Shown here: in pieces, positions 1-40,900 of the stretch
Position numbering within the stretch: position 1 is the first letter of the stretch
How the letters are laid out: each line of letters opens with the position of its first letter
Sequence record: NC_003214.2
DNA length: 40,900 nt
Strand: one strand, 5' to 3'
The notes under the pieces: model-generated
Databases searched by the model: none
What the model saw: the letters and a program-made list of their open reading frames with translations, nothing else
What the model was told of the DNA's origin: nothing
Position numbers and translations under genes: made by a program

Positions 1-544
1 CGAGAGAGAAATTTTATAAGACGTATTAGACACGGATACGTCGTATAACGTATTAGACACGGATACGTCGTATAACGTATTAGACACGGATACGTCGTAT
101 AACGTATTAGACACGGATACGTCGTATAACGTATTAGACACGGATACGTCGTATAACGTATTAGACACGGATACGTCGTATAACGTATTAGACACGGATA
201 CGTCGTACTAAGTACTTAATACGGGTATTTCGTACTATATACGGACATTTCTTACTTCTTACTTCACTCATTCACTCTCTTTTATTATATAGATATATTC
301 AACCCCCCCTATATTCGTTCTTCTTTGAATTTTTCTCGTACCACTTACTTCATATTTGTTACTTATTTTCCCTTACTTCACTCATTCGTTCCCCGTTCGT
401 CCTTTCTTCACACCTCTTTCTCAACTCGTACTATTTCTCCCTTAATTCGTCCTTACTAATTATGCCACACTGGATACTACACTCATTCTTTTTCGGTTTT
501 TCTTAGCTTCACTACACATTTGACTTACTTCACTCATTCGTTCT
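1..544. repeat. Left inverted terminal repeat (ITR)
   Basis: Reverse complement of 40357-40899 by direct comparison; only differences seen are a substitution at 496 and an extra G at 506; similarity breaks after 544. Confidence 0.97.
21..207 (+). repeat. Seven tandem 27-bp terminal repeats (acgtattagacacggatacgtcgtata; last copy 25 bp)
   Basis: Units start at 21,48,75,102,129,156,183; head-to-tail with no spacers. Confidence 0.98.
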
Positions 545-621
545 AGTTTCTTCACTCATTCGTTCTCTTTTCTTATTCTTCATACTTTACTTGTCTATTC
601 TTCATACTTCACTCATTTGTT
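259..621 (+). repeat. Dispersed subterminal motif (tta)cttcactcattc(gttc)
   Basis: Copies at ~259, 373, 525, 550 and 605 (variant) in a strongly pyrimidine-rich tract. Confidence 0.9.
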
Positions 622-636
622 TATTTCGAAAAAATA

Positions 637-882
637 TTATACACCAAAAAATGATTTCTTTTCTCCATTTTTGATTAACTCGTATTTTTTTCGCAAAAAT
701 TGTGATGGTGTAAGTATTAGCACAGTACCTTTTTCTGTGACTATTTGAAACCTTGGCATCGATGTTATTTGTACTATTTCGATTGCCAATATCCTTTCCT
801 TTTTCCCGTTTATTATTATGTATTTCTCATCTGCTTCTTTTAATTCTCTTGCTATGTTTTTTGCTAGGTCTATTAATTTCAT
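637..882 (-). CDS. Hypothetical protein (81 aa), paralog of the domains in 886-1305
   Basis: ORF with GGTGA SD (883-889); VTEKGTVLILTPSQF resembles ETDKGHIYILTPSSL in the neighbour. Confidence 0.85.
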   Translation of the reverse strand: MKLIDLAKNIARELKEADEKYIIINGKKERILAIEIVQITSMPRFQIVTEKGTVLILTPSQFLRKKYELIKNGEKKSFFGV

Positions 883-885
883 GGT

Positions 886-1305
886 TCACCACGTGTAAAT
901 GGGATATTCAAATAACGAACTAGGTGTTAGTATGTATATATGACCTTTGTCTGTTTCAAGTATTAAATTATTATTTACTAGTTCTACTCTTGTTACTTTT
1001 TCCTCTCTATAGATGATTTCCTTTTTCGTCGATAATAACTTGTATATTTCACTACTTCCTGCAACTGGGTTTGGTTCTGGGTATCTAGGTTTTATTATAA
1101 ACTCTCTTCTTTGAAAGTTCTTTGGTGCTTCAATTATTTCCATGCCGTCACTCGTTCTAGTTATTACTAGTCCTTTTTCTGCTTTAATTGATACAACTTC
1201 CTTTTTTCCCATTCTCGTTTTTACGTATATCTTGAATCCTCTTTTTATTAATTCATTTAAGAGAAGGGTTTCTTCATGTTCGTTCAAGTGTTTTACACCC
1301 CCCAT
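886..1305 (-). CDS. Hypothetical protein (139 aa), internally duplicated beta-rich domain
   Basis: Operon packing (3-nt gap to next ORF), virus-typical K/E/I composition. Confidence 0.85.
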   Translation of the reverse strand: MGGVKHLNEHEETLLLNELIKRGFKIYVKTRMGKKEVVSIKAEKGLVITRTSDGMEIIEAPKNFQRREFIIKPRYPEPNPVAGSSEIYKLLSTKKEIIYREEKVTRVELVNNNLILETDKGHIYILTPSSLFEYPIYTW

Positions 1306-1318
1306 TATAAAGGGGGGT
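1297..1318 (-). promoter_or_regulatory. C6/G6 stem-loop overlapping the start codon of 886-1305
   Basis: a-cccccc-attataaa-gggggg-t: 7-bp stem, 8-nt loop; includes the ATG at 1305-1303. Confidence 0.55.
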
Positions 1319-1335
1319 CAGGAATAATAAAAAAT

Positions 1336-1584
1336 TTATTTTTCTATTTTCCCTCGTAATAGGTACGTCCCTGTCCTCGTGATTATGAGTTCTTCTATGT
1401 GTATTTTTTCCCCTAATGTGTTCTCTATTTCCTGTTTTATTTCCTGTTTTAATTCCTTTATTTCTTCTATTTGTTGTAGTTTCTGTGACTTTGTTACGTT
1501 TATCTTGTTTGTTTCTAATGCTGTAAATATGTCTTCTATTTTATTCGTGTTTATCTTCCCTTCTACCTCAACTTTTATTCTCAT
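1336..1584 (-). CDS. Hypothetical protein (82 aa)
   Basis: ATG with GGTGG SD; overlaps upstream ORF end; followed by T-rich tract. Confidence 0.85.
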
Positions 1585-1852
1585 ATTCCCACCTTATTAT
1601 TATTTTCCCATCGCTTTTTATTTTCCCTTCTTTAAATTTCACTATATTTGGTACTTTTTCTTTGTACTTCTCTATTATTTCTTTTACAATTTCTCTTAAT
1701 TCATCATTTTTTGATATGTCTCTCTTCAGGATTTTGTCTTCACCGAAACTTATCTCATTTTTTCCAATTAGTTTCGCTAGTCCTACCAAAAATTTAATAT
1801 TTTTGTCATCTGCTGGCGAATCTATTGTCGTTATCACAATTTTCTTTATCAT
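1568..1852 (-). CDS. Hypothetical protein (94 aa; ATG 1852 preferred over GTG 1861)
   Basis: GGTGA SD at 1858-1862 positions ATG 1852; coupled to the nuclease stop. Confidence 0.85.
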
Positions 1853-1857
1853 ATTTA

Positions 1858-2493
1858 TCACCTTATTTTTGAAAATTTACAACTCTTGTTCAATTTGCAG
1901 AATTTACACTCTTGGAATGGTGCTATTAGTGTCTTCGTGACATATGCTATGATTTGTTTGTATATCCATTCATCGTTTATGTCATATTGTGCAAAAGTTA
2001 TTTCTCCTGTTTCCATTCTCTCCACTACCCATGTCTCTATTTTTCCTACTTTATCTCGTTTTATTAAGAACTCCTCGATTTCATTACTTCCTATATACAC
2101 AATAATACCTTGTTTTGCTTCTGTCATATGTATGTAGATTAGCACTTGATAGATGTGTTGTTCATAAGGAAACTCTGGAGGTACATGTACGCTTTTGAAC
2201 TCTATTATTGTTCCGTCTTTTGTTATTCCATCCAGTCTTCCCATTAGTGTATATTCGCCGTATTGTTTTTTCACTTCTTTTTCGAATTCTATCTCCAATT
2301 CGCTGTAATGTTTTAGTAATTTCTCTATCCCCTCGTGTATAACTGTTCCTCGTATTAGCTGGATTGGTGGTATTTCTTCTTCTGGTCTTAGTACACAGTG
2401 TAATAAGTCAGTCACATAAACGGTTTTTTCTCCCCTAGGTGGGTGTTGTTCATGCATCTTTTTGAATGCCTTTATTATTTCCTCTTTTATCAT
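1858..2493 (-). CDS. Cas4-like PD-(D/E)XK exonuclease with four Fe-S cysteines (211 aa)
   Basis: RecB-like motifs GRLDG / IIEFKS / QVLIY; Cys in LHCVLR plus ECKFC...SC; ATGA overlap with the helicase stop fixes the start at 2493. Confidence 0.88.
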
Positions 2494-4286
2494 TTGCATA
2501 ACACCTTTACCATTTTTTCTCCTATTATCTTTTTGCTTATTTCTTTTTGTGAACATAACTCTGTTTTGTTGTGTATACCATTTCTCATTAGTTCTATAGC
2601 ACGTTTCCGACCGATTCCAGGCAGTTGAACGAGAGCTAATGCTGATGCTGGTACGCCATATCTAATTTCTAAGAATAATAGTCTTAGTTTGTCAGCTAAT
2701 TCCTTTTTCCCTAACGCTTTCGTGATTCTATAAACGCCGTAGGTTTGCCATGACAAAGTCTGAACCAGTTTATTCAAGTCGTTGAGTGTCATGTTTTTTG
2801 TTGCCTTTACTATTGTTTTCTCATCAACTCCTTTTATCCATGAGTTGAAAATTATGTTGACGTTTTCGCCTTTTGATGCGTTTAGCACATTTTCGTTTTC
2901 TAGGATTGCGTTTATTATTTCCTCTTCTTTCACATTGTTTTTCGTTAAAACATCGTGGTATGTAATAGCGTCTTTAACGTCAAAGTATGACTCGGCAACG
3001 GCACGTCCGTATAATGTGACAAAATATCCTGTACCATCTTCACCAATTAGTTTTGCGTTTTTTAGTTCCTCTAACTTTTCTTTAACTAGCTCTTCACTTA
3101 TGTTTCTGAATGATATCGTGTGTTTCGTTGCTTCCATTATCCTATCAGGTTTTGCGTAGATGTACTTAGAAATTAACGCAAGGAGGAAGTCTTCAAGGAC
3201 GTGGTGTCCTGTTATTGTTCCGTAGCTCGTATTGAAATAGGTTCTTTTTAGTTTCTCGGCTTGTCTAATGTCAGTTGCTTCTATTATGCATAAACCTTCT
3301 TCGTCGTACCCAGGACGTCCAGCTCTTCCACAGATCTGATCAAACTCTATCGGCGTAATTTGTTTCCATCCTGTGAATCTTCCGTATTCTATGATCGGTA
3401 GTTTTAAGTCATCGAATACTACAGCGTAAAATGGGAAGTTAACACCCTGTGATAGTGCAGTTGTTGACACGATTATGTTATACTTACCTTGGCGTGTTTC
3501 CTCTAATAACCTTAGTTTTGTCTCTGCGTCTAGTCCTGCGTGAAAGAACGCTACTTTGTTTTGAAATTTCCTATCGTATATCATGTATAATTCTTCTGCT
3601 TTTTTTCTAGTTGATGTGAAAATCATCACTACTTTGTTCTTTCTTACCATTTTTTTGATAAAGTCCTCTTTTAGTTCTATTACGTCACCGTCTTCGAAAT
3701 ATAGCTTGTTTCCTATTTTTACTGCTTTGTACAAAGGTATCGGTCTCTCGTCTGTTTTTATTATTTCTGCGTCTATTATTTCTGCTATCTTATTAACATC
3801 TGGTATTGTTGCACTCATTGCCACTATTCTTATCCCTTCATTCATTGCGTATGCTATCAAGTTTTCAATGGCTTTTCCTCTTTCCTTATCACCGATATTA
3901 TGGATCTCATCGATAATTAGCGTTTCTATTCTATCAGTCCATGGATAATGTCTTCTAAATATAGCGTCTGCTTTCTCGTAAGTAGTAAAGATTACTCTCT
4001 CTTCCAAGTTCTCTGGATCTTCTTCATATACTTCTGATGTCAATGCCACGCTATCAGCGTATCCATTAACAAGTGGTGCCACTTTATTGTGGAAATCATC
4101 GTTTAGCTGTAGTGCTAGGGCTCGTAATGGTACCGTGTACACCACTCTACTTTTTGTCTCCATAGCCATTAGCATTGCTAGAAATGATTTACCTGTGCCC
4201 GTTGGTGCTGTGATTAACAGATTCTTGTCACTCATTAGGAATGACTGTAATGCTTTCTTTTGAAACTCATTTAGTTGTATCGACAT
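2490..4286 (-). CDS. SF2 Ski2/Hel308-like helicase with C-terminal HhH (598 aa)
   Basis: [46 protein letters not shown]; SD GGTGGTGA precedes ATG 4286. Confidence 0.95.
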
Positions 4287-4506
4287 TTTCACCACCCGTA
4301 AATTCCTGTTGTGTCATTTTTCTTATTACTGATATTTTTGATATCTTAATGTAGATTGGGTTTCCGTTAGGGTCTGTTCCTATTATATTATTGTAGTCGT
4401 CAATTTCTTGTATCTGAAGTCGATATTTTCTTCCTTGTGCTAGGACTTCTATGTAGTCTCCTACTGAGAATGAGAACTTTCCCATTCTTAACTCATGTTT
4501 TGTCAT
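4267..4506 (-). CDS. 79-aa small beta-barrel protein, possibly Sm/Lsm/Hfq-like
   Basis: Leaderless ATG 24 nt below TATA (4531-4537); pattern VLAQGRKYRLQIQEIDDYNNII...YIKISKISVI. Fold call is inference. Confidence 0.8.
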   Translation of the reverse strand: MTKHELRMGKFSFSVGDYIEVLAQGRKYRLQIQEIDDYNNIIGTDPNGNPIYIKISKISVIRKMTQQEFTGGENVDTTK

Positions 4507-4507
4507 T

Positions 4508-4545
4508 ACTTTGTACTATCACAAAGTTGGATTTAAATTTTTTTA
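4508..4545 (-). promoter_or_regulatory. TATA/BRE plus inverted-repeat operator (ACTTTGT-actatc-ACAAAGT) of the helicase/nuclease operon
   Basis: 7-bp arms at 4508-4514 and 4521-4527, lying between TATA (4531-4537) and ATG 4506. Confidence 0.7.
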
Positions 4546-4568
4546 GTACCTTTCTTCCTATTTAGTTT

Positions 4569-4778
4569 ATGGAAGTTATTTTGGAAATTCCTAACGTTCT
4601 TCATGAAGAGAAACACTGTGAAGATTTTCTTGATTGCGTTGAAATATACATGAAGTATCTGACGAAATACGGTAAACAATTAGGTATCTGTTATGGGCAA
4701 AACTCTTTAAAGAAGTTCCCTATTTCTGGAGAGTTTAGAAATGAGTGTGAAAACGGTTACGTAGAAATAGTAAAATAA
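4569..4778 (+). CDS. Hypothetical protein (69 aa, 4 Cys)
   Basis: Isolated + strand ORF filling the gap between two minus-strand genes, with T-tract boundaries. Confidence 0.7.
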   Translation: MEVILEIPNVLHEEKHCEDFLDCVEIYMKYLTKYGKQLGICYGQNSLKKFPISGEFRNECENGYVEIVK

Positions 4779-4784
4779 AAAAAA

Positions 4785-5138
4785 TTATTCAAGTAATATT
4801 TTCTTTTTTCTGCTTGTTTCTGTATTTGTTTCGAATTTCTCTACATATTTGAATAATTTCTCATATTTTTCTACTATTTTCAGCATTGCTTTGATGTCTT
4901 CTAACGCATTCGCAGGGAACGACACGCTGTTGGTTGGCTTTTGTCCATGTATTGAAATTAATACGTTAACGTTGTTCTTATCGTCTTTGTATGCTATAAA
5001 ACCTAGTGATAGTTGTTCGCCCTCGTACACGTCAAATCTGCTAAATCTTTTTTGTGATTTCGTGAATTCTTCTACCCATTTATCAATTTCGGTTTTTAGC
5101 TCATCTGTTCTGTCTTGTTTCACTTCTTGTTTTGTCAT
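4785..5138 (-). CDS. Probable ssDNA-binding protein, rudivirus gp17/ORF131-like (117 aa)
   Basis: VLISIHGQ...ALEDIKAMLKIVEKYEKLFKYVEKF resembles my recollection of the SIRV2 gp17 core (SMTIHSQ...AEDLKLIAEFLEKYSDFLNEYVKF); context next to helicase and Cas4. Confidence 0.6.
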   Translation of the reverse strand: MTKQEVKQDRTDELKTEIDKWVEEFTKSQKRFSRFDVYEGEQLSLGFIAYKDDKNNVNVLISIHGQKPTNSVSFPANALEDIKAMLKIVEKYEKLFKYVEKFETNTETSRKKKILLE

Positions 5139-5144
5139 TTATTT

Positions 5145-5711
5145 TTACCCCTTTTTCGTCTTTGACAGTGCTTCATATTGCGTCTTTAATTCTTCAAGTC
5201 GTGAAGGGTGTACTAGTGTTACCATTGGCTGGGGATAGTCTGATTGTTGTAGTGCTATACCTACTATCACTGCTCCATTCTTTAATTTCGGTACAACAGA
5301 CCTTAGCAAACTATAATAAACTCCTTGAGATGTTGAGAACAAGTACACCTCTTTTTTATGGTTATTTACCTCCTTTAGTAGATTAATTGGAATTGTTTGA
5401 TTGTTTACAATTTCTTTTATTAGTCTTTGTTCTAATTCGTTGTTATCTATTACATATCCGTCGATATAGCTTACTTGTGCTGGTTCATTACTGTTCTTTA
5501 GTATTACATCTCTTATTTCTACTTTCTTGATTATCAGCAGACGCCACAAATAGTTCTTTAGATTTTCCCTTTGAAATGGTAGTACAAACTCGTCGGATTT
5601 GGCTTCTTCAACCATCTCTATTTTTTGTGTTTCTGTGTTTGCTATTTCAACATTTTCTTCAGGTTCTTCTTGTTTTAACTCCTCTTTTATTTTATCTTTT
5701 GAACTTACCAT
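5145..5711 (-). CDS. Hypothetical protein (188 aa), acidic N-terminus, beta-rich core
   Basis: GGAGG SD; operon packing. Confidence 0.88.
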   Translation of the reverse strand: MVSSKDKIKEELKQEEPEENVEIANTETQKIEMVEEAKSDEFVLPFQRENLKNYLWRLLIIKKVEIRDVILKNSNEPAQVSYIDGYVIDNNELEQRLIKEIVNNQTIPINLLKEVNNHKKEVYLFSTSQGVYYSLLRSVVPKLKNGAVIVGIALQQSDYPQPMVTLVHPSRLEELKTQYEALSKTKKG

Positions 5712-5854
5712 TGTTTAATCGCCTCCTTGATTTCTTCAGGATATGAGTCATACAATTCGCAAAATTCTAAAAAAATTCTCTCACTTTGACTTAACGCCTC
5801 AAGGGGTAACCCTTGAGGGTTTATTATTTTTTGACATTCACCAAACGCGGGCAT
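5705..5854 (-). CDS. Small ORF (49 aa) MPAFGECQKIINPQGLPLEALSQSERIFLEFCELYDSYPEEIKEAIKQW, below the track cutoff
   Basis: Translated by hand; its stop overlaps the start of 5145-5711; lies below the promoter at 5885-5900. Confidence 0.65.
   Translation of the reverse strand: MPAFGECQKIINPQGLPLEALSQSERIFLEFCELYDSYPEEIKEAIKQW
5797..5818. other. Perfect GC-rich hairpin CCTCAAGGG-gtaa-CCCTTGAGG
   Basis: 9-bp perfect arms, 4-nt loop, followed by a T-rich tract on the + strand. Confidence 0.8.
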
Positions 5855-5884
5855 TTTTGTTCTATCATAAATTGTAGCACAATT

Positions 5885-5900
5885 GATATTTAAATTTTTC
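5885..5900 (-). promoter_or_regulatory. Early-type promoter (BRE-TATA) GAAAAATTTAAATATC
   Basis: Motif repeated upstream of nearly every gene in 5.9-9.5 kb. Confidence 0.85.
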
Positions 5901-5980
5901 TGTATGCGTTAGTTGTCTTCAGTAATGAGTTTCATGAGAAGAAAATTAAAAAAAAATACTGATAAAAAAAGGAAAGTAAA

Positions 5981-6133
5981 TTATTTTTCTCTTCTCTGTA
6001 GATATTCTTCTAGTGCTTCACGTATTACATCTTGTATTTTTTTATCATTTTGTGCACAATAAATTTTTAGTCTTGTTTTTAAGCTTTTCGGGATTGTAAT
6101 TCCAAATGATACTTTTTCTTCTTGTTCTGTCAT
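5981..6133 (-). CDS. Ribbon-helix-helix (CopG-like) regulator, 50 aa, not in the ORF track
   Basis: MTEQEEKVSFGITIPKSLKTRLKIYCAQNDKKIQDVIREALEEYLQRREK; AGGTGA SD; own promoter at 6165-6182. Confidence 0.9.
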   Translation of the reverse strand: MTEQEEKVSFGITIPKSLKTRLKIYCAQNDKKIQDVIREALEEYLQRREK

Positions 6134-6164
6134 TTTTTCACCTAAATATAATTTAGAATTAGCG

Positions 6165-6182
6165 GATATTTAAAACTTTTTC
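6165..6182 (-). promoter_or_regulatory. Early-type promoter GAAAAAGTTTTAAATATC
   Basis: Repeated motif ~32 nt upstream of ATG 6133. Confidence 0.8.
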
Positions 6183-6222
6183 TGAAAAGAAGTTTAGAAG
6201 AAAGGAGGATAAAAAAAGAGAT

Positions 6223-6561
6223 TCACTTTTTCTTTTCTCTCCATCCTTGAACTTCATAAATATATATTTTGTTGTCTTCTTTCCTATAAGTGAACTCTAG
6301 TTTGTACATGATATCATCGTCTTCATCGTATGTATATTGGTCTATTGTTATTCCATTACTAGATACACTGTTACTTGAATCATAGTTTCCGAGCAATTCC
6401 CTATATTCTTCTTCTGTCACCTTAAGTGGATCTTTGAATTTTATTTTGAACTCACTTACTTTTTCCATAAATAAGAAATCCAAGGCATCATCTAGATCAT
6501 CTGCTTCTGTCCAATCGTTTATTATATCTGATTCAATTTTTTCTAAATCTTGTTTTTCCAT
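6223..6561 (-). CDS. acrID1: DUF1374 / AcrID1-family anti-CRISPR protein (112 aa; SIFV ORF14-like)
   Basis: Very acidic; SEFKIKFKDPLKVTEEEYRELL and YKLEFTYRKEDNKIYIYEVQGWREK match the recalled AcrID1 pattern. Activity of this particular homolog is not shown. Confidence 0.75.
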   Translation of the reverse strand: MEKQDLEKIESDIINDWTEADDLDDALDFLFMEKVSEFKIKFKDPLKVTEEEYRELLGNYDSSNSVSSNGITIDQYTYDEDDDIMYKLEFTYRKEDNKIYIYEVQGWREKKK

Positions 6562-6594
6562 TTTAATTTCCCTAACATAATGTTCTTCTACTCT

Positions 6595-6612
6595 ATTATT
6601 TAAATCTTTTTC
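6595..6612 (-). promoter_or_regulatory. Early-type promoter GAAAAAGATTTAAATAAT
   Basis: Repeated motif upstream of 6561. Confidence 0.8.
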
Positions 6613-6652
6613 TTGATTTCTAGATTCTTAGATATAAGAGCAGAAGTTCATC

Positions 6653-6666
6653 GGAAAATTTAAATA
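6653..6666 (+). promoter_or_regulatory. Early-type promoter GGAAAATTTAAATA
   Basis: Repeated motif upstream of 6697. Confidence 0.8.
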
Positions 6667-6696
6667 TATGTTTTACGTATGTAGTAATGATCAAAA

Positions 6697-6996
6697 ATGG
6701 TTGATGTGGAAACAGTCGAGACAAAATATAAGATCATTTTGGATACACAAAGTAATTATGTATTAATGGAAGGGAGGCTGAAGGTAGAGGTGCGGATTAA
6801 AGGAAAACCTATAATATATGAGGTTCAGGAAGTGAGAAATATGGGGTATCTAATCGATATCACTGAACTTGATATTGCAGATACAAAACAACGTATTGAT
6901 AGTAAACTTTGTGAGAGACGTTATAAATATGTTAATAGCTTAAAAAATTTAGAAAAATTTATTAATTTTGTAGGAGCAGAAATAGAAGTTAAGTAA
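6697..6996 (+). CDS. MV(E/D)V...IEV family paralog 1 (99 aa)
   Basis: Aligns with 8273-8584 and 9149-9436; own promoter and T-tract terminator. Confidence 0.9.
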   Translation: MVDVETVETKYKIILDTQSNYVLMEGRLKVEVRIKGKPIIYEVQEVRNMGYLIDITELDIADTKQRIDSKLCERRYKYVNSLKNLEKFINFVGAEIEVK

Positions 6997-7120
6997 TTCA
7001 ATTTATTTTTTTTATGTTTTTCTATTTCTTATTTTTCTCATTTTCGTTATGATGTTTCTTTCTTTAAAATAGTTTCGTTGACTTTTTTAATATCGAGAAA
7101 TCGAGACAAAGAAGTATATC

Positions 7121-7134
7121 GAAAAATTTAAATA
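7121..7134 (+). promoter_or_regulatory. Early-type promoter GAAAAATTTAAATA
   Basis: Repeated motif; ATG 7158 lies 24 nt after the TATA. Confidence 0.85.
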
Positions 7135-7157
7135 CCCGTTTTATGTATATATTCTTG

Positions 7158-7895
7158 ATGTATGGGTTAGAAGTTAAACAACTCAAATTACTTTATAATT
7201 TACCTAAAGTTTTTTTAACACCAAATCTAAATAAATTTTCTATCACAAGAAATTATGTGGATTGTGCCTATTATGAGTCAAGAAGTGGGCTAACTAGAGA
7301 GGGCTGTATTATATTCGATGGTAATGTTCACAGAACACGTGGAATATATTATATTCCTGTACCGTCTGCTGTGGAACTATCATATAGAAGGAAAATGATA
7401 AAGGATGAACAAGATGTCAAGCAGATAATAGAGAAAATTAATCTTTATGGTGCTACTCTAAATACTAATAAGTTGTTAGTAAAGTGGAATAATTATGAAA
7501 TAATTCTATATGATCGGTTCATTAAAGGAGGAATGTATGAGTTTCCTTTACTGTTTAGTCAAGGACATCTATATGTTTACAACATCCCTAGGGTGAGGGA
7601 GGCATATAGGATTATCTATGAAAACGATAACCAAAAGGAGGAAATTGATAGTGAGATGTTTGAAGAGATTAACGAATTTAGCGTATACAATCATGCTATC
7701 AAGTTTGATAAGAAAGTGCTGAAATTAAAAGAATTGTATGTTTCACCTGGTCAAGGAGTAGTCATATACACACTAGATGACGTTACACTTGTTTCAGAGT
7801 CACCAGACCATAATAAAATTGAGAAATTTGTGTATAAGAATTCGTGGATACTGTTTTCACATCGTGCCCCACGTAACCAAGATCAAAGAGATTAA
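7158..7895 (+). CDS. Hypothetical protein (245 aa; leaderless start 7158 preferred over 7143), C-terminal SPDH...LFSH motif
   Basis: Long ORF; ATG 7143 is too close to the TATA. Confidence 0.9.
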   Translation: MYGLEVKQLKLLYNLPKVFLTPNLNKFSITRNYVDCAYYESRSGLTREGCIIFDGNVHRTRGIYYIPVPSAVELSYRRKMIKDEQDVKQIIEKINLYGATLNTNKLLVKWNNYEIILYDRFIKGGMYEFPLLFSQGHLYVYNIPRVREAYRIIYENDNQKEEIDSEMFEEINEFSVYNHAIKFDKKVLKLKELYVSPGQGVVIYTLDDVTLVSESPDHNKIEKFVYKNSWILFSHRAPRNQDQRD

Positions 7896-7946
7896 CATTT
7901 TTTTATGATTCTTCTTAATCGAGAAAAATGTTTCTAGAGATTTGTC

Positions 7947-7960
7947 GAAAAATTTAAATA
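7947..7960 (+). promoter_or_regulatory. Early-type promoter GAAAAATTTAAATA
   Basis: Identical to 7121-7134; ATG 7981 lies 21 nt downstream. Confidence 0.85.
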
Positions 7961-7980
7961 TTTATTTTGCGTATTTTTAA

Positions 7981-8211
7981 ATGATAAACATGGGTGGGAA
8001 AACATTAATTATAAATTGGGAAAACCCGTTAAATAGAGATGCATACACGGAAATAGGAAAATTGATGGTGTTAGTTTTGCCGTATGTAGTTAATATTGAG
8101 ATTGTAGATACTGAAGGTTGTATAATGGAAATAGATGATACAATAGAAGATGAGATAAAGGAGTTAAGTAGATTCTTAAAGTATGTTGAAGTGTCTTTTG
8201 CAGAAGAATAA
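7981..8211 (+). CDS. Small acidic hypothetical protein (76 aa), anti-defence candidate
   Basis: Own early promoter; acidic. Confidence 0.85.
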   Translation: MINMGGKTLIINWENPLNRDAYTEIGKLMVLVLPYVVNIEIVDTEGCIMEIDDTIEDEIKELSRFLKYVEVSFAEE

Positions 8212-8272
8212 AAAATAAGCTATCCAATTTTTTTATAATATAAAAAGAGAAAAATAAAAAAAATAAATTAAC

Positions 8273-8584
8273 TTAGTTAACTTCTATTTCGGCACCTATC
8301 ATTTCCGCTATTTTTTCGAGTGTCTTTAACACATTCACGTATCTCTCAAATCTTTTATTTAGAGTTTCGTCAATATCTCCTTTAACATCTGTCACTTCAT
8401 TCTGTATCTCATTCTCTGTAATAGTTTGCATATTTCCCATAAATTTTTCTTGTTTGTCCCTGTATTTTATTTCACTCTCCTTAACAGTTATTATAGCTTC
8501 TATCGTTCCTTCAAGCGTTATACTATCGTCCCTTGTGTCGATAATCAATTTGTATTTTATTGTTTTTTGTTTCACTTCTACCAT
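8273..8584 (-). CDS. MV(E/D)V...IEV family paralog 2 (103 aa)
   Basis: KYKLIIDT...LEG...RYVNVLKTLEKI...GAEIEV shared with 6697-6996. Confidence 0.9.
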   Translation of the reverse strand: MVEVKQKTIKYKLIIDTRDDSITLEGTIEAIITVKESEIKYRDKQEKFMGNMQTITENEIQNEVTDVKGDIDETLNKRFERYVNVLKTLEKIAEMIGAEIEVN

Positions 8585-8612
8585 GTTTGGTCGATTGTAT
8601 ATTAGATAAAGA

Positions 8613-8628
8613 GATATTTAAAATTTTC
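8613..8628 (-). promoter_or_regulatory. Early-type promoter GAAAATTTTAAATATC
   Basis: Repeated motif upstream of 8584. Confidence 0.85.
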
Positions 8629-8727
8629 TGTGTCTTTCTCCTTATCGATTTTTCGTCCTAAAAATTCCATACGATAAAAATATTATCAGAAACATGAGAA
8701 CAATTAGAAATAAAAAAAAGGAGAAAA

Positions 8728-9012
8728 TTATTTTTCATAATTAGAATATATAAGATTTATAAGGGGTGATATCTCTTTTTCATGTTTTTTTAGTATGTCT
8801 AGGACATACCATTGATCATTATAGTCTTCAGGTTTTGCTATTATAAACAATTTTACTAATTTTTCCATAAATTGAATCCCTTTTATATGTCCAAATCTTT
8901 CATACCACCACTGTATGAATTCAACATTTTCTGTAGACATATAAAAAAATTTATCATTAATTTTAACATATTTTTCCCCAAATTCTATCTGTTCATTTAT
9001 CTGTTCATTCAT
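8728..9012 (-). CDS. Hypothetical protein (94 aa), anti-defence candidate
   Basis: Own promoter; GGGGA SD. Confidence 0.85.
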   Translation of the reverse strand: MNEQINEQIEFGEKYVKINDKFFYMSTENVEFIQWWYERFGHIKGIQFMEKLVKLFIIAKPEDYNDQWYVLDILKKHEKEISPLINLIYSNYEK

Positions 9013-9044
9013 ACTTCTATCCCCTAATTATCATTAGAAAAATA

Positions 9045-9060
9045 GATATTTAAAGATTTC
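9045..9060 (-). promoter_or_regulatory. Early-type promoter GAAATCTTTAAATATC
   Basis: 24-bp identity 9042-9065 = 9462-9485. Confidence 0.85.
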
Positions 9061-9148
9061 TCTATTTTTTGATTCATGAAAAAATGGATAACTTTCCAGA
9101 TAATATCCAAAACTTGAAAAAAATTACGAATAAAAAAAAGAAATTGGC

Positions 9149-9436
9149 TTAATCAACTTCTATTGTTAATCCTGATTTTTCTAATTCATTCAGACCTTCT
9201 TTTATTTCGTCAATTCTTTTGTCTAGTTCTTCAACAATTCTATTTATCATGTTTTTTACCTGGTCTGTTTTTATTGTTTCCACGAATCCTATTTCTTTTA
9301 TTGATGAAACAGCGTATGGCATTTCACTGTCTTTTACGTTAAAGATTACTTTTGTTTCACAGTCAAGACTTACAATACCATTTACGGAATTTATTTTTAT
9401 CTTGCATTCGATTTGTTTCTTTACTACTTCAACCAT
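9149..9436 (-). CDS. MV(E/D)V...IEV family paralog 3 (95 aa)
   Basis: Same N-terminus, beta-strand pattern, C-terminal helix and terminal IEV as the other two. Confidence 0.88.
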   Translation of the reverse strand: MVEVVKKQIECKIKINSVNGIVSLDCETKVIFNVKDSEMPYAVSSIKEIGFVETIKTDQVKNMINRIVEELDKRIDEIKEGLNELEKSGLTIEVD

Positions 9437-9464
9437 TTTTGGTCATTAATACATTAGACACATA

Positions 9465-9480
9465 GATATTTAAAGATTTC
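9465..9480 (-). promoter_or_regulatory. Early-type promoter GAAATCTTTAAATATC
   Basis: Duplicate of 9045-9060. Confidence 0.85.
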
Positions 9481-10014
9481 TCTATCTTTCTTTTTATCGA
9501 ATTTTCGTTTTCAATTATGTGGAAGGAGTTGGAATATTATTTCAAAATCGAAAACAAGTTTGAGTACTAATTTATCTACTTTTTTTTCTGTATTTTGAGA
9601 GATATAAATTCAATCCCGGCTGCAGAACAATTTTTGTATCTTATTGTATTTTTATCTGTTTTTTTGTTTGAATACTAATTTGTTCACTTAATTTAAGGAA
9701 ACAAAAAAGAATTCAAACAAAAAATCTATTGTTTCAAATATTATTTTAATGACTTTATAATTTATACGTAAAAATAATCAGAGTGTAACGTAATGAATTG
9801 GATAAATTTCTTTTAAAAGAGTTTTCTGATTTGGGCTAACCCAAACGATTAAAGTTTTTTCTTTAAAAATGATTTTACGCCGTTATTTTCCCTAATTTTA
9901 AGGAGAGTTAAGGGCAAAAGTGGAAAATTTTAGGTTTAAAAACTTTTCTAGTAAAATAACGAGTGTGGTTAAAAAAGATTTTTGTATCCAGAGTGAAACT
10001 AATACTATCTTCTT

Positions 10015-10218
10015 TCAATTATCCATAAGATTTTTCTGGGTAACGAGAGAAAAATTTTTTATTATTTTTGGGATATTTTGAATCGGAACATAATTGAATA
10101 TCTCTACTGAACCATTTCTTATTAGCTTCACGCTAACAAACAAATTATCATCTTTTATTTCGATATTTAGTATCTCATATTCTTCTTTCATAGAATAATA
10201 CTTATTCAGTATTACCAT
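10015..10218 (-). CDS. Hypothetical protein (67 aa), possibly a remnant
   Basis: Protein-like composition, but no intact early promoter at normal spacing. Confidence 0.6.
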   Translation of the reverse strand: MVILNKYYSMKEEYEILNIEIKDDNLFVSVKLIRNGSVEIFNYVPIQNIPKIIKNFSLVTQKNLMDN

Positions 10219-10297
10219 TTAAAGCAAAATTCTCGATATTACCTTATATGGTGTAATATTATCCAAAACTTGAGAAATATAGTGAATAAAAATAAGT

Positions 10298-11977
10298 TTA
10301 ATAATGAATGGTGATTATTCCATTATACTCATTTTCGATGAAATTCATTTTTTTCACCGATTGTTTTATGAATAAATCATGGTTATAAATGACGTCCAAT
10401 ATGTAACCTTTTCTTTTATTTTGTGATACTCTCATTACTCTACCAATACGTTGGATTAATTTAATTCTACTTTTTCCTTGCGTTAATAATACTACTAACC
10501 TTAGATTTGGAATATCTAAACCTTCATCTGCTAAGGAAGTCGATATTAATACTTGTAACTTTTCATTTTTCAAAGCTTCAATTTTTTCCATCCTTTCTTC
10601 TAGTTTTGTCTTACTTGATACCCAATCGGCAATAATTCCATTTTCTCTCATTATTTCGGCTAGTTTTTTAGCTATTGCTATTCTCCTTACAATTACCAGA
10701 CAAGGGTATTGGTTTAATTGTTTTATTTTGCTAATGATTTGCTTGTTTGTATTTGGTGAATGCTCAAATGATCTTAACAGTGAAGAGTAATATTTAGCAA
10801 AATTTTCAGGGTCTTTATTATCATCTAAATCCTGTATCTTCAATTTCAGTTTTTTAGGAATTTCTGGAATATATCTTATATATTCAATAGGAACTAAATA
10901 TCTATTTCTCACAAGTTCTGTGTAGTCAATTGTAAATGATATTTTTCCTAGTAATCCCATAATTTCTAGTTCTTTCCCGTCTTCTCTGATAGGAGTAGCA
11001 CTTAACCCCAATCGTATTGAATTTGGTGAATCCAGTAATAACGATTTTACAATATTTGCAGGTGTGTGGTGAGCTTCATCTATTATTACTAAGTCTGCAT
11101 TAGTTACTAATTCTTTCAGTTTTTCATGTTCATTTCTCTTCTTTTTCGAATAATAATAGGAAATTGATAATGCTATAAAATCACTCCTTTCTCCTTTTTT
11201 TATTTCATCAATTTCTCCTGATACTAATACAAAAGGTAAGTCTTCTTTTTTGGCAAAATTCTGGAATTGTTTCAGTAGAGTAGTTGAGTTGACAGCGTAT
11301 ACAATTTTTGCATTATTCTTGTTTTTTAGTATTTCTAAAGCAGAAAGGATAGCAATTACAGATTTTCCAGATCCTGTAGGGGCTTTTATGATTCCGTTAC
11401 CAATTACATTAACGTCACTAACCCATGATTTTATACTATTTATTTGGTAGTTTCTCATCTCAAAGTTCTTTAATTGAATATCGTAAAATCTTAAGTTAGT
11501 AAAAGGCTTTAGATCAAAATTAGCTATATTTTTCAATTTCCAGTATAACCCCCTTAGTGTTACAAATCCATAGCTTTTTTGCCACGCTAATAATATTTCT
11601 TCTTCTGTATACTTTCCTTCTTTATAGTCAAACGTTTTTATTTTATAAGTTAACAAGTTTTTGTATTTTTCCAGATTATCACGAATATAGATGTAATTTC
11701 CCTTTATGTATGCATTTATGATGTTATTATCATCCTTAATATAATTTGAGAGTATATTATAAATAGAGTTTCCAATATATTCCGCAATTTGATCTATTAT
11801 TCCTTTTAGTTCATCTTTTGTTAATCTACTTATCTTGTATTCATTGATATACCATTTTTTAGTTGAAGGATCAAAATTAGCTATCTCTCTCATTAAATTA
11901 GTGTAATTCAAAAAATCTTCTCTTGACAAATATTTATTTGGAGATGGTAAATATATCTTGTTAATGTTTTGCGTCAA
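10298..11977 (-). CDS. SF2 helicase, XPB/Rad25-like (559 aa, TTG start)
   Basis: APTGSGKS, DEAHH, SAT, STSLADEGLDIP, QRIGRVMR; N-terminal FDPSTKKWYI (HARP-like). Confidence 0.95.
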   Translation of the reverse strand: MTQNINKIYLPSPNKYLSREDFLNYTNLMREIANFDPSTKKWYINEYKISRLTKDELKGIIDQIAEYIGNSIYNILSNYIKDDNNIINAYIKGNYIYIRDNLEKYKNLLTYKIKTFDYKEGKYTEEEILLAWQKSYGFVTLRGLYWKLKNIANFDLKPFTNLRFYDIQLKNFEMRNYQINSIKSWVSDVNVIGNGIIKAPTGSGKSVIAILSALEILKNKNNAKIVYAVNSTTLLKQFQNFAKKEDLPFVLVSGEIDEIKKGERSDFIALSISYYYSKKKRNEHEKLKELVTNADLVIIDEAHHTPANIVKSLLLDSPNSIRLGLSATPIREDGKELEIMGLLGKISFTIDYTELVRNRYLVPIEYIRYIPEIPKKLKLKIQDLDDNKDPENFAKYYSSLLRSFEHSPNTNKQIISKIKQLNQYPCLVIVRRIAIAKKLAEIMRENGIIADWVSSKTKLEERMEKIEALKNEKLQVLISTSLADEGLDIPNLRLVVLLTQGKSRIKLIQRIGRVMRVSQNKRKGYILDVIYNHDLFIKQSVKKMNFIENEYNGIITIHY

Positions 11978-12006
11978 TTTTTGTCACTATACTATTAGCA
12001 TGTAAG

Positions 12007-12028
12007 CTTATAAATTTGTGATATCATA
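12007..12028. promoter_or_regulatory. Divergent TATA plus TGTGATATCATA operator
   Basis: The 22-bp sequence is the exact reverse complement of 21620-21641. Confidence 0.75.
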
Positions 12029-12045
12029 ATTTATGTAGAGTAAAC

Positions 12046-12381
12046 ATGTCTACTCAAATCCAAATCAAAAAGTTAATTGAAAGGTGTGATTTTTTAACAA
12101 CAAGTGTGTATGAGAAATATGACTTAAGAAATATAATAAGAAACGATGAGAGATTTATAATAAGACAAGGAGATCTCATAATAACTAACAAATTTATACA
12201 AAATCCGGCAATAAGAGGGCTAAGACACGTCCATCTAACCCATTTGGCATTCAGAGGATCACATATTATTTTACCATATCAAAATTATACGGCGGTTTTT
12301 CACAATGAACACGGTCTTGTAATAATTCCAGAGAAAATAGAAAAACTAGCATTTTACACATTTGAGAATTCGATAGATTGA
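12046..12381 (+). CDS. His-rich RQGD-motif protein (111 aa)
   Basis: RQGDL...H.HLTH...SH...HNEHG pattern. Confidence 0.85.
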
Positions 12382-12385
12382 TTAA

Positions 12386-13417
12386 GTGTTGACCATGGAG
12401 AACAGAGGGATAAGGATAGCTGAAAGGTATGGCTATAAGTTAGTTCCGCATTTTTTTAACTTATTTTTTATTCTAGACAATTGGAATAATATACCTATTG
12501 GGAAAACAATTGTGAGTCTTTACAATTATCGTCAAAAAGAATTTGTTGAAATATTCAAAAAATATGACGAAAACATAGGTATAGCTACTGTTAATTACAC
12601 TAATGTTCATGTGATAAAAAACCATAACGAATTCGAGATTATTGTTTACAATGTTGATAGCATTCATGACCATAAAAGTAAGTATCTTCTAATGTTGTTC
12701 TTAGGTAATAAGTTTATTTTCAGAAGAGGAAAAGTGTATTTGTATGACATAGTTATCAGAAATCTAATTAAATCGCATGACCTCCAGTTTAAAATCAAAA
12801 AGATAAACTTAATCAGGGTAAGGTCACTTTTTGGCAATAATATCGTATCTTATTATCCTAAGAAAGAGCTTATAAGAAACTCAATTATTCTAGGGAAAGG
12901 GGCTAACGATAGCATATACGTAATTACTGAGATCAATAACAAGAGAGTTTTATACTATGTCAAAAGAATTAGGAAAATCCCTAGATTAAATAGGATAGCT
13001 CTGAAAAATCACAAGTTGCAATATCAATTTTTCAAAATGTTGTTACAAAAAGGAATACTGCAGAAAGAAACACTATTTCCTATCGTACCCTTGAGGTCGT
13101 TGTTTACATCGTTAAGGATTTCTGGAACTTCTGAATGGAAATTTAGCCCGCTGTATGTGTTTAATGGAAGACTAGTAAATGCTAACATTTATGCAAGAGC
13201 AATGAACCCTGTGTTAATCGATTATGATTACGATGAAACCAATCAGGTTTTGCTAAAATTTGCAGATGAGAGTTATCATTCGGTGCTTTGTGGACTTGAT
13301 TACAAAAACATGTTATGGTGTATAACGTTACCAGCGATTACAATGTGGTGGAGAATAAAGGAAGTATACAAATATGTTTATGACCTGGACAACCAAACCA
13401 AAGTTTTTAACTACTAA
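12386..13417 (+). CDS. Basic hypothetical protein (343 aa, GTG start; ATG 12395 alternative)
   Basis: Long ORF 4 nt after the RQGD gene. Confidence 0.9.
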   Translation: MLTMENRGIRIAERYGYKLVPHFFNLFFILDNWNNIPIGKTIVSLYNYRQKEFVEIFKKYDENIGIATVNYTNVHVIKNHNEFEIIVYNVDSIHDHKSKYLLMLFLGNKFIFRRGKVYLYDIVIRNLIKSHDLQFKIKKINLIRVRSLFGNNIVSYYPKKELIRNSIILGKGANDSIYVITEINNKRVLYYVKRIRKIPRLNRIALKNHKLQYQFFKMLLQKGILQKETLFPIVPLRSLFTSLRISGTSEWKFSPLYVFNGRLVNANIYARAMNPVLIDYDYDETNQVLLKFADESYHSVLCGLDYKNMLWCITLPAITMWWRIKEVYKYVYDLDNQTKVFNY

Positions 13418-13432
13418 TTGAGACAAAAAAAG

Positions 13433-13714
13433 CTATTTGAATAAGCTTATAATTATCTCATATTTTGTTTTCCCTAATCGTTGTGCTAATTCTTCTAATC
13501 TTTCGTTTTCCTGATCATAAAAAATTATGTTGATAACCTTGGGTATTAAATCATTTTTTATGTTCATGTCATGTGATCTTGTAGAGTTATATATCTTTAC
13601 TTGATATTTTTTCTCTAATTCTTTCATTACACATTCCCTATACGATTTATATTCTTTACACATATTAACTAGTTTATAGAAGTATTTTTTTGATATGCGT
13701 ATTGTGTAGATCAT
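13433..13714 (-). CDS. Tandem RHH-type transcription regulator (93 aa)
   Basis: Two strand-helix-helix units: IYTIRISKKYFYKL... and INIIFYDQENERLEELAQRLGKTKYEIIISL. Confidence 0.7.
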   Translation of the reverse strand: MIYTIRISKKYFYKLVNMCKEYKSYRECVMKELEKKYQVKIYNSTRSHDMNIKNDLIPKVINIIFYDQENERLEELAQRLGKTKYEIIISLFK

Positions 13715-13798
13715 TTTCTTTCACATATACTTTCTCGTGATTTAATTTATATATTTATTTGAGAAAGATTTATATAGTTCTTTTGTATATGCTATCAT

Positions 13799-14155
13799 AT
13801 GCTGTATATTCTCAATTCCGCAACCTTGCCCTTAAAACCAGGTAAAGAATATGTAATACACGCAAAAGAACTAACGATAGAGGAGGCAAAGGAACTATTA
13901 GAGAATGAGAGATTCATTTCGGCAGTAGGACACGAGGCTACAGCGAAAATGTTGACAAATATTTTCGACGTCGAGATACCAATGAATAGAATCCAAATCT
14001 TTTTGGATGATGGCGATAAACTGCTATCAATAATCTTAAAGACAAGGCTTGAGGAAGGTAAAGTTATAAAGACTGTAGAGGAATTGGAGCAAATCGGATA
14101 TAATATATGGTTGTTCGAAGTCGTCACTTATGAACATAATGTCAAATATGAGTAA
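13799..14155 (+). CDS. acrIII-1: AcrIII-1 viral ring nuclease (DUF1874 / STIV B116 / AFV3-109 family, 118 aa)
   Basis: LYILNS, ISAVGHEATA (catalytic His), MNRIQI, RLEEGKVI motifs; leaderless under GAGAAAGATTTATATA (13761-13776). Confidence 0.93.
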   Translation: MLYILNSATLPLKPGKEYVIHAKELTIEEAKELLENERFISAVGHEATAKMLTNIFDVEIPMNRIQIFLDDGDKLLSIILKTRLEEGKVIKTVEELEQIGYNIWLFEVVTYEHNVKYE

Positions 14156-14164
14156 AGTGGGAAA

Positions 14165-14431
14165 ATGGAGGAATTTATCATTAAAATAGCTGGAACTAAG
14201 GGGATATCAAATTTTAAATCATACCATTTTAGTATCATCTCGAATTATGAAAATTTTTTTAATTTTATATTGCCTAAAGACGTTAAAGATGTCCTCGTAG
14301 TCCTACCTTTTGACGAGGAAAAAACTAAAACAATTAAGCACGCGATAACTAATGCCAGAAGTAACGTATCGGTTACTATAATGTATAGTGGAAAGATAAG
14401 GGACGAAATGATAATTGGCTGGAGAACTTAA
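14165..14431 (+). CDS. Hypothetical protein (88 aa), co-transcribed with acrIII-1
   Basis: 9 nt after the acrIII-1 stop; GTGGG SD. Confidence 0.85.
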   Translation: MEEFIIKIAGTKGISNFKSYHFSIISNYENFFNFILPKDVKDVLVVLPFDEEKTKTIKHAITNARSNVSVTIMYSGKIRDEMIIGWRT

Positions 14432-14733
14432 GCTGTAAGTAAAATTTCATTTTTTAATAGTTGGTTTACACTCATTCCTCTTCTCTTCAGCTCGTTTTTA
14501 ATTATTAACTCATTCTCTTTCTTCATGTGAACCTGTAACCTGACGTATTCCTTTTCTCCTACTCTTATTATGACATTTTTCACGTTCTCTTTCCTATACG
14601 ATTTCGTGTCATCTTCAATATTGAAGTAGTTTAACAATAGTTGGCGTAAAACGGCGGATACACTTGTTTCTCTTCTTTCTGCTTCTTCTCTCAACCTATC
14701 ATACAACGACTTTTCAATCGTTACTATCATCAC
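14428..14733 (-). CDS. avtR: AvtR-like duplicated RHH regulator (~100 aa; GTG 14733 or ATG 14730)
   Basis: TSVSAVLRQLLLNYFNIED and ENELIIKNELKRRGMSVNQLLK match my recollection of AFV6 AvtR; divergent gene arrangement. Confidence 0.82.
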   Translation of the reverse strand: MMIVTIEKSLYDRLREEAERRETSVSAVLRQLLLNYFNIEDDTKSYRKENVKNVIIRVGEKEYVRLQVHMKKENELIIKNELKRRGMSVNQLLKNEILLTA

Positions 14734-14757
14734 ATGTCACTAATAAAATTATTACAT

Positions 14758-14818
14758 CACAAATTTAAAAACTTTGTACTACCCACAAGTTTAAAAATGT
14801 GATATCACAATTATAAAT
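14758..14818. promoter_or_regulatory. Divergent promoter: three CACAA-TATA direct repeats and the perfect palindrome TGTGATATCACA (14798-14809)
   Basis: cacaaatttaaaaa 14758, cacaagtttaaaaa 14784, cacaattataaa 14806. Confidence 0.78.
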
Positions 14819-15109
14819 ATGCAACTTAAAGCCACAAGTTTTAGGGCGAATGAAAAAATAATATTCGTGTTAAATTCTAATAAACTTTTTTGTGAGACTT
14901 ACGACGAATTTTTAAATAGATTAATTGATGAATGTGAAGGAGCAATAAATTACGCTAATAACGACATAACTGAAACCTTATCGATTTATTCTTTCAAACT
15001 ATCTTCAGAAACGATTGGGAAACTTAGCACAATAGCAAAAAAATATAGAATTTCTAGAAGTGAAGCTTTCCGAAAATTGATAATAGCAAAGGCTGAGGGG
15101 CTGTGTTAA
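14819..15109 (+). CDS. Probable tandem RHH regulator (96 aa)
   Basis: SIYSFKLSSETIGKLSTIAKKYRISRSEAFRKLI is a classic RHH; the N-terminal half is a weaker copy. Confidence 0.78.
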   Translation: MQLKATSFRANEKIIFVLNSNKLFCETYDEFLNRLIDECEGAINYANNDITETLSIYSFKLSSETIGKLSTIAKKYRISRSEAFRKLIIAKAEGLC

Positions 15110-15160
15110 TTGCACAAGTTATCAAAAAAGGGTGGTATATAGACTTCAAGGTGAGTTCAC

Positions 15161-15490
15161 TTGTCGACATCCCAACAAAATACTTACTCTACACAAAAAC
15201 AATCGGTGAAGAAAAGTATGGCACAGACGCTATGTGTCACATTGTCTTTCCGTTACGACGAATGGAGCCATCCTTTATTCGTGGAGGGTACAATTTGCCA
15301 ACCATTGACAAACGAAAAAGACCAAATCAAGGAGATGGAGGAGGAATTAGAGGACATGATATTGGATCTGTTTGGTATTCAAGTATTATCTTTATTAGAG
15401 GACGAGGGGGTATGGTATGGGGGTGCAGTGGGACGACGGATTACATGGTACCACCGGTATCCGGGAGACGGGGGAGAGTATACATGGTAG
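15161..15490 (+). CDS. Acidic hypothetical protein (109 aa, TTG start)
   Basis: AGGTGA SD 6 nt upstream; its stop overlaps ATG 15484. Confidence 0.7.
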   Translation: MSTSQQNTYSTQKQSVKKSMAQTLCVTLSFRYDEWSHPLFVEGTICQPLTNEKDQIKEMEEELEDMILDLFGIQVLSLLEDEGVWYGGAVGRRITWYHRYPGDGGEYTW

Positions 15491-15900
15491 ACGCTAAACA
15501 GATATTGAAGCTTGATATTGATGTTGACGTGAACTTCTATGATCCTAATTGGCTTCTCCAGAAGAAATTAGATATGTTACACGCACTAGGATATCAAGAA
15601 GAAGAAGCATGGTGGGAATATTCGCCGTCAGGAAAACATATTCATGTAATCATCGTCCTAAAGGATCCCATTTCTACTAAGGAGTTGTTTGATCTTCAGT
15701 TCCTATTAGGAGACGACCACAAACGCGTTTATTTCAACTATCTGAGATATTCAGTAATGAAGGAAGACGCGGTACACTTTAATGTACTTTATACGTATAA
15801 GAAGTCTTTAACTTTCTCTGATAAACTCAAGGCTATTTTTCGACATTGGTTTAAGTCAAAGCAGTACTCAAAAAACCTAAGACTAGGACAAACAACGTGA
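15484..15900 (+). CDS. Minimal AEP (primase-polymerase)-like catalytic domain (138 aa; frame open back to GTG 15103)
   Basis: ILKLDID (motif I), YSPSGKHIHV (motif II), LGDD (motif III candidate). Confidence 0.65.
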   Translation: MVDAKQILKLDIDVDVNFYDPNWLLQKKLDMLHALGYQEEEAWWEYSPSGKHIHVIIVLKDPISTKELFDLQFLLGDDHKRVYFNYLRYSVMKEDAVHFNVLYTYKKSLTFSDKLKAIFRHWFKSKQYSKNLRLGQTT

Positions 15901-15986
15901 TATAGTTTACCTGGGATTTCTTCAACAATTGCATAACGTACGAGAATTTTCCCTTCTCCTGCCCACCCTTCTTCTGTAATTCTCAT
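15789..15986 (-). CDS. 65-aa protein resembling a HicB antitoxin N-terminal domain
   Basis: IVEEIPGKLYHVVCPSL...FDLNQCRKIA pattern; ATG ~26 nt below the bidirectional TATA at 16011-16024; 3' end antisense to 15484-15900. Confidence 0.55.
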   Translation of the reverse strand: MRITEEGWAGEGKILVRYAIVEEIPGKLYHVVCPSLRFFEYCFDLNQCRKIALSLSEKVKDFLYV

Positions 15987-16043
15987 ATCATCATACTTAT
16001 CGGGGGCACAAAATTTAAATATTTTGTATCCATACTATCATGT

Positions 16044-16394
16044 ATGGGAGAAGAAAATATTGAGTTGCCTGAAGGCAACAATAAATCGGAAACAGAAAAA
16101 TACATAGAAGACTTGATAAATTCCATAGAAAGTGAACTACCAAAGCACGTAAATTATACAACAGGGATAATTGTTGATGACGAAAGGAATCTGCTAATTA
16201 TAAAGAACGGGAAGTTACATGTAGGTAGAGATGAAAATAATGCAAAAGAAATAAAAGAGTATGTAAAAGATGCTAATGCGGGATATTTGATCAATGCTTT
16301 ATACGTCTTAAAACAAATGTTAGCGTCATATAAAGACCTATGGTCAGGAAAAATAGAAAGAGAAGCGAAAAAGGCATTAAACGAAATAATCTAA
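16044..16394 (+). CDS. Hypothetical protein (116 aa)
   Basis: Leaderless, 23 nt after TTTAAATA (16014-16021). Confidence 0.85.
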   Translation: MGEENIELPEGNNKSETEKYIEDLINSIESELPKHVNYTTGIIVDDERNLLIIKNGKLHVGRDENNAKEIKEYVKDANAGYLINALYVLKQMLASYKDLWSGKIEREAKKALNEII

Positions 16395-16395
16395 G

Positions 16396-16791
16396 TCATT
16401 CTTCCTCTTCAGCCTCTTCGTCAAGAAACTTTTTTAGTTTCTTTTTATTCTTTTTCTTTAACGGCTCTATTTGTACATCTTGTGATTGTTGTGCTTGTTT
16501 CTGTTGCATAAATTGTTGAGCTAGCATCATTTGTAACCAATTTCCACTTCCTTCAGACCCAGGGCGTATTATTCCCGATTGTGTAAGTAGCTGAACCATT
16601 TCATTAATATGAGTGATAGCAATTTTAACATCCTCTAAAGTCCATTGACCTTTCAAGTGATTATCTAAGATAGACGCAACTGTCTTTACTGCCTGCTTTG
16701 TCTTTTCAAGCTGTTCTTGTAGTTCCTGTACTTTCTTTTCTAGTTCTTCTATCTTCTTATTGACATCTTGCTCGGGTTTTTGTTCACTCAT
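16396..16791 (-). CDS. Coiled-coil, Q-rich protein (131 aa)
   Basis: Heptad N-terminus, polyQ-rich segment, basic/acidic tail; overlaps the upstream stop. Confidence 0.88.
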   Translation of the reverse strand: MSEQKPEQDVNKKIEELEKKVQELQEQLEKTKQAVKTVASILDNHLKGQWTLEDVKIAITHINEMVQLLTQSGIIRPGSEGSGNWLQMMLAQQFMQQKQAQQSQDVQIEPLKKKNKKKLKKFLDEEAEEEE

Positions 16792-17320
16792 CTTTCAACA
16801 CTTCCTCAACGTCTTTAACTACGCTTTCGTTCTTAGAGTTTCTTGAGTAAATTACTGTATAAGCGTACTTGTCGTCGTTACCGAATTTTACTCTAAGATT
16901 TCTCATGTGGTTTCCTGCTCTAACTTTTGTTTCCTGAAGCGTTTTCTCTAGTATCCTGATAATTACATCGTTTAATGATACCATTATTACTGCGTCACCA
17001 TCATCAGTAACATAAGCACCTGCATCTATCCCGAACTTTTTGAGTTTTGATAGAATTTTCGAGTTCACTTCTCTCAAGTCCTCATCAACGAGTTCTTTCA
17101 TCCCCACTAAAAATAACTTCCCATCCTTGATTTTCATATTCCACAACTCCTTATTGATATCCGCAGTTATCTTTTCAGCAAAATGTTTATATTTTACTGC
17201 AACTAATGCAGTTTTTTCATTTATTGCCCCGGCGACAGGGTCTATTTCCATCTTCTTCAGCGATTCCGTGAATACTTTAAATACGTAAGCTACACTGCCT
17301 TGCAATCTTACTTTTTGCAT
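16784..17320 (-). CDS. Hypothetical protein (178 aa)
   Basis: Long ORF immediately downstream of the MCPs. Confidence 0.9.
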   Translation of the reverse strand: MQKVRLQGSVAYVFKVFTESLKKMEIDPVAGAINEKTALVAVKYKHFAEKITADINKELWNMKIKDGKLFLVGMKELVDEDLREVNSKILSKLKKFGIDAGAYVTDDGDAVIMVSLNDVIIRILEKTLQETKVRAGNHMRNLRVKFGNDDKYAYTVIYSRNSKNESVVKDVEEVLKDE

Positions 17321-17352
17321 AAATAAAAATAGGGATACAGAATAAAAAAAGA

Positions 17353-17856
17353 TTACTTCTTAACCAACTTGAATAACGCGTCTTCAATCTCGGTTAGAAC
17401 TTTAGACATGTCAACAGTTACAGGTTTCCCGTCCTTTCTAACAAATGTGTAGATGAAACCACTAGTGACACCTAATCCCGCACCTGATTGTCTTTGCATT
17501 AATTCCCACAAGAAGTTATGATGTATTTCCACAAGTGGTTCGCCCTTATAGTCCAATATATAATTCGCTAAAACTTTCTCAGCAAACGCCATTAATAATC
17601 CCTGATATGCTCCTGGTATATTATATTTTCCTGAGATTTGTTTGACTACCTCTTTTGCTAAATGTGATGGTGCGTAATCCGTAACCCAATTGTAGGTTTC
17701 TTGTTCGCTGAGCCTCGCGATGGCTCTCATTATTTCTGGGTTTCCAGCAATTGATAATCCATTTACGTGCCCAGTTGTACCAATATTCATTGAAATTCTT
17801 TTTAAATAATATCTATAAACAGACGCAGAACTTAATCTCCTATTTCTCCTTGCCAC
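17353..17856 (-). CDS. gp35: Major capsid protein 1 (167 aa, SIRV2-like helix-bundle fold)
   Basis: Basic DNA-binding N-terminus MARRNRR...; GAYQGLLMAFAEKV; recognised as SIFV MCP1; GGTGA SD. Confidence 0.92.
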   Translation of the reverse strand: MARRNRRLSSASVYRYYLKRISMNIGTTGHVNGLSIAGNPEIMRAIARLSEQETYNWVTDYAPSHLAKEVVKQISGKYNIPGAYQGLLMAFAEKVLANYILDYKGEPLVEIHHNFLWELMQRQSGAGLGVTSGFIYTFVRKDGKPVTVDMSKVLTEIEDALFKLVKK

Positions 17857-17867
17857 CTTTCACCACC

Positions 17868-18482
17868 TCATAACCCTCTTTCAATATCCTCTAATGCCTT
17901 ATAAGCAGATTCCATGCTACTGAAGGTACCAGTACCCGCATAGTGTGGTGTAACCGTCGGTACCTTGGTTTTCATTAGTACACCAGCGTAGCTATTGGGT
18001 AGTGCAGGCATACTTGTTACGATGTTGTCCACTGTTGATACTACATTAGTATGGTCTAATGTTACTGAACCGATTTGCTCTGCAACTGCTGGTACAAGTT
18101 CCTTCAATTGATTCCCGACTTCCGCAAGTAACGTTTTCACAGTCATAGCAGGCACACCTCTAGCCACATATTTTGTAACAAGGAATGAAGCAGTTTCTTT
18201 ATGAGTCAGATATACGGCGTATATAGCCTCATTAACTAATTGCCATAATGGGAATGTGGCACCCGCACCGGCTAATTTCACAAGGGTAGGTCTTAATGCA
18301 TTGTGCATTTTATTGTATATTTCAACGAATACGTCATTGTAGTTACTATACATATTCTCTACTAATTGTTGTGCGTACTTCTCACCCATGTAGTTTACGA
18401 ATATTCCGTAAAGTTTACCTTTATACCTAGTTGATGTGTCGTTCCTTACGTCGATTTTCTTATGTGATTGTCTACCCGCCAT
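17868..18482 (-). CDS. gp36: Major capsid protein 2 (204 aa)
   Basis: MAGRQSHKKIDVRNDTSTRYKGKL...; recognised as SIFV MCP2; tandem with MCP1. Confidence 0.92.
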   Translation of the reverse strand: MAGRQSHKKIDVRNDTSTRYKGKLYGIFVNYMGEKYAQQLVENMYSNYNDVFVEIYNKMHNALRPTLVKLAGAGATFPLWQLVNEAIYAVYLTHKETASFLVTKYVARGVPAMTVKTLLAEVGNQLKELVPAVAEQIGSVTLDHTNVVSTVDNIVTSMPALPNSYAGVLMKTKVPTVTPHYAGTGTFSSMESAYKALEDIERGL

Positions 18483-18544
18483 ACTATATCAGTTCATAAT
18501 ACTAGTAGAAAAATATATAAATATTTGGATACATATATGATATT

Positions 18545-18814
18545 ATGCAACTCACTAAAACGCAGTTTGTCCGTTGTGTGTTTCTTCTTTTAGCTAACTC
18601 TAAAAAGTATACTATTCCCCAAGCTGTCAGAATCTCTTACAGACTATTAGATAAAACAAGAGTAAGTCTAAAAACGAAAGAGAGACTGTTAGTATTGTTA
18701 GATGCTCTCGAAAGCGGAAAAATCACACCTAGAGAGTTCACAAAAAGGCTTTTCCTTGAGTATCCTAAACCATCAGATAAAGTTAAAGTATTAAGCCTTA
18801 AGATATTCGAATGA
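18545..18814 (+). CDS. Basic helical hypothetical protein (89 aa)
   Basis: Divergent from MCP2 across an AT-rich promoter region. Confidence 0.75.
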
Positions 18815-19015
18815 ATAACATCCGTCTTTAAATAAGTCCTCAAGTTGTTTTGGAATGTAAAGGCATTTCCTTTTTGCCGTTCTTATACACTTCAACCCTA
18901 CTATTTTTCCCTCAACGATAATAGGATAAACCCGACCTTCGTCAAAATTATCTTCGAGTTGCTTTGGGATATAAAGCACCTTTTTGTTACCTATTTCTCT
19001 AAGGCAAAGACTCAT
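18791..19015 (-). CDS. Tandem AbrB/SpoVT-like repeat protein (74 aa)
   Basis: LYIPKQLED occurs twice; ATGA coupling to the upstream ORF. Confidence 0.75.
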
Positions 19016-19500
19016 TCATACAACACCCCATAGACCCCACAATTCACGGGCTTATTATAACTAAAGACGAGTTTCAAACACCACCCTATTGCCTCCAGGC
19101 TCATGGGATTCATATTATATTTCACGTACACCTTAATAATAGGTTCTGAATTGTCATTATACCCTGTTTTCGTCTTTATTACCTCTGCCTCATCGTAATA
19201 AAACAACTGTTGACCTACCCAAATAAACACTGCGTTGTTGTAGAGGGAAAATGGGGGTTTTACTTCTATCATTGATGCACCCGAATATCCTAGTTTAGTT
19301 AGAAGCTGGGGTGCGAATGGTTTTTTAAAATCATACACTTTTAGATATGCTAATATAACGTCAAAAACGTTAGTGCATAGTTCGTATTTCTTGTCGTACT
19401 CGTCTTTAAAGTCGTAATCGAATTCATTTAGACAAGTATAACGTTTTCCTGAATTTTCGTAAAGGTTGTAAATTTTTCTCGCCATCTCATAAGAGTCCAT
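19012..19500 (-). CDS. Hypothetical protein (162 aa)
   Basis: GAGGTGA SD; operon packing. Confidence 0.88.
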
Positions 19501-19504
19501 TTTA

Positions 19505-20137
19505 TTATCTCACCTCTCTTCTAGATATTGTCTCTCGGCATAAGTCTATAAACTTTCCTAAACGGCTTATGCACTCAGGTTCAACACAGTCCATCGCAAT
19601 AAGTGTCAAAGTCCTTTCCGCGGTTTCCCATTCTCGTGCAAAAATAGCTTCAATGAGTTTGACAGTATCCTTATTTGTCCCCATTTCTTTTACAATTGCA
19701 TAACACTCAGGATAATGTGTACGAGTGTACTCCTTTGCTTTTTTGTATTCTTCTCCTTTCGTTAAAACTTTATCATTCGTAATGGAAAGCTTTGCCAGTA
19801 TTCTATCTAAGTCAAGATCAGCATTTTTAGGAGGTGTAAGTGTGGCTGAAGGGGTAAGTTTTTCCAGTTCTTCACAAAGCTTCTTTCCTTCCGTGAATAA
19901 TTGCTGAGCATTAGGGTATTGATAGAAGAACGGCATACTATAAGCAAAATACATGTTCATAACAGGGTCATAGAACATATGCAAATGATCTTTGGCAACT
20001 GTCACGTTTATTGATACTTGATTACATTGAACTAATGCTACTCCTTTAATATAATAAGTGTTGTACCTCTTCACTATCCCATTCTTTTTGGCGTATTCAA
20101 GGAGTTTAACGAAAGTCGCTAGATTCCATTGTGGCAA
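19505..20137 (-). CDS. Hypothetical protein (210 aa, TTG start)
   Basis: AGGGGG SD 7 nt upstream; overlaps the GT end. Confidence 0.88.
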   Translation of the reverse strand: MPQWNLATFVKLLEYAKKNGIVKRYNTYYIKGVALVQCNQVSINVTVAKDHLHMFYDPVMNMYFAYSMPFFYQYPNAQQLFTEGKKLCEELEKLTPSATLTPPKNADLDLDRILAKLSITNDKVLTKGEEYKKAKEYTRTHYPECYAIVKEMGTNKDTVKLIEAIFAREWETAERTLTLIAMDCVEPECISRLGKFIDLCRETISRREVR

Positions 20138-20957
20138 TTATATACCCCCTAGCTTTATTTTTTGCTTTTTCACTTAAATCTTCATATTCATCCTTTCCTA
20201 TCGTCAATGCGTGATTTATTTCGTATCGCAGTTCGTGAATGCTCAAGTCCCATACTCTAAAACAATGTTTGTTATCAACACAATACGTGTATTCATCTAT
20301 AGGGTCTATAGGAATTCCTACTAGATTCTCTTTATAACCATGAGCGTCAAGGTAAATTGGGACAACACCTAATGCCATAGCTTCAATTGGAGGGATACCA
20401 AAGCCTTCGCTCTTCGATAAAGCAAGAAAGAACTTACTCCTAGCGTAAAGTCTGTATTTCTCTTCTTCAGAAAGCTGAAAAGTAGGGTAATCTGGGTTAC
20501 CTAAATTTCCTATAATAATTGTCTTATCCCTTACTCCAAATTCACGAGTAATTTTATCTATAAGCGTCAAATTCTTTCTATCAAAATATCTAGATTCCCC
20601 CAACGTTACGAATATTTTGTCCTTTTTCTCCCCTACGAAAATAGGTTTGATATGTCTCTTCATAACTCCTTTGATTTTGTACCCTAATTTTTCAAACATT
20701 TGGTAGTTCCAATAACTTGCCATTATTACATTATCATATTTCGCCATTTCGTTCTTATAGTATAATGCGTCATATACAGTATCACCCCACAAAAGACATG
20801 TTACTTCATCTTCTAACCCTTTTATTCTCTTTAAGAACAAAACCGGGTCGTCAATACATACATCAGCATCAAATAGGTTATGGGTTATTTTGAAATTTTC
20901 ATATTCTGCTACTTTCTCATAACTACATTTTTCACAAGGTACGTATGCTTTAATCAA
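20106..20957 (-). CDS. GT-B (GT4) glycosyltransferase; start probably TTG 20957
   Basis: LSKSEGFGIPPIEAMALG; N-terminus aligned to the other GTs via CxxC. Confidence 0.9.
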   Translation of the reverse strand: MIKAYVPCEKCSYEKVAEYENFKITHNLFDADVCIDDPVLFLKRIKGLEDEVTCLLWGDTVYDALYYKNEMAKYDNVIMASYWNYQMFEKLGYKIKGVMKRHIKPIFVGEKKDKIFVTLGESRYFDRKNLTLIDKITREFGVRDKTIIIGNLGNPDYPTFQLSEEEKYRLYARSKFFLALSKSEGFGIPPIEAMALGVVPIYLDAHGYKENLVGIPIDPIDEYTYCVDNKHCFRVWDLSIHELRYEINHALTIGKDEYEDLSEKAKNKARGYIIATMESSDFR

Positions 20958-21031
20958 GCGGATCCCCAGGAAATATTGTATCCACTTATTATTTATAACA
21001 ATATGGTATATTATTATATCAGTGAGTAGAT

Positions 21032-21250
21032 ATGAGTTATAGCCAAATATCCTCTTCCCTAAGTTCAGTGGCATCGAGCTTGATAACAGCAATAACTAAC
21101 TTCCTAGCAGGAGTTGCTAACTTCATAGCACAAAATGCTGATTTGTTTGCTACTATTGTCGGAATTGGCATAATAGTAGGATTAATAATGAAATTCGGTT
21201 CAAGTCTACCGTTCATAGGCAACTTCTTAAACTACGTAGGTCTAGCATAA
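21032..21250 (+). CDS. Small hydrophobic membrane/virion protein (72 aa)
   Basis: Amphipathic helix plus TM segment (LFATIVGIGIIVGLIM); T-tract terminator. Confidence 0.85.
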   Translation: MSYSQISSSLSSVASSLITAITNFLAGVANFIAQNADLFATIVGIGIIVGLIMKFGSSLPFIGNFLNYVGLA

Positions 21251-21277
21251 AAAAACAATAAAACTATTTTTTTATAT

Positions 21278-21547
21278 TTATCCTTCACATAATTTACTTT
21301 TTTTCAACTCTTGTACATGTGTGCACAAAGCTAGAACAATTGCGTTTAACTTCTTATTTATGTCACTCTCGTTTAATGCTTTTACAATTATATTAGTAAC
21401 CTCGTCACTTCTCATGTATTCAATAATCTCCTTTCTTATCTCCTCTTTTTTCGCAACTGTGTTTATATGCTTTATTCGCATTAGCGTATATATTATTGAT
21501 ACAATATAAAATAAACTCGAAACTATGTAGATAATCTCGAATAACAT
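21278..21547 (-). CDS. gp43: Virus-associated pyramid protein (89 aa, N-terminal TM)
   Basis: TM at residues ~3-23 then an amphipathic helical body; size and position match the recalled SIFV gp43. Confidence 0.75.
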   Translation of the reverse strand: MLFEIIYIVSSLFYIVSIIYTLMRIKHINTVAKKEEIRKEIIEYMRSDEVTNIIVKALNESDINKKLNAIVLALCTHVQELKKSKLCEG

Positions 21548-21619
21548 ATTTCCCCCTAAATCATATGTAAAAACAAACCTTTAAAATATAAGGATTCATG
21601 TTTACCACACCTCTGGAAA

Positions 21620-21641
21620 TATGATATCACAAATTTATAAG
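21620..21641 (+). promoter_or_regulatory. TATGATATCACA operator plus TATA
   Basis: 22-bp identity with the reverse complement of 12007-12028. Confidence 0.75.
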
Positions 21642-21682
21642 TTTGGATACCAAAAGAATAGTGGCAAAGGTGGTGATAATAA

Positions 21683-22153
21683 ATGGTAGCTAAAGTATTT
21701 TATATGTGTCCCATTGATTATAAAGATATTTTAACTCTCGACCTGGAAACAAGAAGTGTGGGAATAAGAAAATGTGATCATGTTTTTGGTTATATAATAC
21801 CGCCTTCACATTCAGTTAGAGAAGATGAAATTTGTCCTAAGCAATATAGGATAAGGTCATGGCATATTGGTAAGGCGATATATGGAGTTTGTATATCGTT
21901 TGAAAACGGGGTTAAATATGTAGTTAGGGACATAAAGAAATTGAAAGAAATATTAGAAGAATTATTGAATTATCCAAAAGATCAAATAATATATTTCATT
22001 CTTGGCGAGTTCGAAAGAGAAAAAATTATAGATATGATAAAGGATATGATAAAAGATATGTTTGTAGGTTATAAAGCAAATAACGAATTTTGTACTCCTA
22101 AAACGATTACTATAATAGGAGTTCTAAATAAAGTGACGATTTATTTTCTTTAA
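21683..22153 (+). CDS. Hypothetical protein (156 aa)
   Basis: GGTGGTGA SD; own promoter. Confidence 0.85.
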   Translation: MVAKVFYMCPIDYKDILTLDLETRSVGIRKCDHVFGYIIPPSHSVREDEICPKQYRIRSWHIGKAIYGVCISFENGVKYVVRDIKKLKEILEELLNYPKDQIIYFILGEFEREKIIDMIKDMIKDMFVGYKANNEFCTPKTITIIGVLNKVTIYFL

Positions 22154-23145
22154 GCTAATATTTTCTCCCATTCTTTTGCAATATTTATATAATTATATCT
22201 TTCCCTGTAAAGTATTGCACGATTTTCAAGGTTTTCCTTTTTCTTTTCTGGGTGCCAATTGGCTAAAGCCATAACTAATTTTTGATAAGCGTCATTATAA
22301 TCAGGTTCCAAAAAATAGCCAACGTGGAAGAGATTTGTATACCACAACTTAACCTTCTTATTAACTTTGATCCAATAAACATCGTCATTATTAAGTATCC
22401 ATTCACTCCATGCACCCTTTTCAGTAACTACAACATCAAGACCCAACGCCAAGGCTTCTATAACTGGTATTTCAAAAGCACCGCCACGAACGGGATAAAA
22501 CAAGATATCACATCCCGCAAACAACGAATAATAATCGGGGTCTGGCAATGGGGTCTTTACAGCGTTTAACCCCCTTAATCTAGGCTCTAGCATGTTTGAA
22601 ACTAGTATAAGAGGGTAGAAGTGATAACCAGAATTCATTAACTCACGGAAAACATTCACCACTATATCCCCTCCTTTCCTATCCCAAGAATGAGGTAAAA
22701 TGGCTAAAACGCAAGGGTGTGGCATTTCCTTAGGAGGGTATGAGAACATGCTTGGGTTTAGAGCGTGAGGGATAACGTATATGGGTTGTGGGATAGGTAA
22801 CTTAAGGGTATAGAACGCATTCTTGCTCCATTGAGAAGGTACTATTATTTTATCGACAGGCTGGTGTCTAAAGAAATACAAGGCTACACTGCTTATGGCA
22901 TCAGTATCCGCTACTTCAAATACTATGTTCTTCCCGTGTTTAGGAATACCCTTCCAGAACAATTGAGTGTTGAAAATTGTGTAATAAATATAATCATCAA
23001 AACCAGGTGGTAAATCTTCTTTTCTGATACTATTCTTTTCAAATGACGTTACTTCATGCCCTAACTCCTTTAACCCCTTCTCTAAAAGTGTTGCTTGTCT
23101 GCCGAATGAGTTGTTTGTAAGATCTCTTACAAGGGCAATTTTCAT
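22150..23145 (-). CDS. GT-B (GT4) glycosyltransferase; start ATG 23145
   Basis: WDRKGGD, PVRGGAFEIPVIEALALG; TATA ~25 nt upstream. Confidence 0.93.
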   Translation of the reverse strand: MKIALVRDLTNNSFGRQATLLEKGLKELGHEVTSFEKNSIRKEDLPPGFDDYIYYTIFNTQLFWKGIPKHGKNIVFEVADTDAISSVALYFFRHQPVDKIIVPSQWSKNAFYTLKLPIPQPIYVIPHALNPSMFSYPPKEMPHPCVLAILPHSWDRKGGDIVVNVFRELMNSGYHFYPLILVSNMLEPRLRGLNAVKTPLPDPDYYSLFAGCDILFYPVRGGAFEIPVIEALALGLDVVVTEKGAWSEWILNNDDVYWIKVNKKVKLWYTNLFHVGYFLEPDYNDAYQKLVMALANWHPEKKKENLENRAILYRERYNYINIAKEWEKILA

Positions 23146-23208
23146 ATGTTTAATGGATAAAGGATCGGGTATAAATATATTACACTGTAAATCTTTAATT
23201 TCCACTTA

Positions 23209-23874
23209 ATGGTGAGAGTAGTTACATTCTTTGGCAATTCGACATACCTTGATGAAGTCGTACAAAAAAACAAAGTAACTGACGTATACATAGATAGAAG
23301 TTATACATATAAGTTAGGAAGTAAATGGCAAGGAGTTCCAGATTCATTACTTCCTGAAGACACCATTTTTCTAAATCCGTCAGATATTGAAGAACTTTCA
23401 GAAAAACTTGCATCATACGGTGTACACTCAGTCATATCAGACACAGGTATAAAATACTCGGGTGTAGAGCGAGAAGTAATGAATAGACGATTGCGTATAG
23501 CGAAAATGATTACCACCATACTAAATGATATATACGATGATATACTGTTTGTCGATAGTGACGTGGTACTTAATGAAAACGTATTTAAGGAAATCTCATC
23601 TTCTACGTCGCCTATGCCAATGTCAATATGCATACCAGCATTAATGAAACCGTCGACGTTTGTCGTATTCATTTTTTGCTATTCGACAAACTTCTACTTA
23701 CCGTTATCTCTTCATGATAAGTTATATGATGCAATGAAAATGTATATCGACAGACAGATATACACTACGTATCCAGTAGACTTATACATACATAACTCCG
23801 TACTTAATACACGTAAAATAATACTTAACAGAGGTGTATGTCATTATATAAGAGGTAATGTATACTGTATATAA
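23209..23874 (+). CDS. Probable GT-A (GT2-like) glycosyltransferase (221 aa)
   Basis: [12 protein letters not shown] (DxD) and C-terminal CHY. Confidence 0.65.
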
Positions 23875-23922
23875 CTACGTTGTAGTAACAGTTATTAATG
23901 GAAATGATAATTTGTATTATGT

Positions 23923-24240
23923 ATGAAAATAGTAACATACGTAACTACATCTAATAAGAATGTGAAACCAAAATGGGCTGACTTAGTATTCAGCATACCA
24001 CAGGTGGATTTAAAAACAGCATTGGTAACGGTAGCTCATATTAACGATGATGTATTATTACTAAGAAATGACGTAAATGTGTTAAACAAGGACGTAATAG
24101 TACGGTTTTTCAAGTCATTTAAAACATCAGCAGTTGTAAAGTATGGCAACGAAGTGATAGGGTATTATTTGACACGTGCTGATAAATCAAGTCGTATGAC
24201 GCCAACACTAACGGTGACGCATTACGCTCTTAAAGTCTGA
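23923..24240 (+). CDS. Hypothetical protein (105 aa), degenerate GT-A-like paralog of 23209-23874
   Basis: [14 protein letters not shown] vs [13 protein letters not shown]; VTHY vs VCHY. Confidence 0.7.
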
Positions 24241-25131
24241 TAATATTTTTTCTTCTATGTTAGGCATCTCAAACTCTTTACTTTTTTCTAATGCCTTTGC
24301 ACTTAATTCATCATAGCAACTAGTCTTTATGCATTCACGTGCTTCTTGTAACGCATTACGTACATCGCTATCACGTATGAGGTAGTTATCCATCTTACCA
24401 TACGATGTTTCTTCAATTATTACATCATATGGGTCAATTGGTATACCTACAGCGTATTCCTTAAACGCGAACGCATTAACGTATACAGCAGGCGTTCCAA
24501 CTGACATTGATTCCATTAATGGTAACCCAAATCCCTCATTCTTAGATAGAGATAAATAGAAATACGACTTATGTAATAGCCTATATTTCTCTCGTTCATC
24601 AAGAGTATAACTACGCATGTCGAAGTCTCCTACATTAGATATTACTAGTGTTGAATTTCTCATATTAAGTTGCCGTAAAATATCTAGAGTATACTTTACA
24701 CGTTTACGTATAGCAGTACCGTCGCCCGGTTCACTAGCTAATACAGTAAATAGATACTCTTTTTTTACATTTGATGCACGTTCATCATAAGCGACTTGGT
24801 TAAATGGTGGTCGTAGTACACCATCTACATGTATTGTACCGTTTAACAATTTCTTAACGTAATGCGACGTAACATATACTTTTGCACGACGCATATCACA
24901 ACCATGTTCTACGTAATACGGTGAATCTATCCATACTATCATGGGTCTATCCTTGTATATGCAACTATATGTCTCGATAAAACTCTTTGCGTCTGTTATA
25001 TTGAAATATGAAGGTGACAATAATGATTGTATTAGTATATATTTCTTAAACCTCTGTTTGACATTATTAAAAATAACAAAAAACCCACATTTAACGCATG
25101 GTACGTGCGTTATTATTTCACGTAATAACAT
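24208..25131 (-). CDS. GT-B (GT4) glycosyltransferase; ATG 25131
   Basis: [18 protein letters not shown]. Confidence 0.92.
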
Positions 25132-25169
25132 ACACAAAATTTATTGTACCGGTAGTTAAATTATTAATT

Positions 25170-25520
25170 ATGTCTGCAATTGCCGGTGTTATAGCTGGTG
25201 CATTTGGTGGAGGAATAGGTGGAGTAGGTGACGCCATAGGTACCATAATTGGAGATTTGGAAAGAGCGATAGCAAGATTTGGTGGATCTATAGTAAATGC
25301 ATTTAAGACAGTAATTGACAAAATATTAACATTAGCAGTGAGAATAGGTAGAATAATTGAGAAGTACTTTAGAATAGCCGTACATTACATAGTACTATTC
25401 CTACGTCTTGCTTATAGATACATGTATTCATTTTACACTGAATTTCAAAAAGATCCGTGGCGATCACTACAATTTGTAGGTAGTATGGCTATATTACTTA
25501 ATAACTCATTGTTTCCATGA
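25170..25520 (+). CDS. Amphipathic/hydrophobic protein (116 aa; ATG 25170 preferred over 25098)
   Basis: G-rich hydrophobic N-terminus, amphipathic helices; TATA at ~25136-25145. Confidence 0.8.
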   Translation: MSAIAGVIAGAFGGGIGGVGDAIGTIIGDLERAIARFGGSIVNAFKTVIDKILTLAVRIGRIIEKYFRIAVHYIVLFLRLAYRYMYSFYTEFQKDPWRSLQFVGSMAILLNNSLFP

Positions 25521-25530
25521 GGTGATGTAA

Positions 25531-25923
25531 ATGTCTGAACCAAATCAACTAACAAGAGATCAAATGACGGAAATAGTGAAAAACATAGTAGTATCCGTTG
25601 ACGTAAACGAAAACGCGGTAGTGATATCAGCAAAGAGATTATTGTCATACTTCCTGAAGAATGTGGAAGGTCTTGAAAAGATTCTTAAAGTGGATGTAGA
25701 CAAAGATAACAGTATAGTAGTTTACGCGTCAGTGAAACCAACAAATCCAAATCTGAAGTCAATAATATTAAAGGTAGCTGTAAAAGAATCAGCTTTTAAC
25801 CTAAGTCAGTTTAAACATGAAATTATTAAAGCAGGGGATGACGTGAACATAAAGATATATGTACAGCAGAACGAGAGCAGAACATTAGCCAAGAACAGTA
25901 GTGAAGAAGAGGTCGACTTTTAA
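25531..25923 (+). CDS. Hypothetical protein (130 aa)
   Basis: GAGGTGA SD. Confidence 0.88.
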   Translation: MSEPNQLTRDQMTEIVKNIVVSVDVNENAVVISAKRLLSYFLKNVEGLEKILKVDVDKDNSIVVYASVKPTNPNLKSIILKVAVKESAFNLSQFKHEIIKAGDDVNIKIYVQQNESRTLAKNSSEEEVDF

Positions 25924-26621
25924 TGTCATATACAACACCTACCTATACTGCGTCAGTATCAAATGATATACTGCGTTATATGATGGCTTACGCAACAGGT
26001 AACGATGGTTGTATACAGTCAATGTCAGCATTATTTCAGTCATCAGGTGAAAGTATAATAGCATATAATGTGAGTGCATCTTCCACAACACAGGCTGGAT
26101 TCTTCTTTCAACTTCAAAATGTGCCACAAGGAATTGGAGTACAAATAGTATTTTTTTCCACTACAATACCTCAAAACACGTTTTTCATTGATCTTAGGTT
26201 TACTACGACACAAGGTAATACATATCAACTGGCACAAGTCAACACATTGCCACCAAATACGAATTATGCATTAGTGATAATTGTATCACTTACAATCACC
26301 GTACAACCTGCATCAAATGTAAATATATCACCTCTCTTACAAGCATTTACATCATTCGCTTCCAATCAATGTGCAACAGCACAACCACCATCGTTGTCAT
26401 ATACAGGAAATGGATTTACTGTATTCTATGAAAACACTTATACAAGTGGAATTACATTTAATGCTATACTTATTGCTCAAAATACATTAACTTCATCAAA
26501 TACAATACAAATAACAGCTACTATAAACGGTAATGTAGTAGCTACAGCTACTATATCTACACCAGCACTCGGATACGCGTACTTTTTATTCACATTAACA
26601 TTAGTATTTACAAGTGAGTGA
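25923..26621 (+). CDS. S/T/N/Q-rich beta protein, putative virion terminal structure (232 aa)
   Basis: TAATG coupling; member of a seven-gene paralog family. Confidence 0.88.
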   Translation: MSYTTPTYTASVSNDILRYMMAYATGNDGCIQSMSALFQSSGESIIAYNVSASSTTQAGFFFQLQNVPQGIGVQIVFFSTTIPQNTFFIDLRFTTTQGNTYQLAQVNTLPPNTNYALVIIVSLTITVQPASNVNISPLLQAFTSFASNQCATAQPPSLSYTGNGFTVFYENTYTSGITFNAILIAQNTLTSSNTIQITATINGNVVATATISTPALGYAYFLFTLTLVFTSE

Positions 26622-27616
26622 AGTTGAAACTTGTGGAAATATCTTCTATTATACGTGGTGGAGCAAACATTTACGTCAACAATAAACTCGTAGCTACAAC
26701 TCATAATAATGTAACACCATCGTTTATACTATCCCTCATAAAGTCAATTATCGGAGTGTCGGCAATATATGGCGGGTATTTCGAAATGCCATCTACAGCT
26801 ACTGCAAAGTTGTTTTACAAGAATACACCAGTCACGTCAGCCGTGTTATCTCATACATCGTTCACAGAAGAGACCATATCAGGGTATGAGCACACTCGAA
26901 TCATATTTACATTTAGTGACGCATCTCGTACAAAGTACTCGTTTGACTCATTGCAATTGTGGACAGCGTCAACACATGCATTGTTATCACATGTAAGTGA
27001 TATAGCATTGACATCACCACTGAAGAAGAACCCACAAGATGTCGTTCAAATTGATTGGTGGATAGAAATGGAATCAGGTCAGCCATTTGCTAATATATTG
27101 TCATACTTACAACAACAACAAGCGACATACTGTACGTCGTCATGCACCATACCGTCAGTTGTGCCAAACATGGTATATGGGTACAGCGTATTCAATGCGT
27201 TTTTCATCTTACTTGCACTACCTAATGTCATACAAGTTGCAAGAGATATCAAAACGCCACTTACAAACTATCTTGTAGAGGGTCTTACACTTGCTAGCCA
27301 GGTGAAACCACAGGGAATAACATCTGTAATATGTTATGATGTTTGCAATTGCCAAATGACAACAAACCCTCAACAGGGTACTGTTAGTGAGTTCATAGGT
27401 GATAATTATGTATACGTAGCGTTTAACTTCAATAATCCATGTCCATCATCAGAATACGTTGTGCCAATATCGACTCTTGATTTAGGCAATGGGTATGAAT
27501 TACAGTTCGCTGTAGCTGGTGTTCCGTCTAACGGCACTGGTGCGTCAGCATTACTAATAAAAATACCATACGGGAAAGCTACACTTAAGAACTTGTTTAC
27601 TCATCAGGGTGAGTAA
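26618..27616 (+). CDS. S/T/C-rich beta protein, putative virion terminal structure (332 aa, GTG)
   Basis: GTGA overlap; YSFDSLQLW...KNPQDVVQIDWWIE family motif. Confidence 0.88.
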   Translation: MKLKLVEISSIIRGGANIYVNNKLVATTHNNVTPSFILSLIKSIIGVSAIYGGYFEMPSTATAKLFYKNTPVTSAVLSHTSFTEETISGYEHTRIIFTFSDASRTKYSFDSLQLWTASTHALLSHVSDIALTSPLKKNPQDVVQIDWWIEMESGQPFANILSYLQQQQATYCTSSCTIPSVVPNMVYGYSVFNAFFILLALPNVIQVARDIKTPLTNYLVEGLTLASQVKPQGITSVICYDVCNCQMTTNPQQGTVSEFIGDNYVYVAFNFNNPCPSSEYVVPISTLDLGNGYELQFAVAGVPSNGTGASALLIKIPYGKATLKNLFTHQGE

Positions 27617-27617
27617 T

Positions 27618-28661
27618 ATGTCAAGTACTTCAACATCCGTCACACAACCAGCATATACAGAAGCGTTCATGTCAGCTATTGCTACATCAGTAACTGGCGT
27701 AAACGTAAGCCAATACCCATCACCCTCAGGCTATCATGTTTATTTGTCAAGCCAGACTGGTATCGTCGACAACACGACCGACGTTAGTGTGTATAATGTG
27801 TCCGACACATACCAGAATAATAATGAAGTTACATCAGTTACATTTATAGCAATATTTAAGAACTTAAGTAGTTACACATTTAGCGAGATTTTATTCTACA
27901 CACAGGTTAACGGACAAGATTTCATGCAAGTAGCCCAATTCATACCCTCGTCTGCCATACAAAAATCGTCTGGTTACGCATTAGTAATTATGATTACGCT
28001 CTCAATAGCCACACCTGTATATATTATAGATGCCATACAAGATGTGCAACAATTATGTACAAATTATTGTATAAACGTAAACTGTAACGCAGTAGGCGGT
28101 AACATAGAAACCTCGTATTTACCATTTTCACTATTTAATCTTGTCTTTTTGTATCTATTAGGTGTAAACACCAACACAGTAGAACAATCACCAAGTACCC
28201 AACAAACAGCTTCTGAATATGCTAACTGTATAAATAGTTGTGTGCAATATTGTGGTACTAATACAGGACTTGAATGTATAGCATGTCTATCTAGTTGTCG
28301 TACGTATTTACTTGAAAATCCATTATTCACATTTCTGTTAGCGAATAATATACAAAATGTGATGGAGCTATTACCACAAGGTATAAACACTATATATACT
28401 GTTAACGTATGCAGTGGTAAAGTAGCAACACTCACACCTCAAAATTTTCAGAATAACTTAAATGTTGTTTCACAGTCAGAAATACAATATACCATACAGT
28501 TCTACTTACCAGGTACTAACGAATTATTTAATGCATTACAGATAATGATATCTACATTAAACACAAACTATAACTATAGTCTTGGTGTATTATATTTCAC
28601 AGGTGTCCCATTGCCTTCCGGAGAAACCTTTATACTTGAGGTGACCGTGAGTGAAAGTTAA
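27618..28661 (+). CDS. Cys-rich beta protein, putative virion terminal structure (347 aa; ATG 27618)
   Basis: GGGTGA SD; YTFSEILFY...KSSGYALVIMITLSI; Cys cluster. Confidence 0.88.
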   Translation: MSSTSTSVTQPAYTEAFMSAIATSVTGVNVSQYPSPSGYHVYLSSQTGIVDNTTDVSVYNVSDTYQNNNEVTSVTFIAIFKNLSSYTFSEILFYTQVNGQDFMQVAQFIPSSAIQKSSGYALVIMITLSIATPVYIIDAIQDVQQLCTNYCINVNCNAVGGNIETSYLPFSLFNLVFLYLLGVNTNTVEQSPSTQQTASEYANCINSCVQYCGTNTGLECIACLSSCRTYLLENPLFTFLLANNIQNVMELLPQGINTIYTVNVCSGKVATLTPQNFQNNLNVVSQSEIQYTIQFYLPGTNELFNALQIMISTLNTNYNYSLGVLYFTGVPLPSGETFILEVTVSES

Positions 28662-29577
28662 AGTTAGGAGTTACTTTACAATTAGTGTTGAAGATAGAAC
28701 TAAACGACTACACAATACCTTGTCAGCTGAATATATATATTTAATTCAAGGTTTATTAACACAAGGTCAGTCATACAAAGCACCATATAGTGGTTATACT
28801 GTCGCTTTTACACCCCCATCGAACATGTACTTTGTATTTCTAAGCAATGGTGTCGTAGTTGCACGTTTCCCTGCAAAATTGTTATCGTATAATGAGAATA
28901 TAAATACTGTAAATGCTTCACAATGTCAAAATAATTTGACATCCTGTAATCTGAATAACCTATTGTTTAGTCTAGAGTATAGTTCCACTGATGAAACAAA
29001 TGATACATATACATTTGATGAAGTACAACTTTGGGCTGACAACGAGTACATGATAGCGTATGCCAGTGTAGGCACAACCACGAAGAACGTTAACACATTT
29101 GTACGTGTGACGTGGGATGCTATAGTGACAATAGAGTCTGATAACGTACTATATATACCCGGTTGTACAGACTTTTCACTTATGTTGAACTTACAGTTAC
29201 AGTTGAATAATTACCAACCCTATCTATGTTTGAACTTACCGTACATAATCGTCGCACTTACGCTTGTTCCATATTCACTTGTTCCGCAAAATACGTTCCT
29301 GTACACTCAGTTGTCTACGTTGCTAAAGATACTAAATATTTCTAGTACGCAACAATTACAATTACAAGGAGTGCAATATTATGTGGTAGGAAATACGGTA
29401 TATCCAATATCGCAACCTTATATAATTATTAATACTCAACAACCAAATACTATAACGCTATTCTTGTTATACGGTATCAATAATAACTACTTTATCTATA
29501 CAACTTCGTTATCCGTTACGATACAGTATTTTAAGTTATATATTCCTACGCTTACAATTAATATGGTAGAACAGTAA
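28651..29577 (+). CDS. Beta protein, putative virion terminal structure (308 aa, GTG)
   Basis: AGGTGA SD; YTFDEVQLW...[11 protein letters not shown]. Confidence 0.88.
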
Positions 29578-31352
29578 TGTCATTCCTACTTAACTTGGGT
29601 CAAGCGTTCTTCTCGGGACTGTCATCGATCGCAACTGGTGTCACATCAGACGTTACCAGTGTAGCCAATGGTATAAATTATGCATTTAACGTATTAGCGA
29701 ACTTTCTACAAAAATTACCTAGTGAAATTGCAACTTTCTTCCAGAGCATTCCAGGTGCGTTAATTGGGTTTGCACATACATTTGGTACTTACATATGGGA
29801 TGGCATGCAAAGGATTGCTAGTGGATTTACTGCAATAATGGCACCTATAGAACGTGGTCTTGAAACACTCGGGACAACAGTAATAAATGCGTTAACTGTT
29901 GTGTGGAATGACATAAAAGCGTTTGCCAGTGCAATATACAACTCCATCGTATCAATGATAAACAACATAGTGTCGTTCGTACAACCTTTTATAAATGATT
30001 TTAAAAATGCTATTAGCTTCGCCTATAACTTCTTGCTTAACGTCATCAATGACGTATACAGTGCGTTCACTATAATATCTAATTTCTTCCTTGATCTACC
30101 TACGTTCTTCCAGAACGCGTCGAACTACTTAAATTCACTGTTCACTGACCCAGGTAACCAACCCAACTTACTGACTATGGTACCTAACTTGGTCGCCAGT
30201 GAGGTATCACGTATTGCTGGTGCGTTTCCTGATGTGATAGCATATAATACGTTCATGGAAGTGCTACCAAAGATGGTGTCAGGTATTGCCAGTTCACCAA
30301 TTTTCGGTAATACTGTTAAGGGCATGTTTGCAAAGGCATTACTAATGGCTGGTTCACCAATATTATCTGCGTTATTATCAGAATTGACAAAGGCGTTGAT
30401 GCAATCATTATTCACATCTACTCAGACCACGCAAACTACCCAGAGACCATCTCAACCACAAATACAACCTCCAACTGCACCTTCTACACAATTACAACAG
30501 CGTAGTACACAACAAACTAGTCTAAGTGACTTGCAGAACTTACAAACACAACAATTGACTCCAACTCAAATTGAAGTACAACTTGAAAGACCTAATGTAA
30601 CTGGCGTGTTCACACAAGATGTAATAGGAATGGGGACTGCTAGCGGTGGCACGGCTAAACTAGTGACAGGATATATCAACTTCCAGAACAGTATTAAACA
30701 GTTTGAAGATGTGTTTAACATAACTGCTAGTTTCTTCATGGAGTTAATACAATCACTACAAACTGAGTTTAGTCAAGACATGGCTGTTAATGTATCACTA
30801 ACACTACTTGAGAACATATATCAAGTAAGTCAATCAATAGAAATAATACCATCAGTTGATGCTACAACAATTATTCTACCACCTGGTATATCATTATGTA
30901 ATCCATCACAAGCACCGTCGCCTTCTGAATCAACAAGTACGTCGACAAATTCAATAGATGTAACAACTACTGTAGATGTTACAGAAGAGCTATGCATACC
31001 ACCATACGACTTACTAGCTGATGGACTAACGACACAGTTCGCCGTTATAGCTCTTCTACATTCCAACATTTCTGATGTAATGCTGGCAATAACGCAACTC
31101 ATATATGGTATAACTTTCTCTAATTTAATATCTGACATACTATCTGCAACAACACAGTTAATGTATTCGATAACATCCAACATATCTACGTCAGACACTG
31201 TATCCGTAAGTGCGTCATTCACACCATCTCCACCGCCATCTGAGACATACACATATTATGTACCTATTGACATCGCCGTTACGTATACGATTCAAGTAGC
31301 ATCGTCAACAACTTATAGTGGTGCTCTAAGTTATACTGTGAGTACATCGTGA
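29577..31352 (+). CDS. Large amphipathic-helical plus P/Q/S/T-rich protein (591 aa), probable virion/membrane component
   Basis: TAATG coupling; tape-measure-like helical repeats in the N-terminal third. Confidence 0.9.
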
Positions 31353-31421
31353 GAAAAACCCACATTAGACTATCCAACTTAAGTGTTAAACTTTTTATTT
31401 TCTAATGCATAAATTAATGTA

Positions 31422-31796
31422 ATGAGTCAACCATCTAATAGTGGTGGTGGAGCTAGTAAGGGTATCGTAAAAATATTAATACTAGCAATGTTGGCAATAG
31501 GGATAATAGGACTACCTGTTGGCTTATACGAAATCGGGACATTAATCGCTACGCATATGGCGGTCGGTGACATTGAGAACGGTTATGCATACGGTGGTCT
31601 GATGAGTATTATATACAACGCAACGCATATATCACAATATCAACAGCTATCTCAAATACTTCCTGCTACTGGTGTAACTATGGGTACCCAAGATATTACC
31701 ACAATACAGATATTCCTATTATTGCTGGGTCTGTTCTTGGATGCACCGTTAGCATATATGACATATAATATTTATAGACATCTGGAAGACGAGTAA
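31422..31796 (+). CDS. Membrane protein with two TM segments (124 aa)
   Basis: [18 protein letters not shown] and [12 protein letters not shown]... Confidence 0.88.
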
Positions 31797-31886
31797 CTTT
31801 TTAAAAAGATATATATTTTTTTGGAATTAGGGATGATAGAAGAATAGCATAAAATTTATTCTACCATAACAAAGATTGTAATTAAG

Positions 31887-32525
31887 ATGTCCTCAAATCT
31901 TGCGTACCTCGTATACGAAAGTATGACATCAGGTCTTAGTAGCGTATCATTCTATGTTCTTGATACAAGCAATAATCAACATCCATTTCATGTCTTAGTA
32001 ACATCTGAAAACACATATTACTACTTTGACAGTAGCGAATCCGTATACATAGCTACGTCATTCAACATATCTGTTAATGGCAACGTCATACTTACTGTTA
32101 GTCTGAATAACTTACAAAAAACAGGCAATATGACGCTAATAGTAGTTGTGACGCTCGATATAGGAACATCATTACCAGGTAATCTAGGGACATACGTCAT
32201 ACAAGCAATTCAAGCATTGTTTGCCGGGGTACTCATAAACCTTGGCTGTTCTGCAACAGCATATTACACTATCGTTAATGAACAAACAGGGTCATCGTCA
32301 ACGGGCTCCACCGGTCTATCATTTAGTCTGACTAATGACTCTCAGTTCGTCGCATCAGGTAGTATATCATATTCACAATATGAAGTAGTTAATATCACAC
32401 AAATAATAATATCATGTTCAACAATTAATGTTAAGGAAAACATGATTACAAATACATTAACAAGTAGTGAATGCACATCATCTTCAGGCTGTACGTACAC
32501 AATAACCATTACGTTTACAAGTTAG
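31887..32525 (+). CDS. S/T-rich beta protein of the paralog family (212 aa)
   Basis: KTGNMTLIVVVTLDI family motif. Confidence 0.88.
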   Translation: MSSNLAYLVYESMTSGLSSVSFYVLDTSNNQHPFHVLVTSENTYYYFDSSESVYIATSFNISVNGNVILTVSLNNLQKTGNMTLIVVVTLDIGTSLPGNLGTYVIQAIQALFAGVLINLGCSATAYYTIVNEQTGSSSTGSTGLSFSLTNDSQFVASGSISYSQYEVVNITQIIISCSTINVKENMITNTLTSSECTSSSGCTYTITITFTS

Positions 32526-32557
32526 ATATATATTCCACTTTTTCATGATTGTATAAT

Positions 32558-32704
32558 ATGAAAAAGAACCTAAAAGCTAATGTAAAAGCTGATGTGAAAG
32601 TATACCTTGTCCCACGTGACCAGTTACAACTTGATAACAGTAAACCTATAAAACTTGATGACAAATACTTAGTATATGACAGTACTAAGACGAAAAAAAG
32701 GTGA
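32558..32704 (+). CDS. Small basic ORF (48 aa) [48 protein letters not shown], not in the ORF track
   Basis: Fills the operon gap; its stop lies within the AGGTGA SD of the next gene. Confidence 0.7.
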
Positions 32705-32709
32705 GTGGC

Positions 32710-33747
32710 ATGAAAAAGAATATTGTTGTACAGAATGAACTTGTACAAGTGAAAGGTAGAGTAAAAGCAATTACTATTAAGAAAGAAGATTTTAATGAGT
32801 TTCTTAAACTTACTACGCTTAGGGTATTTAACAAATCATATGATGTATTGATGCCACCTATAGATGACATGAAAAAGAATACGATAGATTTAAATGGTTT
32901 AACAATAGTTACACAAAATTACCTTAGCTTACTTTTATATCAATCTGGTGCTACAAGTCCATCTACAACAGCTCAAATTAACCTTAGTACATCATCAGGT
33001 TCGCCTGTCACATTGCAGTACTCAAGTAAAATTAATTCAAATTCACAAGGTTTAATGGTACTTTTACAAATATTTGAAGCAAATGGGAACTTAACATTTC
33101 AATATTATTTCATAGGATTTGATACCACAAATAGTTCATACAGTGCAACACAAGCCGAGCTTTATGCATCAGCATGGGTAAATACTTCAAATACAGGTAA
33201 TTATTGTGCAAGTGTAAACCCCGTTACAATGTATACCAATCTTGTACGCATTGCATATACTAACATTTCAATAACAAAATCAGCGACAGAATATTTGTTC
33301 ATGGTATGGTTGATAGAATTTGAAAATGTACCATCTTACGCTCCATTTGCTGTACCTATCTTTGCAAATGCGTTGAATCTGGCACCTATTGCAGAATCTA
33401 CAGCATGTGGTTCCCCACCTCCTTCTTCAGTTACGATCTATTTTTATAATGGTAACTGTAATTTCACATGTGGCGGTAATTGTCCAAATGGTGGATTAAG
33501 CTCATTCGTTGAATACATACAAAATAACGCCTTAACAGTTGAGTTTCCATTACAGGCTCCTATTCAAGGTGGTGCATCAAATCCAGAAGTATTTATATGT
33601 ACCACTTTAAATTTTACTTATACGAATAGTACTTCAGTTATTACCCAAATATCAGGTAATGAATCAACTACAGTCACACCACCAGTAAGCGGTGCCACAT
33701 TCTATGTAGCAATTGTTACAATTTCAATAACATACACAGTGTCGTAA
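32710..33747 (+). CDS. Beta protein of the paralog family (345 aa; ATG 32710)
   Basis: AGGTGA SD; YSATQAELY...KSATEYLFMVWLIEF. Confidence 0.88.
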   Translation: MKKNIVVQNELVQVKGRVKAITIKKEDFNEFLKLTTLRVFNKSYDVLMPPIDDMKKNTIDLNGLTIVTQNYLSLLLYQSGATSPSTTAQINLSTSSGSPVTLQYSSKINSNSQGLMVLLQIFEANGNLTFQYYFIGFDTTNSSYSATQAELYASAWVNTSNTGNYCASVNPVTMYTNLVRIAYTNISITKSATEYLFMVWLIEFENVPSYAPFAVPIFANALNLAPIAESTACGSPPPSSVTIYFYNGNCNFTCGGNCPNGGLSSFVEYIQNNALTVEFPLQAPIQGGASNPEVFICTTLNFTYTNSTSVITQISGNESTTVTPPVSGATFYVAIVTISITYTVS

Positions 33748-33748
33748 A

Positions 33749-34300
33749 ATGATAAACATAGAAAGAGTATTATATATTGTGTATTCATCATTACTTAATA
33801 ATATACCAACGTATGGTGCCATAGCAAATATAAACGGCTCGCCAATAAACCTTCAGGCGAAATATAGTAACAGCACGTTAACGTTACAAGGCGATATAAT
33901 AATTCAAGCAACAACAAACACATTAACTATAGAAATATACATAGGCAACTACCCAATAGACTCAATTTCATTAAACGTTGCATTAAGTCCTGGTACATAT
34001 ACACTCGTCTATACGCTAACAATAAATGACAGCACTGGTATAATAAACAACGCGTTTGGATATGCTGTCACTAACCAACTCAAAAGCGTGAGTATATCAA
34101 CAAACTCAACATTATACACAATCTCTTATACACAGAATATGTTAACATTCTACTTGGAATATACGTCATACCCAACCACAGTATCGATAACTGTAACATT
34201 TACACTGACTAACGGGAGTACTGTGACTGGTAGTTATAGCAATTCAATACAAGGCACAACTTTATATGGAATCGTGATACCTGTTACTTTTGAGGTGTAA
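33749..34300 (+). CDS. T/S/N-rich beta protein of the paralog family (183 aa)
   Basis: 1-nt gap to the upstream gene; SPGTYTLVYTLTI. Confidence 0.88.
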   Translation: MINIERVLYIVYSSLLNNIPTYGAIANINGSPINLQAKYSNSTLTLQGDIIIQATTNTLTIEIYIGNYPIDSISLNVALSPGTYTLVYTLTINDSTGIINNAFGYAVTNQLKSVSISTNSTLYTISYTQNMLTFYLEYTSYPTTVSITVTFTLTNGSTVTGSYSNSIQGTTLYGIVIPVTFEV

Positions 34301-34304
34301 ATAA

Positions 34305-34499
34305 ATGATATCCTATAAATATGGCGAAAAAGACAAAACATTGCATGTTAAGATTTATGTATTAATAGAACATGTGCCACAAAAACCCAGTGAAGAAGAG
34401 TTAAGAAAAGTGCTACCGAAGATACTGAAAGATTTCGCGAATATGGTTGAACAAGGCAAAATAAAAATCCTAGACAGCGATGAATGGGGTATATGGTGA
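34305..34499 (+). CDS. Hypothetical protein (64 aa)
   Basis: GAGGTG SD. Confidence 0.8.
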   Translation: MISYKYGEKDKTLHVKIYVLIEHVPQKPSEEELRKVLPKILKDFANMVEQGKIKILDSDEWGIW

Positions 34500-35287
34500 A
34501 ATTAATTTACACCCAATGCAAAAACTGTGGTTATGAATGGGTAGTAGACCAGACTATCTATTATATGAAAAAATACCATGACATGGTATTAACAAAAACA
34601 TATTTTAAACCCGCACGATTTTACGTAGGAGACTGCAATACAATCTTCAATATAGCATATGACGGAATAGCTTGGTGCGACACTCCTAACAATATAGTAA
34701 CTAAACCATCGAACAGCCTAAAAGTAATAACAACATCAATATGGCTGAAAGAACATATGGAAAAGAAAGGTATATATGTAGAACAAGTGATACCACGAGG
34801 AATAAATGATGAAATGGCAAAAAAACACGTAAACTTTGACTTTAATGCGAGGAGAGGTTATGTTATAATTGCGAGAAACCTACCATATAAGAGAATAGAC
34901 AATACACTTAAAATGTTTGAAGGAAAACGAAAAGAACTAACATTAATAAGTGATCATTCTAACGCAGATTTCGATTTTTTCTCATTAAGTGAAGACGTAA
35001 AATATTATCTATTATCTCATGCACTTTTCTATATAGCGGTGAGCGATGCAGAAGGGTTTAGCATACCTCCAGTAGAGGCAATGAGTGTTGGTACACCTTT
35101 AATTTACATAAAGAAACATACATATAAAGAATACGGCTGTGGAATTGAAATGGATTCAATTGAAGACTTAAGAAAAATAGAAATTTCAAAAGAAGAGTGG
35201 GAAGACTTAAGTTACAAATGTTGGTATAAATCTTTACGATATCATTACATTACTGTTGGACAAGAATTGTGGGATTGGTTTAAGTAA
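34493..35287 (+). CDS. GT-B (GT4) glycosyltransferase; ATG 34493
   Basis: AVSDAEGFSIPPVEAMSVG; GGGGT SD. Confidence 0.9.
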   Translation: MVKLIYTQCKNCGYEWVVDQTIYYMKKYHDMVLTKTYFKPARFYVGDCNTIFNIAYDGIAWCDTPNNIVTKPSNSLKVITTSIWLKEHMEKKGIYVEQVIPRGINDEMAKKHVNFDFNARRGYVIIARNLPYKRIDNTLKMFEGKRKELTLISDHSNADFDFFSLSEDVKYYLLSHALFYIAVSDAEGFSIPPVEAMSVGTPLIYIKKHTYKEYGCGIEMDSIEDLRKIEISKEEWEDLSYKCWYKSLRYHYITVGQELWDWFK

Positions 35288-35606
35288 AAATCGTTTTCAG
35301 AATATCCTCAAACCCTGGAATAGATTTAAATACACGTGCTATATCCTCTGGTTTGTCATATTTTAAAAGGTAATCAGGATGAGCAGTTAATATCAATTTC
35401 ATTATAGCCAATTTATCCTCATCTGGTATCCTATTGGGATCGAACCCTATTAATTGCTCAAACATATACAATAATGTAATATCCACATGATTACCCCTAA
35501 GCCATTTAATAAGTGCATCAATAATGTGTATCTCAGCTTCGGAAAATTTAGAATTATGCCTATCAATAATTTTTTCGATCCTATCTTTTACAGGGTAATA
35601 ACTCAT
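35280..35606 (-). CDS. Helical hypothetical protein (108 aa)
   Basis: GGTAGG SD-like sequence; TATA upstream. Confidence 0.85.
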   Translation of the reverse strand: MSYYPVKDRIEKIIDRHNSKFSEAEIHIIDALIKWLRGNHVDITLLYMFEQLIGFDPNRIPDEDKLAIMKLILTAHPDYLLKYDKPEDIARVFKSIPGFEDILKTIFT

Positions 35607-35687
35607 TAATTATTTCCTACCCAAACAAGTATATAAATCTTCATGTCAGAAGAAAAATTAAATAAGAGAGAACAAAGAGAATAAAAC

Positions 35688-36164
35688 ATGATATCAATCG
35701 CAGATTATTTCAGACAAAAAGATTGTGATTATTGGAGAGAATACCCACATAGCTACGGTAAACTTGACGTATTTGGTAAAACAATACAAATAGTAGGAGC
35801 AGACTGTGGTAGTTCTGCATTATATTTCTTAATGAGAGGGGCAAAGTACATTATACAATATGAAAAAGAGGAACACCTTAGAAAAAGATGGGAAGAAGCG
35901 TGTAAATATTTTAACATATGTGACAAAGCAATGATGAAAAATGAATGGAATGGAGAATATGAAAATGCGGACATATTCGTAATAGACTGTGAAGGGTGTG
36001 AAGAACACTTGAACGTAGACATATTAAAAAAGTATGAACAGTGGTGTGTCGGAATACATGACTGGACAAAAAATAGGGTAGAGTTAATGAGAAAAATGGA
36101 AGGAACTATCTTTACATATGTAAGTGATGATGGCAGAGAAATGACTTTATGTAAAACGTCATAG
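35688..36164 (+). CDS. SAM-dependent methyltransferase, FkbM-like (158 aa)
   Basis: IVGADCGSSALYF...YE and VIDCEGCE motifs; promoter GAAAAATTAAATA at ~35651-35663. Confidence 0.8.
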   Translation: MISIADYFRQKDCDYWREYPHSYGKLDVFGKTIQIVGADCGSSALYFLMRGAKYIIQYEKEEHLRKRWEEACKYFNICDKAMMKNEWNGEYENADIFVIDCEGCEEHLNVDILKKYEQWCVGIHDWTKNRVELMRKMEGTIFTYVSDDGREMTLCKTS

Positions 36165-36869
36165 CATATGCTTTATAGAACTAACGAATTTCTTGAAGTC
36201 AGCGATAAGTGTATTGGCGAAATTTACATCACTCTGTGGGATTTCAATAATAACTCTTGGCGTCATTATTGCACCCAGTTCAGAGATACTGAACTGGTAA
36301 GAAAACACTGCATAAGGATCTGGAGGTGATTGAACATTAACACCAGACTCTTGTTCATATTCAATTATCTCATTATAATCATAAATTATAACATACAGAT
36401 TAAGGTTACCAGGGTAAACCTCCAACAATTGCCCCCATATTTTCTGTAAATTAACGAAACCGTACTCTGGAACCTCGATCATAGAGTTAGGAGGAAGCGA
36501 GAAAACAAAACCAACTATGTTTTTGCCAGATGAATCTCTTAATACGGCAAGCGAATATAGAGGAATGTTGTTAAGGTCATTGATATAATTTGACAAACCA
36601 TTAGCAAAGTAAACATCAGCAAAAGCGTTACCAAAGACGTAAGAGGGAACAGTAACCACGTTGTTATTATATATAAGCTCAGCACCCCTTAACAATGATA
36701 CATACTTCTTATCGCTAGTCCTATTAACAAGTATCCAATCAACTTCCCCTTGAGTTGCATTGTACGTGTAGTATAAAGCAAGTTCATTACTTTCCCAAAG
36801 TAGTTTAGCACCAGAAGGTATTTCGGAGAGAACTTTAACCTTAGAGACATCAGCTCTGAGCTTTCTCAT
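36159..36869 (-). CDS. Beta-rich hypothetical protein (236 aa)
   Basis: Long ORF; N/V/Y-rich. Confidence 0.88.
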   Translation of the reverse strand: MRKLRADVSKVKVLSEIPSGAKLLWESNELALYYTYNATQGEVDWILVNRTSDKKYVSLLRGAELIYNNNVVTVPSYVFGNAFADVYFANGLSNYINDLNNIPLYSLAVLRDSSGKNIVGFVFSLPPNSMIEVPEYGFVNLQKIWGQLLEVYPGNLNLYVIIYDYNEIIEYEQESGVNVQSPPDPYAVFSYQFSISELGAIMTPRVIIEIPQSDVNFANTLIADFKKFVSSIKHML

Positions 36870-36903
36870 AATAAAAAATAAGAAAAAAGAGGTTAATAAA
36901 ACT

Positions 36904-37593
36904 TCAATATACGTACTTTGAGGGAAGTAACTTCATCAATTCGAGAAAATCAGAATAAGGAAGTTGATAAATAAGCCTAGAGACAGAGTACTTAAAACAC
37001 CTTACTTCAAGCTCTCTAAGATATCTCATGTCACCAAAATTGGTAGGCTTGCCGTCCTGTATGATAGTATATTCAGGACTGAAATTATCATACCAGTCCT
37101 TCGAACAGATTCTATCATCATAAGGAGCAACAAGAACAACAATCTCTTTAGGGTTTACGCCATAACGCTCAACATATGCTCTAACAAAATAATTAGAAGT
37201 ATAAGGGCTAACAGACCAGTAAGATAAATACTTATTCTCTTTTTCATATGGTTCATTGACAATCATAAATGGAGTAAAAGCTAACACATATTCATTGATA
37301 TACTTTTTAGTAGTAGCACGATATATGTATTTACCACGTAAATCAAAATTGTTCCAAAGACGTAAAAATTCGGCAAGACCAGGAATACAAGGCAAATCAT
37401 ATTCTATATGAATTGTAAAAGATTCTTGCTCTAACGTAAAACCAAGATTCTGAATAAATGCCCTAACCCTATGACCATAACAGACATCGATGTATACATC
37501 ATAGTATTCCGTAAGAGGATAAACCTTCTTCCATTGTTCTAGAAGAAATAATTTCGAGTAAACGTCATCTACGATATCTTGATACCGCACCAC
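36904..37593 (-). CDS. Y-rich hypothetical protein (229 aa, GTG start uncertain)
   Basis: Long ORF overlapping the upstream gene end. Confidence 0.85.
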   Translation of the reverse strand: MVRYQDIVDDVYSKLFLLEQWKKVYPLTEYYDVYIDVCYGHRVRAFIQNLGFTLEQESFTIHIEYDLPCIPGLAEFLRLWNNFDLRGKYIYRATTKKYINEYVLAFTPFMIVNEPYEKENKYLSYWSVSPYTSNYFVRAYVERYGVNPKEIVVLVAPYDDRICSKDWYDNFSPEYTIIQDGKPTNFGDMRYLRELEVRCFKYSVSRLIYQLPYSDFLELMKLLPSKYVY

Positions 37594-38159
37594 ATCTTAA
37601 GGATTAAGCTCCAAGTTAATAAACCTTTATAATATTTTATTATGTAAATTCTAAAAATTTCATTTACGAGCTCTTTTAATTGATCGGGATCAGAAACAGT
37701 CATATTAACATTAACACCATTTACATAGACTGTATTACCAATAAGTTTTATGTAAGTAGGGATATTACCCAAAAATTTACAAGGAATGTACTCAAGACGA
37801 GGAATACTTACATCGCTAAACGTGATTTCAGAACTAGAATGGTTTATACCCAACTCTTTTATAACATCAGACGGAACGTAAACAAGGTAAGCTGAAGAAT
37901 CACCTGACATGAAAGTAAGCATTCTCTTTAAATCCTCGATATCTTTATAAGTTAAGTAATAGAATGACGTCTTACCATTATCAATACAATACTCATCGTG
38001 AGAGCAATGAATGCGTGTAGCGAAAGTGGGCTTTATGTTAAACACGTCATCAAAATCATCAAAAATACCGTTAAACTGTTGAATACCATCTGGAGTATAT
38101 ATAGTACCAGAAGCGTAATGCTTACTCTCTACTGACATAATGTATAACTCAGCAAACAT
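37569..38159 (-). CDS. Hypothetical protein (196 aa)
   Basis: TAATG coupling; GGTTGTTGG SD-like. Confidence 0.85.
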   Translation of the reverse strand: MFAELYIMSVESKHYASGTIYTPDGIQQFNGIFDDFDDVFNIKPTFATRIHCSHDEYCIDNGKTSFYYLTYKDIEDLKRMLTFMSGDSSAYLVYVPSDVIKELGINHSSSEITFSDVSIPRLEYIPCKFLGNIPTYIKLIGNTVYVNGVNVNMTVSDPDQLKELVNEIFRIYIIKYYKGLLTWSLILKMWCGIKIS

Positions 38160-38347
38160 TATCCAACAACCACATAACCATTCTTATTAAGGTAAGAAAG
38201 AAGTTGTTTTATACTTTCCTCTGGACTTAAACCTAGAATGATAGACACACTCTCAGCATAATGAATAATACCATTATAAGATACAGTATTACCTTTAATT
38301 ACTCCATTAAAACGTAAAAATTCAACAACGTCCTCAATAGTTCCCAT
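38159..38347 (-). CDS. Hypothetical protein (62 aa)
   Basis: GGTGA SD; operon packing. Confidence 0.82.
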   Translation of the reverse strand: MGTIEDVVEFLRFNGVIKGNTVSYNGIIHYAESVSIILGLSPEESIKQLLSYLNKNGYVVVG

Positions 38348-38348
38348 T

Positions 38349-38594
38349 TCAAATCACCATCTCAGCAACTACAAACTTATCTTCGATCTCTCTAGCAGAA
38401 GATAACTTAGTCCTTAAATCTGGATTCTCCTTCAATATCTCCTTTTCAACATGTTTAACTTTTCTACCCTCAATATAAGAAATAACATCGACTAAAATAT
38501 CGGCATAAGTTTGACGTTCAACTGAACTTGAAAACTCACGTTTAACTAAAACATTACCATTACCATCAACAACAGTTACGGTATGTATTATCAT
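38349..38594 (-). CDS. Hypothetical protein (81 aa)
   Basis: AGGTGAG SD. Confidence 0.85.
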   Translation of the reverse strand: MIIHTVTVVDGNGNVLVKREFSSSVERQTYADILVDVISYIEGRKVKHVEKEILKENPDLRTKLSSAREIEDKFVVAEMVI

Positions 38595-38597
38595 AAA

Positions 38598-38795
38598 TTA
38601 CTCACCTAATATAACAATTTTATCGGTAACTTTTAAAACATAACGTCCATCCCTCTCTTCAACAGAAACAGAGTAACCAAGGGACTTAAAATCCTCCATT
38701 AATGTCTCAAGATATGCCTTAGAAAAAACTTTTGAGGGAAGGATTAAAACCTTAAATTGTCTACCGTTTTCTTTCAGAAAAGTAAGTCCATGCAT
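38598..38795 (-). CDS. Small protein with a TusA/SirA-like pattern (65 aa; ATG 38795, GTG 38819 alternative)
   Basis: FKSLGYSVSVEERDGRYVLKVT. Confidence 0.7.
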   Translation of the reverse strand: MHGLTFLKENGRQFKVLILPSKVFSKAYLETLMEDFKSLGYSVSVEERDGRYVLKVTDKIVILGE

Positions 38796-38875
38796 GATAT
38801 AAAAAAAAGGATATACCACTTAAAAAGTTATCGGAAATAAACGCTTATTAGAGAGAAAAAGAAGAAAATAAAATA

Positions 38876-39172
38876 ATGAGATTATTTTCATTTAAGGGAA
38901 GAAGAAAAAAGAAATCCCTATTCGTACAATCTGAAGCAGAAATACCAATAAAAATAATGGTAGCAATAGGAAAAAGGCATGCAGTAGGAATAGCAGAACT
39001 AGGAGATCAATCGGCAACAGTAGAAAAGACATTTCTACCGTTCTTCAAACCTCCAGAACCAGAAGAAATAGCGAAAATGTTATTGAGCAAATTAGGAATA
39101 CCAGAAAACGAATGGGAGGAAATACTAAAAAATAAAACAGAATTACAAACTAACGAAACATTTTGGCGTTGA
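38876..39172 (+). CDS. Hypothetical protein (98 aa), basic N-terminus
   Basis: Consistent A-ending codon usage; divergent from the minus-strand operon. Confidence 0.75.
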   Translation: MRLFSFKGRRKKKSLFVQSEAEIPIKIMVAIGKRHAVGIAELGDQSATVEKTFLPFFKPPEPEEIAKMLLSKLGIPENEWEEILKNKTELQTNETFWR

Positions 39173-39479
39173 AATATACTCCAAGAGAAATATAGGAAAG
39201 AAGATAAGCCAAAGTAAGATAAAAGTATTTATACAGAGAAAGAGTGTAAAATATAAAAAAAGGAACTGGTAATGAGATAATATTGATGAACAAGATAACA
39301 GAAATGTCATGATATTCACGAAAATAAACGTAATCTTCATAAAAAATCCAAATAGGAAAAAGAAAAAGTGTAAAATAGTCAACGTAAACATTACAATGGG
39401 CTTTTAAAACAAGAAAATAGATCCATCCATAAAGCAAATATAAAGCCATGGCGAACCTCAAAGGGTGATGGATAATCAT
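39150..39479 (-). CDS. Hydrophobic membrane protein (109 aa)
   Basis: ATGA coupling to the 39476-39658 stop; F/Y/L/I-rich. Confidence 0.65.
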   Translation of the reverse strand: MIIHHPLRFAMALYLLYGWIYFLVLKAHCNVYVDYFTLFLFPIWIFYEDYVYFREYHDISVILFINIISLPVPFFIFYTLSLYKYFYLTLAYLLSYISLGVYFNAKMFR

Positions 39480-39658
39480 TTCTCACTGCCCTTTCCAGCT
39501 TGGTAACCGGAATGAAATACAATTGCAGTAAAAAAACCAATAAGTATATAGACCCAGTATTGGTCATTAAGTAGTGATGGATTAACAAAAGTAAGAAAAA
39601 TCATAAATGTAAATATGACAGAATTAATAAGATACATTATAACAGAAAAGTAATTCAT
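39476..39658 (-). CDS. Small two-TM membrane protein (60 aa)
   Basis: Two hydrophobic segments and a charged tail GKGSEK. Confidence 0.75.
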   Translation of the reverse strand: MNYFSVIMYLINSVIFTFMIFLTFVNPSLLNDQYWVYILIGFFTAIVFHSGYQAGKGSEK

Positions 39659-39685
39659 GATAAAAATAAGAGAAGAAAAGGGTAT

Positions 39686-40222
39686 TTAAATCTTTTTCGC
39701 GTATTTCACAAATCGAGTTATATATCGTCTAGGATACGCACAATCAAACTTCTTAAACTCGTTAAACATGGAAGTTACAACACGAAAATGTAGGACATCA
39801 TGAACAAAAAAATCAAGATAAGGATATGAAACAAGCTTAACTAAATTACTTTCTATAAGATACTTAGAACACTCTTTGACATGGATTTTGGATGCTTTTA
39901 TCGATGAAAGCGTAGGATAGACATATTGTTTAAAAAGATCAGAGTAAAGATTATAAAATATTTCAGCATGCTTAAAACATTTATTACCAGCACAAGAAAT
40001 ATCATAAGTTAGCAAATATTTATTAGAAAGTGGTTCTGGTACGTTATATTCGATGTAAATTAAACCGTTATTATAATCAATTTCGAAACTTGACTTACGC
40101 AATGTAATAAATAGATATAAGCCAAAAGAAGGACATAAAAATTTGAATCTATCAGGACTGAAATGAATATCAAAAATAGAAGAATGTATACCATGACGTA
40201 ATAAAGAAAGCAAACTGGGCAT
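39686..40222 (-). CDS. Hypothetical protein (178 aa)
   Basis: Long ORF; start uncertain. Confidence 0.75.
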   Translation of the reverse strand: MPSLLSLLRHGIHSSIFDIHFSPDRFKFLCPSFGLYLFITLRKSSFEIDYNNGLIYIEYNVPEPLSNKYLLTYDISCAGNKCFKHAEIFYNLYSDLFKQYVYPTLSSIKASKIHVKECSKYLIESNLVKLVSYPYLDFFVHDVLHFRVVTSMFNEFKKFDCAYPRRYITRFVKYAKKI

Positions 40223-40263
40223 TGGTAAACCATTAAAAAGAACGGGAATAAAAAGCTTGTCAT

Positions 40264-40297
40264 AAAAATGTGATAGAATTTATTCTATCACATTTTT
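40264..40297. promoter_or_regulatory. Perfect 16-bp inverted repeat AAAAATGTGATAGAAT-tt-ATTCTATCACATTTTT
   Basis: All 16 pairs checked; directly upstream of the last minus-strand ORFs. Confidence 0.9.
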
Positions 40298-40356
40298 TAC
40301 TCGTTAATTAAATGAAAAAATGTAAACTAGAACGAATGAGTGAAGTAAGAAGAACG

Positions 40357-40900
40357 AGAACGAATGAGTGAAGTAAGTCAAATGTGTAGTGAAGTAAGAA
40401 AAAACGAAAAAGAATGAGTGTAGTATCCAGTGTGGCATAATTAGTAAGGACGAATTAAGGGAGAAATAGTACGAGTTGAGAAAGAGGTGTGAAGAAAGGA
40501 CGAACGGGGAACGAATGAGTGAAGTAAGGGAAAATAAGTAACAAATATGAAGTAAGTGGTACGAGAAAAATTCAAAGAAGAACGAATATAGGGGGGGTTG
40601 AATATATCTATATAATAAAAGAGAGTGAATGAGTGAAGTAAGAAGTAAGAAATGTCCGTATATAGTACGAAATACCCGTATTAAGTACTTAGTACGACGT
40701 ATCCGTGTCTAATACGTTATACGACGTATCCGTGTCTAATACGTTATACGACGTATCCGTGTCTAATACGTTATACGACGTATCCGTGTCTAATACGTTA
40801 TACGACGTATCCGTGTCTAATACGTTATACGACGTATCCGTGTCTAATACGTTATACGACGTATCCGTGTCTAATACGTCTTATAAAATTTCTCTCTCGG
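40357..40900. repeat. Right inverted terminal repeat
   Basis: Reverse complement of 1-544, with one extra terminal G at 40900. Confidence 0.97.
40693..40879 (-). repeat. Seven tandem 27-bp terminal repeats (mirror of 21-207)
   Basis: Same unit and copy number as the left end. Confidence 0.98.

Follow-up and report, generated by a model that had tools for sequence, protein, structure and literature searches.

The closest described system is that of AvtR from the virus AFV6. This regulator represses its own gene and either activates or represses gp30 depending on its concentration, with activation at low concentration (PMC5569661). Its cooperative footprint between the two promoters covers about 100 nt (PMC5569661), and its SELEX consensus is quoted in a review as ATnnTnnTAnnACnTT (PMC5569661). 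A scheme of promoter occlusion by ribbon-helix-helix (RHH) regulators is drawn in the same review (PMC5569661). Two further systems concern genes treated here. The gp29 protein of SIFV is a member of a clade of cell-cycle regulators named after aCcr1, for which the box AGTATTA has been demonstrated, and leaky expression of gp29 already harms the host (PMC9976892). The early core found before gp12 to gp20 and gp74 is the one described in 2024 for anti-defence genes of archaeal viruses (PMC11065993).

The window analyzed here, a stretch of 40,900 bases, is the complete genome of the betalipothrixvirus SIFV (100% identity to AF440571.2 / NC_003214.2; gene numbers, gp, are those of NC_003214.2), of which 10.7% is non-coding. 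Beside the TATA of five promoter regions, we observed a near-palindrome of 12-16 bp, roughly AWTGTGNTANYAYAWT, hereafter the SIFV box. We predict that these boxes are operators of the tandem RHH regulator AvtR, encoded in SIFV by gp28, a reading to which we give a probability of about 0.75. The features concerned are collected in Table 1.

Table 1. Positions of the boxes, neighboring promoter elements and regulator genes in the SIFV genome.
Feature	Coordinates	Strand	Basis and remarks
gp8 promoter box	4510..4525; core 4512-4523; 20-bp quasi-palindrome with 7-bp arms 4508-4527		16.7 bits; core at -17 to -6 from the gp8 ATG (minus strand)
Back-to-back TATA-like elements of gp8 (leftward) and gp9 (rightward)	4531..4546; gp8 TATA 4531-4538		Sequence reading
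Two overlapping boxes of the gp12-gp11 operon	5856..5883 (5856-5871, 5868-5883)	-	Matrix scan; 3' of an early-type TATA; both between gp12 TATA and ATG
gp23 box	12015..12030; core TGTGATATCATA 12017-12028	+	17.5 bits; directly 3' of TATA 12007-12016; core at -29 to -18 from the gp23 start codon
gp28, AvtR orthologue, proposed binder	14428..14733	-	PDB 4HV0, E 4e-21; Pfam RHH_1
Weak half-box TGTGAT with degenerate second half	14750..14761	-	Directly 3' of the avtR TATA (~14762-14771); 7.7 bits
20-bp quasi-palindrome between two TATA boxes	14771..14790	none	Sequence comparison
Strongest box	14796..14811; perfect 12-bp palindrome TGTGATATCACA 14798-14809	+	19.6 / 20.4 bits (two matrices); between gp29 TATA (14790-14797) and ATG (14819), at -21 to -10
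gp29 (ORF96), tandem RHH of the aCcr1 clade; proposed target gene and rival binder	14819..15109	+	Pfam RHH_1, weak
gp43/gp44 box	21618..21633; TATGATATCACA 21620-21631	none	17.9 bits; abuts TATA 21631-21641
Right-end inverted repeat	40264..40297	none	15-nt arms, 2-nt centre; flanked by A5 and T6 runs

Definition and genomic distribution of the box

The box is an AvtR-type element, about 16 bp long and pseudo-symmetric (AWTGTG-N-TA-N-YAYAWT), with the half-site AWTGTGMT and with invariant T, TA and A columns. In 20 unique sites taken from viruses other than SIFV, positions T7, T10, A11 and A14 were invariant and A16 nearly so (consensus AAAATGTGATAGCACAATTT). The box lies 0-7 bp 3' of the TATA and ends 4-18 bp short of the start codon, and the stronger of its two halves may be the TATA-proximal or the TATA-distal one, depending on the site.

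A sequence-only reading of this DNA had already proposed a TGT-N6-ACA operator family. A sequence check recovered every string that it quoted, each in its place, and the sites at 4508, 12017 and 14798 do lie between a TATA-like element and a start codon, the first in front of gp8 on the minus strand, the second in front of gp23 and the third in front of gp29. The generic pattern itself fared less well than the specific box: TGT-N6-ACA occurs 10 times in the whole SIFV genome against 17.2 expected, and being unenriched and too loose it was therefore rejected as a definition of the motif. By contrast, the specific box was enriched. We counted seven matches to TGTGATATCACA with at most two mismatches where 2.97 were expected, the top four all being non-coding, and 18 copies of the half-site TGTGATA where 9.7 were expected (7 of the 18 intergenic). 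That reading had missed the boxes of the gp12 promoter (5856-5883).

To avoid circularity, the weight matrices were trained on other viruses only, the first without SIFV sites and the second without SIFV and SIFV2. The first matrix, built from the sites of AFV6, AFV7 and AFV9 only, ranked the SIFV positions 14796 (19.6 bits), 21618 (17.9 bits) and 12015 (17.5 bits) at the top, compared with a top score of 16.1 bits in 40 shuffled genomes. With the second matrix (the 20 unique sites, from AFV2, AFV6, AFV7, AFV8, AFV9 and three IMG/VR contigs), five intergenic loci of SIFV scored 12 bits or more versus 0.12 expected; when the intergenic segments were shuffled 1000 times with their dinucleotides preserved, no shuffle reached this result. 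The best scores per promoter were 20.4 bits for gp29, 18.0 for gp22/gp23, 17.7 for gp43/gp44, 16.7 for gp8/gp9 and 12.2 for gp12, followed by 9.5 for gp75, 7.7 for gp28 and at most 4.9 for the remaining promoters, so that the distribution is bimodal. With the motif properly defined, the observation is real and statistically strong.

Other ways of finding the box were unproductive. A k-mer enrichment of intergenic versus coding DNA returned mainly TATA and T-runs and missed the box, and full-text literature searches with the box sequence returned nothing relevant. The degenerate published AvtR consensus, used as a genome scanner, gave no enrichment in the six genomes tested; we rejected it as a genome-wide predictor and kept it for position-by-position comparison only.

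The 85-bp spacer between avtR and gp29 is fully occupied. Three box-like elements stand in 14734-14818, in the order half-box (14750-14761), TATA, quasi-palindrome (14771-14790), TATA and box (14798-14809). The central quasi-palindrome and 4508-4527 agree at 16 of their 20 positions, and the spacing of the half-sites is one base larger at 14771. The 11-mer ACTTTGTACTA, which had been noticed at both places, is indeed common to 4508 and 14771, and SIFV holds no other copy of it.

At the gp8 promoter, the box precedes gp8 (ORF79a), which heads a helicase-Cas4-RHH operon. The TATA-like elements shared out between gp8 and gp9 lie 25-32 nt from both start codons, a spacing that would fit leaderless transcripts. 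The 6 bp at the centre of the 4508 palindrome (SIFV 4514-4519) stand in exactly the opposite orientation in SIFV2 (4370-4375), whereas the flanks are identical in the two viruses. This reads, from the alignment of the two genomes, as a single palindrome-mediated micro-inversion, by which an asymmetric site was flipped yet preserved.

The gp12 promoter differs from the others in its core. A near-identical strong early promoter core, of the GAAAAATTTAAATAT type, precedes gp12 to gp20 and gp74 (5885-9480; 39659-39685), and among these SIFV early-core promoters only the gp12 copy carries boxes. In the same area, a minus-strand, ATG-started ORF of 117 aa (4785-5138) fits SIFV2 gp09 and AFV9 ORF117a by size and position. 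The plus-strand SIFV0010 (4849-5238, TTG start) is probably a misannotation and, if the 4785-5138 ORF is real, that ORF would probably make one leftward operon together with gp12-gp11.

The TATA region of gp23 also faces gp22, a helicase gene, on the opposite strand. The 22 bp that 12007-12028 and 21620-21641 had been said to share are exact reverse complements, and the site at 21620 abuts a TATA as described (21631-21641). Around them, 11980-12031 and 21617-21668 form an inverted paralogy of 52 nt with 83% identity. The additional box in the gp43/gp44 region seems to have arisen when the gp22/gp23 control region was duplicated in inverted orientation. Since that control region and part of the gp43/gp44 region are duplicates, the gp22 and gp44 promoters resemble each other.

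Which gene this box serves is ambiguous. It stands 73-84 nt upstream of the gp43 ATG, past a conserved proximal gp43 TATA, and on the BRE side for gp44. The adjoining TATA (21631-21641) resembles the gp22 and gp37 promoters and points toward gp44; it may serve gp44, gp43 having its own conserved proximal TATA. In SIFV2, the box and TATA are kept beside a diverged spacer with a 12-bp indel. We saw no box upstream of the gp43 homologues in the AFVs and UViGs, and in AFV9 the homologue is annotated directly behind a glycosyltransferase gene. As the homologues outside SIFV and SIFV2 are boxless, gp43 was rejected as a conserved target, and the proposed link of the regulon to the pyramid locus falls back to these two viruses.

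A different short sequence, GGATAC/GTATCC, stands close to the TATA-like elements, at a distance of a few bases, in the gp32, gp34/35, gp37 and gp44 promoters (16026, 17333, 18527 and 21645), in the area of the capsid genes, and also occurs once per 27-bp terminal tandem repeat (34-196 / 40699-40861). This sequence may represent a further promoter element, of late type, or else a binding site that these promoters share with the genome ends.

Conservation among lipothrixviruses

A box stands between the TATA and the start codon at the orthologous gp8, gp12, gp23 and gp29 promoters in ten viruses: SIFV, SIFV2, AFV3, AFV6, AFV7, AFV8, AFV9 and three metagenomic relatives. The equivalent genes are ORF79a for gp8, ORF49 for gp12, ORF111-122 for gp23 and ORF96 for gp29. 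Apart from the boxes, the intergenic DNA of AFV3/6/7/8/9 and of the three metagenomic relatives is unalignable. SIFV2, which is 86% identical to SIFV, keeps all the boxes. The box at 14796 is kept in all the relatives, the gp8-promoter box has orthologues in SIFV2, AFV6/7/8/9 and three UViGs, and the ORF49 promoters of AFV3/6/7/8/9 and of the UViGs carry a box immediately after the TATA. The TGTGAT half-box that follows the avtR TATA is also present in the UViGs, AFV9 and AFV2. In one relative, the gp8 promoter holds a perfect 16-bp palindrome, so the site is in principle two-fold symmetric.

In AFV6, boxes were found at the orthologous gp30, gp10 and gp26 promoters, and in the footprinted gp29/gp30 region the top match to the AvtR consensus is the orthologous box at 15721. 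Our ranked list for AFV6 comprises 15721, 5126, 14203, 12556, 6142 and 7209, and a further AFV6 box was seen at the gp13 promoter. AFV2, a member of another genus, encodes an AvtR with 44% identity; its ORF122 promoter carries a box of 16.8 bits, and its avtR promoter a half-box. We did not find a clear ORF96 orthologue in AFV2. Another RHH protein of this virus weakly resembles gp29 in the second of its repeats (E 6e-4), and two other candidates were rejected for lack of similarity, AFV2 gp05 as the equivalent of ORF96 and AFV2 gp08 as that of gp5. Overall, the AvtR box spans Icelandic Sulfolobus viruses, Italian and Kamchatkan Acidianus viruses and a deltalipothrixvirus.

AvtR and the alternative readings

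The sequence-only reading had named one viral regulator, either an AvtR-like protein or ORF96. AvtR is the better fit of the two, on the grounds of its consensus, of the orthology of gp28 and of the conserved boxes. The middle-phase expression and the coordination of replication with the timing of lysis that it had also proposed are hypothetical. The gp28 protein matches AvtR (PDB 4HV0) over its full length (residues 2-100, E 4e-21), and the candidate beta-strand residues are conserved in alignments of the gp28 family. Compared with the AvtR consensus, used here second-hand in its review version (PMC5569661), 14796-14811 has no mismatch at the nine specified positions, as do 1e-4 of the genome 16-mers. 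The number of mismatches is one at 40279, two at 12015, 21618 and 5868, and three at 4510; for the boxes other than 14796 they are confined to the outer A/T positions. The invariant T7, T10, A11 and A14 of the 20 independent sites are specified positions of the AvtR consensus. Actual binding of AvtR in SIFV, as well as the sign and timing of the regulation, is what we infer from these comparisons. One report sits badly with them. The abstract of Peixeiro and colleagues (2013, J Virol 87:124), whose paper reportedly lists eight AFV6 targets, is said to describe the sites bound by AvtR as distant from the TATA of either gene, which conflicts with boxes that abut the TATA, unless the TATA assignments differ.

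The right-end repeat is the part of the set for which another explanation weighs most. It had been placed in the same family, and the half-sites are indeed there: both arms open with the exact half-site AATGTGATA (TGTGATA at 40269-40275, TATCACA at 40286-40292), and one arm (40279) is the near match to the AvtR consensus given above. However, the half-sites are 12 bp wider apart than in any conserved box and the arms score only 9.5-10.9 bits. In addition, the repeat folds as RNA into a hairpin of -15.9 kcal/mol (z -7) whose stem is 15 bp long, and a T-run comes next on either strand, T6 on the plus and T5 on the minus strand, so that a test for hairpin terminators found both a stable stem and a T-run. 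The repeat could then be a hairpin that separates the terminal repeats from gp75/gp74, as an insulator or as a terminator working in both directions, its likeness to the box being coincidental, and we put this at even odds. Its retention in SIFV2 despite the deletion of gp75 favors such a hairpin, whereas no gene end adjoins the repeat on either strand. Taken together, the repeat may serve as a terminator, as a double site for AvtR, or in both roles. The deletion itself (SIFV 39686-40222 versus SIFV2 38747-38870) leaves the first codons of gp75, its upstream region and the right-end repeat in place at about 95% identity. Further out, the genome ends in an inverted terminal repeat of 505 nt (1-505 and 40395-40899, 100% complementary) with seven 27-bp tandem repeats per end.

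For the boxes themselves, it is unlikely that another viral RHH protein is the binder (gp29/ORF96 regulating its own gene, or gp5 or gp13), with AvtR recognizing something else in the same regions. The location of the strongest box, between the TATA and the start of gp29 itself, is a classic place for autorepression; gp29 is a tandem RHH protein that always adjoins avtR, and gp5 is encoded inside the box-controlled helicase operon. Against this, the published AvtR consensus fits the box, and AFV2 keeps both box and AvtR without an orthologue of ORF96 or gp5, having only a weak, generic RHH match. The ORF96 half of the earlier claim suffers from the same AFV2 comparison and from the clade to which gp29 belongs, whose AGTATTA box is missing from the 12-mer box. 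An identity of the two elements was rejected, the aCcr1 box (AGTATTA / TGTATTAT) being absent from every high-scoring SIFV box. Moreover, since gp29 is harmful when leaky, it looks like a target in need of tight control and not a likely binder.

The central element of the avtR/gp29 spacer may be a different case. In SIFV2 (~13655-13674) and AFV9 (~13510-13529), the 14771 element reads TTGTATTAC and contains GTATTA, the seed of the aCcr1 box. Given this seed and the membership of gp29 in the aCcr1 clade, the element may be recognized by gp29 or by the aCcr1 protein of the host.

It is very improbable that the box, instead of being an operator, is an element near the promoter that the host machinery reads, or a host transcription factor exploited by these viruses. 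In favor of this, its position just 3' of the TATA is fixed and TTTGTG follows the gp31 TATA (with a related TTTGTA at gp32). Against it, the box is present at no more than 5-7 of the roughly 40 promoters of SIFV, with bimodal scores, the early anti-defence promoters other than that of gp12 are without it, and its distance to the TATA varies from 0 to 7 bp. Its orientation also differs between SIFV and SIFV2 as well as from relative to relative, unlike that of a core element, and it co-occurs with avtR, AFV2 included. Rudivirus promoters with a virus-specific GTC triplet after the TATA, reportedly described by Kessler and colleagues in 2004, would count in favor of such an element. An archaeal core promoter element was rejected for the few promoters concerned, the variable spacing and the flipped orientation.

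Proposed circuit and comparison with known regulators

On the preferred reading, with AvtR as the binder, accumulated AvtR would occupy the boxes and block the recruitment of polymerase at four promoters, those of the gp8-helicase-Cas4 operon, the gp12-gp11 operon, gp23(-gp24) and gp29-gp30. Since the box lies 0-7 bp past the TATA and close to the start, it would cover the stretch used for RNA polymerase recruitment and DNA opening. AvtR would act on its own promoter through the weak half-box and the central quasi-palindrome, and the packed avtR/gp29 spacer would fit the cooperative footprint of about 100 nt of AFV6 AvtR. As AvtR activates AFV6 gp30 at low concentration, simple repression may be wrong for gp29, where the sign of the regulation could be dual, as reported for AFV6 gp30.

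At gp8/gp9, gp22/gp23 and gp43/gp44, a compact core promoter serves divergent genes and has the box on just one of its flanks, the back-to-back or shared TATA elements having been read directly at gp8/gp9 only. AvtR could in this arrangement be a direction switch, closing the transcript on the side of replication (the helicase operon or gp23) and sparing or favoring gp9 (a virion protein), gp22 and gp44, with the duplication having drawn gp43/gp44 in. We regard this as doubtful. If it were true, the inverted gp22/gp23 duplication would have brought the region of gp43 (the egress pyramid gene) and gp44 into the circuit in the SIFV lineage.

With AvtR operators as the leading interpretation, SIFV, a model for envelopment and pyramid egress, gains a testable map of AvtR targets with five strong control regions and two weak ones, among them the region beside the pyramid gene and the promoter from which gp29, a hijacker of the host cell cycle, would be expressed. 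A transcriptome paper on SIFV was not found in our literature search. The principle was published in 2013, and the gain is therefore one of annotation and experimental design and not a new mechanism.

Compared with known systems, the early anti-defence promoters of archaeal viruses (PMC11065993) share with SIFV gp12 the same strong BRE-TATA core that precedes gp13-gp20 and gp74. In contrast, that core is common to the early genes and the SIFV box is a separate element. The aCcr1 box (AGTATTA / TGTATTAT; PMC9976892) resembles the 14771 element of SIFV2 and AFV9, with its GTATTA just upstream of the gp29 TATA. It differs from the SIFV 14771 element, which has GTACTA, and from the main 12-mer box, which is seedless; for gp29 as a member of the clade, no binding to viral DNA is reported. 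SvtR of the rudivirus SIRV1, CopG, Arc and MetJ are, like AvtR, small RHH proteins that use imperfect inverted repeats near promoters, spread cooperatively and repress by promoter occlusion (PMC5569661), but AvtR has both RHH repeats in one chain and SvtR has the consensus ATnnTTCAAnAnnnnnAAAATG.

The AFV6 AvtR regulon is the closest of all. It has in common with SIFV an orthologous regulator, the divergent avtR/ORF96 pair, a box at orthologous promoters, the match to the consensus and an intergenic region that holds several sites, as cooperative spreading would require. SIFV and SIFV2 differ from it by the extra gp43/gp44 box and by a right-end repeat with other spacing, and the SIFV sites are predicted from sequence. 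The best reading is that the SIFV boxes are the SIFV instance of the regulon published for AFV6 in 2013, plus lineage-specific additions.

Follow-up and report, generated by a model that had tools for sequence, protein, structure and literature searches.

The window that we analyzed matches Sulfolobus islandicus filamentous virus (SIFV; AF440571.2/NC_003214) at 100% and covers the whole 40,900-bp genome. It contains an island, with a G+C content of only 26–30%, in which genes in both orientations follow nine copies of a motif that consists of an archaeal BRE (GAAA..) and the TATA box TTTAAATA; a tenth copy is located elsewhere in the genome:

4777–5900, minus: promoter 1 and operon; BRE/TATA 5887–5900, ORF49 (SIFV0012) 5705–5854, ORF188 (SIFV0011) 5145–5711, ORF117 4785–5138, T8 end 4777–4784
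5948–6182, minus: cassette 2; promoter GAAAAAGTTTTAAATA 6167–6182, ORF50 (SIFV0013) 5981–6133, T7 5964–5970 and T9 5948–5956
6211–6612, minus: cassette 3; promoter GAAAAAGATTTAAATA 6597–6612, ORF112 (SIFV0014) 6223–6561, T7 6211–6217
6653–7013, plus: cassette 4; promoter GGAAAATTTAAATA 6653–6666, ORF99 (SIFV0015) 6697–6996, T8 7006–7013
7121–7904, plus: cassette 5; promoter GAAAAATTTAAATA 7121–7134, ORF245 (SIFV0016) with its stop at 7895, T7 7898–7904
7947–8234, plus: cassette 6; promoter GAAAAATTTAAATA 7947–7960, ORF76 (SIFV0017) 7981 or 7990 to 8211, T7 8228–8234
8256–8628, minus: cassette 7; promoter GAAAATTTTAAATA 8615–8628, ORF103 (SIFV0018) 8273–8584, T8 8256–8263
8712–9060, minus: cassette 8; promoter GAAATCTTTAAATA 9047–9060, ORF94 (SIFV0019) 8728–9012, T8 8712–8719
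9132–9480, minus: cassette 9; promoter GAAATCTTTAAATA 9467–9480, ORF95 (SIFV0020) 9149–9436, T8 9132–9139
39150–39698, minus: tenth motif copy GAAAAAGATTTAAATA 39683–39698, outside the island, driving SIFV0074 39476–39658 and the overlapping ORF109 39150–39479, both small hydrophobic proteins

Promoters and terminators

A preliminary description of this DNA reported nine near-identical strong promoters, each driving its own small gene. All nine motif copies are present, on both strands, and every copy has an ATG 20–35 nt downstream on the same strand. Could they be chance matches in AT-rich DNA? The low G+C content of the island would favor this explanation, as would the TATA box alone, that is, exact TTTAAATA, which is not enriched genome-wide (16 occurrences vs 12.4 expected); however, nine of these 16 fall within 3.6 kb, and when the BRE is included, GAAA-N(2–4)-TTTAAATA has nine matches vs 0.19 expected (at least nine in 0 of 100 shuffles), eight of them in the island and the other at 39683–39698 on the minus strand; the island copy at 6653 has a spacer of 1 nt and was caught by a different pattern. 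Of the 10 motif copies, nine are concentrated in 3.6 kb, and none points the wrong way. A chance origin, to which we assign a negligible probability, is refuted.

The near-identity of the promoters holds for a core of 14–16 nt; the flanks, however, fall into sub-groups and have conserved elements after the TATA box. In seven of the nine island copies, positions −6 and −3 (counted from the TATA start) are occupied by G and A, respectively; in the copies that precede ORF50 and ORF112, GAAAAAG(T/A)TTTAAATA, the G is shifted by 2 nt. An ATCGA-type upstream element is limited to roughly half of the promoters. A local inverted repeat of the operator type, common to the nine promoters, was looked for and not found, and an Rfam scan of the window gave no match. 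A scan for bacterial sigma-70 promoters and hairpin terminators (30 sites vs 30 expected) is uninformative because the virus is archaeal.

The description of one small gene per promoter does not apply to the copy at 5885, which is followed by an operon of three genes, ORF49-ORF188-ORF117; the first two of these share 7 nt. As reported, the genes occur in both orientations and are separated by T-tracts: in eight of nine cassettes a T7–T9 tract is located 3–17 nt after the stop codon. This promoter-gene-terminator architecture, also proposed in the preliminary description, fits the published analysis of the same genome (Bhoobalan-Chitty et al. 2024, Nat Commun; PMC11065993).

The near-optimal archaeal core promoter in front of each gene would recruit host TBP, TFB, and RNA polymerase to give a transcript with a leader of 0–12 nt that would stop at the oligo-T terminator; with a promoter and terminator of its own for each gene, each of the small proteins could be made abundantly and without regard to the others, probably as soon as infection has begun. 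Genes with this motif are transcribed early in SIRV2, immediately after infection (PMC11065993). Early expression of the SIFV island is an extrapolation from SIRV2 only, because a literature search found no SIFV transcriptome.

Genes of the cassettes

The preliminary description mentioned one AcrID1-family gene that it left unnamed; this is ORF112, an AcrID1-family (DUF1374) protein (PF07118, E = 5.8e-36). PDB entry 2H36 is ORF112 itself (residues 2–112 are identical); the match to AcrID1 in 6EXP is weaker (E = 7e-4). SIRV2 gp45 and gp46, annotated as ‘AcrID1 family’, match the same Pfam family, and gp46 is 37% identical to ORF112. The family includes SIRV3 gp02, with published activity, and membership in it predicts that ORF112 binds Cas10d, the large subunit of type I-D, and blocks type I-D interference. 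Homology of ORF112 to AcrIA3 (SIRV2 gp47) was considered and rejected (E = 0.6). Many members of the AcrID1 family (DUF1374) lack an early promoter.

The same description proposed ORF99, ORF245, ORF76, ORF103, ORF94, and ORF95 as inhibitors of unknown host defences; ORF245, ORF103, ORF99, and ORF95 can instead be placed in families with known anti-CRISPR members. ORF245 is homologous to SIRV2 gp48/ORF249 (AcrIIIB1/AcrIA4; tblastn, 44% identity, 96% coverage, E = 5e-62), which inhibits type III-B Cmr (PMC11065993) and type I-A as well (preprint 10.1101/2024.04.02.587611); by analogy, ORF245 would bind type III-B Cmr complexes and counter type I-A. The older label of SIFV0016, ‘ribonuclease T1-related’, is rejected in favor of AcrIIIB1 homology because its matches are sub-threshold (Pfam E = 0.016, PDB E at least 0.037). 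Only 8 nt separate the TATA box from the annotated ORF245 start at 7143; the true start is probably at 7158, where the distance of 23 nt from the TATA box fits a leaderless transcript.

ORF103, ORF99, and ORF95 all match phrog_18494, and all three have full-length homology to SIFV2 gp15. ORF103 is the gp15 ortholog (55–57% identity, syntenic position); ORF99 (phrog_18494, E = 1e-40), which is missing from SIFV2, shares 39% identity with ORF103 and 33% with gp15; and ORF95 is the ortholog of SIFV2 gp17 (58% identity) and is ~35% identical to gp15. SIFV2 gp15 is a validated type I-A inhibitor, with which an acrIA-deleted virus becomes infectious again on a host with type I-A, and gp17 was negative in a weak-promoter screen (PMC11065993). 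By homology, the three SIFV proteins belong to the family of this type I-A inhibitor, with the activity of each one predicted from that relationship. The family (ADG.56) had only nine representatives in a profile search of 1.84 billion proteins, and a word-indexed homolog search with ORF103 found nothing outside SIFV and SIFV2. The AF2 model of ORF103 (pLDDT 93.5) has three long β-strands and a 40-residue helix; fold searches recovered only weak matches (COMM-domain, LptE, levivirus-coat-like; best E = 0.04), and no solved structure matches the predicted fold of the gp15-type inhibitor.

Only ORF76 and ORF94 remain orphans among the six named candidates. The sole relative of ORF76 (ADG.58) is SIFV2 gp14 (97% identity), and Pfam gave no match above threshold; the sole relative recovered for ORF94 (ADG.57) is SIFV2 gp16 (97% identity). 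Word-indexed homolog searches with both proteins found nothing outside SIFV and SIFV2, and no relatives of ORF94 were found in genome contigs by pattern search or in IMG/VR; relatives of ORF94 have been noted in host genomes (PMC11065993). The ORF94 model is of low confidence (pLDDT 67), and a fold search with it gave no match.

Two of the nine island promoters precede no inhibitor gene: one precedes ORF50, an RHH regulator, and the other the conserved core operon led by ORF49. ORF50 is a 56B-type, SvtR-like RHH protein (PF21432 56B_RHH, E = 1.3e-20; PDB 2KEL, SIRV1 56B/SvtR, E = 9e-12; PHROG annotation, ‘Arc-like repressor’), a putative repressor that would probably modulate or shut off the regulon; its promoter variant also precedes an RHH gene in the metagenomic contig L008. 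ORF50 was also considered as a member of the aCcr1 cell-cycle RHH clade, but this was rejected: SIFV is represented in that clade by SIFV0029. ORF49 has counterparts with 63–76% identity in other betalipothrixviruses (AFV3, 6, 7, 8, and 9), and the gene order 49-188-117 is repeated in metagenomic contig L007; published labels in this region are ADG.60 ‘ADa’, pADG.03, and pADG.09 (PMC11065993). The tenth motif copy is identical in SIFV2, and the proteins of its operon have homologs in AFV9, AFV1, and SMRV1; SIFV0074 is not among the ADGs in the published SIFV list (PMC11065993).

Reach of the regulon

We conclude that the region is very probably the island in which the lipothrixvirus SIFV keeps its anti-defence and early-regulatory genes, and, if so, it is an example of an archaeal virus armed against several CRISPR types simultaneously. 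Both the island and its promoter motif have been in print since 2024 (Bhoobalan-Chitty et al. 2024, PMC11065993): that study uses the same motif, shows SIFV in its Fig. 1D, lists SIFV0011–0020 in Supplementary Data 1, and describes most anti-defence genes (ADGs) as standing singly behind a promoter of their own. The early ADG regulon of Rudiviridae and Lipothrixviridae described there involves the same genome, the same genes, and the motif TTTAWATA after a purine-rich BRE, without essential difference from the island described here, in which a strong core promoter (purine-rich BRE, G-6/A-3, then TTTAWATA) is common to several SIFV genes. Neither the discovery principle (a common strong promoter marks anti-defence genes) nor this locus is new to the literature. 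What our analysis adds is the motif copy at 39683 (the tenth), the statistics on terminators, the finding that the 5885 promoter serves an operon, corrections to start codons, and the dS mosaic seen when SIFV is compared with SIFV2.

The claim that early-type promoters mark an anti-defence island matches the published work (PMC11065993), but it does not extend to ORF50 and the ORF49 operon, and the motif is not exclusive to anti-defence genes: the copies at 5885 and 39683 each stand before a conserved core operon. These genes raise the alternative that the motif defines a generic high-expression, possibly early, regulon in which only part of the cassettes are defence inhibitors, with ORF76, ORF94, the ORF49 operon, and perhaps some of the paralogs acting in host takeover, transcription control, or replication set-up. 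The presence of the motif at a regulator gene (ORF50), the conservation of ORF49 and of its gene order in L007, and the motif at a membrane-protein operon at the opposite genome end are all in line with this alternative; the same BRE/TATA is also found at highly expressed host genes (PMC11065993), and in the published screen SIFV2 gp14, gp16, and gp17 (the orthologs of ORF76, ORF94, and ORF95), as well as gp09 and gp10, had no effect against type I-A or III-B Cmr-α (PMC11065993). However, families with an experimentally shown Acr member account for five or more of the nine cassettes, and ORF76, ORF94, and the paralogs are limited to SIFV-like viruses with variable presence, like accessory counter-defence genes. 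We regard the generic regulon as a serious possibility but a somewhat improbable one.

The promoters might also be alike as the result of recent tandem duplication of whole cassettes, with no selection on a shared regulatory sequence. ORF99, ORF103, and ORF95 are indeed paralogous, with similarity that spans promoter, 5′ and 3′ coding sequence, and terminator (between ORF95 and ORF103, 107 nt of promoter and 5′ coding sequence are 75% identical); however, the same core precedes the mutually non-homologous ORF50, ORF112, ORF245, ORF76, ORF94, and ORF49, it also occurs in rudiviruses and metagenomic relatives, and between SIFV and SIFV2 the promoters have stayed alike even where substitutions in the coding sequences have reached saturation. 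We consider duplication as the explanation very unlikely.

Related systems and possible cassette exchange

The terminal Acr clusters of SIRV2 (AcrID1 paralogs, gp47 AcrIA3, gp48 AcrIIIB1/AcrIA4, and Aca8) are also composed of small single-gene cassettes with strong early promoters and, like the SIFV island, include AcrID1-family and AcrIIIB1-family members. However, SIRV2 has an Acr cluster at each genome end, whereas SIFV has a single island near one end; the multiplied family is AcrID1 in SIRV2 and ADG.56 in SIFV; and SIRV2 has Aca8, whereas our searches found no Aca8 gene in the SIFV island, where the candidate regulator is the SvtR-type RHH protein. As in bacteriophage acr-aca operons, a strong early-type promoter, small inhibitor genes, and a co-encoded small DNA-binding protein occur together; in contrast to those operons, the SIFV cassettes are monocistronic, each between an archaeal TBP/TFB promoter and an oligo-T terminator, the RHH regulator is under its own promoter, and no shared operator inverted repeats were found at the nine promoters.

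The same arrangement is found in relatives. SIFV2 has six exact motif copies in 8.9 kb (0.12 expected), and contig L008 has four in 1.7 kb (0.14 expected), where the genes behind them encode a gp15-like protein, a protein that resembles AcrIIIB1 (44% identity), and an RHH protein. SIFV and SIFV2 are 97–100% identical over most of 7520–9570; however, dS is ~1 to saturated in ORF103, ORF95, and the N-terminal half of ORF245. Neighboring genes differ at least 20-fold in synonymous divergence. High dS amid near-identity points to cassette replacement by recombination. The breakpoints are located at the T-tract terminators and ~15–50 nt upstream of the BRE. We tentatively suggest, with slightly less than even confidence, that the conserved terminator and inter-cassette DNA may serve as portable homology arms in addition to providing regulatory signals, so that anti-defence cassettes are swapped, gained, and lost; if this is true, the island would resemble an integrase-free cassette array from which whole promoter-plus-gene units are exchanged between co-infecting lipothrixviruses. 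SIFV also has a clean two-cassette indel relative to SIFV2, and metagenomic relatives carry different cassette sets at the same position.

Promoter copies in the island and in relatives

Region 5800-9600 matches Sulfolobus islandicus filamentous virus (SIFV; AF440571.2 / NC_003214.2, 40,900 bp) at 100% identity, and the window corresponds to this entire genome; the genes concerned run from SIFV0012 to SIFV0020. The motif repeated across the island (5885-9480) combines an archaeal BRE with a TATA box, and all nine copies reported in the preliminary description (5885, 6165, 6595, 6653, 7121, 7947, 8613, 9045, and 9465) are found; the observation of a nine-promoter island is confirmed. In a genome-wide pattern count, GAAA-N(2-4)-TTTAAATA has 9 matches, far above the 0.19 expected by chance, and 0 shuffles reach 9; eight of these matches lie in the island, and its remaining copy (6653), with a spacer of 1 nt, is caught by the pattern GAAAWNTTTAAATA instead. 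The genome has 16 exact TTTAAATA octamers, nine of them within 5887-9474, and for every island copy an ATG in the same orientation is located 20-35 nt beyond the TATA box. The term 'near-identical' suits the BRE/TATA core, with G at -6 and A at -3 in seven of the nine copies; however, the promoters of ORF50 and ORF112 share the variant GAAAAAG(T/A)TTTAAATA with a tenth copy (39683), and the flanks outside the core split into sub-groups, that is, the plus-strand promoters (n = 3) have ~60 nt in common (67-73% identity) and the minus-strand promoters of ORF49, ORF103, ORF94, and ORF95 have 31-38 nt in common.

In SIFV2, the motif occurs in six exact copies over the homologous 8.9 kb (0.12 expected), and L008, a metagenomic contig of 1.7 kb, carries four (0.14 expected); the genes behind the latter are gp15-like, AcrIIIB1-like (44% identical to ORF245), and RHH, the last with the GAAAAAGTTTTAAATA promoter variant, as in SIFV. 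In L007, an 11.8-kb betalipothrixvirus contig, three small genes only separate the helicase from the ORF49 operon; therefore, the island occupies a conserved position with variable content.

Genes behind the promoters

The SIFV island is already known from the literature: Bhoobalan-Chitty et al. (2024; PMC11065993) founded their method on this regulatory sequence, a purine-rich BRE followed by TTTAWATA, and displayed SIFV in their Fig. 1D.

Anti-defence gene (ADG) assignments published in PMC11065993, with matches from this work
ORF188 (SIFV0011): pADG.03
ORF49 (SIFV0012): ADG.60, ADG-associated
ORF50 (SIFV0013): ADG.59, SvtR/Arc-like; here, SvtR/56B-type ribbon-helix-helix protein (PF21432, E=1.3e-20; PDB 2KEL, E=9e-12)
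ORF112 (SIFV0014): AcrID1; here, DUF1374 (E=5.8e-36), AcrID1 family (6EXP, E=7e-4), own crystal structure 2H36
ORF99, ORF103, ORF95 (SIFV0015, 0018, 0020): ADG.56
ORF245 (SIFV0016): AcrIIIB1; here, homolog of SIRV2 gp48 (44% identity over 96% of length)
ORF76 (SIFV0017): ADG.58
ORF94 (SIFV0019): ADG.57

The AcrID1-family gene noticed earlier is ORF112; SIRV2 gp45 and gp46, both annotated as AcrID1 family, also match the DUF1374 Pfam family, and gp46 and ORF112 share 37% identity. SIRV2 gp48 is AcrIIIB1, named AcrIA4 as well in a preprint (10.1101/2024.04.02.587611). The 'ribonuclease T1-related' label of ORF245 is an older annotation for which we found sub-threshold matches only, and we set it aside.

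ORF99, ORF103, and ORF95 share phrog_18494 and are paralogs, in a family of nine members only (profile search, 1.84 billion representatives). In SIFV2, gp15, a validated type I-A CRISPR inhibitor, is syntenic and orthologous to ORF103 (55-57% identity), and gp17 is orthologous to ORF95 (58%); ORF99 is 33% identical to gp15. In the fold predicted for ORF103 (pLDDT 93.5), three long beta-strands lead into a 40-residue helix, and a PDB fold search with this model gave no significant match; the low-confidence model of ORF94 also had no fold match. The sole relatives found for ORF76 and ORF94 are their SIFV2 orthologs, each 97% identical. Of six candidates proposed to act on unknown host defences, four have a characterised relative in their family (ORF245, gp48-like; ORF103, ORF99, and ORF95, gp15-like), and ORF76 and ORF94 are orphans. 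In the initial screen of PMC11065993, SIFV2 gp09, gp10, gp14, gp16, and gp17 were without effect.

The anti-defence interpretation is largely correct in kind. Among the nine promoters, the one at ORF50 drives a regulator and the one at ORF49 a core operon. Eight island genes have their own T7-T9 run 3-17 nt downstream; ORF49 is the exception. Because ORF49 overlaps ORF188, ORF117 is next, and a T8 run (4777-4784) follows only after ORF117, the 5885 promoter heads a three-gene operon instead of driving its own small gene. ORF49 has 63-76% identity in other betalipothrixviruses (AFV3, 6, 7, 8, and 9). ORF117 (4785-5138, minus strand), which completes this operon, overlaps the GenBank-annotated SIFV0010 (4849-5238, plus strand) on the opposite strand; ORF117 is the conserved version (SIFV2 gp09, L007, and PHROGs, phrog_27070, E=1e-69). 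A palindrome with a perfect 9-bp stem, CCTCAAGGG-GTAA-CCCTTGAGG, is located at 5797-5818 within the SIFV0012 coding sequence.

Some annotated starts clash with the promoter geometry: those of SIFV0016 (7143) and perhaps SIFV0017 (7981) are too near the TATA box, and the likelier starts are 7158 and 7990, respectively. For SIFV2 gp11 (L002 2906-3136), the promoter falls inside the annotated CDS, which makes the 49-aa form more probable.

Early expression was demonstrated for SIRV2 (PMC11065993); our literature search found no SIFV transcriptome, and we infer early timing for the SIFV island genes. PMC11065993 also reports the same BRE/TATA upstream of the type I-A cas operon and of host genes with high expression.

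Divergence from SIFV2

The SIFV/SIFV2 mosaic, a two-cassette difference, and the tenth motif copy are additions to the published picture. Between window 7100-9600 and L002 3470-5965, divergence forms a sharp mosaic. ORF76, ORF94, and the C-terminal half of ORF245 have 97-100% nucleotide identity (dS 0.02-0.09), as do the terminators, most intergenic DNA, and the ORF76 and ORF94 promoters; for ORF103 and ORF95, promoter-proximal DNA is conserved somewhat less (~83%). Nucleotide identity drops to 45-75% in ORF103, ORF95, and the N-terminal half of ORF245 (dS saturated, 1.5, and 0.96, respectively). Because neighbouring genes differ so strongly in synonymous divergence, the comparison points to allele replacement by recombination rather than in-place selection. 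Breakpoints occur at T-tract terminators and ~15-50 nt upstream of the BRE, with an apparent recombination breakpoint near 7520, within ORF245. The SIFV-specific cassettes, ORF112 and ORF99 (~6206-7080), are inserted between divergent promoters that lie side by side in SIFV2.

A 41-nt repeat (the terminator T-run plus ~30 nt, 'ATATTATCCAAAACTTGAGAAA...') occurs at 5932-5972, 8680-8720, 9100-9140, and 10256-10296, that is, 3' of ORF50, ORF94, ORF95, and the helicase SIFV0022. This repeat may serve as a joint between cassettes or belong, as an upstream element, to the promoter that follows.

The tenth copy and DNA with no annotated gene

Features at the far end of the genome
39683-39698, minus strand: tenth BRE/TATA copy, GAAAAAGATTTAAATA, overlapping the SIFV0075 stop codon
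39476-39658, minus strand: SIFV0074, small, hydrophobic, overlapping ORF109
39150-39479, minus strand: ORF109, small, hydrophobic

This copy is identical in SIFV2, and the SIFV0074/ORF109 pair, with homologs in AFV9, AFV1, and SMRV1, lies behind it; the SIFV ADG list of PMC11065993 does not include SIFV0074. Since both the tenth copy and the 5885 operon carry the motif, it marks strong promoters generally, beyond inhibitor genes. SIFV0073, annotated on the plus strand over ORF109, is probably a mis-call.

Between ORF95 and SIFV0021, ~580 bp (9437-10014; G+C ~0.26) have no annotated gene and no Rfam match; they contain a near-palindrome with 32-nt arms (9660-9691 / 9693-9724), and portions are found again in SIFV2 and, as far as a by-eye comparison shows, in L007 (~3900-4000).

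What the first reader, a model, noticed from the sequence alone, without database searches (positions are those of the whole stretch)
6697..9436. Triplicated, highly diverged MV(E/D)V...IEV protein family
Seen: 6697-6996, 8273-8584 and 9149-9436 share the N-terminus (MVDVE/MVEVK/MVEVV), a long beta pattern (KYKIILD/KYKLIID/ECKIKIN), a long C-terminal helix and the ending (GAEIEVK/GAEIEVN/GLTIEVD), plus related 5' leaders, yet differ widely inside. Inference: a diversifying arms-race family, e.g. allele-specific inhibitors of one host complex, or a hetero-oligomer. I cannot assign it to a characterised Acr from memory.
Basis: partly seen in the sequence, partly recalled or inferred. Interest (0 to 1): 0.68.

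Follow-up and report, generated by a model that had tools for sequence, protein, structure and literature searches.

The report
Known anti-CRISPR gene family in SIFV
The three small look-alike genes are real paralogues in the archaeal virus SIFV, but they belong to a family published in 2024 (ADG.56) whose closest relative, in the sister virus SIFV2, was shown by experiment to block the host's type I-A CRISPR immunity, so the finding is correct but not new.

Summary
The window is the complete genome of Sulfolobus islandicus filamentous virus (SIFV, AF440571.2). The three ORFs are SIFV0015 (6697-6996 +), SIFV0018 (8273-8584 -) and SIFV0020 (9149-9436 -).

**Observation: confirmed.**
- They are true paralogues: BLASTP E 4e-19 and 6e-9, one shared PHROG, and the same confident predicted fold of three long beta strands plus one long C-terminal helix.
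- Each has its own near-identical BRE/TATA promoter exactly 30 nt before the ATG, and a shared T8 terminator.

**Interpretation: essentially right, but already published.**
- Bhoobalan-Chitty et al. 2024 (PMC11065993) list these three genes with SIFV2 gp15 and gp17 as family ADG.56.
- That paper showed in vivo that SIFV2 gp15, the positional orthologue of SIFV gp18 (55% identity), inhibits subtype I-A CRISPR-Cas. Its mechanism is still unknown.
- The genes lie in the SIFV early-promoter anti-defence island, next to AcrID1 (gp14) and AcrIIIB1 (gp16) homologues.

**Small additions here.**
- There are two subfamilies and four further metagenomic members.
- Between SIFV and SIFV2 the two shared cassettes, gp18 and gp20, are 64-67% identical in DNA while the genes next to them are 96-99% identical. 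Hot-spring contigs break at the same ORF borders. This fits cassette exchange by recombination.

The parts
6653..6667 (+). BRE/TATA early-type promoter of SIFV0015 (gp15). It ends 30 nt before the ATG.
   Evidence: Motif scan: 11 hits in the genome against 3.85 expected, 9 of them between 5886 and 9480. Upstream alignment A2.
6697..6996 (+). SIFV0015 (gp15), 99 aa. The most divergent ADG.56 paralogue, pI 6.3. SIFV2 has no copy at this position.
7006..7013 (+). T8 tract in the conserved 3' flank of gp15, a likely archaeal T-rich terminator.
   Evidence: Alignment A5 of the 3' flanks; sequence.
8614..8628 (-). BRE/TATA early-type promoter of SIFV0018 (gp18), an exact match to the motif, 30 nt before the ATG.
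8273..8584 (-). SIFV0018 (gp18), 103 aa, pI 4.8. ADG.56 subfamily A. Positional orthologue of SIFV2 gp15, the tested AcrIA, at 55% identity.
8256..8263 (-). T8 tract in the conserved 3' flank of gp18.
   Evidence: sequence.
9466..9480 (-). BRE/TATA early-type promoter of SIFV0020 (gp20), an exact match, 30 nt before the ATG. Nearly identical to the gp19 promoter at 9046-9060.
9149..9436 (-). SIFV0020 (gp20), 95 aa, pI 4.8. ADG.56 subfamily B. Orthologue of SIFV2 gp17 at 58% identity.
9132..9139 (-). T8 tract in the conserved 3' flank of gp20.
   Evidence: sequence.
6223..6561 (-). Context: SIFV0014 (gp14), DUF1374, a member of the AcrID1 family with its own crystal structure (2H36).
   Evidence: Pfam PF07118 at 5.8e-36. 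PDB 2H36 is the protein itself; it also hits 3DF6/3DJW and the SIRV3 AcrID1 entry 6EXP at E 7e-4. Paper supplement.
7143..7895 (+). Context: SIFV0016 (gp16), listed in the paper as an AcrIIIB1-family homologue.
   Evidence: Paper supplement; phrog_6092.
7981..8211 (+). Context: SIFV0017 (gp17), ADG.58, 97% identical to SIFV2 gp14.
8728..9012 (-). Context: SIFV0019 (gp19), ADG.57, 97% identical to SIFV2 gp16.

Best explanation
SIFV0015, SIFV0018 and SIFV0020 are three diverged paralogues of the published anti-defence family ADG.56.

Anatomy. Each is a self-contained cassette: a strong BRE/TATA promoter of the virus's early or anti-defence type, a leader of about 8 nt, an ORF of 95-103 codons, and a T8 terminator. 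The product is a small, mostly acidic two-layer protein, with a three-stranded antiparallel sheet packed against one long C-terminal helix.

Context. The genes sit in the SIFV anti-defence island, about 5.7-9.5 kb, beside AcrID1-family and AcrIIIB1-family genes.

Function. [quoted passage not shown] It is probably made immediately after infection.

Mechanism (inferred, not shown). gp18 most likely acts as a stoichiometric protein binder of a component of the I-A interference machinery, not as a DNA-binding repressor.

The other two copies (inferred, not shown). gp20 (subfamily B) and the divergent gp15 probably have a diverged specificity: another allele of the same target, or another defence.

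Evolution. The gp18 and gp20 cassettes, the two that SIFV and SIFV2 share, look like old alleles moved among related viruses by recombination in the conserved flanks.
For: Identity of the window and genes.

Paralogy.

Family assignment and experiment:
- Supplementary Data 1 of PMC11065993 lists the three genes as ADG.56 'ADG/Acr'.
- SIFV2 gp15 restored the delta-gp45-47 SIRV2 mutant by about 4 logs but did not restore the double mutant that also lacks acrIIIB1.
- P0005 from my exhaustive search is identical to SIFV2 gp15.

Orthology:
- gp18 vs SIFV2 gp15: 55%, E 3e-34, at the same position between gp17-like and gp19-like genes.
- gp20 vs SIFV2 gp17: 58%.
- In the tree, subfamily B has 93/99 support.

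Promoters: 9 of 11 motif hits cluster in 5886-9480, and 0 of 100 shuffles reach 11 hits. The paper ties this promoter type to immediate-early Acr genes in SIRV2.

Neighbours: gp14 is AcrID1 family and gp16 is AcrIIIB1 family.

Fold: pLDDT 93 for both gp15 and gp18.

Argument for a protein binder: pI 4.8-5.5 and net charge -3 to -7 in all members except gp15, and no HTH or RHH family hit.

Cassette mosaic:
- Nucleotide identity falls from 0.95-1.0 to 0.5-0.7 within about 60 nt of the ORF borders.
- dS is 0.02-0.05 for gp17 and gp19, but saturated for the ADG.56 pairs.
- Hot-spring metagenome contigs match the flanks and break at 8293/4 to 8486-8612 and at 9123-9187 to 9462-9467.
Against: - No SIFV paralogue has been assayed.
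- gp18 is only 55% identical to the tested protein, and Acr specificity can change at that distance.
- SIFV2 gp17, the orthologue of gp20, showed no I-A inhibition in the weak-promoter screen.
- The tested virus kept gp48, which a later preprint says is itself a I-A inhibitor (AcrIIIB1/AcrIA4) that cooperates with the repressor AcrIA3. SIFV2 gp15 may therefore work only together with such a partner, or may act on Cascade up-regulation, not on the effector.
- The same preprint says the mechanism is unknown.
- No RNA data for SIFV were found, so early expression rests on the promoter type alone.
- dN/dS of about 0.23 does not show positive selection.
- Fold searches gave only background-level matches.
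Confidence: 0.75

Rival explanations
1. All three paralogues inhibit subtype I-A. They are either redundant, raising Acr dose early in infection, or tuned to different allelic variants of the same I-A target found in different S. islandicus strains.
For: All three are in one family with a I-A inhibitor. They share the same promoter type and the same fold. The host up-regulates Cascade about 40-fold on infection, which would reward a higher Acr dose or several inhibitors.
Against: SIFV2 gp17 (subfamily B) was negative in the I-A screen, though only under a weak promoter. The paralogues are 25-39% identical, which is far apart for mere dosage copies. SIFV2 manages with two copies, and the related contig L004 has one.
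Confidence: 0.25
2. The family acts at the level of regulation. It blocks the infection-induced derepression of the I-A interference operon, for instance by binding Csa3b or another host factor, and so takes the place of SIRV2 AcrIA3.
For: SIFV2 gp15 complemented a deletion (gp45-47) whose relevant gene was later reported to be gp47/AcrIA3, a repressor of Cascade transcription. It did so in a virus that still carried gp48/AcrIA4. The preprint itself expects AcrIIIB1/AcrIA4 homologues to be flanked by further I-A inhibitors, 'including transcriptional inhibitors', and cites SIFV and SIFV2.
Against: The proteins are acidic and show no HTH or RHH fold or family, so direct promoter binding like AcrIA3's is unlikely. 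An indirect route through a protein partner is not excluded.
Confidence: 0.15
3. gp15 and/or gp20 are not anti-CRISPRs. They would inhibit another host defence, such as a toxin-antitoxin or other system, or serve early host take-over.
For: The paper stresses that ADG families need not be Acrs, and it found an anti-TA protein among them. gp20's orthologue was negative for I-A. gp15 is the outlier: pI 6.3, absent from SIFV2, and without the upstream CGA-N5-TCGA box.
Against: Homology to a proven Acr and a place in the same island argue for a related function.
Confidence: 0.2
4. The paralogues form an obligate hetero-oligomer.
For: They share a fold and are co-expressed from like promoters.
Against: SIFV2 gp15 was active alone from a plasmid during infection by SIRV2, and tblastn of phage records found no family member outside SIFV and SIFV2. 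Copy number varies from one to three among related viruses.
Confidence: 0.05

Closest known systems
ADG.56 / AcrIA of SIFV2 (SIFV2 gp15, AOS58370.1; Bhoobalan-Chitty et al. 2024, PMC11065993)
   Same: Same protein family: gp18 55%, gp15 33% and gp20 33% identity. Same size and same island. gp18 and gp20 keep the same positions between the gp17-like, gp19-like and gp21-like genes. Same early BRE/TATA promoter type. The paper itself lists the three SIFV genes as members.
   Different: Only SIFV2 gp15 has been tested. SIFV carries three copies, SIFV2 two. The SIFV copies are strongly diverged from it, although the genes next to gp18 and gp20 are 96-99% identical in DNA.
AcrID1 family (SIRV3 gp02, PDB 6EXP; AFV1 ORF99, PDB 3DJW; SIFV gp14, PDB 2H36; Pfam DUF1374)
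   Same: Small (about 100 aa) alpha/beta proteins of rudiviruses and lipothrixviruses. They are multi-copy in some genomes, are driven by the same promoter type, and one member is the next-door neighbour gp14.
   Different: No sequence match: no DUF1374 hit for the three proteins and no 6EXP, 3DJW or 2H36 in the profile search of PDB sequences. None of these entries is among the listed structural matches either.
AcrIA3 (SIRV2 gp47) and AcrIIIB1/AcrIA4 (SIRV2 gp48)
   Same: Inhibitors of the same host system, subtype I-A. SIFV2 gp15 functionally replaces the gp45-47 deletion.
   Different: AcrIA3 is a winged-HTH repressor of the Cascade promoter. ADG.56 proteins are acidic beta3-alpha proteins with no HTH. 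The AcrIIIB1 family is represented in SIFV by the unrelated 250-aa gp16.
LptE-like and COMM-domain-like beta-sheet-plus-helix folds
   Same: Overall arrangement of an antiparallel sheet with a C-terminal helix. LptE: Z 7.8, rmsd 2.5 A over 86 residues. COMM: Foldseek E 5e-3.
   Different: The scores are at the level the tool itself calls background (best Z 7-8 is typical for models with no true match). Sequence identity is 8-17%, and the biology is unrelated. I treat this as a common arrangement, not as homology.

Membership tests
ADG.56 (AcrIA of SIFV2 gp15) | Significant sequence homology to SIFV2 gp15 over the full length | tested here: met
   BLASTP against SIFV2 gp15: gp18 55%, E 3e-34; gp15 33%, E 5e-16; gp20 33%, E 1e-14. 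A family HMM recovers all members at E below 1e-30.
ADG.56 (AcrIA of SIFV2 gp15) | Single gene preceded by the virus's consensus regulatory sequence with a strong BRE/TATA promoter (the paper's criterion for an ADG) | tested here: met
   GAAAnnTTTAAATAT lies 30 nt upstream of each ATG. Hits cluster in 5886-9480: 11 found against 3.85 expected.
ADG.56 (AcrIA of SIFV2 gp15) | Listed as members by the authors who defined the family | tested here: met
   Supplementary file 3 of PMC11065993 lists SIFV0015, SIFV0018 and SIFV0020 as ADG.56, 'ADG/Acr'.
ADG.56 (AcrIA of SIFV2 gp15) | [quoted passage not shown] | not testable with these tools
   Shown only for SIFV2 gp15. SIFV2 gp17 was negative in the weak-promoter screen. 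The SIFV proteins are untested.
ADG.56 (AcrIA of SIFV2 gp15) | Immediate-early transcription | not testable with these tools
   No RNA run holds the stretch. Early expression is inferred from the promoter type only.
AcrID1 (DUF1374) | Match to Pfam PF07118 or to the solved members 6EXP, 3DJW or 2H36 | tested here: not met
   No DUF1374 hit for the three proteins, whereas the neighbour gp14 hits at 5.8e-36. None of the AcrID1 entries appears in the PDB sequence search or among the listed fold matches.
COMM domain / LptE fold | Structural match clearly above background, with supporting sequence signal | tested here: not met
   Best Z 7.8 and TM 0.3-0.6. The tool states that Z 7-8 is typical for models without a real match.

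The most novel reading that the evidence does not exclude
The ADG.56 genes are interchangeable specificity cassettes, not redundant copies. On this reading, old and deeply diverged alleles are kept in the population by selection from varying host defences: subfamily A aimed at subtype I-A, subfamily B and the gp15 type at another target or another I-A variant. The cassettes would move between co-circulating betalipothrixviruses by recombination in the conserved promoter and terminator flanks. That would make this a small modular 'anti-defence shuffling' locus.
Probability: 0.35. Interest if true: 0.5.

Novelty: already known. Interest (0 to 1): 0.2.

Why it matters
Subtype I-A is the most common CRISPR type in Sulfolobales, and its first interference inhibitor (SIFV2 gp15) was reported only in 2024 with no known mechanism. 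The three SIFV paralogues are a ready natural panel of variants, 25-55% identical on one confidently predicted scaffold. They could be used to map which surface carries the activity and whether specificity differs between subfamilies.

The sharp contrast between near-identical flanks and deeply diverged ORFs is a tidy example of how archaeal viruses may exchange anti-defence cassettes.

As a scan result, however, this is a rediscovery: the paralogy is annotated in GenBank (KX467643) and the family and its function are published.

Tried and rejected
**Searches for more relatives**
- The word-index protein search with the three-sequence profile returned only the window's own proteins.
- The IMG/VR scan found no relative.
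Absence from cellular genomes therefore rests on the exhaustive HMM search alone.
- That search also returned a 4071-aa protein at E 1.8e-33. It is an RTX/DUF5801 repeat adhesin that scores through 17 weak repeats. I rejected it as a repeat artefact.
- tblastn of phage records found the family only in SIFV and SIFV2. Its rows for Flavobacterium phages (E 0.2) are noise.

**Family and fold assignment**
- Pfam gave only sub-threshold hits (Glyco_hydro_10, RabGAP-TBC, Mu Gam, DUF2250), all below the gathering scores. Rejected.
- The PDB sequence profile search found nothing below E 0.25.
- Fold searches in PDB (Foldseek and VIA-align wide) and in the ESM Atlas gave only background-level matches: LptE, COMM, hibernation factor.
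- The BFVD match to a 116-aa protein of Sulfolobales Beppu filamentous virus 3 (TM 0.63/0.55, E 5e-4) could not be backed by sequence. It remains a lead only.

**Complex prediction**
- A homodimer prediction for gp18 returned 'no answer', score 0.00. This is no evidence either way.
- I did not try complexes with I-A Cas proteins. Only one job was allowed and the target is unknown.

**Expression**
- No RNA-seq run holding SIFV was found, so timing of expression could not be checked.
- The sigma-70 promoter scan does not apply to an archaeal virus and I ignored it.

**Selection**
- A crude NG86 dN/dS gave no value above 1.
Full report
**Identity of the window.** A megablast of 6000-10000 matches AF440571.2 / NC_003214.2, Sulfolobus islandicus filamentous virus (SIFV, Betalipothrixvirus), at 100% over the same coordinates. 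The record is 40,900 bp, the length of the window. The three ORFs of the finding are annotated there as hypothetical proteins SIFV0015 (6697-6996 +, 99 aa), SIFV0018 (8273-8584 -, 103 aa) and SIFV0020 (9149-9436 -, 95 aa).

- gp15 and gp18 are 39% identical (E 4e-19). gp18 and gp20 are 32% identical (E 6e-9).
- gp15 and gp20 give no BLASTP alignment. They are joined through gp18, through one PHROG family (phrog_18494, E about 1e-40 for each), and by structure.
- My AlphaFold2 model of gp15 has pLDDT 93.2, with strands 3-16, 21-34 and 37-51 and a helix at 57-92. It superposes on the independent BFVD model of gp20 at TM 0.87/0.91, rmsd 1.8 A.
- gp18 gives the same architecture at pLDDT 93.3.
- The 'related leaders' are real too. 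A BRE/TATA element GAAAnnTTTAAATAT ends exactly 30 nt before each of the three ATGs. The 3' flanks share stop-N3-AATTT(A/C)-T8-AT.
- Each gene is thus a self-contained cassette of promoter, short leader, ORF and T-rich terminator.

**What it is.** The SIFV2 record (KX467643) already names its gp15 a 'SIFV.gp15/gp18/gp20-like protein' and its gp17 a 'SIFV.gp20-like protein'.

Bhoobalan-Chitty et al. 2024 (Nat Commun, PMC11065993) searched archaeal virus genomes for single genes preceded by a virus-specific consensus regulatory sequence with a strong BRE/TATA promoter. This is the type that drives immediate-early Acr genes in SIRV2. Their Supplementary Data 1 lists SIFV0015, SIFV0018, SIFV0020, SIFV2 gp15 and SIFV2 gp17 as family ADG.56, 'ADG/Acr'.

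They screened six SIFV2 genes in S. islandicus LAL14/1 delta-cas6(I-D). [quoted passage not shown] It did not restore the mutant that also lacks acrIIIB1. They concluded that SIFV2 gp15 inhibits subtype I-A. Protein P0005 from my exhaustive search is identical to SIFV2 gp15.

**The surrounding island.** My motif scan found 11 sites in the genome, against 3.85 expected, and no shuffle reached 11. Nine of the sites lie between 5886 and 9480, in front of gp12, gp13, gp15, gp16, gp17, gp18, gp19 and gp20. The paper's supplement assigns the neighbours as follows:

| Gene | Assignment |
|---|---|
| gp12 | ADG.60 |
| gp13 | ADG.59, an RHH 'ADa' regulator |
| gp14 | AcrID1 family |
| gp16 | AcrIIIB1 family |
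| gp17 | ADG.58 |
| gp19 | ADG.57 |

I checked gp14 myself. It hits DUF1374 at 5.8e-36. It is PDB entry 2H36, and it matches AFV1 ORF99 and the SIRV3 AcrID1 entry 6EXP. The finding's genes therefore sit in the SIFV anti-defence island.

**Breadth of the family.** An exhaustive HMMER search of 1.84 billion representatives found the three query proteins plus five more true members of 95-99 aa, P0005 to P0009. One of these is SIFV2 gp15 and four come from metagenome assemblies. A sixth hit was a repeat-adhesin artefact.
- P0008 lies on an 11.8-kb SIFV-like contig, in the same island between the two helicase genes, as the only copy there.
- P0006 lies next to gp13-like and gp16-like genes.
- P0009, the most divergent, lies on a contig with no other SIFV-like gene.
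- In the tree, subfamily B (gp20, SIFV2 gp17, P0007, P0008) has 93/99 support. gp18, SIFV2 gp15 and P0006 sit close together, with gp15 and P0009 as long-branched outliers.
- All members are acidic (pI 4.8-5.5) except gp15 (pI 6.3).

**An addition: a mosaic of divergence.** Protein identity between SIFV and SIFV2 is 97% for gp17, gp19 and gp21. It is 55% for gp18 against SIFV2 gp15, and 58% for gp20 against SIFV2 gp17. Core genes such as gp11, gp22 and gp23 are 77-90%.

In 60-nt windows, nucleotide identity falls from 0.93-1.00 to 0.52-0.72 within about one window of the borders of ORFs 8273-8584 and 9149-9436, and recovers between them.

| Genes compared (SIFV vs SIFV2) | dS | dN |
|---|---|---|
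| gp17, gp19 | 0.02, 0.05 | 0.01, 0.01 |
| gp11, gp22, gp23 (core) | 0.64-0.98 | 0.07-0.11 |
| the two ADG.56 pairs | saturated | 0.29-0.32 |

The one computable dN/dS for an ADG.56 pair is about 0.23. Three tiers of divergence within 1.5 kb cannot come from point mutation on one lineage. They indicate recombination with breakpoints at the cassette borders.

Contigs from two hot-spring metagenome studies behave the same way. They match the flanks and break at 8293/8294 to 8486-8612 (in one case with 255 unlike letters in between) and at 9123-9187 to 9462-9467. Almost nothing is laid over the body of gp15. SIFV2 lacks gp14 and the gp15 copy altogether.

**How it most likely works.**

Shown by others: a subfamily-A member blocks I-A interference in vivo.

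Inferred here:
- gp18 does the same in SIFV.
- The proteins are made at once after entry. This rests on the promoter type only, because no RNA data were found.
- They act by binding a protein. They are acidic and have no HTH or RHH, unlike the winged-HTH repressor AcrIA3.

A caveat comes from a later preprint (10.1101/2024.04.02.587611). The tester virus still carried gp48, now called AcrIIIB1/AcrIA4, which cooperates with gp47/AcrIA3, a repressor that blocks Cascade up-regulation. The preprint states that the mechanism of the SIFV2 protein is still to be identified. A regulatory route, or dependence on an AcrIIIB1-type partner (gp16 in SIFV), therefore stays open. No later paper on it was found.

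**Comparison with known families.** The three genes meet every testable criterion of ADG.56. They are not AcrID1-family proteins. Structural matches to LptE, the COMM domain and ribosome hibernation factors are at the tool's stated background level. A homodimer prediction gave no answer.

**Verdict.** The family, its paralogy and its anti-CRISPR role were published in 2024, so novelty is 'already known' and interest is low. What remains open is the mechanism, the specificity of gp15 and gp20, and the cassette-exchange pattern described here.

Noticed in passing
window 7121-7160: The BRE/TATA of gp16 (7121-7135) ends only 8 nt before the annotated ATG at 7143. The in-frame ATG at 7158 lies 23 nt after the TATA. 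The real start of this AcrIIIB1-family gene may therefore be 7158, on a leaderless transcript, which would make the annotated N-terminus five residues too long.
   Followed up: partly
window 6687-6704 and 9429-9446: In gp15 and gp20, an out-of-frame ATG 10 nt upstream of the start opens a five-codon micro-ORF (MIKNG*/MTKNG*). Its stop overlaps codons 2-3 of the gene. gp18 has ATC at that place. The upstream ATG lies about 20 nt after the TATA, so it is near or before the expected transcription start. Part of the conserved MV(D/E) N-terminus may thus reflect constraint at the nucleotide level.
   Followed up: partly
window 7094-7104, 8652-8642 (-), 9504-9494 (-) approx.: A box CGA(A/G)AA(A/T)TCGA lies about 22 nt upstream of the TATA of gp16, gp18 and gp20, but not of gp15 (sequences). 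It could be an operator for a shared regulator such as the RHH protein gp13.
   Followed up: no
window 6000-10000, run X1: A run labelled 'mouse gut metagenome' holds short contigs that are 100% identical to SIFV. This is most likely cross-contamination or a mislabelled library, not a habitat signal.
   Followed up: no
window 9437-10014: A stretch of about 580 bp between gp20 and gp21 has no ORF of 60 aa or more. Against SIFV2 it carries an indel at about 9539-9658 and is otherwise 85-98% identical. Metagenome depth is highest here. Its function is unknown.
   Followed up: no
BFVD A0A3Q8Q403 (Sulfolobales Beppu filamentous virus 3, 116 aa): This is the third-best structural match to the gp15 model (TM 0.63/0.55, E 5e-4). 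It may be a distant ADG.56 relative in another lipothrixvirus. Sequence searches did not support the link.
   Followed up: partly
L005:395-694 (-): The most divergent family member, P0009, is flanked by a convergent gene of the same length (99 aa). That gene has no detectable similarity to the family or to any PHROG. The contig shares no other gene with SIFV.
   Followed up: partly

Follow-up and report, generated by a model that had tools for sequence, protein, structure and literature searches.

What is the function of an 11-nt, CG-containing box that stands at a constant distance upstream of several viral promoters, and which protein might read it? The window analyzed here is the complete 40,900-bp genome record of the archaeal virus SIFV (Sulfolobus islandicus filamentous virus, AF440571.2 / NC_003214, Betalipothrixvirus), as identified by blastn; the nearest relative compared is SIFV2 (KX467643), which is approximately 84% identical across the island region concerned. 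A first-pass annotation had listed three copies of the box, each at 22 nt from the TATA sequence TTTAAATA, and a half copy at 7920 with the same offset, and this part of it holds in coordinates, strands and distance. The relevant sites are:

Box copy 1, CGAGAAATCGA: 7094-7104, plus strand; positions -33 to -23 before the TATA box of promoter P16 (SIFV0016).
BRE (CGAAAAA) and TATA box TTTAAATA of P16: 7120-7134, plus strand.
Half box, CGAGAAA: 7920-7926, plus strand; promoter P17 (SIFV0017), TATA box at 7953-7960; block 1 of the module described below is kept alone, identically in SIFV2.
Box copy 2, CGAAAAATCGA: 8645-8655, minus strand; promoter P18 (SIFV0018), TATA box at 8615-8622.
Box copy 3, CGAAAATTCGA: 9497-9507, minus strand; promoter P20 (SIFV0020), TATA box at 9467-9474; a paralogue of P18.
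TCGA half only: 39713-39716 (box offset 39713-39723), minus strand; promoter of SIFV0074 at the other genome end, TATA box at 39683-39690; not retained in SIFV2.

All four box promoters of the island combine a purine-rich BRE with TTTAAATA. The BRE of P16, 26 nt further downstream, is a repeat of the initial 7-8 letters of the box, and CGAGAAATCGA, taken with the preceding T, can be read as two tandem 8-nt units that both begin with TCGAGA. TCGA cores 8 bp apart are found in P16 and in two uncultivated virus contigs (L009 and L127, see below); P18 and P20 display CGA followed by TCGA, and P17 displays one core. The box is absent from five of the nine SIFV island promoters (P12-P15 and P19).

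The pattern CGARAAWTCGA matches exactly three times in 40.9 kb, against 0.09 matches expected from shuffles, and with every TTTAAATA in the genome taken as an anchor, all three copies are followed by 22 nt and then TTTAAATA. Because the pattern had been written after the copies were seen, a pattern-free test was used on 11 TATA-anchored promoters, counting any 11-mer window at any shared offset in which three members agree within 2 mismatches. Such an agreement arose in 0.0002 of independent shuffles, and in 0.0014 of those in which P18 and P20 were shuffled together and their paralogy was thereby kept. The box with its 22-nt spacing is beyond chance (p about 0.001, corrected for the offset search and for the P18/P20 duplication), and its position is locked to the TATA box of several promoters, as had been claimed. 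P18 and P20 are a duplicated promoter-plus-gene unit (107 nt, 75% identity, repeat family D3), whose ungapped match stops one base past the box; hence there are at most three independent instances in SIFV, namely P16, the half copy of P17, and P18/P20. A CG at exactly -33 is also seen on the plus strand at 13736-13743 (CGTGATTT; TATA box at 13769, promoter of SIFV0026) and at 35292-35299 (CGTTTTCA; TATA box at 35325), in sequences otherwise unlike the box.

The genes behind these promoters, and one regulator candidate of the same island, are the following:

SIFV0013: 5981-6133, minus strand; 50-aa ribbon-helix-helix (RHH) protein of the SvtR/56B family (Pfam PF21432, 56B_RHH, E=1.3e-20).
SIFV0016: 7143-7895, plus strand; AcrIIIB1 homologue, gene of P16, 43% identical to its SIRV1/SIRV2 homologues (SIRV2 gp48).
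SIFV0017: 7981-8211, plus strand; gene of P17.
SIFV0018: 8273-8584, minus strand; gene of P18, orthologue of SIFV2 gp15 (AcrIA).
SIFV0020: 9149-9436, minus strand; gene of P20.

Supplementary Data 1 of Bhoobalan-Chitty et al. (Nat Commun 2024, PMC11065993) lists SIFV0014 as AcrID1, SIFV0016 as AcrIIIB1, SIFV0015, SIFV0018 and SIFV0020 as family ADG.56, SIFV0017 and SIFV0019 as ADGs, and SIFV0013 as "ADa", an anti-defence-associated "SvtR/Arc-like repressor". For the ADG.56 member SIFV2 gp15, inhibition of subtype I-A CRISPR-Cas has been shown experimentally (PMC11065993). Our Pfam analysis likewise assigns SIFV0014 to DUF1374, the AcrID1 family, and the genes behind the box promoters were found to be Acr homologues or clustered small accessory genes. 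They are unrelated, as the first reading of the locus had it, and their promoters belong to a class expected to fire early, with the timing of early transcription being known for SIRV2 only (PMC11065993). A single-protein query returned no relatives of SIFV0016 from IMG/VR; an alignment query returned SIRV1, SIRV2 and L009 only, and three loci were found among metagenome contigs, of which L127 is the informative one.

As to the start of SIFV0016, the annotated ATG at 7143 lies just 8 nt past the TATA box (7127-7134) and for this reason is not on the transcript. The ATG at 7158, which yields 245 aa, is likely the true start and would fit a leaderless mRNA. SIFV0017 looks leaderless too, with 28 nt from the first TATA base to its ATG.

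Strong promoters of this type have been described before. Archaeal viruses carry a "consensus regulatory sequence" ahead of anti-defence genes (ADGs) that are expressed early; it is composed of a strong BRE, TTTAWATA and virus-specific flanks (Bhoobalan-Chitty et al., Nat Commun 2024, PMC11065993). SIFV is among the showcase genomes of that study, and the consensus sequence of SIFV2 has been published likewise. For the motifs, which were 30-100 wide, the 100 bp ahead of each start codon were used (PMC11065993), and the box falls into this span; the text, in the part available, singles out no CG box at -33. The likeness to our data extends to the same genes of the same genome (SIFV0013-0020), with strong BRE, TTTAWATA and common flanks. 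Such conserved promoter cassettes are the best current handle for anti-CRISPR and other anti-defence genes in archaeal viruses.

The box is one part of a larger unit. When the 33 nt that precede the TATA box are divided into four blocks of 8 nt and one remaining base, they form a module of purine-rich, mostly T-ending blocks, the last of which serves as BRE; the box covers block 1 and three letters at the start of block 2. From its upstream end, the whole cassette consists of the distal element, the box, two more purine-rich blocks of which the second serves as BRE, then TTTAWATA and a short leader. The module aligns ungapped and in register between SIFV, SIFV2, SIRV1, SIRV2 and five uncultivated rudivirus-like contigs (L009, L064, L067 and L102 from IMG/VR, L127 from a metagenome), in block alignments of 23 and then of 46 unique promoters. 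Most of the 112 loci matched by a core-promoter pattern in IMG/VR are chance, and only contigs of 24-25% GC were used. An HMM built from rudiviral promoters only, with three box-bearing members removed, matches SIFV at 7090-7142 (E=1e-4) and places the box on the rudiviral consensus. With the full rudiviral HMM, further matches that start at the box are obtained in P20 (E=9e-4) and P18 (E=0.02). Flanks common to several single-gene SIFV promoters are seen in the repeat families D2, D3, D4 and D6, in the block alignment and in the HMM matches.

The constant 22-nt spacing is explained by this alignment, since the module was inherited ungapped rather than evolved separately at each promoter. The first-pass annotation had argued that duplication does not explain the box; this argument is not supported in that form, as the promoters themselves constitute a single family of cassettes that has spread irrespective of the ORFs and whose homology to the early promoters of rudiviruses is in register. 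The cassette moves independently of the ORF behind it. The module common to SIFV and rudiviruses points to exchange of genes and promoters between two virus families. We consider it probable that the box is the SIFV version of the upstream end of the ADG promoter cassette module, with a role as regulator docking site or, alternatively, as an inherited relic under weakening selection. It is a known kind of element and no new site, because it represents the far end of the published cassette common to rod-shaped Sulfolobus viruses. The idea of a separate, SIFV-specific site for a host factor is not supported.

A CG starts at -33 in 19 of the 46 distinct strong promoters and at -25 in nine of them, compared with at most 5 and mostly 0-3 at other positions between -70 and -1 (about 1.4% per position). 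Because CG is concentrated at these two positions, the block is retained far past the age at which unconstrained DNA still aligns. Part of the frequency at -33 reflects shared descent, since it is tied to one promoter subtype (AAAAC before the TATA box). In SIFV, SIFV2, L009 and L127, every CGARAAWT with a TTTAWATA within the next 80 nt lies 33 nt (box) or 7 nt (BRE) ahead of it; in five Acidianus viruses the pattern stands at neither of these distances. Lags 8 and 16 of the module are raised (z of 2.5-3.6, about 2.6 for lag 8), and other even lags comparably so, owing to the alternation of A and G; this modest signal is not used as evidence of an 8-nt period.

A serious alternative, although one we regard as rather unlikely, is that the box is plainly functionless: residual similarity from recent duplication or recombination of promoter cassettes, too young to have eroded, with P16 and P17 having acquired the same 5' end. 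This is consistent with the end of the P18/P20 duplication unit one base past the box, with the homology between SIFV P16 and SIFV2 P13 beginning just upstream of the box, and with the five of nine island promoters that do without it. However, the viruses that retain the block in the same register share proteins of only 33-57% identity, and the box is 9-11/11 identical where the 22-nt spacer is about 40-50% identical. The excess of CpG at -33 over its background points in the same direction.

Comparison with SIFV2 and environmental relatives bears on this question as well, since erosion of the box would be expected of a relic. In the SIFV2 orthologues of P17 and P20, the box is unchanged, and so are its flanks. 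In SIFV2 P13, the orthologue of P16, TAGA replaces TCGA. In SIFV2 P15, the orthologue of P18, box positions 1 and 8 and adjoining bases are changed, making the box the least conserved stretch of a promoter with 90% identity elsewhere. The same T-to-A change, at 8648, is frequent in contigs of two hot-spring metagenomes, along with a SIFV2-like 12-nt insertion just upstream; no change is listed within the P20 box. A strictly kept quasi-palindrome is thus not what is found: two of the four SIFV2 orthologues, and environmental variants as well, no longer have the symmetry. The Acidianus betalipothrixviruses AFV3, 6, 7, 8 and 9 lack the box altogether and have strong island promoters with other upstream sequences.

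In the same hot-spring contigs, coding parts of SIFV0018, of SIFV0020 and of the SIFV0015 region are skipped or swapped for unrelated sequence (8294-8562, 9123-9467 and 6680-7201, with joints at 8294/8562, 9123/9462 and others), and the flanking promoter and terminator regions are 80-95% alike. This looks like cassette exchange at conserved intergenic modules. Short contigs of one further run (X1) cover 7481-8935 at 100% identity to SIFV, every one of them with a strand-switch joint, such as those at 7893/7932 and 8891/8935. This library is labelled as mouse gut metagenome, and it is probably mislabelled or contaminated, as the label does not fit a hot-spring virus.

The closest relatives of the box outside SIFV lead to the regulator gene aca8. 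The search for the motif in related viruses and the host genome that had been suggested for this locus succeeded among viruses, with the exact box in L009 and L127; cellular genomes of the Sulfolobales are missing from the exact matches. Among the proteins encoded by L009 (29% GC) are a homologue of AcrIIIB1 and a methyltransferase resembling SIFV0065. This contig carries CGAAAAATCGA at the same offset before the gene of a 55-aa HTH protein, whose identity to SIRV2 Aca8, in its 55-aa form, amounts to 57% (E=4e-24). L127 has CGAAAAATCGA, again at the same offset, before its own Aca8 homologue. The aca8 promoter of SIRV1 displays a near-exact box (CGAAAA-T, with some bases given as N), and that of SIRV2 reads CGAGAGATACA. 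In addition, the upstream flank of P20, ATTGAAAA-CGA (ATTGAAA-CGA), is common to the aca8 promoters of SIRV1 and SIRV2, and SIFV 8608-8719 is 72% identical to the aca8 promoter region of L009 (blastn).

A scan of IMG/VR for the box followed by 22 nt and TTTAWATA gave three matches, of which L009 alone resembles an archaeal early promoter; the other two, in a giant-virus MAG of 27% GC and a contig of 44% GC, were taken as chance. In the SIRV1 record of IMG/VR (L124), several box bases of the aca8 promoter at about 1230-1245 are stored as N, which is why the exact-pattern scan missed this promoter.

Searches for Aca8 itself (phmmer, two Aca8 queries, six-frame ORFs of at least 30 aa) gave no match at E<=1 in SIFV and SIFV2; nor did phmmer detect it in AFV7 (whole genome) or in AFV3, 6, 8 and 9 (island regions of 8.5 kb). 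An aca8-type upstream module thus stands on several anti-CRISPR promoters of SIFV, yet there is no aca8 gene in this virus. This is the single point that goes beyond the published work (PMC11065993), in whose available part Aca8-less viruses have differing regulatory sequences. SIFV is grouped there with such viruses of diverse regulatory sequences, whereas in our alignment its module is in register with that of Aca8-encoding rudiviruses. The remainder is a rediscovery of part of the published regulatory sequence. The definition of the cassette is sharpened in that it reaches to -33, has a position-locked CG first and is the same module as in Aca8-encoding rudiviruses, and this sharper definition is usable for motif-based gene discovery. 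It raises the concrete question of what reads the module in a virus without Aca8.

To judge from the sequences compared, docking of a regulator is the probable, and the most likely, role of the box. We tentatively suggest, at somewhat below even confidence, that the block would be the docking site of a small virus-encoded regulator of the Aca type. Bound there, such a protein might silence the strong early promoters once the first phase of infection is over. For rudiviruses, the HTH protein Aca8, whose own promoter bears the box, would be the candidate. The Aca operators of bacteriophage anti-CRISPR promoters (those of Aca1 and Aca2 among them), and likewise the control over early genes of SIRV2 that has been proposed for Aca8, resemble the present case in their short repeats, in the strong early anti-defence promoters concerned, and in the presence of the box in the promoter of the regulator itself (aca8 in L009, L127 and SIRV1). 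Bacterial Aca sites are inverted repeats that overlap the -35/-10 elements or the start site. In contrast, some 55-63 bp separate the box from the expected start downstream of it, its symmetry is only that of a quasi-palindrome, and SIFV is without aca8.

For the latter reason the site in SIFV would have another reader than Aca8. Pfam finds no significant DNA-binding match among the island proteins besides SIFV0013, which makes this only recognizable DNA-binding protein of the island a candidate Aca-like regulator. The reader in SIFV would most plausibly be this SvtR-like RHH protein, whose family typically recognizes short repeats in tandem; the box, read as two 8-bp units with TCGA cores, would be a site of that sort. 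Two adjacent short units with the same core are an arrangement typical of RHH operators. Tandem 8-bp operators of this kind are represented by the met-boxes of MetJ and the ATAGATAG repeats of SSV1 F55 (see also the review PMC5569661). The box can be likened to these if it is read as two adjacent 8-bp units with a self-complementary TCGA core, and the RHH gene SIFV0013 lies within the island; it differs in that the lag-8 signal is modest and the second core is absent in P17 and SIFV2.

The promoter of SIFV0013 is without the box, and for this reason autoregulation of the RHH gene via the box is not seen. The box does not fit the published operator consensus of SvtR, AvtR or Sta1. The SvtR consensus ATnnTTCAAnAnnnnnAAAATG has 0 matches in the genome at up to 2 mismatches, which is fewer than chance, and neither ATnnTTCAAnAnnnnnAAAATG nor the AvtR consensus ATnnTnnTAnnACnTT has an exact match in the island promoters from -80 to +48. 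Candidate readers in SIFV, as far as gene content and operator layout allow us to propose them, would be an SvtR-like RHH protein or Aca8 supplied in trans.

The second of these candidates touches on a further reading, namely that the box is the Aca8 operator itself, kept by the aca8-less SIFV on several anti-CRISPR promoters. Judged on promoter likeness, we take this to be distinctly unlikely; a literature search found no mapped Aca8 binding site. If it were so, the usual shut-off might fail to reach the anti-defence genes of SIFV. The alternative consequence would be their repression in trans by a co-infecting rudivirus, which would amount to cross-regulation of two virus families in one Sulfolobus cell.

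The original proposal was a different one, namely that the box is phased with the TATA box and possibly bound by a host transcription factor, which would turn on an immediate-early subset before viral proteins are present. Such a role would be analogous to that of the winged-helix host activator Sta1 on SIRV1 promoters. On one of these, Sta1 protects a core-promoter site and a second site about 30 bp upstream (Kessler et al., 2006, PMC1635249); the box has this geometry too, in a virus of the same host. Box and TATA box are about 31 bp apart from center to center, that is three helical turns and not two as had been stated, and this phasing would suit such a factor. As SIFV lacks Aca8, a host protein is conceivable as reader.

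Against this stands a search for the exact architecture (box, 22 nt, TTTAWATA) in 185,579 prokaryotic species with one genome each. All 54 matches are bacterial except for one Methanosarcinales MAG, and none belongs to the Sulfolobales. Furthermore, the loose Sta1 consensus ATNT-N8-WNAT never overlaps the box in any island promoter, despite a density of 2.7 matches per kb. Among the island promoters, this consensus matches upstream of a TATA box just once, on the distal element of P18. Targets examined for Sta1 have been structural and other genes, not those of the ADG island (PMC1635249). Moreover, SIFV2 infects the same host species, and orthologous promoters of this virus can dispense with the box; strong BRE/TATA cores of the ADG type equal those of highly expressed host genes, which have no upstream box (PMC11065993). 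We therefore regard a host factor as quite improbable, and neither the match counts nor the Sta1 consensus bear out the claim of the first-pass annotation.

Upstream of the box, the cassette contains a further conserved part:

Distal element of P18: 8676-8701, minus strand; approximately 25-40 nt, roughly TTCTCAAGTTTGnGATAATATT / TTTTTCTCAAGTTTGnGATAATATTTC.
Further copies of the distal element: near 9531-9560, 9100-9140 and 10253-10292 (all minus strand), and possibly 7035-7060 (plus strand).

The element also occurs in L009 (10770-10808 and 10420-10455) and in promoters of SIRV1, SIRV2 and L127. Located 30-45 nt upstream of the box, it follows the T-run behind the preceding gene's stop codon, and in L009 it holds the perfect palindrome CTCAA-GT-TTGAG. 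The distal element may be a terminator module or an operator.

The distal element also enters the last explanation to be weighed, in which the box would mark a start of transcription, either antisense from the near-symmetric TATA box or from a weak upstream TATA-like ATAATATT within the distal element. TCGA lies about 24-27 nt from the TATA center on the opposite strand, with purine-rich sequence on the other side of the TATA box in P18-P20, and it lies 30-34 nt downstream of ATAATATT in P18, P20, L009 and L127. The antisense version fails for P16 and P17, because the sequence after their TATA box is pyrimidine-rich, and the 12-nt insertion between distal element and box in SIFV2 P15 speaks against a start set by ATAATATT. 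A search of sequencing runs turned up no RNA run containing this stretch. We regard a start site at the box as highly improbable.

Two observations on the sequence around these promoters may be added. A non-coding gap of about 580 nt (9437-10014), which SIFV2 has too, lies upstream of P20 and holds an inverted repeat at 9660-9724 with 32-nt arms, 84% complementary and separated by 1 nt; an Rfam scan of 5500-10500 at E<=1, this repeat included, returned no match. In P18, P19 and P20 (8600-8637, 9032-9069 and 9452-9489), the TATA box is flanked by purines on both strands (GATA-TTTAAA-G/A on the plus strand), so that these cores could take TFB in either orientation, with divergent transcription as a possible consequence.

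Follow-up and report, generated by a model that had tools for sequence, protein, structure and literature searches.

Probable dual coding by two same-strand reading frames in the gp30 region of Sulfolobus islandicus filamentous virus

Positions 15161-15490 in the genome of Sulfolobus islandicus filamentous virus (SIFV), 330 bases in all, are open in two frames of the same strand, and we think it probable that this is true dual coding, i.e. that the stretch belongs to two independently started proteins, the annotated gp30 and a smaller protein that is called B here. According to this reading, gp30 (265 aa) would start at GTG 15103, which overlaps the stop codon of the upstream regulator gene, and it would be composed of a 41-aa N-terminal module (A-N), a flexible tether of 86 aa and a small AEP-like domain, the sole constraint on the tether being that it must contain no stop codon. 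B (109 aa) would have its own ribosome-binding site, AGGTGA, ahead of a TTG start at 15161, and it would be made up of a 21-aa unconstrained tail and an 88-aa conserved, folded domain. The two frames would alternate, with a constrained domain in one frame and a spacer in the other. A third product is possible as well: ribosomes that end B at TAG 15490 may restart at ATG 15484 and give a 138-aa primase-like form. We infer from the sequence comparisons described below that both frames are translated, and the long form would then be the functional primase-like protein.

Layout of the locus and start signals

The window, i.e. the whole stretch of 40,900 bases that was analysed, is the complete SIFV genome (AF440571.2 / NC_003214.2, 100% identity match). 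The larger frame, frame A, is the plus-strand gene SIFV0030/gp30 (15103-15900), which has a GTG start, encodes 265 aa and is annotated as hypothetical. It is preceded on the same strand by SIFV0029 (14819-15109), which encodes 96 aa and carries the annotation of a transcriptional regulator; its TAA stop codon (15107-15109) overlaps the frame A start. Frame B (15161-15490, plus strand, frame +1 relative to A) starts with TTG, ends with TAG at 15488-15490 and encodes 109 aa. Frame A contains 127 stop-free codons upstream of ATG 15484, and this ATG overlaps the stop codon of B (ATGGTAG). The GC content is 0.58 at 15400-15499 as opposed to ~0.33 in the flanks, with a GC skew of +0.45 to +0.60, and the GC content of the whole genome is ~33%. 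Among the 55 ORFs of at least 100 aa, gp30 has the longest alternative same-strand frame run of the genome, 111 codons, followed by one of 84 codons, the median being 42. The layout agrees with the initial annotation, which had described frame A as open from GTG 15103 for 127 codons and 265 aa in total, frame B as lying at 15161-15490 behind an AGGTGA SD with its stop overlapping ATG 15484, the overlap as G-rich (the elevated GC content and the skew are found in its 3' part), and the frame A start as overlapping the stop of the 96-aa ORF behind GAGGGG.

The two frames have different start signals. An SD-like purine run, GAGGGG (15095-15100, plus strand), is located ahead of the frame A start in SIFV, SIFV2 and AFV9 only; AFV3, AFV6, AFV7 and AFV8 carry GAAGAAAC at this place, so frame A would more generally be translated by coupling to the gene upstream. 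The GTGTTAA-type overlap, in which a start-type codon (A/G/T)TG is merged with the upstream stop, is conserved in 10 genomes. B is preceded by an SD-type site, AGGTGA (15149-15154, plus strand), that is separated by a 6-nt spacer from TTG 15161, and the TGA contained in this site closes frame B upstream. The pattern AAGGTG-N6-TTG is present in 10 out of 10 close betalipothrixvirus genomes and also in the more distant locus L033. Read in frame A, the pattern gives Lys-Val and Leu by way of minority codons (in SIFV, AAG accounts for 35% of Lys, GTG for 16% of Val and CTT for 19% of Leu codons), and in SIFV3/L027 the pattern GGTGA-N5-TTG is preserved even though the encoded frame A residues differ. 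At greater distance the signal is less uniform. TTG is found at the equivalent place in L023, L024, L028 and L031, accompanied by an SD in L028 only, the TTG of the other three having no recognisable SD. L030, L034 and L035 have no TTG at that place and show other B-frame starts, among them an ATG that follows the ATG of frame A at a distance of 4 nt (ATGTATG). As judged from this conservation, B is equipped with a start signal of its own, consisting of an SD and a TTG. In the Sulfolobales, GGTG-type sites serve the internal cistrons of operons, which fits the location of B. At the other end of B, an ATG or GTG is located 4 nt before the stop codon in 11 of the 11 close genomes.

Conservation and constraint in the two frames

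The long ORF is annotated in SIFV2, AFV9, AFV7, AFV8, AFV6 and AFV3 (252-267 aa), and B is annotated neither in these six viruses nor in SIFV. Both frames are open in all six, in three viral genomes from IMG/VR and in L033. They are also open in nine more distant loci (L023, L024, L027, L028, L030, L031, L033, L034 and L035), in each of which frame A runs from an A-N-like module across B into the AEP-like domain; the identity in these loci is ~40-50% for B and goes down to 33% for gp30. The double-open layout is thus found in ~19 related viral genomes or lineages, and in every relative examined with the exception of one lineage. The conservation of stop codons across relatives, which the initial annotation had suggested as a check, gives a frame A that is free of stops in all lineages but one. 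In metagenomic data there are >60 protein clusters with the long form (252-271 aa), and profile searches also found stand-alone forms of the primase-like gene. Gene calls in metagenomes also include homologues of B. The isolate SIFV3 (OP999015.1) shares 99% identity with L027, and its record lists two overlapping hypothetical proteins: ORF13, which is B with the same TTG start, and ORF14, a shortened frame A; the overlap of ORF13 and ORF14 goes undiscussed in the paper on SIFV3. AFV2 has no homologue of either B or gp30.

The exceptional lineage, L025/L026, has a single-frame gene of 155 aa, in which a 42-aa N-terminal extension is followed by the B core, and the other frames are closed. The B core of L025 is clearly related to B (hhalign probability 95%, E 5e-9, colinear from residue 43). 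The extension is as long as A-N and has no detectable similarity to it (hhalign probability 0.8%). A separate primase-like gene of 113 aa follows downstream, connected by an ATGA junction. This layout shows B to be a real protein and the short primase-like form to be capable of standing alone, and it is also a hint at a connection between the N-terminal module and B. Further single-frame relatives were sought, and L025/L026 alone were found. As judged from its conservation in and outside the overlap, B is a real protein family that was missed in the SIFV, SIFV2 and AFV records.

The frame under constraint can be recognised from the codon position that varies most. Across 10 betalipothrixviruses, this is the third position of frame A up to ~15225, that of frame B at 15224-15487, and from 15484 onwards that of frame A again. 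When the pairwise nucleotide diversity of 7 viruses is averaged for each codon phase, the same succession is obtained: in ORF nucleotides 0-120 the most variable phase is frame A position 3 (0.34-0.46, the other two phases having 0.11-0.26), in nucleotides 120-385 it is frame B position 3, which is frame A position 1 (0.29-0.49, other phases mostly 0.03-0.20), and from nucleotide 390 on it is frame A position 3 once more (0.45-0.59, other phases 0.02-0.33). Since the variable position in the middle third of gp30 is the third position of B, this part of the gene evolves as B and not as a frame A protein. It follows from the phase switches that there are three abutting constrained segments, namely A-N in frame A, the B core in frame B and the AEP-like domain in frame A. 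The switch points are sharp (15224/15225 and 15484/15487), and by the codon-phase diversities purifying selection on residues is clear for all three segments. Inside the overlap, either frame is constrained just where the other is a spacer, and there is almost no doubly constrained stretch. Within the frame A tether the diversity at four-fold sites is modestly lower (0.43 vs 0.67, n = 15 each), and otherwise stop avoidance is the only constraint that was seen.

This stop avoidance can be measured, as a frame A stop needs T in the third position of a B codon and AA, AG or GA at the beginning of the next one. In 16 genomes, T was found at 0 of the 323 B third positions where it would give frame A a TAA, TAG or TGA, as compared to 333 of 1001 other sites where T is synonymous (Fisher 2e-48; the 16 pooled sequences are related to each other, with at least 8 divergent lineages contributing). 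Because T makes up 33% at the other B third positions, its absence from the 323 sites at risk does not come from base composition. The same avoidance was repeated in three further loci. Given the B protein and the codon usage of SIFV, the chance that frame A is open is between 1e-4 and 5e-6 per virus; under a conservative synonymous shuffle within the gene it is between 0.05 and below 0.001. The reverse holds for the 21 codons from TTG to the B core, where A is the constrained frame: the probability that frame B is open there is 0.009-0.20 per lineage. The third frame contains 2-13 stops throughout. By the diversities and these counts, frame A across the B core is essentially unconstrained in its residues and selected to stay free of stop codons.

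Protein B and the domains of gp30

B can be divided into two parts. The tail, aa 1-21 (15161-15223, plus strand), is rich in Ser, Thr and Gln, weakly conserved and predicted to be disordered, and it overlaps the constrained end of A-N. The core, aa 22-109 (15224-15487, plus strand), has 53 invariant columns across 9 genomes and a predicted alpha/beta fold of the order beta-beta-alpha-beta-beta-beta. The predictions for B and for frame A were based on equally shallow alignments of 9 rows each, and the model of B has a mean pLDDT of 74, with 75-90 in the core and the first ~20 residues disordered. The fold of B could not be assigned by comparison. A Foldseek search of the PDB gave no match at E <= 0.001, a wide search with VIA gave a top Z of 5.3 to T-fold enzymes, which is inside the noise range, and a shape search of the ESM Atlas led to unnamed clusters only. 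At the level of sequence, there was no genuine match in PHROGs, NCBIfam or the PDB, and no usable match was obtained in a language-model search. Two apparent matches were discarded: ORF286b of AFV2, the top named match in BFVD (E 0.038), has no sequence or profile similarity to B, and the best PDB sequence match is a W-S-H-P motif matching the Strep-tag, which is spurious.

In gp30, A-N comprises aa 1-41 (15103-15225, plus strand); its residues are conserved in all relatives, and it varies at frame A position 3. It is modelled as a beta-hairpin plus a helix at low confidence (pLDDT 34-45), and a search of the protein atlas with A-N alone gave scores of 0.79 or less. The tether, aa 42-127 (86 aa, 15226-15483, plus strand), is Gly/Arg-rich, predicted to be disordered and essentially unconstrained in its residues. 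In the model of frame A, residues 1-129 have a pLDDT of <50, with values of 20-26 at residues 50-120, and the C-terminal domain has 58-81.

The AEP-like domain comprises aa 128-265 (138 aa, 15484-15900, plus strand), and ATG 15484 is a possible internal start. Three motifs, K-x-D-x-D, S-G-x-H and G-D-D-x-K-R, do not vary among 16 sequences, the invariant residues being K9, D11, D13, G50, H52, G76, D77 and D78 in the numbering of the 138-aa form. They correspond to AEP motifs I (D-x-D/E), II (s-G-x-H) and III (acidic) and are found in the expected order. The model has an RRM-like beta-alpha-beta-beta-alpha arrangement that matches generic ACT and RRM folds (Z 5-6.6). The core is only ~110 aa long, and the N-terminal alpha/beta unit of the AEP fold was not identified in this moderate model (pLDDT 58-81). 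Direct comparison with primases gave little: phrog_1829, 'DNA primase', is matched weakly (E 0.014-0.034, over 35 residues only), there was no match in NCBIfam or among PDB sequences with either a single sequence or a profile, the language-model look-alike 'AEP-like PF24387' scored 0.90 with 165 shared features, which is under the usual 170, and the AEP-TOTE cluster resembles the predicted structure with a TM of 0.34 only. As the motifs are present and no significant profile or structure match to primases was found, it is plausible, and no more than that, that the C-terminal domain of gp30 belongs to the AEP superfamily.

The division of gp30 into domains also concerns existing family models. 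Models and structure predictions of the gp30 family mislead, because the middle third of the protein is a frame without residue constraint; PHROG 12608, which models a full frame A protein of 267 residues, is one such case, and a Pfam family that matches a frame A fragment may be another.

Alternative readings and comparison with known systems

The initial annotation had proposed overprinting that gives long and short primase-like isoforms. Dual coding under selection stands as part of this proposal; B itself, with its own SD and TTG, appears to be a separate and better conserved protein rather than a primase-like isoform. A long form of 265 aa and a short form of 138 aa starting at 15484 are possible, in view of the ATG or GTG kept in 11 relatives and of the stand-alone gene in L025. 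B may work with gp30, the one indication being its location, which is always within the primase-like gene or immediately ahead of it. A prediction of complexes between the B core and both A-N and the AEP-like domain gave ipSAE values of 0.01 and 0.00, which carry no weight either way. We may also speculate that the overlap is an assembly device of a split or tethered primase: B would supply a subunit of the small AEP-like enzyme or the N-terminal module that it lacks, A-N would dock on B, and the tether would link B to the catalytic domain. We consider this rather unlikely; if it were true, a subunit and its leash would be written into the same piece of DNA. In a more radical variant, frameshifting may stitch the three abutting segments into one chain.

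Frameshifting has also to be considered in its ordinary form. In this alternative, which we regard as unlikely, translation starts at GTG 15103 and a programmed +1 frameshift at ~15224 gives an A-N/B-core fusion of ~130 aa, while unshifted ribosomes give the 265-aa protein. The abutting of segments in frames 0, +1 and 0 is a pattern that shifting would also give, the constrained frame changes within 1-2 nt where A-N ends and the B core begins, and there is no conservation in residues 1-21 of B. In addition, the 155-aa protein of L025/L026 has the B core from residue 43, which is the place expected in an A-N/B fusion, even though its extension does not detectably resemble A-N. Against this, the junction itself, TAY-GGN-ACA-RAC, contains no conserved shift-prone site, its GGN codon varies freely, and neither a frame-0 stop nor a pause signal is present there. 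The RNA structure that RNAalifold predicts downstream (-7.9 kcal/mol) shows compensatory change in 0 of 15 pairs, and a search of Rfam was without match. Transcriptional slippage is no better placed, as the A runs, 4-5 nt in length, are too short for it. Finally, frameshifting has no need of a frame B that continues without a stop from the junction back over 21 codons to a conserved SD and TTG, nor of a frame A that stays open downstream of it. The product joining the N-terminus of frame A to B, also put forward in the initial annotation, is therefore disfavoured.

Frameshift-linked pairs of genes are well known, e.g. the tail chaperones G/GT of phages, dnaX tau/gamma, and the -1 frameshift in fucA1 of Saccharolobus solfataricus. 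The SIFV locus has in common with them two open frames on one strand and a shared N-terminal coding segment, and its relative L025, with both parts in one frame, may be a further parallel. Unlike in these pairs, the switch in SIFV is not accompanied by a conserved slippery sequence or a stimulatory structure, B has its own conserved start, and frame A runs on for 86 codons into a conserved domain.

A further alternative, which seems to us quite improbable, is that there are two ordinary adjacent genes, B (15161-15490) and a primase-like gene of 138 aa (15484-15900), and that the extension of frame A is an artefact of annotation. Gene callers often give B plus the 138-aa gene in metagenomes, the distant L025 shows exactly such a layout with its ATGA junction, the ATG or GTG 4 nt before the B stop is conserved, and the tether in frame A is predicted to be disordered and has unconstrained residues, all of which would be expected of two separate genes. 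What speaks against them is, firstly, that A-N evolves as coding sequence of frame A and begins with a conserved start-type codon overlapping the upstream stop, and secondly, that composition does not explain why T is absent from the 323 sites at risk. Thirdly, A-N is without any terminating stop in ~19 genomes, so its translation must continue into the AEP-like domain. That the frame A gene alone is real and B a non-functional shadow ORF is highly improbable, even though it matches the present annotation of SIFV, SIFV2 and AFV3, AFV6, AFV7, AFV8 and AFV9 as well as the full-length frame A protein on which PHROG 12608 was built, since 15224-15487 varies at the third position of B with frame A position 1 the most variable, the B core has its invariant columns and a fold predicted with good confidence, the homologue in L025 is a stand-alone, single-frame gene, and the SD and TTG are conserved.

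Dual coding with independent starts, the reading that we prefer, can be compared with embedded same-strand gene pairs of other viruses, such as Rz/Rz1 of phage lambda and the overlaps A/B/K and D/E of phiX174. In such overlaps the younger or less constrained member is usually compositionally odd and disordered. The similarities are that the smaller gene is contained whole in the larger one, shares its strand, uses the +1 frame and has a start of its own, that both frames are open, and that one frame, here the tether of frame A, is compositionally odd and disordered. In contrast to lambda and phiX174, the SIFV overlap is found in a lipothrixvirus of an archaeal host and constraint alternates between the frames; the embedded B is the constrained and folded partner over most of the overlap, and the enclosing gp30 adds a stop-free tether only. 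Embedded viral overlaps have been reviewed (PMC8227390, PMC6195259). A search of the literature on gp30, on frameshifting or overlapping genes in lipothrixviruses and on lipothrixvirus primases found no description of the SIFV overlap. Proteomic or ribosome-profiling results did not turn up in the literature searched either, and among sequenced RNA runs none was found to cover the region.

As for the catalytic domain, gp30 resembles the small AEP/primase-polymerase domains of mobile elements in that D-x-D, S-G-x-H and G-D-D occur in the usual order on an RRM-like core. It differs from known AEPs in the size of this core, in the lack of a significant profile or structural match and in that the N-terminal module was not identified.

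The locus is of interest for several reasons. Betalipothrixviruses are model hyperthermophilic archaeal viruses, and a conserved gene of 109 aa would have been missed in most of their records. B could not be linked more closely to the one primase-like candidate that these viruses have, which may offer a lead on the replication of their linear genomes. The overlap would also be a rare case of long, deeply conserved same-strand dual coding in an archaeal virus, with a clean evolutionary signature.

One metagenomic protein, P0026, is an apparent hybrid that passes from frame A to B; it results from a 1-nt deletion on a contig of 876 nt, for which an error of assembly or a defective copy is the probable cause.

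Gene arrangements in the relatives

A single relative (L025:589-1394 and L026) lacks the dual coding, i.e. the overlap in which frame A (gp30, with its primase-like C-terminal domain) and the embedded +1-frame ORF B are both kept open. In this lineage, which is a singleton in the protein database, one frame encodes a 155-aa protein composed of a 42-aa extension and the B core, and the primase-like protein has a gene of its own (113 aa) directly downstream, with ATGA at the junction. The alternative frames contain stop codons throughout.

A different start arrangement is found in three distant relatives (L030 at about 568-572, L034 at 1501-1507 and L035 at 752-758). Here one of the in-frame starts of B is 4 nt away from the start of frame A, in the double start ATGTATG, and the whole of the N-terminal module of frame A is open in frame B. 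In SIFV, B instead has a Shine-Dalgarno sequence and a TTG start codon.

Annotated and hybrid reading frames

In the SIFV3 record (OP999015.1, 871-1580), B is annotated as ORF13 and a 5'-truncated frame A as ORF14, with an overlap of 241 nt as annotated. Upstream of the annotated ORF14, frame A remains open for 72 more codons, reaching a module that resembles the N-terminal module of gp30. A frame A/B hybrid is found in the metagenomic protein P0026 (130 aa, L032:397-789), where a 1-nt deletion in the contig makes frame A continue as the last, C-terminal third of B. Since the contig is only 876 nt long, this fusion is probably an assembly error or derives from a defective genome.

Family models and database matches

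The PHROG 12608 profile (267 positions) is built on full-length frame A protein, 86 residues of which come from sequence evolving as frame B, and is a mixture of a real domain and unconstrained sequence. Pfam PF22989, which matches a frame A fragment (protein P0017), may be another such mixed model.

The residues W-S-H-P are invariant in B (positions 35-38, window 15263-15274). The best PDB match of B (E 0.008) is spurious, as it arises from the agreement of W-S-H-P with the Strep-tag II of tagged proteins in the PDB.

Neighbouring ORF and public sequencing run

SIFV0031, a 65-aa ORF on the minus strand (15789-15986), overlaps the 3' end of gp30 in antisense orientation and may have been called spuriously, because no counterpart is annotated at the equivalent place in SIFV2 or AFV3/6/7/8/9. 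Among public sequencing runs, the best match to the SIFV stretch 14700-16100 is run X1 (0.36 of sampled words). It is labelled as a mouse gut metagenome, an odd source given that the viral host is a hot-spring archaeon, and this suggests contamination or mislabelling.

Follow-up and report, generated by a model that had tools for sequence, protein, structure and literature searches.

A lipothrixvirus-specific protein family in SIFV that probably builds fibres at the virion ends

Results

A co-directional gene chain around a tape-measure-like gene

The window analysed here, 40,900 nucleotides long, is the complete genome of the archaeal filamentous virus SIFV (AF440571.2). On its plus strand, gp51, gp53, gp54, gp55, gp58, gp60 and gp61, together with the tape-measure-like gp56 and the small gp57 and gp59, form one co-directional chain. 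The seven first-named genes are, respectively, ORF232, ORF332, ORF347, ORF308, ORF212, ORF345 and ORF183, which a sequence-only reading had placed correctly and had interpreted as seven paralogues. The module begins with gp49 (25098..25520), which encodes a small hydrophobic protein with one TM-like stretch at residues 13-41 and is kept across all lipothrixvirus genera examined, with homologues in SFV1, SBFV2, SBFV3, AFV2, AFV7, SSRV2 and metagenomic loci. It is followed by gp50 (25531..25923), whose charged, 130-aa product is kept among SIFV-like viruses and bears weak similarity to AFV ORF132 (40% HHalign probability).

Downstream lie gp51 (25923..26621; 232 aa), whose product has two invariant cysteines and may be a divergent member of the family, gp53 (26618..27616; 332 aa), the reference member of the family, and the gp53 paralogues gp54 (27609..28661; 350 aa) and gp55 (28651..29577; 308 aa). 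The conserved centre of the module is gp56 (29577..31352; 591 aa), the N-terminal 270 residues of which are tape-measure-like: it matches PHROG tape-measure families down to E 6.6e-8 and siphovirus tape-measure genes in tblastn at E 4e-6, and its SFV1 orthologue has been annotated as COG5412 with P=99.1 (supplement of PMC6105669). Next come gp57 (31422..31796; 124 aa), which has two TM-like stretches and in related contigs is located elsewhere, upstream of gp49; gp58 (31887..32525; 212 aa), a probable family member; gp59 (32549..32704), a small charged ORF of 51 aa kept in several SIFV-like contigs; gp60 (32701..33747; 348 aa), a member with an N-terminal extension; and gp61 (33749..34300; 183 aa), a probable member devoid of cysteines. 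Glycosyltransferase genes flank the module.

We rejected the GenBank label 'Ig heavy chain-related' for gp60 as a functional description because the protein has no family match, and 'putative outer membrane protein' for gp58 because it has neither a family match nor a membrane segment. Pfam did not bear out the depositor's 'putative lectin' label for SBFV3 ORF30-438 and its AFV relatives.

Four certain paralogues and three more divergent proteins

Judged by sequence profiles, gp53, gp54, gp55 and gp60 are certain paralogues. Profile comparisons (E 1e-13 to 1e-5) show that they have in common an N-terminal domain of ~180 residues, and all four match the N-domain profile with its Tyr...Lys signature strands (first-entry HMM E 5e-11 to 8e-7). 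HHalign connected the N-domains of gp53 and gp55 (98%, E 1e-13), gp53 and gp54 (96%, E 6e-9) and gp55 and gp60 (81%), as well as AFV_351 and gp60 (98%). Orthologues of gp54 were matched in round 1 of the HMM search at E 2e-9, a gp60 orthologue joined in round 2 at E 8e-7, and SIFV gp60 itself followed in round 3 at 2e-8; among BFVD models, gp54 reached a TM-score of 0.64 and gp60 an E of 5.7e-12. The motif Y(T/S)(F/A)..h.(L/F)(W/Y), already noticed in the earlier reading, matches as a regular expression only these four among the window's 145 ORFs, with a mean of 0.022 matches in residue shuffles.

The earlier proposal of seven paralogues thus stands by profile for four of them, with gp58 and gp61 being probable additions and gp51 not reaching significance by sequence. 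HHalign comparison among the ORFs linked the four, left gp58 borderline and, by direct comparison, linked neither gp51 nor gp61. Since this is so, the 'related tail' that had been pointed out in ORF232, ORF212 and ORF183 is weak evidence of homology, although the three strings are indeed present.

Against the merged superfamily profile, gp58 gave an HHalign probability of 67% (E 5e-5; controls <=0.5%), while the HMM search was borderline (E 0.0017) and the direct comparison with the gp54 N-domain reached 12.7%. Combined with a Tyr/Lys signature that is invariant and located on topologically equivalent strands, with the predicted architecture and with structural matches that are those of gp53, this makes gp58 a probable member. 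For gp61, the direct HHalign probability is 0.6%, rising to 26% (E 7e-4) when the superfamily is compared with gp61 and its orthologues; its membership becomes probable by way of SFV1 ORF41-219, the alphalipothrixvirus orthologue, which matches gp61 at 98% and the gp53 N-domain at 83% (E 9e-6). For gp51, even a 38-sequence profile yielded no significant match, HHalign giving at best 8% with gp58 (E 0.004) and 4% with the superfamily. By synteny, however, gp51 occupies the position taken in AFV viruses by the ORF255-type proteins, whose membership is established by sequence, and this position, together with the predicted-fold matches described below, makes its membership possible.

Predicted architecture and cysteine content

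AlphaFold2 models of gp53 and gp58 were obtained at mean pLDDT values of 86 and 92.9. In the gp53 model, an N-terminal beta domain (residues 11-153) is followed by a helical hinge (160-223), which contains Cys172/176, and then by a C-terminal beta sandwich (230-317). The gp58 model has a helix (5-13) ahead of a beta domain (20-89), and a hinge helix (98-112) connects the latter to an Ig/CBM-like sandwich (121-211). The helical hinge between two beta domains that had been anticipated from the sequence is therefore seen in both modelled proteins. The idea that the second half resembles the first was not borne out: HHalign self-comparison and comparison of N- with C-terminal domains found no internal duplication, and each half matches a different fold. 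On balance, we lean towards a superfamily architecture, modelled for gp53 and gp58, in which an N-terminal beta domain carrying Tyr...Lys on its last three strands would be joined by a helical hinge to an Ig/CBM-like sandwich.

When the gp58 model was compared with all viral models in BFVD, the matches at E<=1e-3 were almost all module proteins, with global TM-scores of 0.28-0.52. The BFVD model of gp51 (Q914I1) was matched by the models of both gp58 (E 4.7e-5, TM 0.52/0.48) and gp53 (E 9.4e-5), that of SFV1-219 by the gp53 model (E 2e-8, TM 0.57) and that of gp61 by the gp58 model (E 7e-4). The ESM Atlas model of gp51 is of poor quality (pLDDT 0.41) and gave no information. A complex prediction for gp53 with gp55 scored 0.00, which is no verdict and counts neither for nor against an interaction.

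Cysteines occur in even numbers and almost all are kept across orthologues of 45-80% identity. The Cys-rich string singled out earlier in gp54 is present, as this protein has ten invariant cysteines, nine of them within residues 150-230; gp55 has four invariant cysteines, and gp58 and gp60 four conserved ones each. In all seven proteins, T/S/N/Q residues are abundant (30-42%) and charged residues scarce (3-12%), and none has a membrane segment.

Distribution among lipothrixviruses

Relatives of the family are limited to alpha-, beta- and deltalipothrixvirus-like sequences, and the superfamily is lipothrixvirus-specific. Pfam returned nothing above noise for any module protein, and in PHROGs the seven met no families other than their own or singletons. 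The family profile found no real match among PDB sequences, and a 2888-aa match (P0028) in a large search is a repeat or low-complexity artefact. Within SIFV-like viruses, gp54 was found in one lineage only, and gp55 is the sole member found in every contig.

True homologues, so far known as conserved hypothetical proteins, are encoded in equivalent modules beside a tape-measure-like gene in AFV7 (ORF255/288/279/351/249), AFV2 (ORF246/289/286a/338/258) and SFV1 (ORF48-329/49-295/42-364/43-230/41-219). Among these, SFV1 ORF43-230 is the orthologue of gp58, and the AFV ORF351-type proteins and SFV1 ORF42-364 are those of gp60. These viruses differ from SIFV in the number of paralogues and in gene order, which is rearranged because the AFV tape-measure-like gene stands first. 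Lineages that vary in paralogue content also vary in their terminal structures. The best explanation of the 25.1-34.3 kb region, which we hold with modest confidence, is that it represents a translationally coupled structural gene module, which alpha-, beta- and deltalipothrixviruses keep with its genes rearranged.

Resemblance to baseplate parts of tailed viruses

The gp53 and gp58 models independently share their top three PDB matches, and every one of the best structural analogues is a peripheral part of a tailed-virus baseplate or tail tip. In the HFTV1 tail model 9H4P, the distal C-terminal region of chain BD (953 residues), which from its length and the description in PMC12494034 we take to be the baseplate hub gp44, resembles the gp53/gp58 fold. 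Alignment of the two models with this chain is confined to its residues 376-954 and 404-950, respectively; the SIFV proteins are one third of its length, lack its N-terminal gp27/MuSo2 43-kDa-like hub domain and have no detectable sequence similarity to it, and SIFV is enveloped and filamentous and, unlike HFTV1, has no tail tube. Also among the closest known systems are Listeria phage A511 gp105 (BW3) and the arm segment protein of Staphylococcus phage 812 (T4 gp8-like; PF25691 BW3TFN), and none of the seven proteins matched BW3TFN in Pfam at E<=1.

The earlier reading had suggested a likeness to both tail-collar N-terminal domains and baseplate proteins, and is supported in the latter part. 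For the tail-collar fibre domain DUF3751, none of the seven proteins has a Pfam match at E<=1, gp58 matches BFVD entries named 'tail collar fiber' no better than at E about 0.06 and TM about 0.24, and the likeness goes no further than the presence of a beta-rich N-terminal module in a protein associated with fibres.

Discussion

The run of genes described here encodes related two-part proteins that probably build fibres at the virion ends, and we infer for them a hetero-oligomeric, disulfide-bonded assembly that functions in adsorption as the terminal mop. Being soluble, rich in T/S/N and equipped with paired cysteines, these proteins would assemble in the cytoplasm, joined by gp56 and two small membrane proteins (gp49 and gp57), to form a tapered neck and a six-fibre 'mop' at each end of the virion. 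The N-domains may serve as stacking or adaptor units, much like baseplate arm segments, with the C-terminal sandwiches pointing outwards for host contact, and differences in paralogue number among lineages would give rise to different terminal structures.

Were only gp53, gp54, gp55 and gp60 paralogous, then gp51, gp58 and gp61 would be unrelated small beta proteins, alike merely in composition and generic beta-sandwich shape, as the low direct HHalign values (12.7% for 54N-58N, at most 8% for gp51 and 0.6% for gp61), the global TM-scores of 0.28-0.52 to BFVD models and the poor Atlas model of gp51 (pLDDT 0.41) might suggest. We consider this unlikely: with the merged superfamily profile, gp58 scores 67% (E 5e-5) and no control exceeds 0.5%, and gp58 also keeps its invariant Tyr/Lys on topologically equivalent strands, independently shares its three top PDB matches with gp53 and, among all viral models, finds almost exclusively module proteins. 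Likewise, the SFV1 orthologue of gp61 reaches the gp53 N-domain at 83% (E 9e-6), and gp51 is located where AFV viruses carry a sequence-proven member. It is similarly improbable, in our view, that the family is real yet acts away from the virion ends, either inside the cell (as an envelopment scaffold or in nucleocapsid capping) or in decoration of the whole envelope. The homologues are not listed in the band-based mass spectrometry of SFV1 virions, SIFV is enveloped inside the cell according to a statement cited in PMC10791045, and the glycosyltransferase genes flanking the module would suit such a role; against it speak the peripheral baseplate and tail-tip nature of the best structural analogues, the tape-measure-like protein at the module centre, the lack of membrane segments in the seven proteins, and paralogue content that varies between lineages whose terminal structures differ too.

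The baseplate resemblance may quite conceivably, if somewhat short of probably, reflect a common beta-sheet arrangement, an analogy that is silent on function and ancestry. A more tentative reading, which we regard as rather doubtful, sees homology between the end module and its tail-tip counterpart in tailed viruses (tape measure, hub extension and arm segments); a tape-measure-like protein would then be accompanied by proteins resembling the distal hub region and arm segments, through either an old acquisition by Adnaviria or shared inheritance.

Terminal structures define lipothrixvirus genera and mediate adsorption, and in the literature searched no gene had been assigned to them. Here, we provide a concrete, conserved set of candidate genes, formed by one expanding and contracting protein family. 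Two of the proteins could be modelled with confidence, and an unexpected structural tie connects them to parts of tailed-virus baseplates, in one case that of an archaeal virus. With the genes named, the models in hand and this tie described, the question of the terminal structures therefore becomes directly testable. Should the tie prove to be one of homology, the adsorption machineries of two virus realms would be connected, and an enveloped filamentous archaeal virus would be building its adsorption organelle from parts related to the Caudoviricetes baseplate.

Genome and gene organization

The window is the complete genome (40,900 bp) of Sulfolobus islandicus filamentous virus (SIFV, a betalipothrixvirus), matching AF440571.2 at 100% identity. 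Here, gp49 to gp62 form a single co-directional chain that contains the seven ORFs singled out by the sequence-only reading (gp51, gp53, gp54, gp55, gp58, gp60 and gp61; 25923-34300) as well as gp56 (591 aa), gp57 and gp59, and glycosyltransferase genes flank the module. Neighbouring genes are separated by a few bases or overlap by 1-11 nt, stop/start overlaps along the chain being 1-16 nt, and GAGGTGA-like motifs precede several of them, lying 5-10 nt upstream of the internal starts of gp50, gp55 and gp62 (window 25500-34500). This spacing and these motifs fit polycistronic expression, and the overlaps suggest translational coupling.

GenBank lists nearly all chain genes as hypothetical. Of the names it does offer, 'putative outer membrane protein' for gp58 (31887-32525) has no family support, the gp58 model being a soluble two-domain protein; 'Ig heavy chain-related protein' for gp60 (32701-33747) likewise lacks family support. 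The annotated SIFV0052 (26477-26704, minus strand) runs antisense across the gp51/gp53 junction; its counterpart is open only in the closest relatives and is truncated and unannotated in SIFV2, so that it is probably not a gene.

A superfamily of paralogues

Relatives were gathered by tblastn, which gave gp53 and gp56 orthologues in SIFV2, SFV1, SBFV1-3, SSRV2/SSFV3, AFV2 and AFV7, by a gp56-alignment scan of metagenomes (29 SIFV-like contigs, 45-73% identity) and by IMG/VR scans, which added further loci. Orthologue families held 6 to 22 distinct sequences per protein; after a word search, the gp51 family comprised 41 proteins, and its profile used 38.

The seven proteins had been proposed to be paralogues, for which BLASTP inside SIFV was merely suggestive (gp53-gp55, E 0.006; gp54-gp58, E 0.002). 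With orthologue-only profiles, HHalign joined gp53 to gp55 through their N-terminal halves (98%, E 1e-13), gp53 to gp54 (96%, E 6e-9) and gp55 to gp60 (81%, E 1e-5), and every remaining pair stayed at background level (highest gp54-gp58, 12.7%). An iterative HMM search seeded solely with gp53 N-domains recovered orthologues of gp55 (E 5e-11) and gp54 (E 2e-9), along with three groups of AFV paralogues, at its first pass, and AFV ORF351-type proteins with one gp60 orthologue at its second (E 8e-7); gp58 was borderline (E 0.0017), and gp51 and gp61 gave no match at any pass. Cross-genus profiles identified SFV1 ORF43-230 as the orthologue of gp58 (100%), AFV ORF351 (98%) and SFV1 ORF42-364 (94%) as those of gp60, and SFV1 ORF41-219 as that of gp61 (98%), the last of which also matched the gp53 N-domain (83%, E 9e-6). 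Against a merged superfamily profile, on which five control families of the same module scored 0.0-0.5%, the probabilities were 67% (E 5e-5) for gp58 plus orthologues, 92% for AFV ORF249, 26% for gp61 plus orthologues and 1-4% for gp51. From these HHalign, HMM and merged-profile results, family membership is firm for gp53, gp54, gp55 and gp60 and probable for gp58 and gp61. The proposed kinship does not extend by sequence to gp51, for which the pointers to membership are solely its predicted fold and its position, the slot of a sequence-proven family member in AFV viruses.

The Tyr-centred motif occurs once each in gp53, gp54, gp55 and gp60 and is absent from the rest of the window's 145 ORFs (0.022 occurrences on average after shuffling), and the strings quoted for gp51, gp58, gp61 and gp54 are indeed found in these proteins. 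All seven combine a high T/S/N/Q content (30-42%) with few charged residues (3-12%), and none has a membrane-like segment, save a hydrophobic beta region in gp54; such segments are present in gp49 and gp57. Nearly every cysteine is kept across orthologues (two conserved in gp51, six in gp53, ten in gp54, four each in gp55, gp58 and gp60, none in gp61), gp60 having two further, variable ones, and the Cys-rich stretches noted in gp53 and gp54 lie mostly within the hinge region. These numbers fit disulfide pairs, a frequent feature of proteins from Sulfolobales and their viruses, cytoplasmic ones included.

Predicted structures and resemblance to tailed-virus parts

In the AlphaFold2 model of gp53 (46-sequence alignment; pLDDT 86, pTM 0.86), a beta domain that includes one helix (11-153) is joined through a helical hinge (160-223) to a beta sandwich (230-317). 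The gp58 model (18 sequences; pLDDT 92.9) starts with a helix and a beta domain (20-89), from which a hinge helix (98-112) leads to a merely Ig-like beta sandwich (121-211). Both models thus contain the helical hinge anticipated from the sequence. The idea of a second similar half was not borne out: neither profile self-comparisons nor N-versus-C comparisons found such likeness in any protein. The motif maps to the three strands that end the N-domain, and in both models the pattern is the same, with the invariant Tyr (107 in gp53, 54 in gp58) starting one strand, the invariant Lys (137 and 78) ending the next, and a hydrophobic strand running into the hinge.

Searched against BFVD, a collection of viral structure models, gp53 matched gp54 (E 1e-15, TM 0.64), gp60 (E 6e-12), gp55 (E 6e-9), SFV1-219, the gp61 orthologue (E 2e-8), gp58 (E 9e-6) and gp51 (E 9e-5), together with paralogues from AFV and SBFV and a number of phage entries labelled tail fiber. 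At E<=1e-3 the independent gp58 model had 17 matches, 16 of them lipothrixvirus module proteins, including gp60, gp53, gp54, gp51 (TM 0.52/0.48) and gp61. Shared composition may have inflated the E-values of these searches, and their global TM-scores are no more than modest, as hinged two-domain proteins would lead one to expect; the specificity is nevertheless striking.

In the comparison with solved structures, the chain that followed the HFTV1 tail chain (chain BD, 953 residues, of tail model 9H4P) among the matches was a phage 812 arm segment (score 6.1), one of the repeated units that reinforce baseplate arms. Judging from its length, chain BD would be HFTV1 gp44. That protein has projecting distal domains, part of them predicted to bind carbohydrate, and docks the tape measure (PMC12494034). 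An Atlas shape search returned two Taleaviricota clusters, one archaeal cluster and Uroviricota clusters with PF25691 (BW3TFN) and PF23140 (TM 0.58-0.62 by target, about 140 residues). The suggested tail-collar domain fared poorly, with no Pfam hit and structural matches of only E about 0.06. When 1.84 billion representative proteins were searched with a family profile, only 57 clusters came up, 56 of lipothrixvirus-like length, the exception being a 2888-aa repeat artefact. Since none of the sequence methods used found a bridge to tailed viruses, the baseplate resemblance of the models is structural only.

Over its N-terminal ~270 residues, gp56 (29577-31352, plus strand) resembles tape-measure proteins, with matches to numerous PHROG families of this kind (best E 6.6e-8) and, by tblastn, to tape-measure genes of siphoviruses (E 4e-6). 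For its SFV1 orthologue, a published supplement (PMC6105669) gives the annotation COG5412 (P=99.1). In the AFV-type order, the gp56-like gene is directly followed by ORF351 (family), a 412-aa protein and ORF249 (family), which recalls the tape measure and then tail-tip genes of tailed viruses.

Evolution and variation of the module

A tree of 89 N-domains contains well-supported clades (gp60 with AFV ORF351 and an SSRV2 protein; gp55; gp54; gp53 with alphalipothrixvirus 329-aa proteins; three AFV groups) and deep branches without resolution; the duplications are therefore old, not recent tandem copies. Among SIFV-like contigs, one lineage carries the full SIFV set, a second lacks gp51, gp54 and gp58-gp61 and retains gp53 and gp55 alone ahead of a shorter gp56, and a third has a single 367-aa paralogue, likewise ahead of a shorter gp56. 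In the reduced modules (metagenomic loci L044, L045, L047, L041, L042, L052; L048-L050), gp56 has just 430-490 aa, and three ORFs without SIFV homologue (116, 93 and about 295 aa) come next. In alphalipothrixviruses, ORF41-219 (gp61-like) and ORF42-364 (gp60-like) are found upstream of the remaining module and on the other strand (SFV1, L003, 12500-14253, minus strand; SBFV2, L004, 23768-25512, minus strand); compared with SIFV, their module is both split and inverted.

The gene for gp57 (31422-31796, plus strand), a protein with two TM-like stretches, has moved within the module: SIFV and SIFV2 have it between gp56 and gp58, metagenomic relatives (L029, L036, L044-L050) upstream of gp49. One metagenomic locus (L016:1-9533; IMGVR_UViG_3300017469_000064) reads gp55-gp56-gp58-gp59-gp60 and then repeats these genes in reverse complement, a head-to-head palindrome that is either an assembly artefact or a hairpin-type join.

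Discussion

We infer, on indirect grounds, that the tapered neck and the mop, the six-fibre terminal structure with which the virus binds the host cell wall, are built by the family together with gp56 and two small membrane proteins, gp49 and gp57. All of the structural analogues come from the periphery of baseplates or from tail tips, a tape-measure-like gene shares the putative operon, the proteins are soluble and T/S/N-rich with paired cysteines, glycosyltransferase genes lie alongside, and the family is confined to these viruses and variable among them. Band-based mass spectrometry of SFV1 virions counts against a terminal role: none of the eight proteins named is a module homologue, two bands being unresolved mixtures. 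Lipothrixvirus ends are diverse, bearing one to six filaments, claws or brushes, and the variable paralogue set is a plausible genetic basis for this range.

The SIFV genome has been publicly available for a long time, as have its ORFs, and the tape-measure-like nature of the gp56 family is already in the SFV1 annotation table (PMC6105669). In the searchable literature, outside which most subscription journals lie, we found no description of the paralogous superfamily and its two-domain architecture, nor of the resemblance to the HFTV1 tail chain and arm-segment proteins. We regard the module as a candidate virus adsorption apparatus whose parts are diversified paralogues; it opens the gene content of lipothrixvirus termini to testing and points to a possible link between virus realms.
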